Origin: Octopus sinensis
Lineage: Eukaryota
Length of the DNA: 64,000 nucleotides
Assembly (NCBI RefSeq): GCF_006345805.1
Contig: NC_043022.1
Span: forward strand, 9,486,001 to 9,550,000
Direction of reading: 5' to 3'
In this document: piece by piece, positions 1 through 64,000 of the stretch
How the letters are laid out: each line of letters begins with the position of its first letter
Numbering within the stretch: position 1 is the first letter of the stretch
Notes under the pieces: generated by a model
What the model was told of the DNA's origin: nothing
The model's input: only the letters and a program-made list of their open reading frames with translations
Database searches by the model: none
Made by a program: the position numbers and the translations under genes

Positions 1-3000
1 ACTATTTTGGCAAATGACTCTTATTGACTCTCGTTAGATGCTGAACAGATAATAATCTATCAAATGGCCAGGAAACCCCTGCTATCATCGGCAGTCATGG
101 TGTGTGCAGATGAGATATTTCAGCTGTCAGAAGCCCAGTGTGACTAAAACTTGAGCCAAGCATTCATGCCACATCTGGTGTGAAAGGGTTGCATTAGTCT
201 GGGCAAATCACTCAACTGGATGATGATGATGAGGATGGTGATGACATCAGCATTGTGGAATGTGAAGAGTAATACAAGACACTATAGAAGTCCTAGTCTT
301 TCCCTGCATCCAGATGTGCCTCCATCTGCCTTGACTTTGGCTTCATTCCATATCAAGGCAGGAAGAGAAACTGAGACCAAGTAAACATGAACCATTCACT
401 TGCAAGTTACAATATCAAGCAATGCTTTGGTCATCCTTCTGCAGATGAATGAACAAGGACTCCTCCTCATCATCCTCATTGTCATCATTTAATGTCCACT
501 TTCCTTGCTGGCATTGGTTTAATAGTTTGACAAGATTTGGCAAGCCACAGTGCTACATCAAGCTCCAGAGTTTGCTTTGGCATGGTTTCTACAACAGCAT
601 GCCCTTCCTAACACTGACTATTTTACAGCGTGTACTGGATGCTTTTTTGGCATTACCAGAGCTAGTGAGATTTCCAAGTAACTTACAAGACAGCAAAAGA
701 AAAATTAATATGAAAAGGAAACAGCCTCCTCCACTGTGTTAATAAAAAGGTAACACTAAATAATTATTTCTAATATATGCACAAGGCCTTAAATTTGGTG
801 GGGAGGGGGCTAGTCAATTGCATTGACCCCAGTACTTGACTTGTACTTATTTTATCGACCCTGGAAGAATAAAAGATAAAGTCAGCCTTGGTGGGATTTG
901 AACTCAGAACATAAAGCTGAAAGAATAGCTGCAAATCATTTTGTCTGACATGCTAAAGATTCTGCTACCTTGCTACTTTGTTAACACTAAACAGTGTTGC
1001 CATAGATACAACTATGCTTGAAAAAAGGATCGCAGTTGGTGTTGTGGTGAGAGTCACTGAAACCCCTGGGGCATTGGAAGAATAGACTAGCCGAACTCTT
1101 ATAAAAAGTAGTGTATTGGTTGAGACCAAGGTTGGAAGGAGTTGTTAAGAGGGTGTTCTGGTGTCTTGTGATGTACTTTGTGTGAACACATTGATTTTAC
1201 CTGCACATCGTTAAATTATATATCCAATGTTTGTCTAGGATATAAAAGTTGGGAAAGCTTTAGTCACAAGTCTGCTTGATCAGAATTGACTCGGGCTGAA
1301 CCACAACCACTACTTATAATTAAATATATCATCATAGACTCCTGGGTGTCACTGTCTTGAGACCCATGATCCACTTACCTGGTTTCTATGGCATGATAAG
1401 TGATTGAGCTTACAATGTTCCCCTCTGAATTAAACACCTGTCAGTCACAGGGTTACTCATTTACAGCTGAGTGGACTGGGGCAACATGAAATGAAGTGTT
1501 TCGCTTAAGAACAGAACACACTACCCAGTCCAGGAATTGAAACCACAATCATGTGATCATGAGTCCAACACACTATATACTAATTTTTACCAGCTGAGTG
1601 GACTGGGGCAACGTAAAATGAAGTGTTTTGCTTAAGGACACAATACACTACCCAGTCCAGGAATTGAAACCACAATCTTGGGTTAATGAGTGCAATATCC
1701 TAACCACTAGGCTACACACCTTTGCAATTAAATATATTCAGCTGTAAAAAGAAATCCAGCAATGATATAACAGCTGAGAAATGATTTGAACTTATGATCT
1801 TATGGTCAATAAAGAGAAATAAATACTTCTATCACTTATTTCAGCCATTGAACTGTGGCCATGCTGGGGCATGCCTTGAAGGATGTAGATAAACAAATCA
1901 ACCCAATTACTTATATTACCCTGTATATTTTCGTTCAGAAATGTCTATTAAATATACATTTGAAGGAAAATATACGTTCACTGTACTTTGAGATGTCTGT
2001 CACTTATTTCTTACGCGAAATATTTCGTTCATGATTGTTATTCCCGTTTTTTTTTTTTTTTTTTTTCATCTCTAACTATCATTTCTATCAGTAATTCATA
2101 ATCGCCAATCATAGCTGATCCAAAATAATTTGTATACTTATTCTTCCTTATATACAAATAAAAAATAAATAATTAAAAAATATTATATTGTTTTGCATGT
2201 AAACTGAAACAAAAAAAGTGAATGTTAACCCTTTCGTTACTATATTTCTGACCAAAATACACCCCTCATGAGTTTCAGTTAAATTCTAAAATAATCATGA
2301 ATTTAGACTAGTTTCATTAAACAACTGTAAATTTTTTTTACTTATCAACATATTAATGTGATATTTGGAACATAATTAAAGAAAGGGTTCTTAATCAATT
2401 CTATTGCATAACTTTTGTCTCAAAGTGACTTTAATTACAGGTAAATCCAGGTAAACTAAGCAAAAGGTAAAAATATTGAACCAGAATTCCGCTAAGCATT
2501 TTAGTCCGACGCTCTAACAATTCTGCTAACACGCCGCAAAGGCTGTCACTGGCAAAGAGGTAAGGGGGAAATAACTCAAAACACGCACTGAGAAAACTTG
2601 GTTCCTACTTTTTTCGTCCCGAAGAATTTGCTGATAAAAACCAACTGTTGTCTTTTCATCAGAAAACCTTGAGGTAAAGAAATATATTTTTAATAACAGA
2701 GAGAGAAAAAATACTGTAGACAAATAGATATCATGGAAATTTCGGTAATTTTAATCCTGAAACAATTTACGCATCATAATTGAAAATGTTTTTGTTTTTA
2801 AACTATGTCGTGGTCGTATTTCCCTACAACTATAAATGTTGACTAATTTTTAAAGTTTAACCTTATAAAGCTAATTTTTGTTCTCGCTTATTATTAGAAT
2901 TATTACAAAAAGTTATTTTTCAAAAGTTTTATCTTCGAAAATTATAGAATAATTGTTTTAAAAATAAGTTATAAGAAATATTTTATTTATTTAACAACCT

Positions 3001-3440
3001 GTAACTCGACAGGTTGCCAGAATTTTCCCGCAAAATTTCAGTTGCTTCTAATAGCAGTATTAAGGTAACGAACTGGCAAGAGTCGTGAGACCGATTTCTT
3101 CTCGTATTACGTTACGTTCTGGGTTCAAATTGCACCGAGTTTAACTTTGCTTTTCATTCTGGTGAGATCGACGAAAAAAAAAAAAAGAAAAAGGGGGCCA
3201 TTTGAGTGCAGGGGCTGATGTAATCGATTTCCTCATCACCTCAAAATTACTGGCATCGTGCCAAAAATTAGAAATAATTATTATCAGCAACATTTCGTAC
3301 GTTTTTACCTTCTGAGTTCAAATTCTGTCGAGGTCGACTTTGCCTTTCATCCTTTCGGGGTCGATAAAACAAGTACCAGTTGAACACTGGGGTCGATGTA
3401 ATCGACGTACCTCTCCCCTAAAATTGCTGGTTTTTTCCCT

Positions 3441-3490
3441 TTTGTGGCGCACCTGAGCACTGTATACAATAATTTCATTATTATTATTAT
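3441..3490 (+). mobile_element. Very short 3' terminus of the same CR1 LINE
   Basis: ttgtggcgcacctgagcactgtatacaataatttc(att)n matches the 3' end at 57232-57275. Confidence 0.75.
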
Positions 3491-4122
3491 TAAAAATATA
3501 TTTCTTTATCTTCAGGTTTTCTGATCATTTGAAACCATTACTATTGTTATTGAGTTAAAATTCCGCCGAGTTTGATCTAGCCTTTCATCCTTTGGGGGTC
3601 GATAAAATAAGTACCAATTGAGTACTGGTGTCAATCAAATCGACTAGTCCTCTACCTCGAAAATTCCAGGGCTTTTGCCTATAGTAGAAAGCATTATTAT
3701 TGTTGTTTAACTCTCAACCGTGACCATCCCATTTTTTAAATATATATTTTGGATTACGCTGCCTAATGTGTTGTCCTTCTCTCTCCGATCACATTTTCCC
3801 CTAAGACAGCTAAGATGTAATATGAGGGCATTTCACTGGCCCCTCTATTTTTCGTTATTGGACCCACAAATTCCAGGCCGCGTGCCCTATGTAAAAAATC
3901 GTCATTTATTTTAACTCTTTGCCTGTATCGCATGTAATACACAAGACATATTTCCATGATGTTTATACGGCATATAATAATACACATTGCCATTTTTTTC
4001 GACCGTCCGAGTAATTTGGAAATTATGAAAGGAAAGTTTTATATTACTCAGAATATATGAAACAAGGGTTAACTTAAAATCTGAAAACAAATGTGGATGT
4101 TTTGGACAAACTTATGGAAATA

Positions 4123-4348
4123 CAGGGTGGGCCAAAAGTCACGCTCAAAATAAGTTCAATACTCCTGTCAAAAATATGCTTCAGTTTTTCTAAAATTCAA
4201 TAAAATAAATAAAATAATGATGAATACAGGTGTACTTGTACATGATTAACAAAATTATTTAATTAATTAATTAATGAATAATAATAATAACAAGAATAAC
4301 ATCGTAAAATGTAAAACTGTTTTGGTGCGTGACTTTTTGCCCACCCTG
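4123..4348. mobile_element. Tc1/mariner-type MITE
   Basis: TIRs cagggtgggccaaaagtcacgc / gcgtgactttttgcccaccctg, with TA on the left flank. Confidence 0.8.
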
Positions 4349-4466
4349 ATACAATCGGGTTTTATGTATGCTTCTTGTTATAAACATTTCTCGATTGTTT
4401 TATCTCTGCCATAACTACAGATATGCGCCCCACCGACTTTGTTTCCTTATAACTTTCTGAGAAATG

Positions 4467-5712
4467 GGTACCTGTCTATTGTCGTGGTCCCGGTTTCGCA
4501 CACGCGAATTCGCGCGCCAGACGTAGGTACTCGATACTCAAGATCCTACGAGGTGACTTGCGCATGCGCAGTGCAGAATTCGCGCATGCGCGTTAACGCC
4601 CCCCCCCTAAAAAAAAAGGTGTTGGATTTCACTAAAAATATATATGTGTGTGTGTGTGTGTGTGTATATATAACATTTTCAATTTTACACAAAAAAATTA
4701 CATAGTCGCTTTCCTCGCGGATTTACAGATAAATGAATTAATTACTATTTTACAGAATAAAATTAATGAATTAATTATATAAATTAAATAATTCTTGAAA
4801 ATTAATTAATATCAATAATATTTTTTGAACAAAGTAAATAATTTATAAAACTTGGTTAATAATTTTTTTTACACAAACGCGAACGTATATAGTTTGTGAA
4901 ACTTTTTTTTTTTTTACAGACGTATATAATTTGGTAAACTTAATGAATTAATTTCTTATCATCATCATCATCGTTTAACGTCCGTTCTCCATGCCAGCAT
5001 GGGTTGGACGGTTCGACCGGGGATCTGGGAAGCCAGAAAGCTGCACCAGACTCCAGTCTTATCTGGCAATGTTTCTACAGCTGGATGCCCTTCCTAACGC
5101 CAACCACTCCGAGAGTGTAGTGGGTGCTTTTTACATGCCACCCGCACAGGTGCCAGGCGAGGCTGGTCACGGTCGGATTGGTGCCAGTCGAGGCGGCTCT
5201 GGCATCGGCCACGATTCGGATAGTGCTTTTTACGTACCACCAGTCCAGGGGTCCTGGCATTTGCCGGGTGTCACACTTGCCCCAACATGTCTTCGCAAGC
5301 AAAGGGGGTTGGCATGGGTGCCTGTCGTGGGATGAGGTTCGATATCAACTTCGCTTGCCTCAACAGGTCTTTGTGTATAAATATAAAATTTTTCGCACTA
5401 AATTCTTTCCGTAGAATTTATCAAAAACGCGCAAAATTATTCCGTAGAATTTATCAAATTAAAAAACGCAAAATTAATATATTTTTTGAAATTGCAAATT
5501 ATTTAGAATATAAAACAAATGAAGTTAAATTTTTAAAATAAATGTCATATACTTATACTCTGTAAGGTGCTGTGTTCACACTTCAATTTACTATTTTCTA
5601 GAAATGTTGCTTTTCTAATTGAAACAATTTTTCTCAATCTCCATTTTTCTCCATTTTTCGCGCGCGCGAATTCGCGTGTGCGAAACCGGGACCACGACAA
5701 TAGACAAGTACC
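4467..5712. mobile_element. Non-autonomous DNA transposon, ~50-bp TIRs, 8-bp TSD GAGAAATG (Merlin-like), with nested SINE
   Basis: TIRs ggtacctgtctattgtcgtggtcccggtttcgcacacgcgaattcgcgcgc and its reverse complement. TSD at 4459-4466 and 5713-5720. Confidence 0.88.
4958..5370 (-). mobile_element. SINE family B with (TGA)n tail (representative)
   Basis: Plus strand reads (atc)n gtttaacgtccg..catgggttggacgg..ctggatgcccttcctaacgccaaccac. Further copies at ~14000, 24570-24870, 27805, 34520, 36140-36375, 36905, 42650, 48475, 62730 and 63755. Confidence 0.8.
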
Positions 5713-5757
5713 GAGAAATGTATACTTTTTAATGAAATTTTCTAGAAATACATTTTA

Positions 5758-6179
5758 GGCAATCTTTCGTCTCTAGTAGACCTTTCCGTCAATTTCCGTA
5801 AAAAAATTTTTTTTTTTTACATATGGGCTTGCGGGAACTTTTGAAGTAATGAGAGCGAAAGAGACTAAGAGAAAGCGATTGTATGACGAGGGAAGTTCTT
5901 TTGAAGTTACCGTGCATGGGAAACATTGATGTACATGTGTGTGTGTGTGTTTGATGGGGTGTGGGAGACAGACAGTATGTTGTGTAAGTGAAGTGCTTCT
6001 GTTAGTGTGTGTGAAGAGACAGAGTAATGTGTGAAAGAGAGAGATAACTGAAATTTTTTACTCGGTGTATGTGTATATGTATGTATATTACTTCAAAAGT
6101 TCCCGCAAGCCAATATGTAAAAAAAATTTATTTTTTTACGGAAATCGACGGAAAGGTCTACTAGAGACGAAAGATCGCC
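5758..6179. mobile_element. MITE, ~90-bp TIRs, 8-bp TSD ACATTTTA (Merlin-like)
   Basis: TIRs ggcaatctttcgtctctagtagacctttccgtc... and reverse complement. TSD at 5750-5757 and 6180-6187. Confidence 0.88.
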
Positions 6180-8571
6180 ACATTTTAAATAGTGTAGATT
6201 AGGGTTACGTCGGAATTTGTAAAAAAACGTTTTTCGGAGTTGGGGAGAGGAATCTCGGATAATTTGCACACCTCGAATTGTTTCCTGATAACTTTCTGTA
6301 AACAGGATATTATTTGATGAAATTTTCTACAAATATATTTCAGATGATGTAGATTATGATAATATCAGAAAACTGTGTGAAAAACGCAAGGAAATAAATT
6401 TGGTGGATTGTGTTAGATAATTCGTACATCTTAACCTTGTTTCTTTATACACGTCGGTGAGGTTTGGGAATTATTCCCCCGCCTCCTCCGAACCATTTAT
6501 TTTTTCACATCAAATTCCAATATAACTGTCATCTCCATCATCAGAAATGTATTTGTTGAAAATTTTGATTTAAAAAAAAAATTCATTTTTCAGAAAGTTA
6601 TGAGGTAAGAAGTTTGCTTTCCAACCACATGGCTCTGGGTTCAGTCCCACTGCGTGGCACCTTGAGCAAGTGTCTTCTGCTATAGCCTCAGGCCGACCAA
6701 AGCCTTGTGAGTGGATTTGGTAGATGGAAACTGAAAGAAGCCCATTGCATCTATGTGTGTGTCTGTCTTTGTTCCCAACCACCACTGCTTGACTACCAAT
6801 TTGGTTTCTTTACGTTCCTGTAACTTATCGGGTCAGCAAAAGAGACCGATAGAATAATTACCAAGCTTTTAAAAAACATGGACAACAAATGTTAACTGAT
6901 AATGATGACAGAATGTGACATGGCTGACCCTTTGAAATACATTGACCCGAGAAATATGAAGTAGAGTGTTTTGCTCAAGGACATAACATACCACCAGGAA
7001 TTGAACTCCCAATCTTACGATCATGTACCCAATACCCTAACCATTAAGCTACATGCTTTCAGGCATGTGGCACAGTGGTTAGGGTGTTGCAATCACGAGT
7101 ACGAGATCATGGTTTCAATTCTTGGACCAGGCAATGCGTTGTGTTCTTGGGCAAACCACTTCGTTTAATCTAACCCTAGTCCACTTAACTGTAAATGAGT
7201 AATCCTGTAACAGACTTACATCCCACTCAGGGCCATTGTTGTGATCTCAGTCCCTTATTCACCATGGAAACTGGGTAACCAGCTCTGTGATTTCTAGGAC
7301 TCAAAACAGCAGTGAAGTAAAAAGGTAAAGTTACCTTTTCAAGTTGTACTAACTCATTAAGGGGCAGTTTCCTGGTTTCCATGACGTATAAATTCCCCTC
7401 CTGGACAGGATGCTAGTCCATCACAGGATTACTTACTTTTGCCAGCTGAATAGACTGGAGCAATTAGAAATGAAGTGTTTTGCTCAAGAATACAATACAC
7501 TGCCCAGTCTAGGAGTTGAAACCACATCCTAGAAGTCATGAGTGCAACATCCTAACCATTAGCTGAGTGGACTGGAGCAACATGAAATGAAGTGTTTTGC
7601 ACAAGAACACAATGCACTGCCCAGTCCAGGAATTGAAACCACAATCTAGAAGTCATGAGTGCAACATCCCAACTATTAGCTGAGTGGACTGGAGCAACGT
7701 GAAATGAAGTGTTTTGCTCTTAGTCCAGGAATTGAAACCACAATCTTACGATCATGAGTCCAACACTCAGTGCCAGATTTACCATTGTGCTTAAGTACAG
7801 GGGCCCTGTCTAAGTAAGGGGCCTCATAATTTAATTATCACAAGGCCTCATTTGTCTGAAATCCGACACTGCTAACATGCTAACCACTAAGCTACTACTT
7901 ATACTGACTATCTCAGTGGCCTGCAGGACATATTTCCCATCCAAACTATCAATTTGTGATCACCAACAGAATCCAGGAAGTACTTTTTAAGAAAGTGGCT
8001 GTGTGGTAAGTAGCTTGCTTCCCAACCACATGGTTCTGGGTTCAGTCCCACTGTGTGGTACCTTGGACAAGTGTCTTCTACTTTAGCCTCGGCCGAAGCA
8101 AAGCCATGTGAGTGGATTTGGTAGACAGAAACTGAAAGAAACCTGTCGTGTAGGTGGAAACTGAAAGAAGCCCATTGTTTGTGTGTGTATGTTTGTGTGT
8201 CTGTGTTTGTCCCTCCAACATCACTTGACAACCAATGTTGGTGTGTTTACATACCCATAACTTAACGGTTTAACAAAAGAGACTGATAGAACAAGTGCTA
8301 GGCTTACAAAGAATAAGTCTTGGGGTCAATTTGTTTGACTAAAGGTGATGCTCCAGCATGGCCGCAGTCAAATGACTGAAACAAGTAAAAGAATACACAG
8401 ACACCACACACACACACTTTCCTTCTACCACTTCCACTCCAATTCCATTCCTGAGTGAGCTTCTTAACCACATTGCCATGTCTTAATTTATTTAAATAAA
8501 ATTTATATTTATTTGTTGTGATATTTCACATTTATTTTTAAAAAGGTTTTTCATTTTTATTTTTGTAGATC

Positions 8572-9348
8572 ATGAATAAATATGTCGACTTCTACTGGGA
8601 AAACAATATGATTCCATTCGAAGAGGATTCCAGACACGAATTCAAATGTCACAGGAACCTGTCAGTCGAAGAGCTACCACCATGGACCCAGGAAAACCAA
8701 AAACGCACGCGGAGGTCTGTTTCTCGCACACTGAATGCTTTTCTGAACACAGGTCAAGGAGGCTCAGTTTACCTTGGCGTGGCAGATGATGGCAAAATCA
8801 TAGGTTTACAATTAACGCTATTTCAGAGAGACCACCTAAAAGTCAATCTTGACAATCTGATGAAGCGCTACATACCACAAGTCGACTTGAATCGATATGG
8901 GATTCATTTCATGCCGGTCATTAGCCGGACGGTGTCTATGGCTGATGTTTATCGAATATGCAATAAGATCAAACTGGAGAGTGACATTTTCTCGAAAGAG
9001 GAGCGCCAGCGAAGCCATCTTTGCCAGTCGTATGCCAGATGCTGGTGTGATGAGCAAGCTACCTTGATGGTCAAAGCAGATGAAGTCATACACAGGTTTG
9101 TCGTTGAAATACACATCAAACCATGGGACCCAAAAACTATGATCTGGAATAACATTGTTCCTGGGATCAATCTGCACCCAATGCATGCCAATGAAGAAGG
9201 TAGAGTATTTATGAAGACATTGGCTGGCGTCAAACTTTGCGATGACCAGGACATTATTAATATAACCGTAAAAGATGTGAAACAGATATTTCAAACGAGA
9301 ATTAATAATATTAAGAAAAAGATCGAAGCATTAAAGACTGATAATTAA
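8572..9348 (+). CDS. Stand-alone Schlafen / AlbA_2-domain protein (258 aa), single coding exon
   Basis: Uninterrupted non-repetitive ORF with AlbA_2/Schlafen motifs FEEDSRHEFK and RTLNAFLNTGQGGSVYLGVADDGKIIGL. C-terminal coiled-coil-like tail. Polypyrimidine tract and AG acceptor (ttttatttttgtag, ending 8568) lie just before the ATG, implying a 5'-UTR intron. Confidence 0.88.
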   Translation: MNKYVDFYWENNMIPFEEDSRHEFKCHRNLSVEELPPWTQENQKRTRRSVSRTLNAFLNTGQGGSVYLGVADDGKIIGLQLTLFQRDHLKVNLDNLMKRYIPQVDLNRYGIHFMPVISRTVSMADVYRICNKIKLESDIFSKEERQRSHLCQSYARCWCDEQATLMVKADEVIHRFVVEIHIKPWDPKTMIWNNIVPGINLHPMHANEEGRVFMKTLAGVKLCDDQDIINITVKDVKQIFQTRINNIKKKIEALKTDN

Positions 9349-9855
9349 CTGTTCATGTTGTTGTTGTTGAATTTATTATTTTACTTGTTTCAGTTATTTG
9401 ATTGTGGCCATGCTAGAGCACCGCCTTAAGGGATTTTAGTTGAACAAATCAACCCCAGGACTTATTCTTTGTAAGCCCTCTACTTATCCTATTGGTCTCT
9501 TTTGCCAAACCACTAGGTTATGGGGATGTAAACACATCAACCCCAGTTGTCAAGAAGTGCTAGGGGTAAACACAGACGTTTACTTGTTTCAGTTATTTGA
9601 TTGTGGCCATGCTAGAGCACTGCCTTAAGGGATTTTAGTTAAACAAATCAACTCCAGGACTTATTCTTTGTAAGCCCTGTACTTATCCTATTGGTCTCTT
9701 TTGCTGAACCACTAGGTTATGGGGATGTAAACACATCAACCCCAGTTGTCAAGCACTACTAGGGGCAAACGCAGACACACACACACAAATATATACATAA
9801 ATGCTGTTTGTGGGTGACATGACATAGATTCCACAACTTAAAAATAAAAGGTTGT

Positions 9856-9917
9856 TTCTCTATTGCAATTTCGATGTTAGTAACCTATTAAGGGTCCCAT
9901 TTGTCTCTTCAGGAGAA
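9856..9917 (-). ncRNA. Type I hammerhead ribozyme (inverted partner of 10256-10317)
   Basis: Minus strand reads ttctc-CTGAAGA-gac...atc-GAAA-ttgcaa-TA-gagaa. Confidence 0.62.
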
Positions 9918-10255
9918 TATCCTTATCAGATAGAAATTGATACAAGATCTTAACCTTTGTGTATTTTATGATAACATGTTTGGCCATTGATATATTCATA
10001 AATAATTATTGATATATTTATGATATATCCTCCTTAATGTATTATTACATTACTTTTTAATTATTTAATTTTCCCCACTCATATCCGGTGCTTTGCCGTG
10101 GCTCGAATTTACTGGTCTTTCCTCATAAACGCTGTACATGACATTTGAATTCAGAATTTGAATGTGTAGATAGAGGTTGACACATTATTCTTGCCGGTCG
10201 GGATACATGTAAGCCCCAAAGTAAGGTCTTGCATCAATTTCTATCTATAGGAATA

Positions 10256-10317
10256 TTCTCCTGAAGAGACAAATGGAACCTTTAATAGGTTCCTAACGTT
10301 GAAATTGCAATAGAGAA
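10256..10317 (+). ncRNA. Type I hammerhead ribozyme
   Basis: ttctc-CTGAAGA-gac...gtt-GAAA-ttgcaa-TA-gagaa. Confidence 0.72.
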
Positions 10318-10693
10318 TTAACCTTTTATTTTCAAGTTGTGGATTCTATATGTCATGTTGCTTGCAGATAGCATTTATTGTGAGGAGATATGATATGAGT
10401 GATAATAGTGGCTTTATAGTGGTTTTTGATTGCTATTTCTAAACATGTAAGGGTTTTTGAAACCTCTTAGTTATAATTATGACTTGTTCATAATTATAAA
10501 CACTCTTCTTATATATATATAGAATGGTTGTATACTGTCAATCTAACAAGAACGTGACAGTAGGGGGTACACCACCGCTGTATAGCCCTAGGGAGCATCG
10601 AACGCCTCCTGATGGCTTTGACACATTTTCTCCCCTGTGTCCTTATATACATATACGAAGGGGAGACAAACACCCCCGGTCTGCCGAACTGCA

Positions 10694-10740
10694 TCTAGGG
10701 ACACACGTGTTTCAGGATCGTTGTCCTTCATCGGCCTAGA
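10694..10740 (-). ncRNA. Type I minimal hammerhead ribozyme (inverted copy)
   Basis: Minus strand reads tctagg-CCGATGA-agga(caacga)tcct-GAAA-cacgtgtg-TC-cctaga. Confidence 0.78.
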
Positions 10741-11201
10741 GTAGCGACACCGGTCAGCTGGTGATATTTGCCTCGACTCGTAATTGCATATATCTATATC
10801 AGTGAAGTCTATTCCTGATTATCAAAATAAGAAATATTGAATTTCTAAATCTCTCGTAGAGACATGTACTTGGTGGGGGCGATAGAATGGTTGTATACTG
10901 TCAATCTAACAAGAAAGTTCTTGTTAGATTGACAGTATACAACCATTCTATCGCCCCACCACCGTACATGTCTCTACGAGAGATTTAGAAATTCAATATT
11001 TCTTATTTTGATAATCAGTGAATAGACTTCACTGAATATAGATATATGCAATACGAAGTCGAGGCAAATATCACCAGCCGACCTATTTTTTTTTGGAGTC
11101 GTTATTCTGGTGTGTTGGTTTCGAGTGCGTCATTGTGAAGAGGTTGTGAGTTCGAGTTCGTTGCTGGAGGACGTGGTGAAATTTATTTGGAGACTTTGAA
11201 A

Positions 11202-12412
11202 ATGCAAGACCAGATGTATGCGAGAGCAGCAGGCAGAGGCGTGGTTGCGAGTGAACTAGAAATGGAAGAAGTGGTAGTCGAGAAGAAGACTTTAGAAAAA
11301 TATTTCGACAGTTTGAAGAGGGAGGGTGACTGCGTGAGAGTCACACCGTCCGAAGAAGAAGAAAACAATGTGGAGAAACGTATGATAATGTACAGGACAT
11401 GGTGTGTGACATCAAGAAAAATAGAAGTGGCAGAGACGGAAGAAATAGAGAAATGTCTGCAAGGTATTGAGGGTGAACCTACATTTTTCAACAGAGGAAG
11501 AAAGTATGCCACAGTGGTGGTACACTTTAAAAATGAAAATGAAGCAAGAAAGAATGCGACAAGAATTCTGAAATCGGAAAGTTGGACTTTATTACCTAGT
11601 TACTGTGGAAAAAGGGCAGTCAGAATAAGAATTAGTCGGATTTCGCCCGAACTTAACATGGAGAGGATATTAGCGGCAGTAGTTTTCAACTGCAAGGAAA
11701 GTGTGGAGGTGGTGAAGGTGGAAAAGTCAACAGAAGTTAAGTGGTGGGGATATGCGGTACAGGTTCTGGCACATATAACCGTGCCAGACCTATACAACAT
11801 CCCGGAGGAGTTGGTCTTCCCTTGAGACCGCTTAGAGGGTCGGGTGGTAGAGGGAAGACCTCCAGTTTGTTATAATTGCAAATTAAGAGGCCACATGAAG
11901 GATGTATGCCCGCTGGAGAAAACGATAACACCGGAGGCTGTAACGAAGGAGTGTAAAGATACGTGTGTGGAGGAGGGAGAAGTGCAGGAGGAACGAAAGC
12001 AGTGGAGGCGCAAACAGAGAGCAGCTAATTGAGGATGTGAAGAAGAACGTTTAAGTGCAGAGGATGAAAGAACAAAAGATATAGGAAGAGAACAAGGGTG
12101 GAATCACCACCGAAAGTTCTAAAAAGAAAAAAATCAAAAGCAAGATAACAGAAGAAAAAGAAGAGAGACAGTGCAAAGAAAAGGACGAACAAGACAAAGA
12201 CAGAGGTAAACCTAGAATGGAGAAAAAAAGTGAGAGAACAGTTGGATGCTTGTAAAAAGGGAAAAAGACCTGTAGGAAAATACCTGAAAGTATTCATGTT
12301 GTACGTGAAAGACACAGAAGTGGAAAAAAGACTTACAGGTAGGAAAGGATTGATTAGGGTTAAATTACACACAAAACTGCATGATGACGATATGAAAGGG
12401 TATTGTAGATAA
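11202..12412 (+). pseudogene. Disrupted Gag/ORF1-like gene (CCHC zinc knuckle), non-LTR retrotransposon ORF1 type
   Basis: ORFs 11187-11825 and 11844-12032 are in the same frame, separated by one TGA. They contain VVEGRPPVCYNCKLRGHMKDVCP (CX2CX4HX4C). A frameshifted Lys/Glu-rich tail runs to 12412. No RT or endonuclease follows. Confidence 0.7.
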
Positions 12413-12790
12413 AGGAACATTTACTAAATGAAAAAGTATGTTTGATCAGGTTTATTTAACGTATTATGTATGTTATGACAATTTGCCAAATGTGATAGAC
12501 CAGATGGAATTAACAAAGTACATTACGACGAACGTCCAACAACTGGAATTTATGTAATTGTAAAATTGTAACATTGTAAATTGTAAAATGTAAAATTGTA
12601 TTTTAAACGGAACTGCGAGTTGGGGGGTTCGTAAGCCGTTCCATCTAACTCATTACACATAATTCATCTTCATTTCATATTTTATTTTTTACTTATGTAC
12701 CCCACGTCCCGTCTTGTAATGTCCCCTCTGCATTCGGGCCATCGTGCCCATAATAAAGATATAATATCACCAGCAGACCGTGTCTGCTAC

Positions 12791-12835
12791 TCTAGGCCGA
12801 TGAAGGACAACGATCCTGAAACACGTGTCCCTAGA
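12791..12835 (+). ncRNA. Type I minimal hammerhead ribozyme (U4C core variant)
   Basis: tctagg-CCGATGA-agga(caacga)tcct-GAAA-cacgtg-TC-cctaga: stems I and II pair, stem III is a palindrome, cleavage triplet GUC. Confidence 0.8.
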
Positions 12836-13056
12836 TGCAGTTCTGGCAGCCGGGGTGTTTGTCTCCCCTTCGTAAATGTATATAAGGACACAGGGGAAAA
12901 TGTGTCAAAGCCATCAGGAGGTTTCGATGCTTCCTAGGGCTATACAGCGGTGGGGTACCCCCTACTGTCACGTTCTTGTTAGATTGACAGTATACAACCA
13001 TTCTATCGCCCCGCCACCGTACATGTCTCTACGAGAGATTTAGAAATTCAATATTT

Positions 13057-13096
<40 letters not shown>

Positions 13097-13250
13097 ATAT
13101 CATCATCATCGTTTAACGTCCGCTTTCCATGCTAGCATGGGTTATATAAATTAAGTTAATCCCACAAGAACAACAAAAAAAAAACACAACGCGAGGACGT
13201 GGAACAAATATAGTATTATTGGACGCTCAGGAAAGAAGGAAAGAAGGAGG

Positions 13251-13285
13251 GTTTAACGTTTCGAGCGGAGCTCTTCGTCAGAAAC
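13251..13285 (-). ncRNA. Type I minimal hammerhead ribozyme
   Basis: Minus strand reads gttt-CTGACGA-a-gagc(tcc)gctc-GAAA-cg-TT-aaac. Confidence 0.72.
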
Positions 13286-14230
13286 ATAGGAGAAGGAAAG
13301 ATCCAGAGAAGGGAAGACAGAGGAAAAAAATCGCCAACGGTACACACGAGGTCACATTTTGGAGAGGAATGACCACATTTCTTAGCAGTAAGACCATAGC
13401 AGATCTACATCTAGCACAAGGGTTGTCCACATAGTGGTCAGCCCTCTCGTATGTATATAATACAATTTACTGAACTTTCAGATTTTAATATGCTAGACCA
13501 CTGGTGTTAAATTGATGTTAATTAAATTAATATCCAATTTCTCACCCTCATTTTAAATTTATATATATATATAATATATATGTGTGTGTGTGTGTGTGTG
13601 CATATATATATATATATGTATCTATATGTGATAGGCTTCTTTCAGTTTCTGTCTATCAAGTCCACTCACAAAGCTTTGGTTGGTCCAAAGTTATAGTAGA
13701 AGATACTTGCCCAAGGTACCATGCAGTCAGGCTGAACCCGGGACTGTGTGGTTGGGAAGCAAGCTTCTTACCACACTGCCATGTCTGAGCCTCCACAATC
13801 ATTTGTCCTGGGTTCAGTCCTACTGTTTGGTACTTTGGGTGTCTTCTACCATAGCTCCAGACTGACCAGAACCTTCTGAGTTGATTTGGTAGATAGAAAA
13901 CTGAAAGAAGCCTGTTGTATATATATCTCGATATTTAGCAGAAGCGGCAAAGTGACTCAAGGGCCAAGACTTTTGTCTGTTACCTCTTCATCATGAATCT
14001 ATTATCATCATTTAACATCCGTTTTCCATGCTGGTATGTGTTGGATGGCTTGGCAGAAACTGGCAAAGCCAGAAGCCGGAACCAGGTTCAATAGTCTGTT
14101 TTGGCCCGATTTCTACAGCTGGACTCCCTTCCTAATGCCAACCATACCACAGAGTGTACTGGGTGCTTTTTACATGGCACCAGTACGAGTCAAACCCCTC
14201 TCTCTCTCTCTCTATCTATATATATATATA

Positions 14231-14903
14231 TGTATGTATAATGCCTTCTGGCATGTATGTATAATGCCCTCTATATATAAATTAATATGTTCAATAAGAA
14301 ATAATTATTTTCGAAATTTTTTCTCTTATGAGGTTTTTACGCTATCTACCTGACAATTTCTTGTTAAGTTTTCCTTATTAAGTAGTTGTCCTTAATTGCT
14401 AAATTTTTATTCCGAAAAAAACTTTTCCTCTCCCGAAATGCAATTCGTAAAAGTTTGCCATTTATCCGGATGTAATATATGTAAACTCACCCATGTGCTT
14501 CGTTGATGTTGAGCAGTTAGCTGATCGGCTTAAGCGGGGCAGGGTCGTTGTTTATTTATAATACATTCAGGCCTGCTGATGAGTACGTAAGTATGAAATC
14601 ACTGTGATACAGGTCTATATTTTTTTAAATGTCTTACTTTGAAAAATTGCATTCGGTGGGATTAGTAATATTTTTGGTAGAAATGACTAATTGTCCCTCT
14701 TAGCGTTTGGCATGTATGTATAATGCCTTCTGGCATGTATGTATAATGCCTTCTGGCATGTATGTATAATGCCCTCTATATATAAATTAATATGTTCAAT
14801 AAGAAATAATTATTTTCGAAATTTTTTCACTTATGAGGTTTTTACGCTATCTACCTGACAATTTCTTGTTAAGTTTTCCTTATTAAGTAGTTGTCCTTAA
14901 TTG

Positions 14904-14906
<3 letters not shown>
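14231..14906 (+). mobile_element. Partial-tandem retrozyme-like repeat, period 505 bp
   Basis: ~170-bp direct repeat (gccctctata at 14266 and 14771) with a hammerhead between the copies, flanked by (TA)n. Confidence 0.7.
14570..14615 (+). ncRNA. Type I hammerhead ribozyme
   Basis: ggcctg-CTGATGA-gtac(gtaa)gtat-GAAA-tcac(t)gtga-TA-caggtc. Confidence 0.8.
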
Positions 14907-14942
<36 letters not shown>

Positions 14943-15282
14943 CACACATATATATATATATATACATACATATATATATATACATATATATATTTCTTTA
15001 TTGCCACAGGGAGCTAAACACAGAGGGGATAAACAAGGACAGACAAAGGAATTAAGTCGATTGCATCGACCTCAGTGCGTAACTGGTACTTATTTAATCA
15101 ACCTTGAAAGGATGAAAGGCAAAGTCGACCTCGGTGGAATTTGAACTTATAACGTAACGGCAGATGAAATACCACTAAGAATTTCGCCCGGCATGCTAAC
15201 GTTTCTACCAGCTCGCCGCCACACACACACACATATATATTTATGTATGTATATATATATATATATATATATATTATGTATG

Positions 15283-15318
<36 letters not shown>

Positions 15319-15380
15319 TGTATGTATATATATATGTATGTATATATATATGTATGTATATATATATATATATGTATGTG

Positions 15381-15411
<31 letters not shown>

Positions 15412-15480
15412 ATATATATATATGTATGTATGTATATATATATATATGTATGTATGTATATATATATATATGTATGTATG

Positions 15481-15513
<33 letters not shown>

Positions 15514-15917
15514 GTATATATATATATATGTATGTGTATATATATATATGTATGTATATATATATGTATGTGTATATATATATATGTATGTATATATATA
15601 TATATGTATGTGTATGTATATATATGTATGTATATACATGTGTGTGTGAATATGTTTATGTTTCCTTATCTTGACATGATATAATTGTTATACAAGCAGT
15701 GTTATTCATTTTCAATATTCTGTGAGAACATATCCATTTATGGGGGAAAATTAACTAACTTGGAAACAGTTGTTGGTTGCCGACAAGACAAGCATCAAAA
15801 AAGAGTATCTGTAGAAAATCTTCCTCAATAAACTCTGTGTAATCCATGCATACATAATAAAGTAGACATATGGTGGTAGCCATGGTGGCAGCAGCTATTG
15901 TTGTTGTCAATTAGTTT

Positions 15918-17966
15918 GATCTCTCCATGCTACAAGGCACGTAAGGCCACAACGTGATCTCTCCATGCTACAAGGCACATAAGGCCACAACATGATCTCT
16001 CCATGCTACAAGGCACATAAGGCCACAACATGATCTCTCCATGCTACAGGGCACATAAGGCCACAACATGATCTCTCCATGCTACAGGGCACATAAGGCC
16101 ACAACATGATCTCTCCATGCTACAAGGCACATAAGGCCACAACATGATCTCTCCATGCTACAAGGCACATAAGGCCACAACATGATCTCTCCATGCTACA
16201 AGGCACATAAGGCCACAACATGATCTCTCCATGCTACAAGGCACATAAGGCCACAACATGATCTCTCCATGCTACAAGGCACATAAGGCCACAATGTGAT
16301 CTCTCCATGCTACAAGGCACATAAGGCCACAACATGATCTCTCCATGCTACAAGGCACATAAGGCCACAACATGATCTCTCCATGCTACAAGGCACATAA
16401 GGCCACAACATGATCTCTCCGTGCTACAAGGCACATAAGGCCACAACATGATCTCTCCATGCTACAAGGCACATAAGGCCACAACATGATCTCTCCATGC
16501 TACAAGGCACATAAGGCCACAACATGATCTCTCCATGCTACAAGGCACATAAGGCCACAACATGATCTCCATGCTACAAGGCACATAAGGCCACACCATG
16601 ATCTCTCCATGCTACAGGCACATAAGGCCACAACATGATCTTTCCATGCTACAAGGCACATAAGGCCACAACATGATCTCTCCATGCTACAGCACATAAG
16701 GCCACACATGATCTCTCCATGCTACAAGGCACATAAGGCCACAACATGATCTCTCCATGCTACAGGGCACATAAGGCCACAACATGATCTCTCCATGCTA
16801 CAGGGCACATAAGGCCACAACATGATCTCTCCATGCTACAGGCACATAAGGCCACAACATGATCTCTCCATGCTACAGGGCACATAAGGCCACAACATGA
16901 TCTCCATGCTACAGGCACATAAGGCCACAACATGATCTCTCCATGCTTACAGGCACATAAGGCCACAACATGATCTCTCCATGCTACAGGGCACATAAGG
17001 CCACAACATGATCTCTCCATGCTACAGGGCACATAAGGCCACAACATGATCTCTCCATGCTACAGGGCACATAAGGCCACAACATGATCTCTCCATGCTA
17101 CAGGGCACATAAGGCCACAACATGATCTCTCCATGCTACAAGGCACATAAGGCCACAACATGATCTCTCCATGCTACAAGCACATAAGGCCACAACATGA
17201 TCTCTCCATGCTACAGGCACATAAGGCCACAACATGATCTCTCCATGCTACAGGGCACATAAGGCCACAACATGATCTCTCCATGCTACAGGGCACATAA
17301 GGCCACAACATGATCTCTCCATGCTACAGGGCACATAAGGCCACAACATGATCTCTCCATGCTACAAGGCACATAAGGCCACAACATGATCTCTCCATGC
17401 TACGGGCACATAAGGCCACAACATGATCTCTCCATGCTACAGGGCACATAAGGCCACAACATGATCTCTCCATGCTACAAGGCACATAAGGCCACAACAT
17501 GATCTCTCCATGCTACAGGGCACATAAGGCCACAACATGATCTCTCCATGCTACAGGGCACATAAGGCCACAACATGATCTCTCCATGCTACAGGGCACA
17601 TAAGGCCACAACATGATCTCTCCATGCTACAGGGCACATAAGGCCACAACATGATCTCTCCATGCTACAAGGCACATAAGGCCACAACATGATCTCTCCA
17701 TGCTACAAGGCACATAAGGCCACAACATGATCTCTCCATGCTACAAGGCACATAAGGCCACAACATGATCTCTCCATGCTACAAGGCACATAAGGCCACA
17801 ACATGATCTCTCCATGCTACAAGGCACATAAGGCCACAACATGATCTCTCCATGCTACAAGGCACATAAGGCCACAACATGATCTCTCCATGCTACAGGG
17901 CACATAAGGCCACAACATGATCTCTCCATGCTACAAGGCACATAAGGCCACAACATGATCTTTCCA
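15918..17966. repeat. 38-bp tandem minisatellite, ~54 copies
   Basis: Unit gatctctccatgctaca(a/g)ggcacataaggccacaacat, head-to-tail with no spacers. Confidence 0.97.
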
Positions 17967-18385
17967 ATCAGCCCTTGTTTTCTGGCACTGTTCTGGTCTC
18001 ATTCCAGTTTTTTCACTTTGCTCTCTTCCTTTCCTTGTTAATGGTCCTTCACTTTATGGGTTTAGGGCATCCTGCTGCTCTTTTCCCCTCTGGCTTCCAC
18101 TTTACTGTCACCATAATATAGCTTTCTCAATCTTCTCTGAGAACTTATGTGACCCAGACACAACGTCTGTGTCTGATTTCATCACTGATCCTGTTGATGT
18201 CCATTGTAGTCTCAATTGCATCATTTCAGGCTCTTTGCAACCACTTGATGTTGAGTATTCTCTTTATACATGTGAAATGGAAACTGCCCATTGTTTTCCT
18301 TCCATGTTTTGTCACTTTTCAGTTTGCACATCTGTGAAGTAATACTAGTCGAACCAGTGTCTTAAACAGCTTCATTTTGTAGCCT
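17930..18385 (-). mobile_element. RTE-clade LINE, degraded 3' end of ORF2
   Basis: Minus-strand translation gives KMKLFKTLVRLVLLH..CIKRILNIKW..KWKPEGKRAAGCPK..WKDHVVALCAL*, with internal stops. Confidence 0.8.
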
Positions 18386-19582
18386 GTACCATTCAGCTTC
18401 CGTCTACCAAATCCACTCACAAGGCCGAGGCTATAATAAGACACTTATTATATATGTGTATATATGTTATGATGATGATGATGTTTGTGGTGGTGGTGAA
18501 AATGTTTTCCCACAAGACCTGAAATTTTAAGGAAAGGAGCTGGTTCATTACATCGATTCTGGTACTCACCTGCAGTATCTCCGTCGAAAGGATAAGGGCA
18601 TAGATGGCCTTGGTGTGATTTGAACTCAGGAACTGAGAACGTAATGGGGGGGGGTCTGAAAAACGGGGTGGTGTGAGGTAGAAGCCTCGGAAATTTCACC
18701 CCACCCCCATTGATCTTTTCACCCGCACGAAAAAAGGTGGGCGCTCCCCTCTTTTCCGAACTAAAATAAGGGATTTGCAGCGTATTACGTACGAGGTCAG
18801 AGTACTTGATTCCACGCAAAAGATACTAGTTTTTTTTTTTTGTTCTTAGTAAAAATCGTGTGGGTTTTAATACAGAAATTTACCGAAATATCTGCCGGGG
18901 TATGGGAGACAACTCTTATTCTTTCATCGATACAGGTGTGTGTTATGTAATGAAAGAGGGACGGAGTGACAGGTATTAGCACTGGGAGAAGAATGCCGAG
19001 GAAGGGAGATAATCAAGTACTGATAATGCCGCAATATGTATGTCTGAAATCTGCCGGGTGGTCAAGACGTGTGTGTGTGTGTTTTGCGTATATGAGTATT
19101 ACATAATGTTACAATCCACCATCACACTTAGCCATTCCTGCTGTTCTACATGTTGATGTGCCTTGATTTTTAAGAATCCTCATCACTAAATTATATCGTA
19201 CACACACACACACACATAAATGCATACAGCTGAGTGAACTGGAGCAATATGAAATAAAGTGCCTTGCTCAAGAACACAACACACAGCCTTTTCCGGGAAT
19301 CAAACCCACGATGTCATGATTGTAAGCCTCTTGTTCTAACCACTGAGCCATATGCCTTCACATACACACACACACACACATACATGTATGTATGCATGTA
19401 AATGTGTGAGTGGTCATATATATATCGTCAGTAGTTCGTGTTTGTGTATACACATACACACACACACACGTATATATTACATTATAAAACCTATTTTTTA
19501 AATACTTTTTTGTTTTTTTCCCAAAACTGTCTCAAGTTATAACTTTTAACTTCCTAAAGATATATATATATATATTATATAT

Positions 19583-19625
<43 letters not shown>

Positions 19626-19629
19626 ATAC

Positions 19630-19680
<51 letters not shown>

Positions 19681-20399
19681 CATTTATATATTATGTGTGG
19701 TTAGGGTACTGGACTTACAGTCATAGGATTGTAGTTTCAATTCCCAGATCGAGCGTTGTGAATATTCATTGAGTGAAAACACTTAAAGCTCCACAAAGCT
19801 TCAGCAGGGGATAGTGGCGAACCCTGTTGTACTCTTTCCCCATAACATTTTCTCACTCTTTCTTCCTGTTTCTGTTATACCTGCATTTCAAAGGGGCAGC
19901 CTTGTCACACTCTGTGTCATGCTGAATCTCCCCGAGAACTAGGTTAAGGGTACACGTGTCTGTGGAATGCTCAGCCACTTGCACGTTAATTTCACAAGCG
20001 GGCTGTTCTGTTGACCGGATCAAGTGGAACCCTTGTCGTCGTAACCGTCAGAATGCCATAATATCACGTGATCATGTGACAGACCAGGCTATCAGATGTT
20101 GCTACACATCGCTGGTCACAATGTGCTTTGCATTGTTTTAGCCTTCAAATGGTGCCACCTTGCTGGCTCAGCAAGCAGGCCAACAGAAGAAAGAGTGAGA
20201 GAAAGTTGTGGCGAAAGAGTACAGCAGGGATTGCTACCACCGCCTGCCAGAGCCTTATGGAGCTTTAGGTATTTTCGCTCAATAAACACTCACAACGCCC
20301 GGTCTGGGAATCAAAACAGGGATCCTACAAATGTACAATATATATACATATATATATATATATATACATGTATATATATATATATTCAAATACATTTTA

Positions 20400-20437
<38 letters not shown>

Positions 20438-21260
20438 TTCACATATACATATTATCATATATATATATATATGTTAACACACACACGCACACACACCACA
20501 GGTGGCGAGCTGGCAGGTTTGATAGTGCATTGGACAAAGTACTTAGTTGCATTACTTCTGGCTCTCTGAAGAATGAGTTCAAATTCTGGTGAGGTCAACT
20601 TTTACATCCCGTTGTGAGCTAGTAAAATAAAGTACTAGTCAAGCGCTGGGGTCAGTATAATCGACTTGTCCTCTCTCATCAGAATTTCTGACTTTGGATC
20701 CCACCCCAGACCAAGCATCCCATGTAGAAGTAGAGGTGTTGTGATTTTGGTCATTTATATACCATGGAACCAAGTAAGCAGTCCTGTGAGCCTTAGTACT
20801 ATGGCTGTGTGGTAAGAAGTTTACTTCCCAACCACAAGGCTCCATGTTCAATCCCACTGTATGGCACCTTGGGCAAGTGTTTTCTACTATGGTCTTGGGC
20901 TGACCAAAACCTTGTGAGTGGATTTGGTAGACGGAAACTGAAAGAAGTTTGTCGTATATATGTATATATATGTGTGTGTGTGCGTGTGTGTATATGTTTG
21001 TGTGTCTGTGTTTGTATATGTTTGTGTGTATATGTTTGTGTGTCTGTGTGTATATGTTTGTGTGTCTGTGTTTGTCCCCCCAACATCGTTTACATCCCCG
21101 TAACTTAGTGGTTCAGCAAAAGAGACTGATAGAATAAGTACTAGGCTTACAAAGAATAAGTCCTGGGGTCAATTTGCTCGACTACAGGCGGTGCTCCAGC
21201 ATGGCCACAGTCAAATGGCTGAAACAAGTAAAAGAGAGAAAAGAGTATATATATATATAT

Positions 21261-21517
21261 ATCTCTATAAATAATTGTATATAATAAAAACCTAATAAAT
21301 TTAATTTTTCATATTTAAAGATGAAATAGCTAATTTCAAAATACAAATAAACTAACTTAAACGGACTTTCAGAAATCTTATGTAAAATACTTTTACATAA
21401 GATTTCTGAAAGTCCGTTTAAGTTAGTTTATTTGTATTTTGAAATTAGCTATTTCATCTTTAAATATGAAAAATTAAATTTATTAGGTTTTTATTATATA
21501 CAATTATTTATAGAGAT
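21261..21517. repeat. Perfect palindrome, 127-bp arms, 3-nt spacer
   Basis: Arms 21261-21387 and 21391-21517 are reverse complements. It heads an AT-rich hammerhead element running to ~22070. Confidence 0.9.
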
Positions 21518-21787
21518 TATTTTAGATCTTGATTATAATATTTATATATATATTTTCATTGATAATTTATATATATTAGTCATTTTAAATATTTATGTAA
21601 TTAGATATAGACTAATATTGATATTAGATTACGGGTTTCCTACCTTATAAATTAAAATTAATATTTAACATTATAGTCGATTTGGATATAATCATATTTG
21701 ATAATAGAGTTTATTATAAGTAAAATTATTATATTATATATATTATTTATATCTTAAAAATATTGATTATATTTTAGATATTTAAAC

Positions 21788-21851
21788 CACCTGATGAATG
21801 ACTGTAACTCGAAAATTTAAAGAAATTAACAGCCATGAAACGATCGTAGTG
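21788..21851 (+). ncRNA. Type I hammerhead ribozyme
   Basis: cac-CTGATGA-atgactgt...acagccat-GAAA-cgatcg-TA-gtg. Confidence 0.7.
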
Positions 21852-22689
21852 TTATATTTATTATATTTTTTTAATAATTTTGTTATATATTTAAATAATA
21901 TAAATTAAATAATCTTATGTATTGGCTTAAGTTTTTCATTGTATGATTTGCCTAATAGTGGTTTTATCTCTAATTTAATATAATATAATATTTTACTATA
22001 AAATTAGATTTAATCCTAAATCTGATTTTTCCCTGTAAGTTTGGATTTATTCCCTAATATTTTTTTATTATATATATTATATATATATATATATACAAAA
22101 TTAGAAAATGGAGAAACATACTTAATCAATCAAACATCAACCAACAGATGATACCCAATCAATACTTTATTACACCATTACATAACAGTAAAGGCATTAT
22201 ACAAATATATTGTAAATATAATTAGACAAGGAAATAGAAATATAAAAAATAAAATATAATATGTAATTATATCATATCTGACAGCTGTTTCGGCAGTAAG
22301 GGCAATCATGCCTGTATATTGGATATATGTTATCCCATGTTGGGTTGAATTTTCAACCCCTATCTCATTTTATATATATATATATTTCTGTGAGAATTAG
22401 AGGTTGGGAAACCAACCGAGGGATAGTACCACCATTGGATGAAGTAACGTGGATCCTGGAATACATCATGGGAAGTTTGTTTCTTATTTCCCCTTGCTAT
22501 ACCTAATTCATTTTAATTACTTCTCTCACAGCCTCATGTTTACTCCTATTCTTTTCCTTCCCTTTTTATTAATGACAAATACGCTGTACATATTGTTAAC
22601 TGTTTATTATATGTATTTGACCTCCTTCAGAAGAAACCATTCCCCACACCACTTTCTCTAAACTTGGCAGATTTCTTGAGGTACTTGAA

Positions 22690-23409
22690 TTTTAGCCGAT
22701 ATCAATGGTGGCAATGGCATTACGAATCCTTTGCTTCAAGTCAGCAATGTCCCGTATCTTTGTTTCATATACAATATCTTTTACATAAGCCCATAAAAAG
22801 AAGTCCAAAGGAGTGATATCTGGCGAACACGGTGGCCATAGAATTGGCCTATTCCTTCCAATCCATCAGTCTGGAAATGTTTGATTGAAGGACTGATGAA
22901 CATGCCGTCCCCAATGTGGTGATGCACCATCTTGCTGGAGAATGATGGTTGTAAATCAATCAGTTGTGGTGCCACATATTCGGTCAGAGGGTCGAGGTAA
23001 AAATCTGCAGTAATTGTTGCCTCGTTAAAGAAAAATGGACCAATTATTCGATTGCACATGAATCCACACCACACATTCACTTTTGGACTATCCCGTTGAA
23101 GCTCCCTAGTCACAGGGGGGGGGGGGTGTTCTGATCCCCAGATTCTGTGTCTGTTTAATTTTTCTGAAACATGAAAGTTGCCTCGTCACTAAAACAAACT
23201 CGCTTGAGGAATGCTTCATCCTCATTTTATAGGGGTTCAGAGAATCAGTTCCCTTCCATCAACAGAGTATGTGAAATGCAAAAAAATTAATATCAATAAA
23301 AACTTTAATAAACAATTATTAAAATAAAACAAATCTGGTTAAAATATCTCATCAACTGCCTTTATAATAATTTTTTTTAATTGTAAAGAGACTTTATGGA
23401 CACCCTGTA
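22690..23409 (-). mobile_element. Tc1/mariner transposon relic (DDD transposase fragment plus one TIR)
   Basis: Frameshifted motifs FSDEA, KVNVWCG..IIGPFFF, QQDGA, WPPCSPDITPLDFFLWAYVKDIVY. Terminal gactttatggacaccctg-TA at ~23390-23409. Confidence 0.85.
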
Positions 23410-23979
23410 TATGTATATATATGTGTGTGTGTGTGCTAATGTATAGAGGCTGTATGATTAAAAGCAATCCAGAAATGGCCATCATGTCATTTAACATATC
23501 AGAAATGACATTCTCCAATGTGCTTGTTCATTTCTGACACGGCAGGATACAATCTGAAGGAAATTTGACTGCTATTTCTAGCAGATCAAGCGACAACAAA
23601 ATGGCTCACTTGTTTGCACTTCCTGTAGACGTTATCAGTAAGCCACAAAATGTAGCACAAGATGTAATTGGGTTAGTACTTTTCAGGGTATCATTGTTCT
23701 GTATTTGGGTGTTGTGTGAGTAAGATTGCCAGAATTACGGCAGTTTTGGATAAAATGCTTTGCAGTATTTTCTCCAGTGCTGTAAATTCAGAGTTCAAAT
23801 TCTGCTGAGGTTAACATTTTTTCTATGAGGTAGGTGTGCCTGTGTTTTTAGAAGTTTTCTCCCCAATCACATGGTTTCGAGCACAGTCCCACCATGTGGC
23901 ACTTTGGGCAAATGTCTTCTGCTATAGCCCCATGCCGAACAACATCCTGTGAGTAAATATGTATATATATATATATGTA

Positions 23980-24043
<64 letters not shown>

Positions 24044-24149
24044 CACACATGTATGTATATGTATATATATGTATGAATATGTATATATATGTATGAATAT
24101 GTATATATATGTATATGTATATATATATATATTTATATATATATATATA

Positions 24150-24438
24150 TTAGTGGTCAACTCAATGTGACACTCCCGTAAGGGAATTACACCACCGCCA
24201 TTTAGCCCTAGGAAACATTGACGTCTCCTGTCGGCTTTGACACAATTTCTGTGTCCTTATATTTGCAAAGGAGAGGCAATGACCCCCACAAGCCAGGACA
24301 AGGCACCTGAAGACATATGTTTCTGAGTGTATTGCTCATCGTCAGTTCAGGGTAGCCTGCCTCACTCGCTGAGATGACTGCAGCCTTGACACAGAAAATG
24401 TGTCAAAGCCAACAGGAGACGTCGATGTTTCCTAGGGT
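24150..24438 (-). mobile_element. Diverged relative of the 10521-13060 hammerhead repeat, with short inverted arm
   Basis: Shares tacaccaccgc...tagccctagg..catcg..cctcctg..ggctttgacaca. ~24205-24255 is inverted at ~24388-24437. Confidence 0.7.
24306..24351 (-). ncRNA. Type I minimal hammerhead ribozyme (canonical core)
   Basis: Minus strand reads cctgaa-CTGACGA-tgag(caataca)ctca-GAAA-catatg-TC-ttcagg. Confidence 0.82.
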
Positions 24439-27161
24439 CCATATAAGATTTTTGGGGGTTCACATAATAAAATAGCAAATTGGTAATTCACAATAGTATT
24501 TTAAGGGCCTCTGAAAATTTTTTTAATTTAGGGTGACCCTATCAGTGCAGGTGTCCCTTAAAAGTACCCAGTCCACCCTGTAAGGTGGTTGGTGTTCAGA
24601 AGGGTATCCTGCTGTAAAATCCTTGCCAAAATTGACCTCACCTGTGCTTTGTGTCATGTAAAAAGCACTACTGATCTTGCCTGCGCATGTGCCACGTTAA
24701 AAGCACTAAGTCCACCTTGCTGAGTGGTTGGTGTTAGGAAGGGCATCCAGCAGTAAAAGTCATGCCAAAACAGTCACAGAGGTCTGGTGCAGGCTTTTGC
24801 CTGGTTAGCTCTTGTGAAACCCACTCATGCTAGCAATGAAGGCAGATGTTAAACAATGATGATGATGATGTATGTATTGGTATGTATGGCAAGAAACAGG
24901 TTTCTTTCTCTTACATTTCACATAGTCCAACCTACACAATGTGTGAAAAACAAAATAGGTATTTTGAAAGAAGTTTCACTAGTTTTAAACATTGAATGTC
25001 TATGGGGGTCCACGTGAATAAAATAGTAATGAAAGGGGTCCATAGATAAAATATGGTTGTGAACCCTTGCTATAAACATTATACTATATACATGGTACCG
25101 TATGATATTCTTGCTTGGTTAAGCTATACACATAACAACCAATAACAAGAGTGTGTCGGTATAATACTTAATTTTGCTTCATTCAGCTACATACTGTGAG
25201 GGAGAATACGACCGACCCTCCAACGTCTGTCTCCTTTCCCACTTAAACAGGAAATCCCTTTATCTGCCGACTAGCTCACTTCTAGCTAGCCTGCAGTGAA
25301 GTTCCTGTTTACAGTTCATCTACAATCGTTGGGCAGTGCCCTACAATATATTTTAAGAACTTCAAGTGGGTTAATAGGCGTAAAGCAGACTCTGTATTAA
25401 GTTTAAACTGTTAAATACAATTTAGTTCTTTACTTTTCATAGTTTGATTTATATTTCAAGTAGGTTTTTAAGCTGCTTCCAGAAAACTGGAAAATCCAGG
25501 AATCTGAGCCATTTCTGGTCTGAAGCTTGTCAGATAATTGATTTGGTACAGTATCACATAGTCTACAAAAACATAGTCTTCTTTAGGACCTATTGTTTCT
25601 GTATACCAAACTTCAACAGTACCCATTCACACTGCCACTAACTCTTCTTAATATTTTGCTTTTTGTTTACTATCAACCTGTCTTCATCATATTCTTTTTT
25701 TTTTATTTGTTTCAGTCATTTTGACTGTGGCCATGCTGGAGCATTGCCTTTAGTCGAGCAAATCGACCCCAGGACTTATTCTTTGTAATCCTAGTACTTA
25801 TTCTATCGGTTTCTTTTGCCAAACTGCTAAGTTATGGGGATGTAAACACACCAGCATCAGTTGTCAAGTGATGTTGGGGAGACAAACACAGACACATAAA
25901 CATATACACACACGTACATATACATATATATATATATTTTGTTTTTCCATTCCTGAGCATTATACTAATACATCTGTTGGTTTTGTACACCACCTGTCTT
26001 CATCTTTTGTTTTTTTCGTAAACTCTCCCTATATATATATATATATATATATACAGCAGGCTTCTTTCAGTTTCCATCTTTGGTCTGCCCGAGGCTATAG
26101 TAGAGGACACTTGTCCAAGGCGCCACGCAGTGGGACTGAACCCAGAACCATGTGGTTGGTAAGCAAGCTACTTACCACACAGCCGCTCCTGCGCCTATAC
26201 ATACTCTTTTACTCTTTTACTTGTTTCAATCATTTGACTGTGGTCATGCTGGAGCACCGCCTTCAGTCGAGCAAATCGACCCCGAGACTTATTCTTTGTA
26301 AACCCAGTACTTATTCTATCGGTCTCTTTTGCCGAACCGCTAAGTGACGGGGACGTAAACACACCAGCATCGGTTGTCAAGCAATGCTAGGGAGACAAAC
26401 AGACACAAACACATACACACACATACATATATACGACAGGCTTCTTTCAGTTTCCGTCTACCAAATCCACTCACAAGTTATTGGTCGGCCCGGGGCTATA
26501 GCAGAAGACACTTGCCCAAGATGCCACACAGTGGGACTGAACCCGGAACCATGTGGTTGGTTAGCAAGCTACTTACCACACAGCCACTCCTGCGCCTACA
26601 TATGTACAAAATTCTAATAGTTCATTTCTTATTTATATCAGTCACATATACTGTTATCCATCATTATAATTTTTACCAGTTTTATTATTACTATTGTGTG
26701 AGAGAACAGCGCATGCCATCACAGTGACACTGGGGTAAAATATACAAAGCCCAGTAAACCCATCATGACTACCCATCTGTTAAGGGTAAACCGGGCACAT
26801 GCATCACAACCATATGTGCATGACATGGTGATCTGATATCAAAATAAATAGTGCATGACTTTGCAGGTGCGGCCCAGTTAGGATTTTCTCCAGGTCGAGT
26901 AGCCCATCCCGCTCAAAAGGTCCCTGAATTAGGGTTGTTTAAGGATATTGAATGAAACATCCATGTTACCAAGGGAGAATTCTCCAAGCCCCAAAGAACT
27001 CTCAACAAATGGCTATAATGCTCCCCCACTACTTCTGTCCATGATCAGAGATACACATACTGTCAGCCACCATGGAACATGCTCAACTGGTTATGGTCAA
27101 ACAACTGACAAGCAAATCTGTGGTATTGAGCAGAATATTTACTGCAACACATCTTTTATAC

Positions 27162-27209
<48 letters not shown>

Positions 27210-27640
27210 CATTATTATCATTATTATTATTATTATTATTAATTTTAATGCCGCTGAAGTTGACTTCACCTTTCATCCTTTTGGGATCAATAAAATATGT
27301 ACCATGGTGGTAAGCTGGCAGAAATGTTAGCATGCTGGGCGAAATACTTAGCGGTATTTCGTCTGTCTTTACATTCTGAGTTCAAATTCTGCCGAGATCG
27401 ACAAAAAGAGACCGATAAAATAATAGGTTGAAAAAAATAAAATAAAAAATAAGTCCTAGGGTTGATGTGTTTGACTAAAACTCAAGGTGGTGGTGCCCCA
27501 GCATGGCCACAGTCAGATGACTAAAACAAGATAAAGGTATATATGCATATATATATATATATATATATATATTGATAAAAATGGTAAGACAACAAAAGAA
27601 AGAAAGAGACCTTGATATTATGTAAATAAAGGAATTTATC

Positions 27641-27800
27641 TGTAAATGTAATACGTGACAATTATTCGGTAGCCATGATAAAACTCCGAGTTTCGGATGG
27701 GCAGATAACTGAAAAGATGGCAGCGTGGATTTCCATCTCGGCATCCGAAACTCGGAGTTTTATCATGGCTACCGAATAATTGTCACATATTACATTTACA
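27641..27800 (+). mobile_element. Inverted repeat (~60-bp arms) with degenerate hammerhead at 27704-27764
   Basis: gataa-CTGAAAA-gatg...catcc-GAAA-ctcggag-TT-ttatc (G8 lost). Arms 27641-27699 and ~27742-27800. Confidence 0.55.
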
Positions 27801-28048
27801 TATATATCATCATCATCGTTTAGCTTTCCATACTGGCATGGGTTGGACTGTTCAACTGGGGTCTGGGAAGCCAGAAGGCTGCACCAGGCTCCGGTCTTAT
27901 CTGGCAATGTTTCTACAGCTGGATGCCCTTCCTAACGCCAACCACTTCGTGAGTGTAGTGGGTGCTTTTTACGTGCCACCGGCACAGGTGCCAGACGAGG
28001 CTGGCAAACGGCCACAATCGGATGGTGCTTTTTACTTTACATGCCACG

Positions 28049-28079
<31 letters not shown>

Positions 28080-28187
28080 ATTTGTACACATACACACATA
28101 TTTGTGTATATTTATACACACATATGTGTGTGTGTGTATATATGTATATATATATATATATATATATGTCTAGAGAACTCAAATGTA

Positions 28188-28278
28188 TTTTAGCTGATGA
28201 GTACGGGACACTTTTATCTGCTGCAATTTTTGCAACTTGTAATAAAGCCTGTCTTTGTATGAAACAATTGTACTAAAA
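28188..28278 (+). ncRNA. Type I hammerhead ribozyme with long stem II
   Basis: ttttag-CTGATGA-gtacgggaca...tgtctttgtat-GAAA-caattg-TA-ctaaaa. Confidence 0.75.
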
Positions 28279-28456
28279 ACCAATCCATTCTTGTTGCTTC
28301 TTTCTCGTATATATATATATATTTCCCTTCTTTCCTGAGCGTCAATAATACTTTAATTGTTCCACGTCCTGCGTTGCTGTGTTTTTTCTTTTTTTTTCCC
28401 TTTTTTTTTCTCTTTTTTTCCTCTTTTTTTCTGTGTTTTCTTGTTTGGATTAACTT

Positions 28457-28491
<35 letters not shown>

Positions 28492-28928
28492 GTATTCTTG
28501 GTCATAAACACATGACCGATAGAATAAGTACTGGGCTTACAAAGAATAAGTCCCGGGGTCGATTTGCTCGACTAAAGGCGGTGCTCCAGCATGGCCGCAG
28601 TCAAATGACTGAAACAAGTAAAAGAGTAAAGAGTAAAGAGAGTAGACCCGCCCACCCTATGGCTGAATCGAATACCGGGTTGATGCCCACTGCCAGTCAC
28701 ATTCAATTTTTAATATCAATTTTATGTAATTTTCCTCATTTTCCTTTTTTAACTCTTAATTTGTATTTTTATTTTCATTTCATATCATTTTATTTTATTT
28801 TATTTTTCTCTTTCCCTTTCCTTCTCCCGATCTCGACTAATCAACGCCGTGAATGGAAAAGCCAGGCAGCCAATGGCAGGCGACGTCTGATCGCCGAGTG
28901 CGGAGTCGTATCTAAACCAGACGCAAGG

Positions 28929-28955
28929 ATGGCCGCTATACCGCCGCTATCGCAG
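28929..28955 (+). CDS. Possible first coding exon (MAAIPPLSQ) of an unidentified long-intron gene
   Basis: Locally CpG-rich unique sequence, CCAAT at ~28870, Kozak-like aagg-ATG-G, phase-0 donor CAG|GTAAAA. Confidence 0.35.
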
Positions 28956-29376
28956 GTAAAACGGTTCACTCTTATTTCAATGTCGATAATCTATTCCCAT
29001 TATTGCTATTAGTATCATCACCATCCACCTGTCGACCACACAGTGTCAGATCTTCTTCATTAGCCGCCGCAATTGGGGATATTTCTTTAAATGACTTTGT
29101 ATTAAACGATAATGATCAGTGTTTTTTTTTTTTTTATCATCCCTCCACCTCTAAATATATTCATAGCAACACACTCGTGTATATTATATATATATATACG
29201 CATATTTATGTATATATATATATATACGCATATTTATGTATATACATAGACAGGCATGTATAGAGAGATATATATATTTATATCTATATAAATGCTGATA
29301 CGGTTGTCCGATGAATTTGACGACGACGATGAATATTTGCCTTCCATTTCACTTGCATTTATATATATATATATGT

Positions 29377-29419
<43 letters not shown>

Positions 29420-29667
29420 TACATACCCTCACATCATTTGTTAAGCCCCAAAACGTACAAAATTATAATATATATATATATATTATATATATATATATTA
29501 TATATATATTATATATATATATACGTATATGTGTATGTATAGGCATGTGTGTATATGTATATATTTATATATGAATGCATGTGTATATATATATCGGTGC
29601 TCCAGCATAGCCAGTCATTGGACTGAAACATGTAAAAGAAAATAAAAGAAATATATATACATGTGTG

Positions 29668-29699
<32 letters not shown>

Positions 29700-29730
29700 A
29701 ATATATATACACACACACACACGTACTTAA

Positions 29731-29761
<31 letters not shown>

Positions 29762-29793
29762 AAAATATTTATATACACACAACCACAACGTAC

Positions 29794-29853
<60 letters not shown>

Positions 29854-29912
29854 CACACACGTACATTTATATATATTAGATATATATATATATATATATA
29901 ATATATATATAT

Positions 29913-31053
29913 AGATCCTCTCTGTGCAATATAATTTATATATCCATCTATCTATCCATCTATCTATATCGGACAGGAATCACCAGAAATGATTTGATAT
30001 TTTGTTTTCTTCCTCTATTGGGGAGGGAAGATGCAACAATCGTTCTATTCATCCTGTTTGAACGTCAATGTCTCGCTTAATTGTTGTTCAGTATATTTGA
30101 ATTCAATAGAAACGATATTCTGTCCACCCGAATGCATCAGTTATTTTAGGTCTTGAAACGGATTCAAGTAGAAATTGGCAATCAACCGAAGTCTGGGGAA
30201 TTGCTTGTCATTGGTACCCACCCATCAAACTGAACAACATCACCACACAGAGTAGCCTCTATGTGGTCGCTTGACCTTCTGAAACAGCACCAAACCTTCA
30301 TCAAAATCATAGCTAGCTATATTTAATGAGAAGGAGAAATTCTCTCTCTCTCCTCTCTCTCTACCACCACCATGGTCAATTTAGAATTGCTCTATCGTCA
30401 TGTGTTTGAAATTAAGAATATTGGATGGATGGTTGGGTGGTCATGGACGAGGGTCCTTTTATCAATGTTCTGTCTGCTTAACAACTCCAATGACAACTCA
30501 CTTATCAACTATGAAAGATAATGTTCATAATTTTCGCTTGCGTAGGCGCAGTAGCGAATTCTGAATTGAAGTTTAATCTAATATTATGTAATGTTATATA
30601 TATATATATAGGTGTGTGTATGCGTATATATGTGTGTGTATATATATATATATGTGTGTGTGTGCATGTGTATTTATGTATATTTATGTATTAATGTGTA
30701 CGTCTGAATGTATATTTGTGTATGTATATACAAATATATCTATGTTGTATGTACGTTTCTAAGTCGGCTATGATTCACTAGACTTCGGATCAAAGGCGTC
30801 CATCCATGATGTCCGCGTCTCTTTTCAGACAGAGATCGTATGTCTTCATATTATGCAATGTAGTCATAGAAGCTTCTTGTCAATGGCAGTAGAAGCAGTA
30901 TAAATCTCACCACCTTCCTGTATAAGTAGCATTGATTTTATAAAGGTATCTATTTGCTGTTATTTTCTGAGCCTCGAGCGACTGTGTAGAGTACCTCCTT
31001 TTCTTCTTCGTTTGAACGATTATACACAACATTTCATGTGGTGTGTGTGTATG

Positions 31054-31087
<34 letters not shown>

Positions 31088-32240
31088 ATATATATATAGA
31101 TCCTCTCTGTGCAATATAATTTATATATCCATCTATCTATCCATCTATCTATATCGGACAGGAATCACCAGAAATGATTTGATATTTTGTTTTCTTCCCT
31201 CTATTGGGGAGGGAAGATGCAACAATCGTTCTATTCATCCTGTTTGAACGTCAATGTCTCGCTTAATTGTTGTTCAGTATATTTGAATTCAATTAGAAAC
31301 GATATCTGTCCACCCGAATGCATCAGTTATGTTAGGTCTGAAACGGATTCAAGTAGAAATTGGCAATCAACCGAAGTCTGGGGAATTGCTTGTCATTGGT
31401 ACCCACCCATCAAAACTGACAAACATCACCACAACAGGAGTAGCCTCTATGTGGTCGCTTGACCTTCTAGAAACAGCAACCAAACCTTCATCAAAATCAT
31501 AGCTAGCTATATTTAATGAGAAGGAGAAATTCTCTCTCTCTCCCTCTCTCTACACACACACATGGTCAATTTAGAATTGCTCTATCGTCATGTGTTTGAA
31601 ATTAAGAAATATTGGATGGATGGTTGGGTGGTCATGGACAGAGGGTCTTTTATCAAATGTCTGTCTGCTTAACAACTCCAATGACAACTCACTTTATCAA
31701 CTATGAAAGATAATGTTCATAATTTTCGCTTGCGTAGGCGCAGTATCGAATTCTGAATTGAAGTTTAATCTAATATTATGTAATGTTATATATATATATA
31801 TATGTGTGTGTATGCGTATATATATGTGTGTGTATATATATATATATGTGTGTGTGTGCATGTGTATTTATGTATATTTATGTATGTATATGTGTACGTC
31901 TGAATGTATATTTGTGTATGTATATACAAATATATCTATGTGTGTATGTACGTTTCTAAGTCGGCTATGATTCACTAGACTTCGGATCAAAGGCGTTCCA
32001 TCCATGATTGTCCCGTCTCTTTTCAGACAGAGATCGTATGTCTTCATATTATGCAATGTAGTCATAGAAGCTTCTTGTCAATGGCAGTAGAAGCAGTATA
32101 AATCTCACCACCTTCCTGTATAAGTAGCATGTGATTTATAAAGGTATCTATTTGCTGTTATTTCTGAAGCCTCGAGCGACTGTGTAGAGTACCTCCTTTT
32201 CTTCTTCGTTTGAACGATTATACACACACATTTACATGTG
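29913..32240. repeat. Tandem duplication, period 1185 bp
   Basis: agatcctctctgtgcaat at 29913 and 31098. The copies differ mainly by single-base indels. Confidence 0.92.
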
Positions 32241-32252
32241 TGTGTGTGTGTA

Positions 32253-32296
<44 letters not shown>

Positions 32297-32516
32297 GAGA
32301 GAGAGAGAGAGAGAGAGAGAGGTTTGGAGGAATGTGTATATATTTATAGTTTCGGACGAATATGTATATATATGATATATATACCTATCTGTCTATCTAT
32401 CTATCTATCTATCTACCTGTCTGTCTGTCTATTATCTATCTATCTATCTGTCTGTCTATCTATCTATCTATCTATCTATCTGTCTGTCTGTCTGTCTGTC
32501 TCTGTCTATCTATCTA

Positions 32517-32561
<45 letters not shown>

Positions 32562-33349
32562 GTATGTATATTAAAGCTTTTAACGAATGTATATACACAC
32601 GCTTGGCTATACATGCACCTTGGACAACTATAATAATGTGTGTGTGTATATATGTATATATATATATGTCTGTTTGTGTGTGTAAACACCCTCCCCCGCT
32701 TTGGATATATACACTCCAAACAATTACCCGAAATTATCTTAACGACACTGATATTGTGTTGCTTTAGTTTTTAATTAGAAAAAAAAAACAACAAATTAAC
32801 GGCGATACAAACCACACGAACCCAAACCAAATGCTACTTTAGATGATGATGATGTTATGTATGTGTTATATTTCTGTAGTCCTTCTTCGACCTGTGACTT
32901 TCATGTGATTGATATTTACAAGCTATTTACACATCACTGAATTTTTTTGCCACTTATTATATTTAATAATATTTAATGCGGAATATTAATATATATTTGT
33001 TCCACATCCTCGCGTTGTTGTGTTTTTTAGTGCTTTCTTGTCTGGTTTTAACTTTGATTTCACTTGAATGAAACAGTTCTAGTCCTGTAGAAGCTCCTTC
33101 TATAAAATAAATTAATTTACTCTGCTATGTATTGAGTACCTTATTTACTGTGGTTAACCCCGACTCAACCGGGACTACATAACATAAATATATATATATA
33201 TATAATATATATATATATATCGTTCACTTCTAGAAGGGCAAGCAAGGATCCCATTTCATAATTTTCATATATTACTGGTTGGAATATATAATATTATATA
33301 TATATCTGATTTTATATATATCAACATAATAAATAATAGAGTGTGGGTG

Positions 33350-33396
<47 letters not shown>

Positions 33397-33443
33397 ATAT
33401 ATATATATATATCATCCACATACATATACAAAAACATAATAGA

Positions 33444-33474
<31 letters not shown>

Positions 33475-33533
33475 ATATATATATATACATACACACGCAC
33501 GCATACACACGTGTGTGTGTGTATTTATTTTAG

Positions 33534-33652
33534 GGATCTTTTCGGTTTGAACGGCAGTTTTTAACATAATTTCTAGGTAACTAAAAAATTTTTAACTTCG
33601 TATACTGGTAGAATGTGTTTATAAAACATCATTTTCTCTACCGAAAAGATCC
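33534..33652. mobile_element. Internally deleted copy of the 46067-46501 MITE
   Basis: Same left ~100 bp and ccgaaaagatcc right end. 8-bp TSD tattttag/tattttcg. Confidence 0.75.
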
Positions 33653-35097
33653 TATTTTCGTACATATACACACTTCGTATGTATATTGTATTTGTGTAGT
33701 ATATGTATATATACATACATTGTATGTACATATGTATTTTGTGTATGTATGTGTGTTTGTCCAATAATAAAACGTCATGTGTTTACAGAAGGCGTGGGTT
33801 CGATTCCCATTGGTAGTCTTCGACTTTTTCTATCCAAAGGGGATTTTGACCCAATATTTGCATGCTATTGTTCATAGCTTTATCTGCTCTCGAGTTCTAC
33901 AGTTATAAACGGGATTCTTTCTCGTTCTCTCGAAGTTTCTTAATTTCTTACGATGTGTGAGGAGTCAATAATGTGAACATTTCAGTAGTTCTTGGAACTG
34001 TTTATAAATTATTCTCCGAGTTTTTTCATTCATAAAATCGAAGCAAAAGGAGTAAAAAAAAAACCATAATAAACGAACCGACAAAGATGTCACAATGTAG
34101 TCTCTCAGTCCTGCTAGAAACACCAGCTAAGTTTCTTTCATGTCATACATTAACCATCTTAAATACGATAACTTCTAAGTTGATAATTTAGAAACCGTAG
34201 ATTGTACACTTACACAAGTGTACCCCAGCGATTTTGTTCCCTCATAACTTTCAGAAAAATTGGTATTTTCTATATGAAATATTCTACTACTGCTTTTCAG
34301 ATGGTGCTGAAAAGATTACGGTAATACCGGAATTGAATGTGAGGTGGGGAGAGAGAGAGAAACATTGGTGTGCGTAAAAATGAAACTTGAGATTTTATAT
34401 TTTGTAATGTGTCAGTATGTATGTGTGCGCCCATCAAATTTTTTTCACATTAAGTTCCAATTTAATTGTAACCCATTTGGAGAAGATTTCATTAAAAACG
34501 GACCCATTTATCTGAAAGTTATCATCGTTTAACGTCCGCTTTCCATGCTAGCAAGGGTTGGACGATTGACTGAGGGCTGGCGAACTAGATGGCTGCACCA
34601 GGCTTCTATCTTGATCTGGCAAAGTTTCTACAGCTGGATGCCCTTCCTAACGCCCACCACTCCGAGAGTGTAGTGGGTGCTTTTACGTGCTACCGGCAGT
34701 CAGGCGGTACTGGCAACGAACCTCGCTCGACGCCTCCTGTGAATTATCCCAAACTCCACCACCACCTTCTCCGAAAAAAAATTTTCGCTATAAATTCTAA
34801 TTGAATCGTAATCTACACTATCTGAAAGATATTTGTAGAAAATTTCATTGAAAAATTATCCTTTTGAAAGTTATGAGGAAACAAATTTGCGATGGGGCAC
34901 AATTGTGTAGGTATGCCCTTTTAGATACTTAACCAGAGATGCAATGATAAGAACTGACCTGAGGAGGCTAAATAATATCATTTGGATTGTTTTCCAAACA
35001 ATTCATGGGGATTATAAGCTAAGAAAGAGATAGTTTGAATTATTTTGTAACTCTGATTGATTATTTTGTAATGTCTGTTAATGTATAGCGCAGGAAG

Positions 35098-35498
35098 GAG
35101 TGGCTGTGTGGTAAGTAGCTTGCTTACCATCCACATGGTTCCAGGTTCAGTCCCACTGCATGGCACCTTGGGCAAGTGTCTTCTACTATAGCCTCAGGCT
35201 GACTAAAGCCTTGTGGGTGGATTTGGTAGACGGAAACTGAAAGAAGCCTGTCGTATATATGTATACATATATATATATGTATGCGTGTGTGTGTTTGTGT
35301 GTCTGTGTTTGTCCCCCTAGCATTGCTTGACAACCGATGCTGGTGTGTTTATGTCCCCATTACCTAGCGGTTCGGCAAAAGAGACCGATAGAATAAGTAC
35401 TGGGCTTACAAAAGAATAAGTCCTGTGGTCGAGTTGCTCGATTAAAGGCGGTGCTCCAACATGGCCACAGTCAAATGACTGAAACAAGTAAAAGAGAG
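35098..35498 (+). mobile_element. tRNA-derived SINE, family A (representative full copy)
   Basis: gtggctgtgtggtaag..ggttcagtcccactgc..ggcaagtgtcttc..(TG)n..cagtcaaatgactgaaacaagtaaaagag. Further copies at ~6600-6870, 7995-8392, 20801-21245 (+) and ~9375-9800, 13630-13780, 25700-26600, 40895-41210, 51555-52010, 62150-62465 (-). Confidence 0.85.
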
Positions 35499-36099
35499 AA
35501 TAATGTATGAGAAACTTAGTTGTTGAGTTTTGAAGAATATTTTCAGTTCTTACTTTGCAGTTTATAATCCTGAGCTACAACCATACAAACGAAGAAATTT
35601 ATGTTTCAAACAGGTAGCATGTGGAGCATGGTCATCCATACATACAGTCATGTCCTCTGCAGGTACCTGTGCCACATAAAATGTGTTGGTGCCACGTAAA
35701 AAGCACTCATGCTGATGCTACATGAATGCATTCCATGCTGGTGGTGTGTAAAAAGCACCCAGCACACTCTGTAAAGTGGTTGGCATGAGGAAGGGCATCC
35801 AGCTGTAGAAGCCATGCCAAAACAGACAGCTGGGGTCTGGACAGCTGCCAGCTCCTGTCAAACCGTCCAGCTGTCTGTTGTGGCATGGCTTCTGCAGCTG
35901 GATGTCCTTCCTAATATAACAACACACTCATGCAGGTGAGCACACCAAACGTAGAGTAATATGCTTCTATTAAAGCTGCAAAATTATTACAAAATTGTTA
36001 CTCAGAGTATCATGTTCCACCACAACTGTCTGACAAAGAGGAACAGGAAACTCTGAATAACAGTTTTGTGATAATTTTGCAACTTTAATAAAAGTATAT

Positions 36100-36136
<37 letters not shown>

Positions 36137-38349
36137 CGTAAAAAGCACCATCCGTCCGTGGCCGTTTGCCAGCTTCGTCTGGCACCTGTGCGGGTGGCAC
36201 GTAAAAAGCACCCACTACACTCACGGAGTGGTTGGCATTAGGAAGGGCATCCAGCCGTAGAACCACTGCCAGATCAGACTGGGCCTGATGCAGCCTTCTG
36301 GCTTCACAGACCCCAGTCGAACTGTCCAACCCATGCTAGCATGGAGAGCGGACGCTAAATGATGATGATGATGATTGCTCAAGAACACAACACACAGCTC
36401 GGTCGATTCCTGGACCGGGCTGTGTGTTGTGTTCTTGAGCAAGACACTTTACTTCACATTGCTCCAGTTCACTCTGCTGTAGAAATGAGTTGCAAAGTCA
36501 CTTGTGCCAAGCTGTATCGGCCTTTGCCTTTCCCTTGGATAACATCAGTGGTGTCGAGAGAGGAGGTGGGCATGAATGGACAACTGCTGGTCTTCCACAA
36601 ACTACCTTGCCCAGACTTGTGCCTTGGAGGGTAACTTTCTAGGTGCAATCCTATGGTCATTCTTGACCAAAGGTGGGTGGGTGTTTTTACTCTTTACCCT
36701 TTATATGTATATATATATATATATATATATGCCTTCTGCTATATCCCTGGACTGACCCAAATCCTTTAATGAGGATTTGGTTGACAGAAACATAAATGTA
36801 TGTGTGTGTGTGTATCTCTTTCTGTCTTGACATCGCATTATAGTTGTAAAATGATCAATCCCATATTACCTGCTTGAAAACAAGCAAGGTTATATACAAG
36901 TAATCATCATTTAATGTCTGTCTTCCATGGGGAGGATGGTTCACAGGAACTGGCCAGGTAGAAGACTACCCCAGGTTACTGTGTCTGTTTTGGCAGGGTT
37001 TTTACAGCTGGGTGCCCATCCTAACACCAACCACCATGCAGAGTGGACTGAGTGCTTTTTACATGGCACCAGCACAGATGAGGTCAGTCTTGGCATGGTT
37101 TTTACAGCTGGATGCCCTTCCAAATGCCAACCACTTTACAGTGTGAACTGGATGCTTTTTATGTGGCAGGGTCACCAAGTAACTTGCAAGACAAAGAAGT
37201 TCGAGAGGAGCAAGGGCATTTGAGGAGGGAAACTTGTGTTAGAGGATGAAAGATTAGAGTGTGAGATAGAGACAGGTGTGTTGTTATAATGGAGTAGACA
37301 TTGGAGGAGGTGATCTTTTATGAGATGAAGAAGGATCAGAGCGTGACAGAGAAATAGAGGGGCAGAAACAAGTGTTTTGCTATAGAGGAGGTACATGGTT
37401 ACCCAGTGAGCAGGAGAGAGAGAGAAAATCTCATAATGTGAAATTTTATGCATGGAAACAATTACTGAACATACACAGTACATAAAAACATGGGAATGAA
37501 TATGAACCATAATATTATAATAGTGGAGGTGCAATGGCTCAGTGGTTAGGGCAGCTGTTTCGATTCCCAGACTGGGCGTTGTGTGTGTTTATTGATCGGA
37601 AACACCTAAAAGCTCCATGAGGCTCCGGCAGGGGTTCTCACTCTCTCTTCCTGTTTCTTGAGTAATGCTGCGATGGACTGGCGTCCTGTCCAGCTGGGGG
37701 GAACACATACGCCATCGAAACTGAGAAACCGGGCCCATGATCCTGGCTAGGCTTGAAAAGGGCACATAAAAAAAAAAGCTATAATAGGGGACATTCCAAC
37801 CGTAGAAAATGGTTACTGTTTGAGAGGTGGGCATGGAATGAGAATTACTGGGAGAACAAGGGACAGTATCTTTTGTCTTATAGTTTACCTTCGTAATCGT
37901 CACCATCATCATAATCATTGCCATCATCATCTCTTGATGGATGAAGAACTTATCTGAAGTTGTTTGATGTTTATGGTGCATTATCTCTTTGTACAGCTCA
38001 TTATAAACTTCTCATTTCATGTTGTTCCACTCCCTTCATCTGTGAATGAGTAAACCTGCAATGAACTTGCATCCTGTTCAGGAGGAAAATGTTGTGGATC
38101 TTTGTCACTTACACAAAAGATAGGGTTGGTGCATAATTATTGTGGATTTAATTCAACAAAATCAATAACAATATTAAACAAAAAATCTTTAAATGATGGT
38201 CTGACTGCCTGCCAAGCAAATGGGAAGCAGTAATTGAAGTAGATGGTGAATATGCTCCGGAATAATCATTTAAAGATGTTTTTGTTACATGTTGTTATTG
38301 TTTTTGTTGAATAAAATTTGTTGAAAAAAATTATGCACCAACCCAATAG

Positions 38350-38910
38350 AAACTGGGTAACTAGCCCTATGTTGTGATTTTGGTCACTTACACTGCAAAC
38401 TGGGTAACCAGGCCTCTGTTGTGATTTTGGTCATTTCATTGCAAACTGGGTAACCAGCCCTATGTTGCGATTTTGGTCACATACAGTGCAAACTGGGTAA
38501 CCAGCTCTGTGTTGTGATCTTGGTCACTTACAATGGAAACTGGCTAACCAGCCCTGTATTATGATCTTGGTCACTTAAACACAGTAAAACCTGGGTAACC
38601 AGCTCCATGTTGTGATCTTGGTCACTTACATACAATGGAAACTGGGTAACCAACCCTATATTTTGATTTTGGCCATTTACACACAAGGGTAACTGGGTAA
38701 CCAGCCCTATGTTGGAATCTTGATCACTAACACATAACAAAAACTGGGGAACTTGCTTCATGTTGTGATCTTGGTCACTGACACAGAAAAGAAACTGAGT
38801 AACCAGCCATATGTTGTGATCTTGGTCACTTACAATGGAAACTGGATAACCAGCCCTATGTTGGGATCTTGGCCATTTACCCAAAATGAAAACTGGGTAA
38901 TCAACCCTAT
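38350..38910. repeat. ~42-bp diverged minisatellite, ~13 copies
   Basis: Unit approximately aaactgggtaaccagccctatgttgtgatcttggtcacttaca. Confidence 0.85.
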
Positions 38911-39206
38911 GAGGTGTAGGATTTGAGACAATTATGTATGTAAAAGAAATATGATTAAGGTTGTTACCAGCAAAAATTTTCAGACCTTCTTCTATAAGTG
39001 CCAACGCTTTAGCAATATTTTTTGCAGTCAATTTAAGTGGAATTAGAAGAATTTCTATTTTATCAGTTTGTTTATGTTCTAAGGGGCAGTAGTAAATCAA
39101 CCACATCATCCTTTTTCATACCCTACATCATGTGTGAGTGTCACATTATCTTACCAAATTTAATGTAGAATTTCTGCTTGTAGAAAACTTATATAATCAT
39201 AGATAC

Positions 39207-39510
39207 TACAGTTCTATATTTAAGAGATGAGAAATTACGTACATTATTTACATTTGATGGATATTTGTCCTGCATATGGCGTAATGGTTAAGAGCGCAGG
39301 CTACTAACCCCAAGATTCTGAGTTCGATTCCAGGCAGTGACCTGAGCAATAATAATAATAATAATAACATTGGAAAATACCTTAGGAATGAGAACCCAGG
39401 TTCGAAATTTCCCCAAGACACCTGGCGAAGGCTGGAGGGTATATCAGCCGAAACGTTGTGTTAACAACAAACAAGATGAAGATAAATATCTGTCAAATGT
39501 AAATAATGTA
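39207..39510 (+). mobile_element. tRNA-headed short element with hammerhead-like motif and inverted copy of its 3' end
   Basis: A box tggcgtaatgg and B box gagttcgattcc (39272-39345), then (AAT)n, then acac-CTGGCGA-a-ggctg..cagcc-GAAA-cg-TT-gtgt (39418-39461). 39240-39271 is inverted at ~39480-39510. Confidence 0.7.
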
Positions 39511-39947
39511 TCACAGATACTGTCTGACCAAGCACCTTCCAATATTAAGGGTTTCACTTCATCCCTTAATGCAGCTGTTATCCATAACATCCATGTCAAG
39601 CTTCTCTATGTTTATATGATGGACTTTGTAAAATAATTTTTGTCATTGTTGATCTGGTATTTGAAACTAATTCACATGAAATTTTGACAGAAAGTTTTGA
39701 TTTAACCCATTAGCATTTAAACTGGCCATATCCAGCCCAGATATTTTTACTGGTTTTATGTTCAAATTGACCAGATCTGGCCTCTCACACTTATCCCACA
39801 ATGTCCTTCTAAAAATAAACAATCACTTCATCAAAATTTTGAAGTTGAACTTACAATATAATGCTTGATTAATTCAAAGCAATTTGTATAAATAAGAATT
39901 GCATTTGACAGAGTAATCTGAATGCTGAAGAGTTAATTCTCTTTTAA

Positions 39948-40445
39948 CCCCTTGATGCCGGTATTACCCGAAGCATGTGAGACACTGCTCCAGTTTTTTT
40001 ATCCAACGAGGCCACACAAACACATGAGTGCCAACGAGCTCGTCTCTATTTACATTCACCGTTACAATAACAGCATTGTACATTTACGTCTACCGGTTTA
40101 TGAAAACGAACTATGTGAAGCTGTTTATCATAATATGATATGCATGAGTTATTCTGCTCAAGTTCAAAAAATAGCTTGCGTGTGGTACAACTCAAAACAC
40201 GGTATTGTGCTTGTAAAGTATGCGCATGTCATTGGTCTACTGCTAGTCTCTTGACTTGAACGTAACCTAAAATAGCTACGATAATGCACGGGACGGCGAG
40301 CGTGTGCACAATAGCGAACCTAAACATACGTCAGCCACTATAAAGTCTGCGATAAATGTAGGGCAGCTCTACATCGTATATTTGTTAACCACGGGTAGGC
40401 AAGCAAAAGTGTGATCGCATATTTGTGTCAACCGTTGTCAAGGGG
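39948..40445. mobile_element. piggyBac-type MITE
   Basis: TTAA|ccccttga...tcaagggg|TTAA. Confidence 0.7.
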
Positions 40446-40698
40446 TTAAACCAGAAATTTGTACCATAGAACCCAGTGGGTAGCTATGAAAGGGTTAAAC
40501 CTTTCTCAGCAACCTTAGTACCGGCCGGGAAAGAATCTCCATTAGAAGTTTAATTTTCCTTTTTCTGCAAATTATCATACAAACCTCTGATTAATATTTT
40601 TCTTTTGAATAACCATTGTGTGTATTGGTACATTATGTCAAGTCTGAGCTTAGATTAATATAGTTACGAGATGTTCCACCTTTAGCATTACATTTGAC

Positions 40699-41425
40699 CA
40701 GTGGTTCTCAACTAGGGTCCAAATGACCCTTGGCCCATATGACCCATGAGGGTCCATGTGACCATTGAGGGTCCATATAAGAATTTTGGGGGTCTGTGCA
40801 AACAAAATAAACTGGAGTATATGCAGTAGCATGTAGTATATTAATATACAGTGGTATATTAAGGGTTCATTTTTATCTAATAAGTTAAAGCCTGGTGCTT
40901 ATTCTATCAGTCTCTCTTGCCAAACCACTAAGTTATGGCAATGTAAACACACCAGCACCAGTTGGCAAGCAGTGGGAAGACGACAAACACAGACACAAAG
41001 ACACACACATACAGATATATATATATATACACATACTTATATATATGATGGGCTTCTTTCAGTTTCCATCTACCAAATCCACTCACAAGGCTTTGGTTGG
41101 CTCAAGGCCATAGTTGAAGACTCTTGCTCAAGTTGCCACGTGGTGGGATTGAACCCTGAACCATGTGGTTAGTAAGCAAACTTCTTACCATGCAGTCATA
41201 CCTGCACCTATTCCAGATGTGTTTATTGCAAGAAACAGCCAGGTTTCTTTCTCTGACGTTCCACACAGGTTCAACCGACACAAGTGAATGTATAATAAAC
41301 AAAATAGGAATTTTGAAAGAAATATCTATAAAACTAGTTTCTACGTCAAATGGCTATGTGGGTTCACCAGAATGAAATAGTAATCAAAGGGGTCCATAGA
41401 TTAAAAAAATGGTTGAGAAGCACTG
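40699..41425. mobile_element. hAT-type MITE with nested SINE
   Basis: Ends cagtggttctcaac / gttgagaagcactg. SINE at ~40895-41210. Confidence 0.6.
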
Positions 41426-41439
41426 TATGTGGCCTTTGC

Positions 41440-41650
41440 TAAAATAAGGTCTGAGTAGCTAATGGAGTGGCTTCTTGAATATTTGATTTTCTCTCTATAG
41501 TCACATATTGTCCTTATTGTAGACATTGTAGGCTCTATGTGGCTGAATTCTTCTCCAGCATGAAGCCTTTTTAAAACATCAAGTTTAATATCCAGTGTAA
41601 TCCCTTTATGCATTTTTTTTTCGCACTATTGCTTTCGGCTAGACTTGATG
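41440..41650 (-). mobile_element. Tigger/pogo transposase N-terminal (CENP-B/psq HTH) fragment
   Basis: KGITLDIKLDVLKRLHAGE..STIRTICDYREKIK resembles the Tigger DNA-binding N-terminus. Confidence 0.6.
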
Positions 41651-43353
41651 GCTTCTTTCCAAAAATCTTGAATCGTAGTGTAAATCCATCAGTGGCAGCA
41701 ATCAATAATTATCCACAACAGATATGTAGAAAAAAAAAAAAAATATCACCATGAAAGGACTGTTTTGTGAGAAGAAAAAAGTTATTTTGTTATTCCCTTA
41801 GATGTAAGAATGGAAATGAGAAGATGAAAGGGTGAACGACTGAGATGAGAGGAAGTACTGATTGATTCTAGTTAGGTTAGTTGAAGGGTTGCCAGCTTCA
41901 TGGGCATTTCACTCCTTGCTCCTCTAACTTGAGCCATATTAACTGTACACACAGTCTCTCTCTCTCTCTTTTCTCCCTGTTGTATTGACATACAACATAT
42001 GTAGTTACAGACATTATCTTGCTGGTACCGTTATTGTTATCAATTAATCCTGAAGAATGACTCTGTCTGAAATGTTGGTAACTCCCTTTCTGGTGTCTTT
42101 TCCAAATAATACAATTATTTCTAATTCAGACCAATAACAATCTCTTTACCATTGGTTTCATCTGATATACATACATATACATCTAAAAAGATGTATGTAT
42201 ATATTTTTCTCTCTGCATATATATATATATCTCTTTCTCTCTACATGCATATATATATATATACATATGTGTGTGAGTTATGTTTGCATATAAATATGTG
42301 TGTAGATGTATATATATGTGCGTGTATATATGCATGTGTGGAGGTACATGGCTTAGTGGTTAGAGCAGCTGACTCACAGTCAAGGGATTGCAGGTTTGAA
42401 TCTCAGACCGGGCGATGTGTGTGTTTATGAGTGAAACACCTAAGCTCCACGTGGCTCCAGCAGAAGGTAATTGTGAACTTCTGCTGACTCTTTTGCCACG
42501 ACTTTCTCTCACTCTTTCCTCCTGCATCTTGCAGCTCACCTGCAATGGACTGGTGTCCCGTCCAGGTGGGGAACCTATATGCCAAGGAAACCGGGAAACC
42601 GGCCCTATGAGCCAGGGATGGCTCGAGAAGGAACAAACAATATGTATCATCACCATCATCGTTTAACATTCTCCTCTCATGTTGGAATAGGTTGGACAGT
42701 TTGATAGAAGCTGGCCAGGTGGGAGCTTGTGTCATGCTTCAGTGTCTGTTTTGGTATGGTTTTTACAGCTGGATGCCCTTCCTAACACCAACCATTCCAT
42801 AGAGTGGGCTGAGAGATTTTTACATGGCACTTGCACAGGCGAGGACAGTTTTGGCATGGTTTTTACAGCTTGATGCCCTTCCAAATGCCAACCACTTTAC
42901 AGTGTGGACTGGATGCTTTTTAAGTGCTGCCTGCACTGGCGGGGGGGGGGGCACCAAGTGACTTTACTAGACGAAGAGTCTTTGAGAAGGTTTATGATTT
43001 TCTGTATAAATGTGTGTGTGTGTATAAGTGTGTGGATGTATTTAACAGATTTAACCAAGAAATTCGGTTTTCTCCAGTTCATAATTTGTGCCTCTGAAAT
43101 AGAATTTGCGAAACAGTTTTAAAAGTATCTGTTTGTTTATATGTGTGTACGTATATAAACGTATGCATATATTGTGTGTAGGCGTATGTAGACACACAAA
43201 CACACACACACCTAGAATTATGTAGCGATGTCTGTAGAATTTCAAGTTTCGCTCTAATCCAATTCTAAGAATCTGTATTATTACGTTATTGGCAATATTT
43301 CATTCACTATAATCTGGTCAATTTCTTATTTCTCACTTGTATTTCCGTTTTGT

Positions 43354-43692
43354 GATAGTAGTAGTAGTAGTGGTGGTGGTAATAATAGTAGTAGTGGTGG
43401 TGGTGATAGTAGTAGTAGTAGTGGTGATAGTAGTAGTAGTAGTAGTAGTAGTGGTGATAGTAGTAGTAGTGGTAGTGGTGATAGTAGTAGTAGTGGTAGT
43501 GGTGATAGTAGTAGTAGTAATGGTGATAGTAGTAGTAGTAGTAGTGGTGATAGTAGTAGTAATGGTGATAGTAGTAGTAATGATGATAGTAGTAGTAGTA
43601 GTAATGGTGATAGTAGTAGTAGTAGTGGTGATAGTAGTAGTAGTAGTGGTGATAGTAGTAGTAGTAGTGGTGATAGTAGTAGTAATGGTGGT
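43354..43692. repeat. (GTA/GTG/ATA)n trinucleotide repeat
   Basis: Directly visible; gives the poly-V and poly-Y/H ORF artefacts. Confidence 0.95.
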
Positions 43693-44064
43693 CGTGGGAG
43701 CTTTTATAACGTTTATGCATACTAAACTACAATGTAGACGAACATATTAGCTTGGTGATGTTGTTTTAGCCTCGGTGCAGTTCTGGTGGAGCAAACACAT
43801 GACCAAATGCATGTTAATCAGGACCATCTCGTCTTTTTGTATGTTTTTCTTTTGGCACCTTCACCCCCACTCCCTCACATACATACACATTCTGTCACGC
43901 ATAAAAACTCTGTTACACACATTCTTTCTCTCTCTCTCCACACACACACGCCCCCCCCCATATACACTCTCCTTCATACATTCAGCGGTATATGTTATGC
44001 TATCAATCTTCATCTTTAACTTTATGACCGACCTTAGTTAACCACATAATTATCTGTCTCTATC

Positions 44065-44067
<3 letters not shown>

Positions 44068-44123
<56 letters not shown>

Positions 44124-44331
44124 TGTATATATATATATGTATATATGTATATATATATATATGTATATATGATATATCTATATAATGTATATATGTATAT
44201 ATATATATATGTATATATGTATATATATGTATATATATATATATGTATATATGTAATATATTATAATGTATATATGTATATATATATATGTATATGTATA
44301 TATATATATATTGTATATATATATGTATATA

Positions 44332-44364
<33 letters not shown>

Positions 44365-44426
44365 ATATATATATATTGTATATATATATGTATATGTATA
44401 TATGTATATGTATATATATTATTATG

Positions 44427-44457
<31 letters not shown>

Positions 44458-44610
44458 GTATATATATGTATATATATAATATATGTATATATATGTATAT
44501 ATATATATATAATATGTTATATATGTATATATGTATATATATATATGTATATATATGTTATATATATATATGTAATATATGTATATATGTATATATATAT
44601 ATATGTTATA

Positions 44611-44643
<33 letters not shown>

Positions 44644-44706
44644 ATTATATTATATATATGTATATATATGTATATATAATATAATAGTTATATATGTATA
44701 TATATG

Positions 44707-44737
<31 letters not shown>

Positions 44738-44890
44738 GTATATATATAGTATAATATGTATATATATATGTATATATATATATGTATATATATGTATATA
44801 TATAGTATAATATATGTATATATATAGATATATATATATGTATATATATGTATATACATATATATATATGATATAATATATTTATATAAC
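44068..44890. repeat. (TA)n/(TATG)n microsatellite
   Basis: Directly visible. Similar tracts at 15236-15640, 23958-24150, 29160-29910 and 60950-61350. Confidence 0.95.
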
Positions 44891-45119
44891 GTGTGTGTTT
44901 TTGTGTCTGTATGATTGCAGTTCAAACATAAGATTTGTTCACGCACACACGTAACACACACATACGTGTGTGTGTGTGTGTGATATCACATGCTCATGGT
45001 GTAATCTGTTGACAGGTCTTTCGTTCATTGTCCAGAAATGATGGACTGAAGTGATTCAATCCAGCACGCACCGAGTGTATTTAATTACAAAGAGGCTTGT
45101 TAACGTAGGGAGGCGGAGG

Positions 45120-45680
45120 ACACACATACACACACACACTCACTCTGTCACATACAGACATACTATCTCACACATACACGCACATAGCCACACACACGCA
45201 GTCTCTCACACACATTGTCACGTACACAATATCACACACACTGCCTTCATACATACAGACACTGCTAACTCGCTCTGTCACTTACATATACACACATGCG
45301 CGCACTATCTCACGCTCACATTGTCACACAAACACACAGCTTCGTACACACAATTATCACACAGCCACACACTCATAATCACACATACACACACACTCTC
45401 TCACACACATACTATCTCACAGATAATGACACAATGTCTCGTACACACAATTATCACACACTGTCACACGCTCTCTTTCTCCCCCTCCCTCCCTCTCTCA
45501 CTCACACACAGACACTATCTTATACACACACATACGCACACACACACACAGACACTCACTCTCTCATACACACACACACTCACTATCTCACACACACACT
45601 ATCTCACACACACACAGACACACACACAGACACTCACACAGACACTCACTATCTCATACACACACACTCTCACACACCCC
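45120..45680. repeat. Degenerate (CA)n low-complexity tract
   Basis: Directly visible. Confidence 0.9.
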
Positions 45681-46066
45681 ACTGATGGTTTATTTTGGAG
45701 TTTCAATCATTGAACAGACTACGGCCACACGAGGACACAACATCATTTGAAGGTGTTTATTCTAGATAATATCGATCAATCCCCACCCCAACAATACTAA
45801 CTTCAGTCTGGTACTTATCGATCTCTATCGAATTACCGCCAAGTTATAGGTTTTTTTTAAATAGTATATCTACAAAGTGTTCCCACCAACGTTGTTTCCT
45901 CATAGCTTTCAGCAAAATGGATATTTTTTTAATGAAATTTTTTACAAATACCCTTCAGATGGTGTAGGTTATGATGATACATCAGAATTGTTGGGTGCGT
46001 GTACACGTACATATTGACACACATTTCATATTTTTCCAAAATTTCAAGTGTCATTTTATAGATATA

Positions 46067-46501
46067 GGATCTTTTCGGTTTGAACGGCAGTTTTTAACAT
46101 AATTTCTAGGTAACTAAAAAATTTAAAACTTCGTATACTGGTAGAATGTGTTTATAAAACATCTTTTTCTCTTGCCTTTGTTGAGAAATTTCTATAGTTT
46201 GTACTATATTTGTTGTTTTTTTCTTCAATTTTTGCAATTTCAATTAATCAGTGATGTCTATTGAGGTAAATAACATTCTGTGCCATATGAATATGTCCCT
46301 CATTTAAGAAACAGATTAGGTTTATTTACATTTGTGAAGAAAAAAAGATACTCTTCCCCCACCCCTAACCCTAACCTACCCTAACTAACCCTAACCCTAA
46401 AACAGATTGAAATGCAATAGATCGATTCTAGGGTCATAATTATGGGTGACAATTTCATATGACACCACTAGAAAAAACTGCCGTTCAAACCGAAAAGATC
46501 C
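46067..46501. mobile_element. MITE with internal (CCCTAA)n-like tract
   Basis: TIRs ggatcttttcggtttgaacggcagttttt / aaaaactgccgttcaaaccgaaaagatcc. cctaaccctaac repeats at ~46363-46400. Confidence 0.8.
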
Positions 46502-48649
46502 GGCAATTCAATCCTAAACGTGAGGCAAACTAGGACATAAATATACATAACATAGAAATTACGTTTTTTTAATAGAAATTCTTAATTTTTATGACTTCCT
46601 CATCATTATTGTTATAAGACATGGTAGGAAATCAATTTTCCGCCATGTCTAATATTTAAAAAAAAAAATTTATGGTTGGGTGGTGGTACAAAAGTCTTTC
46701 TGATATATGTGATGTGTGTTAGTATGTATGTATGTATGTGTGTATGTATGTATAGAATGTATGTGTGTGTGACCACCAAAGGTCATGAAAAAAACCAAGT
46801 CAGAGAGTGGTGATTGGGTTGGTGTGCTGTTTTCTTTTTTTTTTTTTACATGAAAGGGATGAAACTTGATATTTGTGAACCTAATCCTTTATTTGAAACA
46901 GGTTAATGTGGTCTTGAGGGAGATTGGGTTGCTATTTTTTAGCCAATCCTCATTCAGGTGGAATGTTAAAAATCTGTCTTTGGCAGATTCTGGCAAATTC
47001 ATAAAAATATCAGAGATACAAATTATGAAATATCTAAGCTGTATTTTTTCATTAATTAATAATAATTGGCAGAAGTAAGGCAGTGAGCTGGCAGAATCGT
47101 TAGCATGTTGGATAAAATGCTTAGCAGCATTTCATCTATCTTTACGTTCTGAGTTCAAATTCCATCAAGGTTGACTTTGCCCTTCATCCTTTTGGGGTTC
47201 GATAAAGCAAATACAAGTTGAGAACTGGGGGTCAATGTAATCGACTTAGCCCGCCCCTGAAATTGTTGGCCATGTGCCAAAATTTGAAAGCAGTAATTGG
47301 CAGCAGTTACAGAGTGACTCAAGGGTTGTGAGTTTCATATGTAGGCCTTAGAGAATGTCTGGGCTGTGAATTTTGAACAAGTGAAGATGCATGGCTCAGT
47401 GGTCAGAGCATTAGGTTCACAGTGATGAGTAGTGAGTTCAATTCCCAGACTAGGCTGTATGTTGTGTTCTTGAACAAGATACTTTATTTCACGTTGCTCC
47501 AGTTCACTCAGTTGTAGAAATGAGTTGTGATGTCATTGGTGCCAAGCTGTATTGGCCCCTTTGCCTCTCCCTTGGAAAACATTGGTGGCATGGAGATGGG
47601 AGGCTGGTATGCATGGGCAACTACTTGTCTTCCCTAAACAACCTTACCTGGTCTTGTGCCTCGGAGGGGAACTTCCTAGGTGAAATCCCATGGTCATTCC
47701 TGACTGAAGGGGGTTTATCTATATGTGAAGGCGCATGGCCCAGTGGTGAGAGCATCTGGCTTACAAATCATGAGGTAGTGAGTTCAATTCCTGGACCGAG
47801 CTGTGTTGTGTTCTTGAGCAAGACACTCTATTTCACTTTACTCCAGTTCACTCAGCTGTAGAAATGAGTTGCGACATCACTGGTGCCAAGCTGTATTGGC
47901 CTTTGTCTTTCCCTTGGATGACATTTGTGGCACGGAGAGGAGAGGTTAGTATGCATGGATGACTGCTAGTCTTCTTTAAACAACCACTTGGGCCTCGGAG
48001 GGGAACTTTCTGGGTGCAATCCCAATGTCATTTGACTGAAGGGGGTTTCTTTAAATCTTAAACATTTGCAAGAATTGCATTGATGCCATTTTTGCAGTAA
48101 ATCTTGACTAACTAGGCAAGTATTAAACAAGCAAAAGCTTTCTACCTGGAATGTATGGTGAATTTTTTTTTTGAAGAGGATCCCCCAAAAAACCACGTGA
48201 CGTACATGATGTCACACAAAAATAATTTTTTTGATCTGAAAATATTAACTGCTAATTCTGCTGAATTTCGCCGGAGCCAGCATAACAACTCTCATAGTGT
48301 TAATTTGCATTGACCTTGAAATTTCCCAAAAATGCTAATGAGTTTGCTTGTTAACAGTTCTCATTTATGTGGTGTGACGTGCGTGACAAAAATGGATGTA
48401 AACCTTTTTGAGACAAAAATTTTCTATATCTCCCAAATAGTGTAGTTCTGGATGGAATTGTCTCAGTAGCGATATCATCATCATCATCATTTAGTGTCCG
48501 TTTTCCATACTAGCATGGGTTAGACGGTTTGATTGAAACTGGTGAGCCAGAGAGCTGTATCAGGCTCTAGTCTGTTTTGGCTTGGTTTTTATATGGCTGG
48601 ATGCCCTTCTTAATGTCAATCACTCCACAGAGTGTACTGGGTGCTTTTA

Positions 48650-49025
48650 TGAGTCACTGGCACAGGTGCCTTTTATGTGTAATTGGCGCAAATGCTTTTA
48701 TGTGTCACCAGCACAAATGCCTTTTATGTGTCACTGGCACAAGTGCTTTATATGTGTCACTGGCACAAGTGCTTTATATGTCTCACCAGCACTGGTGCCT
48801 TTCACGTGTCACCGGCACTGGCTCCTTTCATGTGTCACTATCACAGGTGCCTTACATGTGTCACCGGCGCTTGTACCTTATATGTACCAGTGTCACAGGT
48901 GTCTTATACGTGCCTTTTATGTGTCACTGGCACAGATGCCTTTCACATGTGATCGGCACTGGTGCTTTTTAAGTGTCACCATCATGGGTGCCCTTTATTT
49001 GTCACCAGCACAGGTGCCTTTTATG
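48650..49025. repeat. ~22-bp minisatellite expanded inside a SINE
   Basis: Unit approximately tgtcactggcacaggtgccttttatg, continuous with the SINE body starting at ~48475. Confidence 0.8.
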
Positions 49026-49076
49026 TGTGTGTTAGTGTTTGTCCCTCACTACCACTTGAAAACTGGTGTTGGTTTG

Positions 49077-49210
49077 CATTATTTACATTATTTACATTAT
49101 TTACATTCAACGGATATTTGTCCTCATCTAGATGAGGACAAATATCCGTTGAATGTAAACAATGTAAATAATGTAAATAATGCACATAATTCCTCTTTTC
49201 TTAAATATAG
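49077..49210. mobile_element. Palindromic insertion of the 3' end of the 39207-39510 family, inside a SINE
   Basis: Palindrome centred at tct|aga (49129/49130). Flanking direct repeat aactggtgttggtttg at 49061 and 49211. Confidence 0.7.
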
Positions 49211-49433
49211 AACTGGTGTTGGTTTGTTTACATCGTCAGTGGTTTGGCAAAGAGACTGATAAAATAAACACCTGGCAGCAGGGATGGTGGTGATTGCCTC
49301 CCACTGGTGGTCTAAGCAAATGTGGTCATATGCATCACAAAATCATATGAAAGATTCTCTCATGGTAAATGTTGCAGTATCGGTGTGTTCTAACACAACA
49401 TCCAATTTTAAGTGGTGATAAATTTTATCTTTT

Positions 49434-49938
49434 GGAATTCTGCTTTAAGCACCCTGTATATAACCCCCTCATAATATTTTTATTTTCTGGAATTTTCAGA
49501 AACGTTTTGTGAATTTCTGTTCTACTCATAGGAATTCATACAATTATGCAAAAACCAAATACAAAAATTTTTTTCTGTGTGTGATTTAGTTGTCATTTTT
49601 AGCACATCTCATGGTGACCTCACACCCTCCCCGTTTATTTGTCAGTCTGACATATTGATGTTTTTCATTATCTTTCTCCCCATAAACACATTTAATGGTC
49701 TTTTGCTGGGATTTAAGCCAAAAATTCGGATTGTCTGTAATTTAAACTCTGATTCAAAAAAAAAAAAAAATTCGAAAAATTAAAAAATTTTAAAAACATT
49801 TTTAAAAATTGAAAAAAAATTTTCTTTTCATATTGGTGTGAATTCCCACATGTAGAATGCAAATTTTCAACATTTTTCTGAAAATTCCAAAAAAGAAAAA
49901 GTTATGAGGGGTTATGTGAAGTGCTTAAAGCAGAATCC
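49434..49938. mobile_element. MITE with long imperfect TIRs
   Basis: TIRs ggaattctgctttaagcac...ataacccc.tcataa / ttatgaggggttat...gtgcttaaagcagaatcc. Confidence 0.7.
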
Positions 49939-51792
49939 TGCCTTTTGGTATTAACACTGCTTCAGTTGGTTTATTAACACTGGTATTAACACTGCTGTTG
50001 TTTTATTCAACTAAACCTTTCGAAACAGGGCCTCAGCATGGCCGCAGTCCATTGACTGAAACAAATAAAAGTGAACGAACAGTAGGGTTTCATTTGAGAT
50101 TTAGATGTTATTTTTTAGCAGCCAGAGAGCTACCATATTGATATCTCCTCGTTGGCTCTGTAAAATTTTAGGGTGTGGTTTATGGGAAAATCAGACTGCT
50201 ACTTCCATCTGGTCAGATATTAAGCAACAACACTCTAACAGCAATCTTTCCAAGGAAATTAACGTCTAATAGCATAAATAAACCCTTTAGCTCTTTGCCT
50301 GCCTAAAGCATTTTCATAATTTTGTCCTAAATATCTATACTCGATTTCAGACTATTAGTTAGCTAGTTAGCCTTTGTCAACATCCATTGACAAAGTTGGA
50401 AAGGCAAAGAAAATTTTGGAAGGAAAAATATAAATAATTATTGAGTGGAAATCAAAGACAATATGAATCTTCCCAGACACAACATAACTTGTTTCGTGTG
50501 TTCTGAGTAATGTAAAGCTTTTCCTTCATAAATAAGTCCCAAGTTAACTCTGCTGGTTGCATAAAAAAAAAGGGGGTGGGATGTGTGCCATATATCATGC
50601 ATGGACTTCAGGGAAATATGCCTTGTGTATCATGTAACACAGGACAAGCAAAAGTTTAAACTGTTTCTGAATGGACATCTAATCTTATTTAACAGCTATT
50701 TAGCTCTTTGCCTGTCCAAAGCATTTTCATAAATTCGTCTTAACTGTCCCATGCACATTTTTCAAACTTGTAGTTAATCCTTGTTTCATACATTCTGAGT
50801 AATTAGTCCCAAGTTAACCCTGGTGGTCGAAGAAAAATTGGGAATGTGTGTCATATATCGTGCATGGGCTTCAGAGAAATATGTCCTGTGTATCACATAT
50901 GGTACACAGGACAGGCAGAGGATTAAGTATATGAATATATATTCCAGTTATTGAGCTGCTCTGAATTAATATATACATGCTGTAACTAGACAGGAAATTT
51001 TAAATGAATTATCTTGCTATTTCCTTGCTTATAATCCTGTCTATCTGTTACAGCTTTTATAGATTTTTGGCTCCATTAAAATATCATATATTATGTTTGG
51101 ACGCCAATGAAATATGTCCTATGTGTCACAAATGACATACAGGACAGGCAAGGGGTTAAATTTATGGATATATTCCTGTCATTGAGATGCTCTGAATTAA
51201 TATATACATGCTGTAACTAGACTGGAAATTTAAAATAAATTATTTTGGTGTACTTGTTGTAATCATATCTATCAGTCATAGCTTTTATAGATTCTTCACT
51301 GTTTTACAGAAATGGGATTGTGTTTCATATATGCTGCCTAGATGCCTGGGAAATACGTCCTCTGTATTATATGTAATACACAAGACAGGCAAAGAGTGAA
51401 AGGCAGTATTTGTTTGGAAAATAATGTATGGTTTATTGATGGAAGAAATTAATTCGTGAAGGATGGTATAGCGTGTGTGTTTGCTCCGCTGTTGTGTTGG
51501 GCAATTCTATGGTAAAGTGTTTGGACCATGTTCATGTGGGACAGGCATACTCTCTACTCTTTTTACTCTTTTACTTGTTTCAGTCATGTGACTGCAGCCA
51601 TGCTGGAGCACCGCCTTTAGTCGAGCAAATCGACCCCGGGACTTATTCTTTGTAAGCCCAGTACTTATTCTATCAGTCTCTTTTGCCGAACTGCTAAATG
51701 ACGGGGACGTAAACACACCAGCATTGGTTGTCAAGAAATGCTAGGGAGACAAACACAGACACACAAACACGTACACACACACACATACATAC

Positions 51793-51842
<50 letters not shown>

Positions 51843-52176
51843 TATGACAGGCTTCTTTCAGTTTCTGTCTACCAAATCCACTCACAAGGCATTGGTTGGC
51901 CCGGGGCTATAGCAGAAGACACTTGCCCAAGATGCCACGCAGTGGGACTGAACCCGGAGCCATGTGGTTGGTAAGCAAGCTACTTACCACACAGCCACTC
52001 CTGCGCCTGTGAGCAGCTTTTTATAAGAAGTAGGCTGCATGAGCCATGGCTCATCGTTAGTGGTAGGCTGCATTACTCAAAAAAAACTCAAGATATTTTT
52101 TTGTTAGGCGTGCCATTCAGGAAGTCCTGTTGGCTGCAAGTTGCCCATGATCGATGTAGAAAATGTAGAAAAATTG

Positions 52177-53080
52177 GCATTCTTACACAAGTGTACCCCA
52201 CTAACTTTGTTTCTTCACAACTTGCAGAAAAATGAATATTTTTTTATGAAATTTCCTACAAATACCTTTCAGATGGTGTAAGTTATGACTATATTATACT
52301 TTGTTGTGAAAAATTTTCCCAAGGGTGGGGAAAGAGCAGTTTCAGATAATTTACATGAGTTGGATTTGTTTCCTCATAACTTTCAGAAATATGGGTATTT
52401 TTTAATGAAATTTTCTACAAATACTTTTCAGACGGTGTTGATTATGACTATTTTGGAATCTAATGTGAAAAAAGAAATGCATTGGTTGGCATGCGCATGT
52501 ACATAATGACTCACATAATTTTTTCAAAAGTTCAAAATTCGTTTTGTAGATATATATGTGATGTGTCAGAATGTATGCGTATATGCTCATGAGTTTTATT
52601 TCTCACATTTACTTCTGATATAATTGTAATCTAAACCATCTGAAAAATATTTGTAGAAAATTTCATTAAAAAATATCTATTTTTCTGAAAGTTATGAGGA
52701 AACAAAGTCAGCTCCTGTGAATTATCCAAAACTTCTCTAACCCCACTCCACTGAAAGAATTCTACATCACAAATCATGATACAATTAGAATCTATACCAT
52801 TTGAAAGGTATTTGTAGAAAATTTCAGTAAAAAATACCTATTTTTCTGAAAGTTATGAGGAAACAAAGTCAGCTCCTGTGAATTATCCCAAACTGCTCTA
52901 ACCCCACTCCACTGAAAGAATTTTACATCACAAATCATCATACAATCGGAATCTATACAATCTGAAAGGTATTTGTAGAAAATTTCATTAAAAAATATCC
53001 ATTTATCTGACAGTTATGAGGAAATGAAATTGGGTGGTTATTGTGGTGGTGGATAGGGAGCACTTGTGTGTAAGTATGAG
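52177..53080. mobile_element. Foldback-like element with modular subterminal repeats
   Basis: Ends ggcattcttacacaagtgtacccc / gagcacttgtgtgtaagtatg. The module tttcctcataactttcagaaa repeats in opposite orientations on the two halves. Relatives at ~34205-34917, ~4420-6605 and ~54710-55230. Confidence 0.55.
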
Positions 53081-53366
53081 AGAAAAATCATATAAAAATT
53101 GTGGAATTTCAAATGCAATTATTGAGGGTGAGTGGGCGGGTGGTGAAAGATGATCTGTTGTGGTAAGAAAGCGATGAGGAGAGTGGCAAAGATTCCAAAG
53201 AAGACGAGGTAACTTCCCATGATTTAAATTCATATATTGATTTCTTTTACACCAGATGATGAAAAATATTTACACAATTTTGAATTATTCTGTTATTCTA
53301 TATTTGGTTTCAACCAGGGGTTGTGGCCATGCTAGGGCAACCACTATTAATAAACATTTAAAAAGC

Positions 53367-53436
53367 CTCCCAGCTGGGAATCAAACCCTGGTCTTCCGCA
53401 TGACAGGTCGGATACTTACCACTATACTACCAAAGA
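53367..53436 (-). pseudogene. tRNA-Asp(GTC) pseudogene
   Basis: tctttggtagtatagtggtaagtatccgacctGTCatgcggaagaccagggtttgattcccagctgggag, followed by gcTTTTT. Stems and T-loop are degraded relative to canonical eukaryotic tRNA-Asp. Confidence 0.75.
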
Positions 53437-53562
53437 TGTGTTTTTTAAAATTTACTCATACATATTTATATTGTAAAAATTTAGAGTCTTTGAGACATGT
53501 AAAATAATTTGTTTTTAATTGTTGAACTCTTAAGCAGATAAAGCTTTAAATCTGTAAATCGT

Positions 53563-53985
53563 ATCATCATCATCATTGTTCGACCGTGGTTGAGACAATG
53601 GAATTTACCATGCTACGCCAGACTTCACGGTCCATCATAGCATTACGGAGGTCCTGTTGCTGGATGCCTGTATCCCTGGAGATTACATCAGGGTAGGAGA
53701 GTGTGCGCCCCCTGGTATCGTGAGTAGATGGCTTCCAGAGGAGAAGAGTAGAAATTACCTCTTTTTCAGCTCTACAACAATGTCCAGCAAACTGGACTCT
53801 CCTACCTTTCACAAGAGATGACACAGGTGGTAGTTTCCCATATATTTGCATTTTGGTTGAATGACGCTTCCACGAAAGATTTTGAGCTCTCATAAGGAGG
53901 CGAGTGTAGGTTCCATCCAACCACCTCTCAAGCTTCTTTGATAACGTCCAGGTTTCTGAGCCATATAGCAGAATTGGTTCAACTC
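53563..53985 (-). mobile_element. RTE-clade LINE, 5'-truncated, (TGA)n tail
   Basis: EPILLYGSETWTLSKKLE..DGTYTRLL..VQFAGHCCR..DREVWRSMV, ending in tgatgatgatga. Confidence 0.88.
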
Positions 53986-54011
53986 ACAATCTTTCATATC
54001 AATCTCTTAAT

Positions 54012-54081
54012 GACTGGTTAAGGCAGTTGATTAGAAATCCATTGGGGTCTCACTGCATAAGTTCAAATCCTATCGACAATG
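54012..54081 (+). pseudogene. tRNA-Ser(AGA) pseudogene, 5'-truncated
   Basis: tggttaaggcagttgattAGAaatccattggggtctcactgcataagttcaaatcctatcgac matches tRNA-Ser with long variable arm. Confidence 0.7.
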
Positions 54082-55385
54082 ATTAACTGAACTTTCTTTT
54101 GTGCAACCCATGCCAGGATGGAAAATGGATGTTAAATGATGATGATGGTGATGGTATCCTCTACTTGATATCCAGTGTCTTCCACATGTTGATCAAATCA
54201 ATATGTACTCTTTTTTAAAGCAGCAGGCTCGCAGAATTTATAGCATGCTGGGCAAAATGTTTAGTTGAATTATGTTTGTCTCCATGTTCTGAGTGACCGA
54301 GGGTGACTTTGCCTTTCATCCTCTTTCATCAGAACAAGTGAGGTCAGTTTTGGCATGGTTTTTACAGCTGGATGCCCTTCCAAATGCCAACCACTTTACA
54401 GTGTGGACAGGATGCTTTTTTCACGTGGTACCTGCACTGGCAGGGTCATCAAATAACTTTGCAAGACAAAGAATCTTTGAGAGGGGAGGGGGTCATTGGA
54501 GGAGGGGATCTTGTGTCAGATGGTGAAAGGTTAGAGTGTGACAGAGAGACAGAAACGGGTGTCTTACTGTAGAGGAGGTACACAGTTACTTGGCCAGAGA
54601 AGGTACTGGAGTTGATTTACTTGACTAAAAGTCCTTCAAGGTGGTGCTCCAGCATGGCTGCAGTCTAATAATTTGAAACAAGTGAAAGATAAAAGATAAA
54701 TTCTGATATCATATAATCCACATCATCTGAAAGATATTTGTTAAAAATTTCATTAAAAAAATATCCATTTTTCTGAGAGTTATGAGGAAACAAAGTTGAT
54801 TCCTGTAAATTATCTGAAACTCCTCTCTCCCTCCCTCCAAGACATTTTTCGCAACAAATTCCAATTTTATAAGAATCTGCACTGTAAAAAATTTCATTGA
54901 AAAATGTTCATTTTTCTGTAAGTTATGAGGAAACGAAGTAAATTCATGTGAATTATCTGAAACTCCTCTCTCCTATCTGCCAAGATATTTTTCACAACAA
55001 ATTCCAATTTTATCAGAATTTAGACTGTAAAGAATTTCATTGAAAAATATTTATATTTCTGAAAGTTATGAGGAAACAAAGTTGATTCATATAAATTATC
55101 TGAAACTCCTCTCCCTCCCCCGAAGACATTTTTCACAACAGATTCCAATATTATTTATTGGAATGCACACTGCAAAAAATTTCATTGAAAAATATCTGTT
55201 TTTCTGTAAGTCATGAAGAAAACCAAGTTGGTGGTGGAGTACACTTTTGTTGGAATGCTGATTAATGTCGGCATTAAAATTTGCATAATATTGACGAGCT
55301 TTTAAATTTAGAGTCTCGTTTAAGGATTTAATTGTCAATAAAAATAACTTCCAAGCAACGTTTAAAGAGCTGTTCCAAAGACTGC

Positions 55386-55421
<36 letters not shown>

Positions 55422-56129
55422 TCTTTCTACTAAAGGTACAAGGCCTGAAATTTGGAGGAGGGTAAGTTGATTATATTGACCCCAGTACTCGACTGATACT
55501 TAATTTATTGACCCCAGTACTCAGCTAGTACTTAATTTATTGACCTCGAAAAGATGAAAGGCAAAGTTGATCTTGGTGGAATTTAGACTCAGAACGTAGT
55601 GACAGGCGAAATACCTATTTCTTTACTACCCACAAGGGGCTAAACACAAAGAGGACAAACAAGGACAGACAAATGGATTAAGTCGATTATATCGACCTCA
55701 GTGCGTAACTGGTATTTCTTTAATCGACCCTGAAAGGATGAAAGGCAAAGTCGACCTCGATGGTGTTTGATCTCAGAATGTAAGGACAGACGAAATTCTG
55801 CTAGGCATTTCGCCTGGCATGCTAACAATTCTGCCAGAGCCGGTGTGAGAGGTGAAGGTAGAGGACATAAATGGCAAAGAGAGCGTTGTGTGTATGAGAA
55901 AGGAAGGGAGTGATAGATGAATAACGAAAGGAGGAGTGAAAAAGCCGATAAATGACATTTGAAGTGTGAGTATGTGTGTGTGTAAAATAGAGGTATGTTT
56001 GTGTACATGCGTGTGTGTGTGTGTAAAGGAAATGGGATGGTAATGTTTAATGCTGAAAATGTGTGAATATACCTGTGTATGTGTACAAGAGAACTATGTG
56101 AAACTCTACATATACATGTAAAGTAAAAA

Positions 56130-56345
56130 AAAAAAAAAATTAAAGAAAAATAATCCAGAATCCTTGTCCTGTATCAGATCAATCCTAAAAATCTAATCAG
56201 TTCATGCCAGTCACGAGGCCAAACATCCCTGAAAGTTTCATCTGAATCCCTCCAGTGGTTCTTGAGATATCTTGTCCATAGACAAACAAACAAGCAAACG
56301 CGACTGAAAACAATACCTTTGCCTTCGCTAAGGCGGCGGAGGTAA
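56130..56345 (-). mobile_element. Helentron/DINE-1-like non-autonomous element end
   Basis: Minus strand reads ttacctccgcc, short inverted repeat gcctt..aaggc, (TTTG)n microsatellite, then core ..gattcagatgaaacttt.. Confidence 0.55.
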
Positions 56346-56865
56346 CGATAATAATCATGCTAGTCTGTCTGCATTTAATCAACTGCTATTATTTATTATT
56401 AAACTACCATTAATTGTTTAGAGCCTGTTATACATCATCTATCTTTGTAGGTCAGAGTTACAGTACATCAACAACAAAAAAAAAAGCATGTAAATCTTAC
56501 ACTTTAACTAAATGTGATGGTGAATATTATTGTAACGCTGTGAATGACATTATTGTGAAGTCGTAAAGTTGCAGACAGCACTTATGCTATTGTAATTGTG
56601 TGACTGGCCACTTAGGTTTCCCTGGTGTTTTGGACAGTCTTCACAGCCAGTGTGTCTACTGTTTGAAGTAGCATGTTTTTTTTTGTGTTGATATGTATAT
56701 AAATAGGTACAGGTGTGGCTGTGTGGTAAGAAGCTTGTTTCCTAATCACATGGTTCAGAGTTCATTCTCACTGCGTGACAGCTTAGGCAAGTTTTTTTTC
56801 TAACTGCAGCTTTGGGTTGACCAAAGCCTTGTGAGCGGATTTACTGGATGGAAACTGAAAGAAGC

Positions 56866-57225
56866 GGCGAGCTGGCAGAAACGTTAGCACGCCGGGCGAA
56901 ATGCTTAGCGGTATTTCGTCTGCTGCTACGTTCTGAGTTCAAATACTGCCAAGGTCGACTTTGTCTTTCATCCTTTCGGGGTCGATAGATTAAGTACCAG
57001 TTAGGCACTGGGGTCGATATAATCGACTGAATCCATTTGTCTGTCCTTGTTTGTCCTCTCTATGTTTAGCTCCTTGTGGGTAGTAAAGAAATAGGTATTT
57101 CGTCTGCTGTTACATTCTGAGGTCAAATACTGCCGAGGTCAACTTTGTCTTTCATCCTTTCGGGGTCGATAAATCAAGTACCAGTTAGGCACTGGAGTCA
57201 ATGTAATCGACTGAATCCCTTTGTC
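56866..57225 (+). mobile_element. tRNA-derived SINE family C (CORE-like; representative)
   Basis: ggcgagctggcagaaacgttagc..gagttcaaa..ggtcgactttg.ctttcatcctttcggggtcgat. Further copies at ~780-975, 3065-3690, 15000-15220, 47080-47290, 55430-55840 and 63430-63645. Confidence 0.8.
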
Positions 57226-57231
57226 TGTTCT

Positions 57232-57836
57232 TAATAATGAAATTATTGTATACAGTGCTCAGGTGCACCACAACTTGTCAGAGAGTGCATATAAAGTACA
57301 TGCAGTAATATATAAATGTCTGGAAAGTGAACAGTGTATGAGTCAGATACATGCTTGTGTGTGTATGGAGGGGAGAAAATCAAGTGTAGTGTTGGCGAAT
57401 CTCAGGAAGCATGGAAGTTTTGAAGGATGCAGTGCTCCGACAACTAACAACTGATGCTGGCAGTTTGTTCCATGCTTCAGCAACTCTCAGCGTGAAAAAA
57501 TGTTTCCTGAAGTCATGGGAGCTGTGCTGTTTTCTTACTTTGTAAATATGTCCACGGGTGTTAGATGGGTGGAGTTTGAAAAGGTGCTCAGAGTTATTGT
57601 TTGCACGATGGTTGATAATTTTATGGGTGTCTGCCAAGTCAGCTGCCAGACGTCGGAGTTTCAATGTCCATGCCCAGGGAAGTAAGGCGTTCAGGATATG
57701 GCAAATGCCTGATGGAGGGTATTCTTTTGGTTGCACGTTGCTGAACAGCTTCCAGACGATTGATATCCTGGGTAAGATAGGGGTTCCAGACCAGTGATGC
57801 AAATTCCAGGTGAGGTCTTACCATAGCTATATAAAG
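57232..57836 (-). mobile_element. CR1-clade LINE, 5'-truncated 3' end
   Basis: LYIAMVRPHLEFASLVWNPY..LEAVQQRATK / TRGHIYKV..RKHFFTLRVAEAWNKLP (one frameshift), followed by 3' UTR and (ATT)n-type tail. Confidence 0.9.
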
Positions 57837-58310
57837 CTTGTTTGCCCCCTCTATGTTTAGCCCCTTGTGGGTAATAAAGAAATAGGAAACTGAAAGAAGC
57901 CTGTCATATATATATGTGTATGTGTACTTTGTGTCTGTTTGCCCTCTCCCCACACACACACACCTGCACTATTTGATAACCAGTGGTGATGCAAAAGAGA
58001 CTGGTAGAATAAGTTTGACTTAAAATTCTTCAAGGTGCTGCCCCAGCATGGCCGCAGTCTTATGACTGTAAAAGATAAACGATATATATACATATATATA
58101 TTCCCTTATCTGACCATGTGATCATCCTCAATGAATCAGTTTGTATTTTAACTGATAGCGGTCTGAGCCACATTCTCTCTTTAAAATCAGGTTTTAGAAC
58201 AGTGGTCAGAGAAGATGGAATAAAAGAGAAAATATATACACACACATATGCATATACATAGATCGTTAGCCACTACACACATTTTTTCTCTCCTTGTTTT
58301 TTCGGTGTCC

Positions 58311-58346
58311 CTTTCTGTAGAAGAGCGTAGGCTCGAAACGTAAAAG
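58311..58346 (+). ncRNA. Hammerhead-like motif (A6U core variant)
   Basis: cttt-CTGTAGA-a-gagc(gtag)gctc-GAAA-cg-TA-aaag. Same architecture as 13251-13285. Confidence 0.55.
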
Positions 58347-58459
58347 ACTTTTTCTATTCCTGAGCGTTATACTAATATATCTGTTTGTTTTGTACACCAC
58401 CTGCCTTCATCTTTTGTTTTTTTCGTAAACTCTCCTTATATATATATATATATATATGA

Positions 58460-58990
58460 TAGGTTGTGTAATACGAAGGAAATCTAGTAAAAAATCTGAG
58501 CAATCTTGTTTTGTCTACAGACTAATTTTCAAGCAGTGAAATGCAGTTTGGAAATATGTTTGACTGGTATTTCTAGCTGGTCTAGGAGAGTTAGATGAGG
58601 GTGGCTGTAAAAGAAAATATTCATGCACATATATATACATATATATCGTAGGCTGTGTAATGTGTGAGAGATCTAGACGATAACAGTAAAAAATCTGGTT
58701 GATCTAGTTTGGTCTACATACAGACTGATTTTCAAGCAGTAAAGTGCAGTTTGAAGGGAGGTTTAGCTTGTCTGGGAGAATGAGACGAGGGTGGTTTAAA
58801 AGAGAAAATACATATATACACATATATATGCATATGATTGGCTGTGTAATGTTGGGGAGATCTAGATGATAATAGTAACAATCTAAGCAATCTTTGTTTG
58901 TCTACAGACCAATTTCCGAGCAGTAAAGTGCAATTCGAAGTGAGTTTTAGCTGGTATTTCTAGCTGGTCTAGGAGAGCGAGACGAGGGTT
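58460..58990. repeat. Three diverged ~190-bp tandem units
   Basis: ggctgtgtaat...atctag...gtctaca...gcagt.aagtgca...tctaggagag repeated three times. Confidence 0.7.
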
Positions 58991-59549
58991 GTTTGTAGGC
59001 TCCTTCATTGACTTGGCAACCACACAAACTTCTCTCTCATTGGTTTGTTGCTCAATGTGTTTAATGTGGCTGGATGAATAGTTGAAGTTACATACCAAAC
59101 AACAAACAATAATGAGGATTCCTAATTAAATTGTTGATGTCCATCACATTACATTAACACTAACTCAACTGTTGGTTGTTATGTTTTTTCCACACACAGA
59201 CGGAATCTCTGAATAATTAAACACAGTGATTAATAAATATGAGATGCTTAATTTTCAATATTTATTCATATATGATAGTGTACATCCCATTTAGGAATTT
59301 TCTCATCACTAAATGGGAAAGTTGAGTGAAATCTGACTGATTTCACTGAGAGGTTCTGCTCAATTTGCCCAACTCAGTTTTCCATAGCTCATTTCTTTGA
59401 CCGAGCTTCCACCCTGGATCAAGTGTAGACCAAGTCAGGGTGCCTCACACCCAGAGTGTGGTCAGATTCTAACAAGATTCGGTCAGTCAGATAATGCAGT
59501 CGATGGTATTTTCATCATAGCATTCTATAGAGAATTAGTGGTGAGTAAG

Positions 59550-59888
59550 AACATGGCTCAGTGGTTAGAGCGTCAGGCTCACAATCATGGGTAGTGAGTT
59601 CGATTCCTGGACTAGACAGTGTGTTGTGTTCTTGAGACAAGACACTTTTTCATGTTGCTCCAGTTCACTCATCTGTAAAATTGAGTTGCGATGTCACTGG
59701 TGCCAAGCTGTATCGGCCCCTTTGCCTTTCCCTTGTATAACATTGGTGACATGGAGTGGGCAGGCTGGTATGCATGGGTGACTGCTGGTCTTCCATAAAA
59801 CGACCTTGCTTGGACTTGTGCCTCAGCTGGGAACCTTCCAGGTGCAATCCCATGGTCATTCATGATTGAAGGGGGTCTTTACCCTTTA
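59550..59888 (+). mobile_element. tRNA-derived SINE family D (representative)
   Basis: catggctcagtggttagagcg..gagttcgattcc..gttcttgag..caagacac..gctccagttcactc. Further copies at ~36400-36700 and 47390-48050 (tandem pair); related heads at 19695, 37530 and 42345. Confidence 0.78.
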
Positions 59889-60063
59889 AGAGCAATGGTA
59901 TCCTTGGGGAGACTCCGGGCTTTGAGTATTGAGAGAAGTCAACTGGCTGATCTTTTCCAGAGGGCTTTCAGTTCAGAGCCCCTGGGTAATTTCTAGAAAT
60001 CTCTGACCTGGTAGAGCTGCTGGTGGTGGGGTGAGCATTTTTATTTCAAGATAAACTCTACAG

Positions 60064-60316
60064 CATCGTTTCTCAACTGGGGTTACCCTAGTGCTCAGCA
60101 ATTGGTTCCTAGGGGTTCTGTGAGAAGAGTGAGATAAGTTAACGCTAATTTCATGATTGTAATATATATATATATATGTATATTATATTTACCACATGAA
60201 CTATGATAAAAAAATATGAGAAAGATATGGTATATAATTTTTTTTGTGCAGGGGTTCCTCAAGACATGTAATTTATTTTAAGGGTTATGCAAGGGTAAAA
60301 AGGTTGAGAAAGACTG
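60064..60316. mobile_element. hAT/Charlie-type MITE
   Basis: Ends catcgtttctcaac / gttgagaaagactg. 8-bp TSD ctctacag/ctctatag. Confidence 0.7.
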
Positions 60317-60828
60317 CTCTATAGGTATGATTGGGCTGTCAGTTAGGCTTGCCTGAGATCTGTGAAGAGTGATGAAATCATCTAGCATGCATTTGTATAC
60401 AGGGGCATGCTGTGACATTATCATGTGTAGAACGGATTTAGCTTTGAGCCATCTTTGTTGCGAAGATTGTCCCACAACCTCTAGCTTGAAAGAGCATGCA
60501 GTTTACTTCTGAGGTTGTATGGTGGATGTGACTAAAAGGATTGAAATCGGACACTTTCTTCTTCAGCCAATCCCTGATCAGCTTCTTTTTTTGAGTTTCA
60601 CTTAAAAAGGAAGGCAAGGGTTAAGAGGGGGATTGCTACCCTCCTCTAGTAATGTCGAGTGAATGTGGTGAAGGTGGCTTGAGTGCATGTAAACCGCATG
60701 TAAACTTTATTTATTGGTCTCTTATTCATGTATATAAAATGTGTAGTGTTACAACTTACATCAATAACTAGTTTTGAAGTCCCACTATGACTTTATGGAC
60801 ACCCATATAATGTTATTCCATGCATTCT

Positions 60829-60859
<31 letters not shown>

Positions 60860-60960
60860 ATGTGAAATAGAAAGATGAATAATCTTGTAGTAGATTAATC
60901 AAAAGTTTAACCGATACCTTAGTAGCAAAAATCACAGCAGTAAACACCAATATATATATA

Positions 60961-60991
<31 letters not shown>

Positions 60992-61031
60992 GATATATAT
61001 ATATATTATATATATATACATATATATATAC

Positions 61032-61068
<37 letters not shown>

Positions 61069-61106
61069 ATATATATATATATATATTATATATATATTAT
61101 ATATAC

Positions 61107-61139
<33 letters not shown>

Positions 61140-61206
61140 ATATATATATACATATATATATATACATATATATATATACATATATATATATATTATATAT
61201 ATATAC

Positions 61207-61253
<47 letters not shown>

Positions 61254-61301
61254 CATATATATATATAATACATATATATATAATATACATATATATATAT
61301 A

Positions 61302-61339
<38 letters not shown>

Positions 61340-61546
61340 ATATATATATATGTAAAATATATATGATGATGACAGTTCCTGCTTGAAAATCAAGATGAAA
61401 AATGGCACACCCTCAAGTGGTTATGTAAACTGATCCTTAGATGGCTGGGTCTGGTATTCTTCCTGCTACTGCTTAGCAGTTTTAAATGAGAGTTAGTCCA
61501 TGCAACCCGTGTTTGTATATATATAATATATATATATATATATGTA

Positions 61547-61767
61547 TAGAAATTAAATATAAATTACAAAATGGGACAAGAACGCAAAAACACACAAGAG
61601 ATGACACAAAAAAACAGACGGGTCATTCGAAGCCTCTAATCTTCAGTCGGGAACCAGATTATCTTACTGAAGATTAGAGGCTTCGAATGACCCGTCTGTT
61701 TTTTTGTGTCGTTTCTTTGTGTGTTTTTGCATTCTTGTCCCATTTTGTAATTTATATTTAATTTCTA
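61547..61767. repeat. Inverted repeat, ~100-bp arms, 18-nt spacer
   Basis: 61547-61647 and 61666-61767 are near-perfect reverse complements, located among (TA)n tracts. Confidence 0.88.
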
Positions 61768-61802
61768 AAGATATATTATTGCGGCGTAATGTACCCCTAT
61801 CT

Positions 61803-61866
<64 letters not shown>

Positions 61867-63720
61867 GTGTGTGTGTGTATGTATATATTTGTGTATATAT
61901 ATTTACATGCAGTTAAATATATGTCCGGTTATAGAATAACCAATGGTTTCACACCCATAACGCATTTAGCCTCGTAGATGACTTGTCAGGCTCTAAGGGT
62001 GGAGTCTGAAGCTGACCTCTTTATGGATGTGAAACCATTGGTCACTCCCTGAATGGACATAAATTTCACTGCATGTAACTACATTACTGTTCTGTCTTTT
62101 AGAGCGTACTTCTTTTTTCGGTATACGATCCACTGATAATATATTCTTTTATTCTTTCAATCATTTGACTGCAGTCATGCTGGAGCAACACCTCAAACTT
62201 TTTTAGTCGAGTGAATCAATCCCAGTACTTATTTTTTAAGCCTGGTACTTATTCTATCAGTCTCTTTTGCCGAACTGCTAAGTCACAGGGATGTAAACAC
62301 ACCAGCACCAGTTGTCAAGCAGTGATTGTGGCAGTGGGAGACACACAGACACAAAAATACACATAGAGATAGACACACACACACACACATATAATATACA
62401 ACAGGCTTCTTTCAGTTTCTGTCTACCAGATCCACTCACAAGGCTTTGGCCTGCATGAGGCTATAGTGGCTATACAAGTAAATCATCTGTTTTGGGCCAT
62501 TCTTATAATGTCATCAGCTGTACTAATGAGGAAGAGTCGAAGAGTAACAAAAAAAAAAAAAGAAGAGAAATTGGAGGATTCGCCTGTGGAGCAAGTTTCA
62601 AAATACATAACACTATATTATAACATGTATATTGAGCGCTTTACTAAATTTTGAACTTCTTAATTATACTATTGAGAAATTTCTGTGTATGTTTGTATAT
62701 GTGTGAGTGTATATATATATATATATAATCATCATTGTTGTTTAATGTCCTCTTTCCCTGCTGGCATGGGTTGGACGGTTTGACTGAAGACTGGCAAGCT
62801 GGGAGGCTGCATCAGTCTGATTTGGCAACATTTCTTTATTGCCCACAAGAGGCTACACACAGAGGGGACAAACAAAGACAGACAAATGGATTCAGTCGAT
62901 TATATTGACCCCAGTGCATAACTGGTACTTATTTAATTGACCCTGAAAGGATGAAAGGCAAAGTCGACCTTGGTGGAATTTGAACTCAGAACGTAATGGC
63001 AGATGAAATACCGCTAAGCATTTTGCCTGGTGTGCTAACGTTTCTGCCAGTTAGCCGCCTTTGGCGAGGTTTCATGGCTGGATGCCCTTCCTAATGCCAA
63101 CCACGCTGAGAGTATAGTGGGTGCTTTTTACGTGCCACCGGCATGGGAGCCAATCAGGTTGGCGCTGGCATCGACATGCTTGAATGGTGCTTTTTACGTA
63201 CCACCGGCACATATATTGTAAGAATAAATGTTCTCTGTGTAAGACAGTTTTACCATACAGGTTTCAGCTCTTATTGGTAATCACATGGAACTCCCACTGT
63301 CCTGTGATCCCACAAGTTTGTGTGTGGCCCAAGGAAGGCTATAATGTAATATAAGAAGAACATCAACGAGGGGAAAAGAACATGGGTTGAACTTGTTCCT
63401 TTTCTCTTCTTTCATTATGTACATACTTAAGGTGGTGAACTGGTGGAACCATTAGCATGCTGAAAAAAAGTACTTGGCAGCATTTCATTAGTTTTTACGT
63501 TCTGAGTTCAAATCCCACCAAGGTCGACTTTGCCTTTCATCTTTTCAGGGTTGTTGAATTAAGTACCAGTTGAGCACTGGGGCTGATGTAATTGGCTAGC
63601 CCCTGCCTCACCCAAAATTTCAGGCCTTGTGCCTATAGTAGAAAGGATTACATACATTTATGCATATGTGTCTTTGTGTGTACAGGTGATAAAAACAGGA
63701 AAATAGAACTCAAAACATGA

Positions 63721-63754
<34 letters not shown>

Positions 63755-64000
63755 CATCATCGTTTAACGTCCGTTCTCCATGCTAGCATGGGTTGGACGG
63801 TTCGACCGGGGATCTGGGAAGCCAGAAGGCTGCACCAGGCTCCAGTCTAATCTGGCAATGTTTCTACAGCTGGATGCCCTTCCTAACGCCAACCACTCCG
63901 TGAGTGTAGTGGGTGCTTTTTACGTGCCACCTGCACAGGTGCCACGCGAGGCTGGCAACGGCCACGGTCGGATTGGTGTATTTTATGTGCCACCGGCACG

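Follow-up and report, generated by a model that had tools for sequence, protein, structure and literature searches.

A likely ORF1-only LINE-derived element inserted upstream of the ribozyme in hammerhead repeats of Octopus sinensis

How does a protein-coding cassette come to lie inside a non-coding hammerhead repeat, a few dozen nucleotides upstream of the ribozyme? The question is raised by a stretch of 64,000 nucleotides from Octopus sinensis (the window), in which a 363-bp hammerhead unit occurs twice in inverted orientation, once uninterrupted and once split by a cassette of 1679 bp. The first-pass annotation had offered two readings, (a) a non-LTR element reduced to ORF1, directed at a ribozyme retroelement and perhaps using the ribozyme to form its own 3' end, or (b) a protein-coding retrozyme mobilized as a whole. 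The evidence compiled below makes it likely that the cassette is an ORF1-only, LINE-derived element that resides at a homologous site some 30 nt 5' of the hammerhead core, and that it inserts by target-primed reverse transcription with enzymes borrowed from the L1 group, probably from a Tx1 element.

The minus-strand arm (10519-10918; 10521-10915 in the first-pass annotation) consists of an empty 363-bp unit and a 37-bp repeat of the unit start, i.e., a partial tandem, and appears to form the inverted part of a Penelope-type insertion into (TA)n. It contains no stop-to-stop frame longer than 79 aa, a type I hammerhead motif found by motif scanning (10694-10740, minus strand), and an empty 17-bp target site (10752-10768, minus strand). 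The plus-strand unit is split (10917-11083 / 12763-13061) by the cassette at 11084-12762, whose coordinates were reproduced exactly, and which has a T-rich 5' start and a 3' tail of its own, without poly(A). Its AATAAA signal (12752-12757), noted in the first-pass annotation, lies within the conserved 3' tail. The unit arms are 94-95% identical (BLAST), the right parts 97.7% identical over aligned columns. The left part of the plus-strand unit (10917-11083) ends in the 5' copy of a 17-bp direct repeat (11067-11083), the 3' copy of which (12763-12779) is host-type and forms the predicted 5' strand of an extended helix I. The right part, together with a partial tandem (12780-13061), stops at a recurrent end, unit position 92, and then passes into (TA)n, which marks both outer ends of the inverted pair. 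It carries the one same-strand hammerhead motif that adjoins the cassette (12791-12835, supported by motif scan and covariation), with predicted cleavage after 12829 and a core that begins 34 nt past the cassette end, close to the spacing of about 30 nt first noted. Both 17-bp repeats are present as claimed and differ at one position; a simple duplication, on the other hand, does not describe them, as the 3' part of the 5'-side repeat tracks the cassette subfamily rather than the host unit. The repeat is therefore more than a plain target-site duplication: the 5' copy is in part target duplication and in part a leader borne by the element.

Since Rfam returned no hammerhead above threshold in the unit (a sister copy scored 17.1 bits at best, where the gathering score is 34, and the matches obtained were microRNA-like only, arising from (TA)n and the inverted junction), motif scanning and covariation were used instead. 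The motifs of the window combine the core CCGAUGA, a U4C variant, with a palindromic helix III and a GUC site; the scan yielded five motifs in the 64 kb (both strands) and none in 20 shuffles; this strict scanner misses the atypical hammerhead of a 562-bp unit to be discussed below. Across 10 related units, 95.5% of the cells pair, with compensatory changes in 14 of 16 pairs, the 3-8 core pair being among those changed on both sides. None of 500 shuffles reached the observed pairing, a control inflated by the relatedness of the sequences, and none of six slid controls came near it. By these measures the 363-bp unit has the predicted fold of a type I hammerhead. The U4C variant, found in the alpha-type core, is reported to be less active in vitro, though adequate in vivo, in a viroid (PMC3088659); the gamma family shows a U3-A8 core covariation, and natural precedents are described for both variants (PMC4209133, PMC3088659).

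The unit itself is multicopy, with 2002 candidates in the genome, 40 of which were scored (93-95% identical). Partial tandems were seen at all 30 loci inspected, in most cases accompanied by an inverted arm truncated at its 5' end; the ends recur at unit positions 37 or 92, mostly in (TA)n. The unit is a short, non-coding, multicopy tandem repeat, predominantly in the form of partial tandems, and its size and ribozyme type match those of metazoan retrozymes as described in PMC7229834 and bioRxiv 10.64898/2026.07.22.740005. With a partial tandem next to an inverted truncated arm, fixed ends, and microsatellite targets, the insertions are consistent with a Penelope-type mobilization, this architecture having been described for Penelope-like elements (bioRxiv 10.1101/2021.04.23.441226). 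Contigs from 4 of 24 sequencing runs (three guessed to be RNA; three organisms) span unit and cassette and bridge the empty site; they are uninformative with respect to transcription, strand, and circles.

A search of the 2.7-Gb genome with the cassette gave 251 candidates, of which 40, corresponding to 40 loci, were scored. The cassette belongs to a genome-wide family with several subfamilies (82-99% identity among 29 aligned copies), and each copy has one ORF and no ORF2. The single ORF1/Gag-like CCHC frame of the first-pass annotation was thus borne out for the family; the window copy of this ORF1 (11202-12557, plus strand) is broken by a stop at 11823-11825 and by frameshifts downstream, and intact frames of 436-454 aa exist in 11 natural copies. 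Among the 55 pairs of these 11 copies, dN/dS over residues 1-237 ranges from 0.06 to 0.36, with dS reaching about 2 between distant subfamilies, and over the C-terminal part from 0.09 to 0.81, one pair being undefined. The low values in residues 1-237 indicate that the protein has been maintained, and outside the window ORF1 is, judged by these substitution patterns, under purifying selection. In the predicted layout, two RRM-like domains are followed by a CCHC knuckle, then a charged linker, and finally a C-terminal domain. Pfam detected only a weak zinc knuckle of the form CX2CX4HX4C (11868-11909, plus strand; PF00098, E 0.0046, below the curated cut-off). The structure model, of modest quality (mean pLDDT 54), has two alpha/beta domains, followed by the knuckle and the charged linker, and its matches (Foldseek, VIA-align) are RRM proteins at E of about 5e-4 and Z of 7-8.5, values which indicate a common fold only. 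The architecture is accordingly given as a predicted RRM-RRM-CCHC.

A word-seeded search found a single homologue of ORF1, an Octopus bimaculoides protein with 36% identity. Residues 5-236 are mostly 33-37% identical to the ORF1 of an abundant autonomous APE+RT element of the octopus genome, and no match was found in the autonomous loci beyond residue 268. One homologue of a LINE ORF1, kept under selection and unaccompanied by ORF2, is what characterizes an ORF1-only non-autonomous LINE, and the cassette would be classified as such from its sequence. At the 3' end, a long-tailed cassette subfamily has its tail in common with the autonomous element; the short tail of the window type, among ends with upstream DNA read, was seen only on ORF1-type copies. 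No poly(A) was found at the 3' junctions of the cassettes.

At 30 of the 40 cassette loci, one outer end or both coincide with the 363-bp unit site (two of these loci, 100% identical, probably represent one locus assembled twice); three loci have a related beta site, and seven lie at other sites. For older subfamilies, all of 20 further 3' junctions, taken from a search with a diverged copy after omission of known loci, 3'-truncated matches, and one further locus, adjoin hammerhead units, 6 of them alpha-type, 2 beta, and 12 gamma (two were judged by eye, and one motif is interrupted). In a census of exact tails, which overlaps the other locus sets and in which the last letter of the pattern excludes many young window-type copies, 81 matches were classified by eye: a hammerhead unit follows directly in 39, the next array element in 20, and 22 lie elsewhere. 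Non-hammerhead sites thus make up 22 of 61 terminal junctions in this census, which counts against a strict specificity. One long-tailed sister subfamily, nested among alpha-targeting copies, uses such sites. One cassette copy ends beside a U2 gene. For Tx1 elements, a target preference is assigned where more than 20% of the flanks fall into one target (PMC4494074); here, multicopy repeats are the target at 30 of 40 cassette loci and at 14 of 29 ends of the autonomous element.

The target families (alpha, beta/epsilon, gamma, delta) are homologous and yet diverged, with a mean column identity of 60%. Measured from the catalytic core, the junction lies 28-37 nt further 5' in at least four related retrozyme families; there it falls within the 5' strand of what is predicted to be a long helix I extension. 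The left flanks of alpha, gamma, and delta have a weak motif in common. As several retrozyme families are targeted, reading (a) is broader than originally proposed. Chance nesting, with other copies at unrelated sites, or a faulty assembly would be an exceedingly improbable source of such a pattern. Inverted repeats beside microsatellites are indeed hard to assemble, but the same junctions occur at dozens of loci on many contigs, reversed-pattern controls gave zero, and a density of five motifs per 64 kb (both strands) would place a core 25-40 nt past any given point in fewer than 1 of 1000 junctions; the recurrence at 30 of 40 loci disposes of accidental nesting.

Whether the cassette moves into existing units or is replicated together with them can be judged from the flanks. 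According to reading (b), the unit plus cassette (2.05 kb) would replicate as one entity, freed by two hammerheads, possibly circular, and copied by a Penelope-type reverse transcriptase. Cassettes that are 98-99.5% identical occupy different unit haplotypes, near-identical ones also lie in different unit families, and one unit haplotype holds cassettes of different subfamilies; cassette and flank identity are only weakly correlated, with a Spearman coefficient of 0.20 that is skewed by one truncated flank. At the seven filled loci where they were compared, the sister units are empty and 96-99.6% identical to the filled unit, from which it follows that filling came after integration of the unit. 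In four of eight arrays the members resemble each other at 86-94% and copies elsewhere at 93-99%, a pattern that sequential insertion would produce; two arrays have neighbors 99-99.5% identical, where local duplication is possible, and two are uniform. The direction of stacking is mixed, the 5' member appearing younger in four of the eight, older in two, and being uninformative in two. Taken together, the empty sister units, the arrays of mixed subfamilies, and the near-identical cassettes in different haplotypes argue for repeated targeted insertion, so that reading (a), with its recurrent site, holds. The window does not show a cassette with same-strand hammerheads on both sides that is passed on along with its flanks; it has only one such hammerhead, and flanks and cassettes are largely decoupled, with L064 and L169 as the exceptions.

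These two loci are best read, from their sequence organization, as products of composite RNA copied by a Penelope-type route, clearly so for L064 and as a fragment for L169. At L064 the same cassette resides in both inverted arms (cassettes 99.5% identical, unit arms 98.8%), one of which is 5'-truncated inside ORF1 and has no left flank, and the arms stop at two recurrent unit ends; at L169 the last 70 nt of the cassette are joined to unit fragments. A same-strand hammerhead upstream is found at a few loci (L027, L063) as well. As the main mode, nevertheless, replication of the whole composite is quite improbable in view of the empty sister units, the near-identical cassettes in different flanks, and off-target cassettes that end at the element's own tail, devoid of any unit sequence. 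Given these off-target ends, and as none of the copies examined ends at the ribozyme cleavage site, the suggestion that the ribozyme serves 3'-end formation of the cassette found no support.

The preferred reading, targeted insertion of an ORF1-only element, can be rationalized as a sequence of steps. The unit would spread alone into (TA)n, in the partial-tandem and inverted forms of the Penelope type, a route evident in the structure of the copies and presumed for the enzyme. The cassette would then be transcribed, probably co-transcribed from the unit; its RNA would begin with a leader of about 17-20 nt resembling the target, and may be coated in cis by the ORF1 protein. A borrowed ORF2 would nick the 5' strand of the long helix closing the hammerhead and prime at the element's 3' tail, whereupon the leader could anneal to the target and give rise to the repeat of about 17 bp. 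The junctions display just this pattern, the 3' repeat having host letters and the 5' repeat often subfamily-specific ones, which points to an RNA leader annealing to the target. Insertion at this position would leave the ribozyme domain whole and regenerate the target, as is seen at the filled loci, and further copies can therefore stack head to tail. Finally, the composite RNA would occasionally be copied by the Penelope-type route, as at the one or two loci described above.

An element of the kind of the autonomous relative is the presumed source of the borrowed enzymes. The ORF2 of this relative contains an APE domain (PF03372), a reverse transcriptase (PF00078, RVT_1), and a zf-RVT domain (PF13966); the best PDB match is human L1 ORF2p (E 3e-46, compared with E 4e-11 for R2), which places the element in the L1 group on the basis of sequence. 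It is probably Tx1, an assignment derived from architecture and targeting and not from a tree. The 30 loci of this family provided 29 parsed 3' ends, of which 14 adjoin the different, 562-bp hammerhead unit, 3 are array-internal, and 12 lie at other sites (other subfamilies, other repeats); the junction is located 87 nt 5' of the core of the 562-bp unit, at the base of a predicted hairpin, and all of five 5' junctions have an 18-bp repeat. Longer copies with APE+RT, which the first-pass annotation had proposed to look for, exist in this related family; exact-pattern searches, with upstream DNA read for part of the 81 short-tail ends, detected none at the sites in alpha, beta, or gamma. The autonomous-type tail is present in about 19,100 exact copies, and the sole cases in which it stands before an alpha, beta, or gamma core are the two L064 arms. 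Conversely, among ends with upstream DNA read, none with the window-type short tail belonged to an autonomous element. The chimeric locus L081 was considered as a full-length parent and rejected; here, the 5' part of the cassette is joined to a different ORF1 plus ORF2.

Which component selects the site? We lean slightly toward the endonuclease of a partner still to be found, rather than guidance by ORF1 or RNA; in APE-type elements, the endonuclease is commonly held responsible for site specificity (PMC4494074). The autonomous family is itself site-specific, at a hairpin-rich site in another hammerhead unit and with a similar repeat of 17-18 bp, the weak motif in the alpha, gamma, and delta left flanks could be read by an endonuclease, and a partner with a different tail may have escaped the search. 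A variant with the same target-primed chemistry, to which we assign a lesser though appreciable probability, has the ORF1 protein of the cassette or its target-like RNA leader recognize the hammerhead domain. Along these lines, the position is conserved although the target sequence diverges, close sister cassettes sit in different families (L072 in beta, L073 in alpha), and ORF1 is strongly selected and has residues beyond 268 that are unmatched in autonomous loci. The scarcity of the abundant autonomous-type tail before these cores points the same way, and since the exact-pattern searches turned up no autonomous element at the site used by the cassette, the target may be chosen by the ORF1 or RNA of the cassette. 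A more far-reaching formulation, which we put forward only tentatively, is that the element programs its own site, ORF1 or leader recognizing the hammerhead domain and steering the borrowed LINE enzyme to a structural position that stays the same as the ribozyme families diverge, with the composite sometimes riding the Penelope pathway. An endonuclease-less element at one position in targets about 60% alike, with no partner found there, renders the role of ORF1 in ORF1-only LINEs directly testable. Should ORF1 or RNA indeed guide insertion, the retargeting principle would be of interest for retrotransposon-based gene insertion.

With these results, hammerhead retrozymes would join the target classes of site-specific LINEs, in a three-level parasitism composed of a Penelope-type driver, a retrozyme, and a passenger that has ORF1 alone and depends on a second enzyme unrelated to the first. 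LINEs with only ORF1, and Tx1 elements directed at other repeats, were known before; targeting of retrozymes was not found in print, and the literature searched, to which Repbase, Dfam, and subscription papers did not belong, contained no report of a LINE or an ORF1-only element directed at hammerhead retrozymes. For a long time, retrozymes went under the name of satellites. In this context one should note that the Tx1 targets include unnamed satellites according to the legend of Fig. 3 in PMC4494074, which may bear on precedence, and that the O. vulgaris repeat paper, where it touches on L1-Tx1, gives it as a count only (PMC13282606).

The closest known systems each match the octopus element in part. 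The 150-450 bp non-coding unit with type I hammerhead and palindromic helix III is typical of metazoan non-LTR retrozymes and of the hammerheads in Penelope pLTRs (PMC7229834, PMC4209133, bioRxiv 10.64898/2026.07.22.740005, 10.1101/2021.04.23.441226), as are the partial tandem with inverted 5'-truncated arm, the (TA)n targets, and the U3-A8 covariation (here in gamma); in contrast to metazoan retrozymes, the octopus units carry a coding element inside and, among the copies seen, are mostly dispersed partial tandems, not long arrays. The R2 and R2/R1 SIDE elements are likewise site-specific, with non-autonomous passengers, a co-transcribed target, and a ribozyme nearby, but R2 itself brings an HDV-like 5' ribozyme, and SIDEs do not code for protein, whereas the octopus ribozyme belongs to the target, with no role seen (PMC3414825). 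The absence of poly(A) from the cassette bears on a further comparison. HAL1 derives from the L1 clade and has a poly(A) tail, a feature that separates the cassette from HAL1 proper. Together with HeT-A (Jockey clade) and Ag-Sponge (CR1 clade), HAL1 (L1 clade) represents the ORF1-only non-autonomous LINEs, which resemble the cassette in having one ORF1 protein under selection, no ORF2, and a dependence on an autonomous LINE; a Tx1-derived case is absent from the relevant passage of the same source (PMC5786205). From these the octopus element differs in its specific repeat site inside a ribozyme retroelement, in the missing poly(A) tail, and in a predicted RRM-RRM-CCHC protein with an extra C-terminal part. 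Among target-specific Tx1-clade elements (Tx1L in Tx1D, Keno in U2, Kibi and Koshi in microsatellites, Tx1-Mar and SINEU in Mariner-N4), finally, an APE+RT relative, insertion into multicopy repeats, tandem insertions, and non-autonomous passengers with a common target are all represented (PMC4494074), while the target of the octopus element is a hammerhead retrozyme, in which its position is held across diverged families.

Immediately to the left of the two 363-bp arms, one of which bears the cassette, the window holds an inverted pair of type I hammerhead repeats (9797-9959 on the minus strand and 10217-10378 on the plus strand), with a CUGAAGA core and a UA site, which constitutes a distinct and older repeat. 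A third hammerhead motif lies at ~14569-14620 (plus strand). At ~24190-24440 there is a divergent repeat related to the 363-bp unit, which carries its own hammerhead motif on the minus strand. The short tandem duplications at 9380-9776 and 14230-14915, with periods of 199 bp and 505 bp, consist of common interspersed repeats.

Outside the window, the 3' tail of the autonomous type occurs in ~19,100 exact copies genome-wide (G000), many of them followed by a recurring repeat; these copies probably represent a high-copy SINE-like family moved by the same LINE group as the autonomous element. Subfamilies of the latter at loci L197-L201, L203, L207, L211 and L216 occupy other fixed targets. At L081 (695-8495), the hammerhead site is occupied by the cassette 5' part of a chimera, in which this part is joined to a fragment of a different ORF1 and to ORF2 in two copies; the chimera possibly originated by template switching. 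At L078 and L083, an LTR-retrotransposon-like gag/pol region adjoins a long-tailed cassette copy.

Further ORF1-only families, at L063 (4480-8600), L205 and L206, one of 1375 bp and another with a 472-aa frame, have tails or targets in common, which suggests that half-LINEs radiated. At L249 (G000:C7:27338600-27340300), a full U2 snRNA match (162.8 bits) lies 6 nt past the end of an ORF1-only copy, the copy being on its 5' side. U2 snRNA is a known target class of Keno (PMC4494074).
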